Made by a program: the position numbers and the translations under genes
The notes under the pieces: model-generated
Seen by the model: only the letters and a program-made list of their open reading frames with translations
Told to the model about the DNA's origin: nothing
Database searches by the model: none
In this document: positions 1 to 15,059 of the stretch, piece after piece
How the letters are laid out: every line of letters begins with the position of its first letter
How positions within the stretch are numbered: position 1 is the stretch's first letter
DNA from: a virus
Lineage: Duplodnaviria > Heunggongvirae > Uroviricota > Caudoviricetes
IMG/VR virus record: IMGVR_UViG_2609460125_000004
DNA: 15,059 nt
Direction: 5' to 3' (one strand)

Positions 1-7436: not shown

Positions 7437-8079
7437 TGGCAGCAAATACCGAAATATTTGGGTAGTTGGCGATCTGCACGGATGCTACACGAACCTGATG
7501 AAAAAACTGGAGACGATAGGATTCGACACCAAAAAAGACCTGCTTATCTCGGTTGGCGATTTGGTCGATCGCGGTACAGAGAACGTTGAATGCCTGGAAT
7601 TAATCACATTCCACTGGTTCAGAGCTGTACGTGGAAACCATGAGCAAATGATGATTGATGGCTTATCAGAGCGCGGAAACGTCAATCACTGGCTGCTTAA
7701 TGGCGGTGGCTGGTTCTTTAATCTCGATTACGACAAAGAAATTCTGGCTAAAGCTCTTGCCCATAAAGCAGATGAACTTCCGTTAATCATCGAACTGGTG
7801 AGTAAAGATAAAAAATATGTCATCTGCCACGCCGATTATCCTTGTGACGAATACGAGTTTGGAAAGCCAGTTGATCATCAGCAGGTAATCTGGAACCGCG
7901 AACGAATCAGCAACTCACAAGACGGGATCGTGAAAGAAATCAAAGGCGCGGACACGTTCATCTTTGGTCATACGCCAGCAGTGAAACCACTCAAGTTTGC
8001 CAACCAGATGTATATCGATACCGGCGCAGTGTTCTGCGGAAACCTCACATTGATTCAGGTACAGGGAGAAGGCGCATGA
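7414..8079 (+). CDS. ninI: Ser/Thr protein phosphatase (NinI, lambda PPase)
   Basis: GDLHG, GDLVDRG and GNHE metallophosphatase motifs; [25 protein letters not shown]... matches lambda NinI; 221 aa from ATG 7414 after GGAG. Confidence 0.95.
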
Positions 8080-8699
8080 GACTCGAAAGCGTAGCTAAAT
8101 TTCATTCGCCAAAAAGCCCGATGATGAGCGACTCACCACGGGCTACGGCTTCTGACTCTCTTTCCGGTACTGATGTGATGGCTGCTATGGGGATGGCGCA
8201 ATCACAAGCCGGATTCGGAATGGCTGCATTCTGCGGTAAGCATGAACTCAGCCAGAACGACAAACAAAAGGCTATCAACTATCTGATGCAATTTGCACAC
8301 AAGGTATCGGGGAAATACCGTGGTGTGGCAAAGCTTGAAGGAAATACTAAGGCAAAGGTACTGCAAGTGCTCGCAACATTCGCTTATGCGGATTATTGCC
8401 GTAGTGCCGCGACGCCGGGGGCAAGATGCAGAGATTGCCACGGTACAGGCCGCGCGGTTGATATAGCAAAAACAGAGCAGTGGGGGAGAGTTGTTGAGAA
8501 AGAGTGCGGAAGATGCAAAGGTGTCGGCTATTCAAGGATGCCAGCAAGCGCCGCATATCGCGCTGTAACGATGCTAATCCCAAACCTTACTCAACCCACC
8601 TGGTCACGCACTGTTAAGCCGCTGTATGACGCTCTGGTGGTGCAATGCCACAAGGAAGAGTCAATCGCAGACAATATCTTGAATGCGGTCACACGTTAG
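8076..8699 (+). CDS. Q: Q late-gene antiterminator
   Basis: 207-aa product [31 protein letters not shown]... with a zinc-finger Cys cluster (CRDCHGTG...CGRCKG) matches lambda Q; start overlaps the ninI stop. Confidence 0.93.
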
Positions 8700-8741
8700 C
8701 AGCATGATTGCCACGGATGGCAACATATTAACGGCATGATA

Positions 8742-8770
8742 TTGACTTTTTGAATAAAGTTGGGTAAATT
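8742..8770 (+). promoter_or_regulatory. Late promoter PR' (-35 TTGACT 8742-8747, -10 TAAATT 8765-8770) with the overlapping Q-utilisation region
   Basis: 17-bp spacing, immediately downstream of Q; sequence closely matches the lambda PR' region as recalled. Confidence 0.8.
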
Positions 8771-8777
8771 TGACCCA

Positions 8778-8971
8778 ACGATGGGTTAATTCGCTCGTTG
8801 TGGTAGTGAGATAAAAAGAGGCGGCGCTTACTACCGATTCCGCCTAGTTGGTCACTTCGACGTATCGTCTGGAACTCCAACCATCGCAGGCTGAGAGGTC
8901 TGCAAAATGCAATCCCGAAACAGTTCGCAGGTAATAGTTAGAGCCTGCATAACGGTTTCGGGATTTTTTAT
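8778..8971 (+). ncRNA. 6S RNA-like short PR' transcript (about 194 nt) ending at tR'
   Basis: Distance from the predicted start (about 7 nt after the -10) to the end of the tR' U-tract is about 194 nt, the size of lambda 6S RNA. Confidence 0.6.
8912..8971 (+). terminator. tR' intrinsic terminator
   Basis: Long hairpin ATCCCGAAAC...GTTTCGGGAT (8912-8921 paired with 8955-8964) followed by TTTTTTAT. Confidence 0.85.
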
Positions 8972-9367
8972 ATCTGTGCAACAGGTAAGAGCATTCTCCC
9001 TTATGGGGCTTGGCTTAAATGCACCGAGTGCTCTTATCGTTGTGCTGAATTAAGCGAATGCCGGAAGCAGAACCGGATCACCAAATGCGTACAGGCGTCA
9101 TCGCCGCCCAGCAACAGCACAACCTAAACTGAGCCGTAGCCACTGGCTATCCTGAATTCATCAGTGATAGTTACGCTGCGGCCTTCTACACATGACCTTC
9201 GTGAAAGCGGGTGGCAGGAGGTTGCGCTAACAACCTCATGCCGTTTTGCCCGTGCATATCGGTCACGAACAAATCTGATTACTAAACACAGTAGCCTGGA
9301 TTTGTTCTATCAGTAACCGACCTTATTCCTAATTAAATAGAGCAAATCCCCTTATTGGGGGTAAGAC

Positions 9368-9691
9368 ATGAAGATGCCAGAAAAACATGACCTGTTAGCC
9401 GCCATTCTCGCGGCAAAGGAACAAGGCATCGGGGCAATCCTTGCGTTTGCAATGGCGTACCTTCGCGGCAGATATAATGGCGGTGCGTTTACAAAAACAG
9501 TAATCGACGCAACGATGTGCGCCATTATCGCCTGGTTCATTCGTGACCTTCTCGACTTCGCCGGACTAAGTAGCAATCTCGCTTATATAACGAGCGTGTT
9601 CATCGGCTACATCGGTACTGACTCGATTGGTTCGCTTATCAAACGCTTCGCTGCTAAAAAAGCCGGAGTAGAAGATGGTGGAAATCAATAA
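9368..9691 (+). CDS. S: Holin/antiholin S (class I, dual start Met1-Lys2-Met3)
   Basis: [64 protein letters not shown]... matches lambda S; three transmembrane segments; ATGAAGATG dual-start motif present. Confidence 0.95.
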
Positions 9692-10151
9692 TCAACGTAA
9701 GGCGTTCCTCGATATGCTGGCGTGGTCAGAGGGGACTGATAACGGACGTCAGAAAACCAGAAATCATGGTTATGACGTCATTGTAGGCGGAGAGCTATTC
9801 ACTGATTACTCAGATCACCCTCGCAAACTTGTCACGCTAAACCCCAAACTCAAATCAACAGCTGCAGGCCGTTACCAGCTTCTTTCCCGTTGGTGGGATG
9901 CCTATCGTAAGCAGCTTGGCCTGAAAGATTTCTCTCCGAAAAGCCAGGACGCTGTGGCACTGCAACAGATTAAAGAGCGTGGCGCTTTACCGATGATTGA
10001 TCGCGGTGATATCCGTCAGGCTATCGACCGTTGCAGCAATATCTGGGCTTCACTGCCGGGCGCTGGTTATGGTCAGTTCGAGCATAAGGCTGACAACCTG
10101 ATTGCAAAATTCAAAGAAGCAGGCGGAACGGTCAGAGAGATTGAGGTATGA
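9675..10151 (+). CDS. R: Endolysin R (lytic transglycosylase)
   Basis: [35 protein letters not shown]... matches lambda R, including the catalytic Glu in WSEGTD; 158 aa. Confidence 0.95.
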
Positions 10152-10615
10152 GCAGAGTAACCGCGATTATCTCCGCTCTGGTTATCTGCATCATCGTCTG
10201 CCTGTCATGGGCTGTTAATCATTACCGTGATAACGCCATTACCTACAAAGCCCAGCGCGACAAAAATGCCAGAGAACTGAAGCTGGCGAACGCGGCAATT
10301 ACTGACATGCAGATGCGTCAGCGTGATGTTGCTGCGCTCGATGCAAAATACACGAAGGAGTTGGCTAATGCGAAAGCTGAAAATGATGCTCTTCGGCGCA
10401 AGCTTGATAATGGTGGCAGGGTGCTCGTCAAAGGAAAATGCCCTGTGCCATCCTCAGCCGAAACCTCCAGCGCCTCCGGCATGGGCAATGATGCCACCGT
10501 CGAACTCTCTCCAGTTGCTGGACGAAACGTTCTCAGTATCAGATCTGGAATCATCAGCGACCAAACATCACTGAGAACGCTTCAGGAATACATCAACACG
10601 CAGTGCCTGAAATGA
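10148..10615 (+). CDS. Rz: Rz spanin inner-membrane subunit (i-spanin); lambda-like N-terminal half, divergent C-terminal half
   Basis: N-terminal transmembrane segment and coiled-coil region ([72 protein letters not shown]) match lambda Rz; the sequence after about residue 80 does not. Confidence 0.9.
10368..10574 (+). CDS. Rz1: Rz1 outer-membrane lipoprotein spanin (o-spanin), embedded in the +1 frame of Rz
   Basis: [21 protein letters not shown]... has a signal peptide with lipobox (VAGC) and a proline-rich mature region ([16 protein letters not shown]); AGGAG upstream; fully nested in Rz as in lambda. Confidence 0.75.
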
Positions 10616-10623
10616 ACAATCAT

Positions 10624-10647
10624 AGCCTCGTAATAGCGAGGCTTTTT
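10624..10647 (+). terminator. Intrinsic terminator after Rz
   Basis: Hairpin AGCCTCG-TAATAG-CGAGGCT followed by TTTT. Confidence 0.7.
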
Positions 10648-10665
10648 ACTAACCGAGGGTAAATA

Positions 10666-10854
10666 ATGTCATCTCCAATCATGAAGTATTTCGCTTATCA
10701 ACACCTCCCTGCGCATCTGCAGGAAGTAAGTAAGCCAATCGGTGAACTTGCGACACTGATGGATGAATCACTGCCGGACAGTGCTGAAAAGTCAGCAGGT
10801 CTCCGCAAGCTGCTCGAAGCTAAAGATGCGCTGGTGCGAGCAAAGCTGGGGTAA
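10666..10854 (+). CDS. Hypothetical small protein (62 aa)
   Basis: Good ribosome-binding site (GAGGG, then ATG); helical-looking sequence MSSPIMKYFAYQHLPAHLQEVSKPIGELATLMDESLPDSAEKSAGLRKLLEAKDALVRAKLG; no family recognised. Confidence 0.55.
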   Translation: MSSPIMKYFAYQHLPAHLQEVSKPIGELATLMDESLPDSAEKSAGLRKLLEAKDALVRAKLG

Positions 10855-11149
10855 GTCATTACAAAGCCTATCTACGGGTGGGCTTGATAATGAAACCGGA
10901 ATTTATTCTGGGTAACCAGTTACGGCAGTACCGCGAAACAACCCAAGCCAGAAAGTGGGGAAATAACACTGGCAGCCACTGAAAGATGAACCTCCAGCCT
11001 TATGGCAAAAAAGATTCTTTGTGGTGGCGGACTGATGGAAAGACATCGGTTATTGCAGAGGCCATTCAATGAGTGGTCTCGACAATGGCTTATACCCTAC
11101 ACGGGATATCTTAACTGATATCCCTTTTAACGGATAAACGGAGCCAACA

Positions 11150-11392
11150 ATGGCAGAGATTATTCCCATGACTGAAGAACAGAAATTCAAGTTAGAAATT
11201 TACCGACTGCTATCTAAGAACAATTCAGCGGCAGAGGAAGCTTTTGCATTCATTGGCGCTGACCAGCTGAAACTGGAATTGTTCAAGTTGCACTACAACG
11301 ATGGCGGTGCAAATCCAGACTTCACATCTCGCACTATCGAAGCGGTGCGTAAATCGAAGGAAGCGTTAGACCTGTTCACCACCGGAGCATGA
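11150..11392 (+). CDS. Hypothetical small protein (80 aa)
   Basis: GGAG 8 nt upstream of the ATG; coding-like composition; no family recognised. Confidence 0.55.
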   Translation: MAEIIPMTEEQKFKLEIYRLLSKNNSAAEEAFAFIGADQLKLELFKLHYNDGGANPDFTSRTIEAVRKSKEALDLFTTGA

Positions 11393-11393
11393 T

Positions 11394-11573
11394 GTGAGCC
11401 GCGTAATCAATTTGGGTAAGGAGAAGAGATTCCCAATTACTCAAGAGCTATACGAGCGGCTGGAAAGCGTCATCCATGATTACGATGGTGAAATCAGTTT
11501 ATGCGAGGCGATTGGTACACTCGAATTGCTGAAGCAGTCACTGATTGAAGGCGCGAAAGAGTCCTTAACCTGA
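11394..11573 (+). CDS. Hypothetical small protein (59 aa, GTG start), translationally coupled to the 80-aa ORF; absent from the ORF track
   Basis: GGAG 6 nt upstream of GTG 11394; open frame to TGA 11571-11573; helical-looking product. Confidence 0.35.
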   Translation: MSRVINLGKEKRFPITQELYERLESVIHDYDGEISLCEAIGTLELLKQSLIEGAKESLT

Positions 11574-11596
11574 AATAACGATTAAGTGAGATGAAT

Positions 11597-12085
11597 ATGG
11601 CAGCACCAAAGGGCAACCGATTTTGGGAGGCCCGCAGTAGTCATGGGCGAAATCCTAAATTCGAATCGCCTGAGGCGCTGTGGGCTGCTTGTTGTGAATA
11701 CTTCGAGTGGGCTGATGATAACCCGCTATGGGAGGGTAAGGTATTTTCATATCAGGGAGAAATAATTAAGGCTAATGTCCCTAAGATGCGAGCCATGACT
11801 ATTTCAGGATTGTGTACCTTCCTTGATATCACCAGGCAAACATGGGGAACCTTCCGGTCAATGGAAGGTTTTTCTGACGTCACATCACGAGCGGAAGACA
11901 TCATCTACGACCAGAAATTCTCTGGCGCAGCCGCTGACCTTCTCAACGCTAACATCATCGCCCGTGATTTGGGCCTCAAAGAGCAGTCGCAAGTTGAAGA
12001 CGTGACACCTGATAAGGGAGATCGCGATAAGCGACGCTCTCGTATCAAGGAGCTATTCAACCGTGGAACTGGACGCGATTCTTGA
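11597..12085 (+). CDS. Terminase small subunit (P22 gp3-like)
   Basis: 162-aa product [47 protein letters not shown]... recalled as the P22 gene 3 protein (same length); directly precedes and overlaps the large terminase. Confidence 0.85.
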
Positions 12086-13562
12086 TAACCTGAGCGACGA
12101 AGAGCAAATCGAATTGCTCGAGCTACTCGAAGAAGAAGAGAACTACCGGAACACACACCTGCTATATGAATTTACGCCATACAGCAAACAGCGTGAGTTC
12201 ATCGACGCCGGACATGACTATCCAGAGCGATGTTTTATGGCTGGTAACCAGCTTGGTAAGTCATTTACTGGTGCTGCTGAAGTCGCGTTTCACCTTACAG
12301 GGCGTTATCCGGGCACAAAAGGCTATCCTGCTGATGGTAAATATGGCGGTGAGTGGAAAGGTAAGCGTTTCTACGAGCCTGTTGTCTTTTGGATTGGTGG
12401 CGAGACAAACGAGACTGTAACCAAAACGACTCAACGCATCCTGTGCGGTCGTATCGAAGAGAATGGTGAGCCAGGCTATGGTTCCATACCGAAAGAGGAC
12501 ATCATTAGCTGGAAGAAGTCTCCTTTCTTTCCGAACCTTGTTGATCATCTTCTGGTTAAGCATCACACGGCTGATGGCGTTGAAGATGGCATTTCAATCT
12601 GCTACTTCAAACCATACTCGCAAGGCCGTGCACGCTGGCAGGGTGACACAATCCACGGCGTGTGGTTTGAGGAAGAACCACCATACAGCATTTATGGTGA
12701 AGGTCTTACCCGTACCAACAAATACGGGCAATTCTCAATTCTGACGTTTACCCCGCTGATGGGGATGTCTGACGTTGTTACCAAGTTCCTGAAGAACCCC
12801 AGCAAGTCGCAGAAAGTGGTCAACATGACCATCTATGACGCTGAGCACTATACCGACGAGCAGAAAGAGCAAATCATCGCATCCTATCCCGAGCATGAGA
12901 GAGAGGCGCGTGCTCGCGGTATCCCTACGATGGGTAGTGGTCGAATCTTCCAGATACCGGAAGAGACGATTAAGTGTCAGCCGTTCGAATGTCCTGATCA
13001 CTTCTACGTAATTGGCGGGATGGATTTCGGATGGGATCACCCGCAGGCGCAGGTTCAGCTTTGGTGGGATAAGGACGCAGACACAATCTACGTTTCACGC
13101 GTGTGGAAGGCGAAAGAAAAAACAGCTGTTCAGGCATGGGGAGCTGTTAAATCATGGGCGCATAAAGTGCCAACCGCATGGCCTCATGACGGAAACCAGC
13201 ATGAGAAGGGCGGCGGTGAGCAGCTCAAAGGGCAGTATGCAGATGCTGGTTTTATGATGTTGCAGGAGCATGCGACATGGCCTGATGGCGGTAATGCTGT
13301 TGAGCCTGGAATCACTGAATTGCGCGACATGATGCTTGATGGTCGCTTCAAAGTATTCAACACCTGTGAGCCATTCTTTGAGGAGTTCCGCCTCTATCAC
13401 CGTGATGAAAACGGGAAGATCGTCAAGCTTAACGACGACGTTCTCTCAGCCGTTCGCTATGCATACATGATGCGCCGCTTCGCAAAAATGATGCGCGACA
13501 TCAAAAAACCAAAAGAGAAAAAGATACCAGCCCCAATCAGGCCCATCGCACGGAGAACTTAA
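12063..13562 (+). CDS. Terminase large subunit (P22 gp2-like), GTG start
   Basis: 499-aa product [32 protein letters not shown]... with a Walker A-like GNQLGKS ATPase motif and a C-terminal nuclease-type region; length and N-terminus match P22 gp2 as recalled. Confidence 0.93.
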
Positions 13563-15059
13563 ATGGCCGACGAAAACAGACTCAATTCCATTCTGTGTAA
13601 GTTTGACGCAGACTGGATGGCGAGCGATGAAGCCAGAACCGAGGCGACAAATGACCTGTATTTTAGCCGAGTGTCGCAATGGGATGACTGGCTATCAAAC
13701 TACACTACCCTGCAATATCGCGGACAATTCGATGTTGTTCGCCCGGTGGTCAGGAAACTGGTCGCAGAGATGCGCCGGAACCCTATCGACGTTCTCTTCC
13801 GACCCAAAGACGGTGCTAATCCTGATGCAGCCGATGTGTTGATGGGGATGTATCGTACTGATATGCGCCATAATACGGCAAAAATTGCCGTTAACGTTGG
13901 CGTTCGTGAGCAGATAGAGTCCGGCGTTGGTGCATGGCGTCTGGTCACGCAGTACGAAGACAACGATCCAACAAGCAACAATCAGGTAATCCGACGCCTG
14001 CCAATTCATGAAGCCTGCTCACACGTCATATGGGACGCCAACAGCAAGCAGATGGATAAGAGCGACGCTAAGCACTGCACGGTGATTAACGCCTTGTCGC
14101 GCAATGGCTGGAAAGAGTTCGCAGAGGATTACGGTATTGATCCGGACACCTTGCCATCTTTCCAGAATCCGAACGATACATGGCTGTTTCCGTGGGTATC
14201 GAATGATGTCGTCTACGTCGCTGAGTATTACGAGGTCGAAGAGAAGAAAGAGAAAGTCTTCATCTACCGCGACCCGCTGACAGGTGAGCCAGTCAGCTAT
14301 TACCAGCAGGATATCAAAGACGTCATCGACGACCTGGCTAATCGTGGATTCATTAAGGCAGCAGAGCGCAAGGTGAAGCGTCGGCGTGTGTATAAGTCGA
14401 TCATCACCTGCACGCAGATACTGAAAGACCGCGAGAAGATAGCCGGAGAGCATATTCCAATCGTTCCAGTGTATGGCGAATGGTCATTCGCTGGTGACAA
14501 GGAGTGCTACGAAGGAGTGGTAAGGCTGACGAAAGACGGTCAACGCCTTCGTAACATGATCATGTCGTTCAACGCCGATATTGTTGCTCGTTCACCGAAG
14601 AAGAAACCAACCTTCTTCCCTGAGCAAATCGAAGGCTACGAATACATGTACGGTGGAAATGATGACTATCCGTACTATCTGCAGAACAGGACCGATGAAA
14701 ACGGTAACGACCTGCCGATTGGTCCAATCTCCTACATGGAAAACCCTGAAGTGCCGCAAGCCAACGCTTACATGCTTGAGGCTGCCACCAACGCAGTGAA
14801 AGAGGTGGCTAGTCTTGGTGTGGATGCGCAGGCAGCAAACTCTCAGGTCGCTTTCGATACCGTCAATCAACTGAACATGCGGGCAGACCTTGAGACATAC
14901 GTGTTTCAGGATAACCTGGCTACCGCAATGCGACGTGATGGCGAGATTTATGCCTCAATGGTCAATGATATTTATGACGTTCCTCGTCATGTAACGCTGA
15001 CACTTGAAGATGGAAGCGAGAAAGACGTTCAACTCTATGCGCAAGTTGTCGATTACCAG
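13563..15059 (+). CDS. Portal protein (P22 gp1-like), 3'-truncated by the window edge; absent from the supplied ORF track
   Basis: I read an unbroken 499-codon frame from ATG 13563 (immediately after the terminase stop) to the last base. [25 protein letters not shown]...[28 protein letters not shown]... closely resembles the P22 portal N-terminal region. Confidence 0.9.

Follow-up and report, generated by a model that had tools for sequence, protein, structure and literature searches.

Accessory cargo on a conserved backbone between the lysis and packaging genes of a probable P22-like prophage, with a small, widespread and uncharacterised phage protein

Genes and boundaries of the interval

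The window, i.e., the whole stretch of viral DNA that was analysed (15,059 nt; IMG/VR record IMGVR_UViG_2609460125_000004), carries the genes of NinG, Q, holin, Rz/Rz1, small terminase and large terminase in this order, all on the plus strand, with a candidate late promoter between Q and the holin gene; the Q antiterminator gene (8076–8699) lies on the late strand upstream of the interval described here. The left flank is the Rz spanin gene at the end of the lysis cassette (10148–10615, plus strand; PF03245, E = 3e-32), in which Rz1 is embedded (10323–10574; PF06085, E = 5e-20), and the right flank is the gene of the small terminase subunit of P22 gp3 type (11597–12085, alternative start 11591, plus strand; PF16677, E = 8.6e-31). 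Positions 10922–11109 were 93% identical to the DNA directly after P22 rha and positions 11136–11803 were 87% identical to P22, the 630-bp pid segment being missing from the window; phage Kapi1 was colinear with the window across 10854–11601. Probably, this is a P22-like (Lederbergvirus-type) prophage of E. coli or Shigella, and the interval is an accessory junction in its late operon.

The Rz gene is followed by a terminator-like hairpin with a U-tract (10624–10648, plus strand; stem 10624–10643 of 8 bp, 5 of them G-C pairs, then TTTTT; folding energy −13.1 kcal/mol, z −2.7), which agrees with the terminator placed there in the first-pass annotation. Only 22 nt separate it from the ATG of ORF62 (62 aa; 10666–10854, plus strand), and the good ribosome-binding site read for this ORF was found again as GAGG, 7 nt before the ATG. 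The other two genes are orf80 (11150–11392, plus strand), a DUF2560 gene covering the full domain (PF10834, profile 1–72 of 72, E = 5.5e-37, 126.3 bits; threshold 25 bits), and orf59c (11394–11573, plus strand; phrog_3546, positions 1–59 of 59, E = 6e-42). The coupling suggested for this pair is borne out: 1 nt lies between the orf80 stop and the GTG start of orf59c, with GGAG 6 nt before the GTG.

The first-pass statement that the interval has nothing of the P22 core was mistaken: P22 has the same two genes in the same order, with the same lengths (80 and 59 aa) and the same coupling, at approximately 87% DNA identity, and P22 shares most of the non-coding DNA as well. Both are conserved P22-like late genes, but neither has a known structural or packaging function, so the accessory reading of the interval is not overturned by them. 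The orf80 family comprised 74 clusters, all named ones enterobacterial, and the orf59c family 61 clusters, enterobacterial and without a Pfam family; judged from these matches, both families appear to be restricted to enterobacterial phages. The orf80 model showed four helices (pLDDT 73.5) and no specific fold match; P22 reportedly needs orf80 neither for lytic growth nor for lysogeny. orf59c was present in 20 of the 72 loci having orf80. A tie of orf59c to the terminase type was rejected, as it was equally frequent with either small-terminase type. What the comparison adds for these genes is thus the optional nature of orf59c and the apparent confinement of both families to enterobacterial phages.

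Conserved backbone

Alignment of related loci revealed a conserved backbone that is interrupted at no fewer than four positions, at which the cargo differs among related phages. The backbone consists of a stem-loop (10856–10893), a non-coding core (10921–11047), a 22-codon uORF equivalent to P22 orf25, and orf80/DUF2560. The non-coding stretch described earlier at 10855–11149 is real, but it is not featureless, the first three of these elements lying inside it. In 119 viral contigs the Rz–core and core–orf80 distances fell into discrete classes with exact junctions. The per-column identity was 0.93–1.0 in the block 10856–11149, 0.65–0.80 in orf80 and 0.3–0.4 downstream, the block being the best conserved portion of the entire interval; it was 97% identical in the HK97-like siphovirus HK106, a phage without orf80.

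Stem-loop (10856–10893, plus strand): This first element of the backbone is a strong RNA stem-loop without a U-tract (−22.7 kcal/mol, z −6.2, none of 200 shuffles equally stable). It was found in 90 loci with about 10 distinct upstream sequences, and all alternative cargo upstream of it stops 2–4 nt ahead of it. In the alignment 94% of the cells were paired; the changes in the stem were mostly CG↔UG or UG↔UA and fit an RNA of the plus strand. No compensatory double changes were seen in this stem-loop, and covariation was not above that of shuffled controls.

Core (10921–11047): The nearly invariant non-coding core of 127 nt, whose right edge (11047/11049) is an insertion point, was identical at almost every position in >97% of 119 distinct sequences, a figure that is partly a selection effect, since the loci were fetched by an exact 20-mer within the core. 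Synonymous and non-synonymous substitutions stood at about 10:30 in all six frames, and RNA folding was no better than that of shuffled sequences (z −1.4 and −0.7). A hidden protein gene in the core was rejected: two minus-strand frames are open, but neither synonymous bias nor a ribosome-binding site was observed. The covariance searches proposed earlier gave no tRNA genes in 10500–11700 (ARAGORN, 0 genes) and no Rfam family in the same range (searched at E ≤ 10; best E-value 2.1, all matches far under the gathering scores, e.g., a partial match to Proteo-phage-1 of 16.8 bits with a threshold of 42).

uORF (11069–11137, plus strand): The 22-codon uORF (MSGLDNGLYPTRDILTDIPFNG; AGAGG 7 nt upstream) is the counterpart of the annotated P22 orf25, which has the aligned position and a different C-terminus because pid was inserted within orf25. 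It is probably not a conserved protein.

Cargo slots and their occupants

Four slots were delimited. Slot A, after Rz, holds the 270-bp ORF62 cassette (10624–10895); slot B1 (11047/11049), the commonest cargo insertion point, and slot B2 (11109/11136) are empty in the window; slot C, between orf80 and the small terminase gene, holds orf59c. In relatives, the cargo between Rz and the block was rha, an ORF of 173 aa, DUF2829, KilA-N, an S1 peptidase, a GIY-YIG nuclease, or almost nothing, and inside the block pid, a DUF551 gene or a Gp49-family gene was present. DUF2829, which we take to be the Tad2 family of Thoeris anti-defence proteins, occupies slot A in other E. coli prophages. Inserts of 389–657 bp lay exactly between 11047 and 11049 in 17 loci. 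Homology to P22 and BTP1, which carry the 630-bp pid moron in slot B2, stops at 11109 and restarts at 11136.

The first-pass view of this location as an accessory hotspot was thus confirmed by the many different cargo genes of related phages; the 1-kb stretch from lysis to packaging genes is an ordinary, already recognised site of accessory-gene exchange. P22 and BTP1 have their pid locus in this very interval (Cenens et al. 2013, PMC3573128; Wolput et al. 2022, PMC8835761), and the colinearity of the window with P22 extends to the left and to the right of pid. Related phages have been described to lack an insert there or to carry another one; the site was already termed a moron site, empty in phage PS34, and P22 40357–40998 was described as a moron locus (PMC3573128). 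The window has the empty form, with 26 nt instead of the 630 bp of P22. The locus itself therefore adds little: a known P22-like moron hotspot is refined to four discrete slots on a conserved backbone, and this backbone is shown to be common to P22-like and HK97-like phages.

ORF62 cassette

Judged by the junctions, the terminator-like hairpin marks the 5' edge of a mobile ORF62 cassette and does not belong to the Rz module. In eight enterobacterial prophage contexts with a 97%-identical protein, homology to the window begins at 10622–10625; four lysis cassettes and three terminase types occur among these contexts, and ORF62 always lies between lysis and packaging genes. The cassette 10624–10895 keeps the same edges in prophages with differing flanks, is missing from 118 of 119 P22-like contigs, and was found in 5 of 5,426 complete E. 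coli genomes, 707 of which have the backbone hairpin. No recurrent neighbour or partner gene of ORF62 was found in 80 genomes and in four diverse phages; the relatives in T4-like, N4-like, mycobacterial and Vibrio phages stand in unrelated gene contexts. ORF62 and orf59c behave as optional cargo, and ORF62 travels between phages independently.

The moron concept for lambdoid phages was reportedly defined by Hendrix and colleagues; bor and lom of lambda are examples, and classical morons are expressed in the lysogen from a promoter that they bring along. Like lambdoid morons, the ORF62 cassette is short, hairpin-bounded, present or absent between conserved flanks, and mobile among otherwise unrelated lambdoid phages; unlike classical ones, it opens with a terminator, and a consensus scan detected no promoter for it. 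The very stable stem-loop after the ORF62 stop lacks a U-tract and also follows other cargo genes. The difference from pid is similar: pid is transcribed divergently and has its own weak promoter and its own terminator, whereas ORF62 lies in another slot on the late strand and has no detected promoter.

Expression of the interval

No sigma-70-like promoter was found between 10400 and 11800 on either strand by the consensus scan, the only method used. In RNA-seq of the BTP1 lysogen, the homologues of orf80 and orf59c were at 4–50 TPM, like Rz and rha, and pid at 41–1110 TPM (PMC7067206 supplement). The position of the genes on the late strand downstream of Q, the lack of a promoter-like site and the terminator that opens the cassette together point to Q-dependent late expression; most likely, ORF62, orf80 and orf59c would be made solely from Q-antiterminated late transcripts and not in the lysogen. 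The ORF62-family genes of lytic phages lie in early or middle regions; late expression is therefore not a trait of the family.

ORF62 family and fold

ORF62 matched phrog_1761 (E = 3.3e-33) and phrog_5120 (E = 3e-22). The family comprised 2,186 clusters at 90% identity and 4,166 representatives at 50%, occurred in 323 phage records, and retained 59–97% identity across phages and genomes of at least 12 bacterial phyla (the genomes were assigned, among others, to Actinomycetota, Cyanobacteria, Chloroflexota, Bacillota and Planctomycetota). There is no Pfam or NCBIfam model for it. It is a very large, highly conserved, uncharacterised phage family, and among the more widespread small phage families met in this analysis.

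The AlphaFold2 model (pLDDT 97.1; helices 4–9, 16–35 and 40–61) describes ORF62 as a confidently modelled, self-contained three-helix mini-protein. ORF62 matches the family over its full length and carries its motif, F-x-[YFW]-x-H-L-P ... G-L-R-K-L-L-E-A-K-D-[CA]-x-V-R, with all invariant columns present; helix 3 is nearly all fixed (G45, R47, K48, L49, L50, E51, A52, K53, D54, V57, R58), further fixed residues are F9, H13, L14 and P15, and this conservation spans phages of many phyla. Position 55 is Ala in the window and Cys in 87% of the representatives. Natural tandem duplications of the domain exist; its fusion partners are WDGH, RyR, crAss001_48-like and HTH_3 domains, all uncharacterised except HTH_3, and no PDB relative was found for the WDGH fusion.

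The profile searches proposed in the first-pass annotation thus placed all three proteins (orf80 in DUF2560, orf59c in phrog_3546, ORF62 in phrog_1761), but gave no characterised family or fold for ORF62. ORF62, orf80 and orf59c had no match among PDB sequences and in NCBIfam; a PADLOC search of the three proteins gave JetB for orf59c as the sole match (12.7 bits); no informative literature was found on the ORF62 motif, the PHROG numbers, DUF2560 or WDGH.

Possible role of ORF62

Small, stand-alone, mobile proteins conserved across phyla have repeatedly proved to be inhibitors of bacterial immunity. The most likely mechanism for ORF62, put forward tentatively, is that the protein oligomerises, binds a ligand or host factor that all its hosts share, and acts late in infection, in counter-defence or host take-over; a role as such a binder would be plausible. 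That ORF62 founds a new phage family of about 60 residues neutralising a bacterial function common to most phyla is a bolder and more doubtful proposal; if true, it would explain the 59–97% identity kept by a stand-alone three-helix protein. The oligomer might, for instance, bind a nucleotide of immune signalling or some other small molecule that is universal. The counter-defence idea draws on the distribution, conservation and neighbourhood of ORF62, all links to characterised families having failed.

An Acb2/Tad1-type sponge for cyclic-nucleotide immune signals (e.g., of CBASS or Thoeris) was suggested by a weak Pfam match of ORF62 to Acb2_Tad1_hairpin (E = 0.12, 13.1 bits, residues 26–59), with similar weak matches in 4 of 40 family members, by the shape of the protein (a short N-terminal helix, then two long helices), by aromatic (F9, Y11, H13) and basic (R47, K48, K53, R58) residues conserved across phyla, and by the DUF2829 cargo found elsewhere in the same slot. 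ORF62 shares with Acb2/Tad1 (PF24729) the small size and mostly helical structure, the very broad host range, the conservation of aromatic and basic residues and the stand-alone accessory gene; it differs in length (62 aa vs. 88 aa of T4 Vs.4) and in having no detectable sequence or profile relation and no fold-search match. The 13.1 bits are far under the Pfam gathering threshold of 27 bits. T4 Vs.4, which served as the Acb2 reference, matched PF24729 at E = 7e-20 and 71.4 bits, but against the ORF62 profile (hhalign) it gave a probability of 0.3% over 15 columns; the ORF62 profile search of all PDB sequences returned no Acb2 or Tad1 chain at E ≤ 10, and Foldseek with the ORF62 model gave no PDB match at E ≤ 0.001. 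Membership of ORF62 in Acb2/Tad1 was therefore rejected on its sub-threshold Pfam score, absent profile relation and absent fold match; the sponge explanation as a whole is improbable, and a sponge-like mode of action outside that family is at best conceivable. The earlier suggestion of an inhibitor or regulator found no support for any of the three proteins, the Acb2/Tad1 hint for ORF62 having failed every test. It is somewhat less improbable, yet still unlikely, that ORF62 is the phage's own regulatory or structural helper (an oligomerisation module, a lysis-timing factor or a packaging accessory) and not directed at the host. Its invariable lysis-to-packaging position on the late strand of enterobacterial prophages would fit, as would the tandem duplications and an HTH_3 protein with a C-terminal ORF62 domain, the layout of a repressor dimerisation domain. 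This is opposed by the unrelated contexts in T4-like, N4-like, mycobacterial and Vibrio phages, by the absence of a conserved partner gene, by the company of at least three unrelated terminase types, and by the genome counts: with the cassette in 5 and the backbone hairpin in 707 of the complete E. coli genomes, ORF62 is dispensable for such late operons.

The HTH fusion, seen in at least one protein of the family, is also compatible with a plain oligomerisation module. As a tiny protein with a confident model and without a curated family model, name or literature, ORF62 is a useful lead.

Possible roles of the backbone and of orf80/orf59c

The stem-loop 10856–10893 is possibly, though with reservations, a 3'-end, stability or processing element on the late mRNA that serves the upstream cargo. 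Two other explanations concern the block as a whole. If 10856–11149 encoded a small RNA or another trans-acting product instead of a cis element, its higher conservation than that of the flanking genes, its 97% identity in phages with different packaging modules, the lack of a coding signature in any frame, and its opening with a very stable stem-loop and closing with a hairpin and TTTT would be accounted for. However, a promoter-like site is absent on both strands, there is no Rfam match, the core folds no better than shuffled sequences, and none of the ncRNA entries STnc6000–6030 of the BTP1 expression table (371921–404727) lies between the end of rha (388963) and the start of pid (389225) (PMC7067206 supplement); moreover, many phages have cargo within the block, at 11047 and at 11109, by which a single RNA would be split. 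A trans-acting product is thus hardly to be expected. A backbone without a function of its own, i.e., a shared linker that persists because homologous recombination in it shuffles the adjoining cargo, has a better chance without being the likely answer. The cargo boundaries are the exact edges of conserved segments (10856, 10921, 11047 and 11136), one block joins different lysis, cargo and packaging modules, HK97-like phages included, and the core shows no structure, coding or promoter signal; but neutral DNA would not hold >97% while the adjoining orf80 falls to 65–80%, and the changes in the stem-loop are mostly compatible with pairing. Why the backbone is so well conserved is a second, lesser question, which bears on the organisation of late transcripts in lambdoid phages.

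That orf80 and orf59c are DNA-packaging accessory factors was considered on account of their place directly before the small terminase gene; this position, the translational coupling and the late-gene-like expression of the homologues in BTP1 (PMC7067206 supplement) speak for it. It is nevertheless very improbable in view of the reported dispensability of orf80 in P22, of its being a pseudogene in E. coli M6 and missing from HK106 despite the same backbone, and of the occurrence of orf59c in a minority of the orf80 loci (20 of 72) with no preference for a small-terminase type.

Inverted repeat in slot B2

A perfect inverted repeat of 8 bp, GGGATATC-N6-GATATCCC followed by TTTT, overlaps slot B2 and does exist as annotated, but it lies at 11103–11124 and not at 11101–11122. 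Perfect inverted repeats of 8 nt whose arms are no more than 12 nt apart occur 42 times in the window of 15 kb. The repeat was perfect in 3 of 111 related loci, the others reading GGGATAAC with a match of 7/8; its perfection here is due to the T at 11109. Roles as operator, terminator or insertion target were rejected in view of the imperfect form in nearly all relatives and the unremarkable frequency, and the repeat is incidental, no more than expected by chance and without a separate role. As a junction it serves the pid insertion alone; insertion at 11047 is commoner.

Late region and interval

The window is the late region of a P22-like prophage, in which the genes for NinG (6622–7233), Q antiterminator (8076–8699) and holin (9368–9691), a 158-aa ORF in the endolysin position (9675–10151), Rz (10148–10615) and, inside it, Rz1 (10323–10574) lie on the plus strand; the small terminase (P22 gp3-type) and then the large terminase follow 3' of the interval (10616–11596) on the same strand. 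No Pfam family was matched by the 158-aa ORF at E ≤ 0.001; related prophages have homologues of it that carry the annotation glycoside hydrolase family 24 or lysozyme RrrD. A promoter-like site (TTGACT-17-TAAATT, 8742–8770) immediately 3' of the Q gene is, with its surroundings, probably the late promoter region. It is overlapped by a minus-strand terminator-like hairpin (8759–8779).

The three small ORFs described in the first-pass annotation were confirmed: ORF62 (62 aa, 10666–10854), with GAGG 7 nt 5' of its ATG, and orf80 (11150–11392) and orf59c (11394–11573), with a 1-nt gap between them and GGAG preceding the GTG start. The hairpin 3' of Rz (10624–10643, then TTTTT) was scored as an intrinsic terminator. 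The perfect 8-bp inverted repeat reported earlier exists, but lies at 11103–11124, 2 nt from its first placement, and is statistically ordinary (42 perfect 8-nt inverted repeats in the window, arms at most 12 nt apart). It owes its perfect form, found in 3 of 111 related loci, to the T at 11109; the remaining loci have the left arm GGGATAAC. The interval was matched in 206 phage records, chiefly P22-like phages of Salmonella, Escherichia and Shigella, none of them covering at least 80% of it.

Common ground with P22

Window 10922–11109 shares 93% identity with P22 where it continues after the rha stop codon, and 11136–11803 shares 87% with P22 orf80, orf59c and gene 3; the initial view that nothing here belongs to P22 was therefore mistaken as regards orf80 and orf59c and also the greater part of the non-coding DNA. 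Between both matching segments P22 and BTP1 have ca. 630 bp missing from the window: the pid locus (P22 40357–40998; Cenens et al., PMC3573128), whose transcription runs on the opposite strand. Since pid is described as an inserted moron, and related phages as having no insert there (PS34) or another one (PMC3573128), the window has the empty form of the pid site. The 22-codon ORF at 11069–11137, counterpart of the annotated P22 orf25, probably does not encode a conserved protein, since every insertion of pid gives it a different C-terminus.

orf80 belongs to DUF2560 (126 bits) and orf59c gave a full-length match to phrog_3546; these are small enterobacterial families, with 74 and 61 clusters, respectively, at 90% identity. 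Neither was matched among solved structures, NCBIfam or defence-system models; the four-helix model of orf80 (pLDDT 73.5, moderate) had generic structural neighbours only. P22 orf25 and orf80 are reported to be dispensable for lysogeny and lytic growth (Casjens laboratory, bioRxiv 10.1101/2023.08.15.553423), and in E. coli M6 (NZ_CP010186.1; locus L004, 1716–1958) the orf80 homologue contains an internal stop and is listed as a pseudogene.

Backbone and cargo slots

Rz, orf80 and the terminase were located in each of 119 viral contigs having a 20-mer from the non-coding block (10856–11149; stem-loop, core and 22-codon ORF), which together with orf80 makes up the backbone. The resulting comparative anatomy, a backbone with cargo slots, is well supported, and the locus is an ordinary moron hotspot that had been described before.

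Slot A, after Rz, comes in discrete size classes: 311 nt separate Rz from the block in the shortest and >1,300 nt in the longest. The 311-nt class holds a small 48–50-aa ORF only; annotated cargo comprises rha, a 173-aa ORF, DUF2829, KilA-N, an S1 peptidase or a GIY-YIG nuclease. In two loci (L006, 804–956; L002, 748–891) the 48–50-aa ORF overlaps the Rz end and is all that slot A contains; the Kapi1 annotation gives it a predicted signal peptide, and the window lacks it. A DUF2829-domain gene stands in the slot of ORF62 in several E. coli prophages, among them that of E. coli 90-9281 (L005, 1039–1518).

Within the block, insertion points are exact. The most frequent, 11047/11049, was used in 17 loci (inserts of 389–657 bp, a Gp49-family gene among them); 11052/11071 carries DUF551, and 11109/11136 carries pid in P22 and BTP1 only. 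A Gp49-family gene occupies the inner slot in E. coli prophages including that of 90-9281, and E. coli M6, the closest ORF62-carrying prophage, has the DUF551 gene. Gaps in slot C, from orf80 to the small terminase, are of 17 or 38 nt (empty), 76–82 nt (micro-ORF), ca. 200 nt (orf59c) and 413–803 nt; orf59c was present in 20 of 72 loci, at the same frequency with both of two small-terminase types. The window holds ORF62 in slot A and orf59c in slot C; neither of its two inner slots is filled.

In loci that have no inner-slot cargo, identity per column is 0.93–1.0 over 10936–11135, 0.65–0.80 in orf80 and 0.3–0.4 farther downstream, where several alleles alternate. The core (10921–11047) is nearly invariant, in part an effect of locus choice. 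Its substitutions have a synonymous bias in none of six frames, it folds no better than shuffled sequence, and neither a promoter-like site nor an Rfam match was found in it; ncRNA entries STnc6000–6030 occur in the BTP1 expression table, none over the core (PMC7067206 supplement).

The block starts with a stable stem-loop (10856–10893; −22.7 kcal/mol, z −6.2), and about ten distinct upstream sequences stop 2–4 nt 5' of it (90 loci). Changes in its stem are chiefly CG to UG or UG to UA, with pairing kept only in plus-strand RNA; double compensatory changes were zero and covariation was not above shuffled controls. We interpret it as acting in cis on the late mRNA. Two HK97-like siphoviruses, HK106 and mEp235, also have the block, 97% identical; in HK106 (L126, 861–2174) it stands between a GIY-YIG cargo gene and the HNH endonuclease gene, without orf80. 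Of 5,426 complete E. coli genomes, 707 have the hairpin part of the block.

ORF62: mobility, structure and possible function

Homology of the ORF62 cassette with other prophages runs from 10622–10625, at the terminator hairpin, to 10892–10895, just past the backbone stem-loop. In eight enterobacterial prophage contexts, with four different lysis cassettes and three different terminase types occurring among them, a 97%-identical ORF62 stands always directly 3' of lysis genes and 5' of packaging genes. It is rare (1 of 119 P22-like contigs; 5 of 5,426 complete E. coli genomes), and clustering of its family (phrog_1761/phrog_5120) gave 2,186 clusters at a 90% identity level and, at 50%, 4,166 representatives. 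The 323 phage records with homologues (36–82% amino-acid identity for the hosts named) include phages of Vibrio, Erwinia (jumbo phages), Acinetobacter (one T4-like), roseobacters (N4-like), Mycobacterium, Gordonia, Brevibacterium, Microcystis and Myxococcus. Among species-representative genomes, 396 loci were detected; the best 80 (59–97% identity) belong to Alpha-, Beta- and Gammaproteobacteria, Acidobacteriota, Chloroflexota, Bacillota, Planctomycetota, Actinomycetota, Cyanobacteria, Verrucomicrobiota, Deinococcota, Nitrospira, Desulfobacterota and a Peregrinibacteria MAG, and, some being MAGs, single taxon assignments need caution. No recurrent neighbour gene was found in four diverse phages or in 80 genomes.

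The very confident model (pLDDT 97.1) has a short helix (4–9) and two long ones (16–35 and 40–61). Essentially invariant in the family are F9, H13, L14, A29, E41, R47, L49, L50, K53, D54 and R58, and helix 3 is conserved on all faces; residue 55, in the motif KD[C/A]xVR, is Ala in the window and Cys in 87% of family representatives. The domain is found as a stand-alone protein, as tandem copies or joined to WDGH (PF25311), RyR (PF02026), crAss001_48-like (PF21825) or HTH_3 (tandem or fused examples: family proteins P0125, P0131, P0143, P0207, P0171, P0239 and P0264). Neither the motif of the family nor its PHROG numbers turned up in the papers searched.

In BTP1 lysogen cultures orf80 and orf59c are at 4–50 TPM, low like Rz and rha, and pid is at 41–1110 TPM (PMC7067206 supplement); the orf80 and orf59c levels fit late-operon genes, not lysogeny-expressed cargo. 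From these data, the gene order, the terminator heading the ORF62 cassette and the lack of promoter-like sites, we infer that ORF62, orf80 and orf59c are expressed with the late operon.

Being small, stand-alone, near-constant across host phyla and moving among unrelated phages, ORF62 most plausibly binds something shared by all its hosts. Counter-defence is the leading guess at its role, held tentatively and short of an even chance, because DUF2829, the family that includes the Thoeris anti-defence protein Tad2, occupies the same slot in other prophages. ORF62 is a worthwhile and cheap experimental target.

In Citrobacter phage phiNP (OR565852.1, 24605–24784) an ORF62 homologue lies under a feature labelled 'endopeptidase Rz', probably an annotation error. 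In Brevibacterium phages AGM11, AGM14, 2C and 4T (ca. 24518–24754) the homologues, with longer and weaker alignments (43% identity), overlap features annotated 'repeated sequence in phage genome'.
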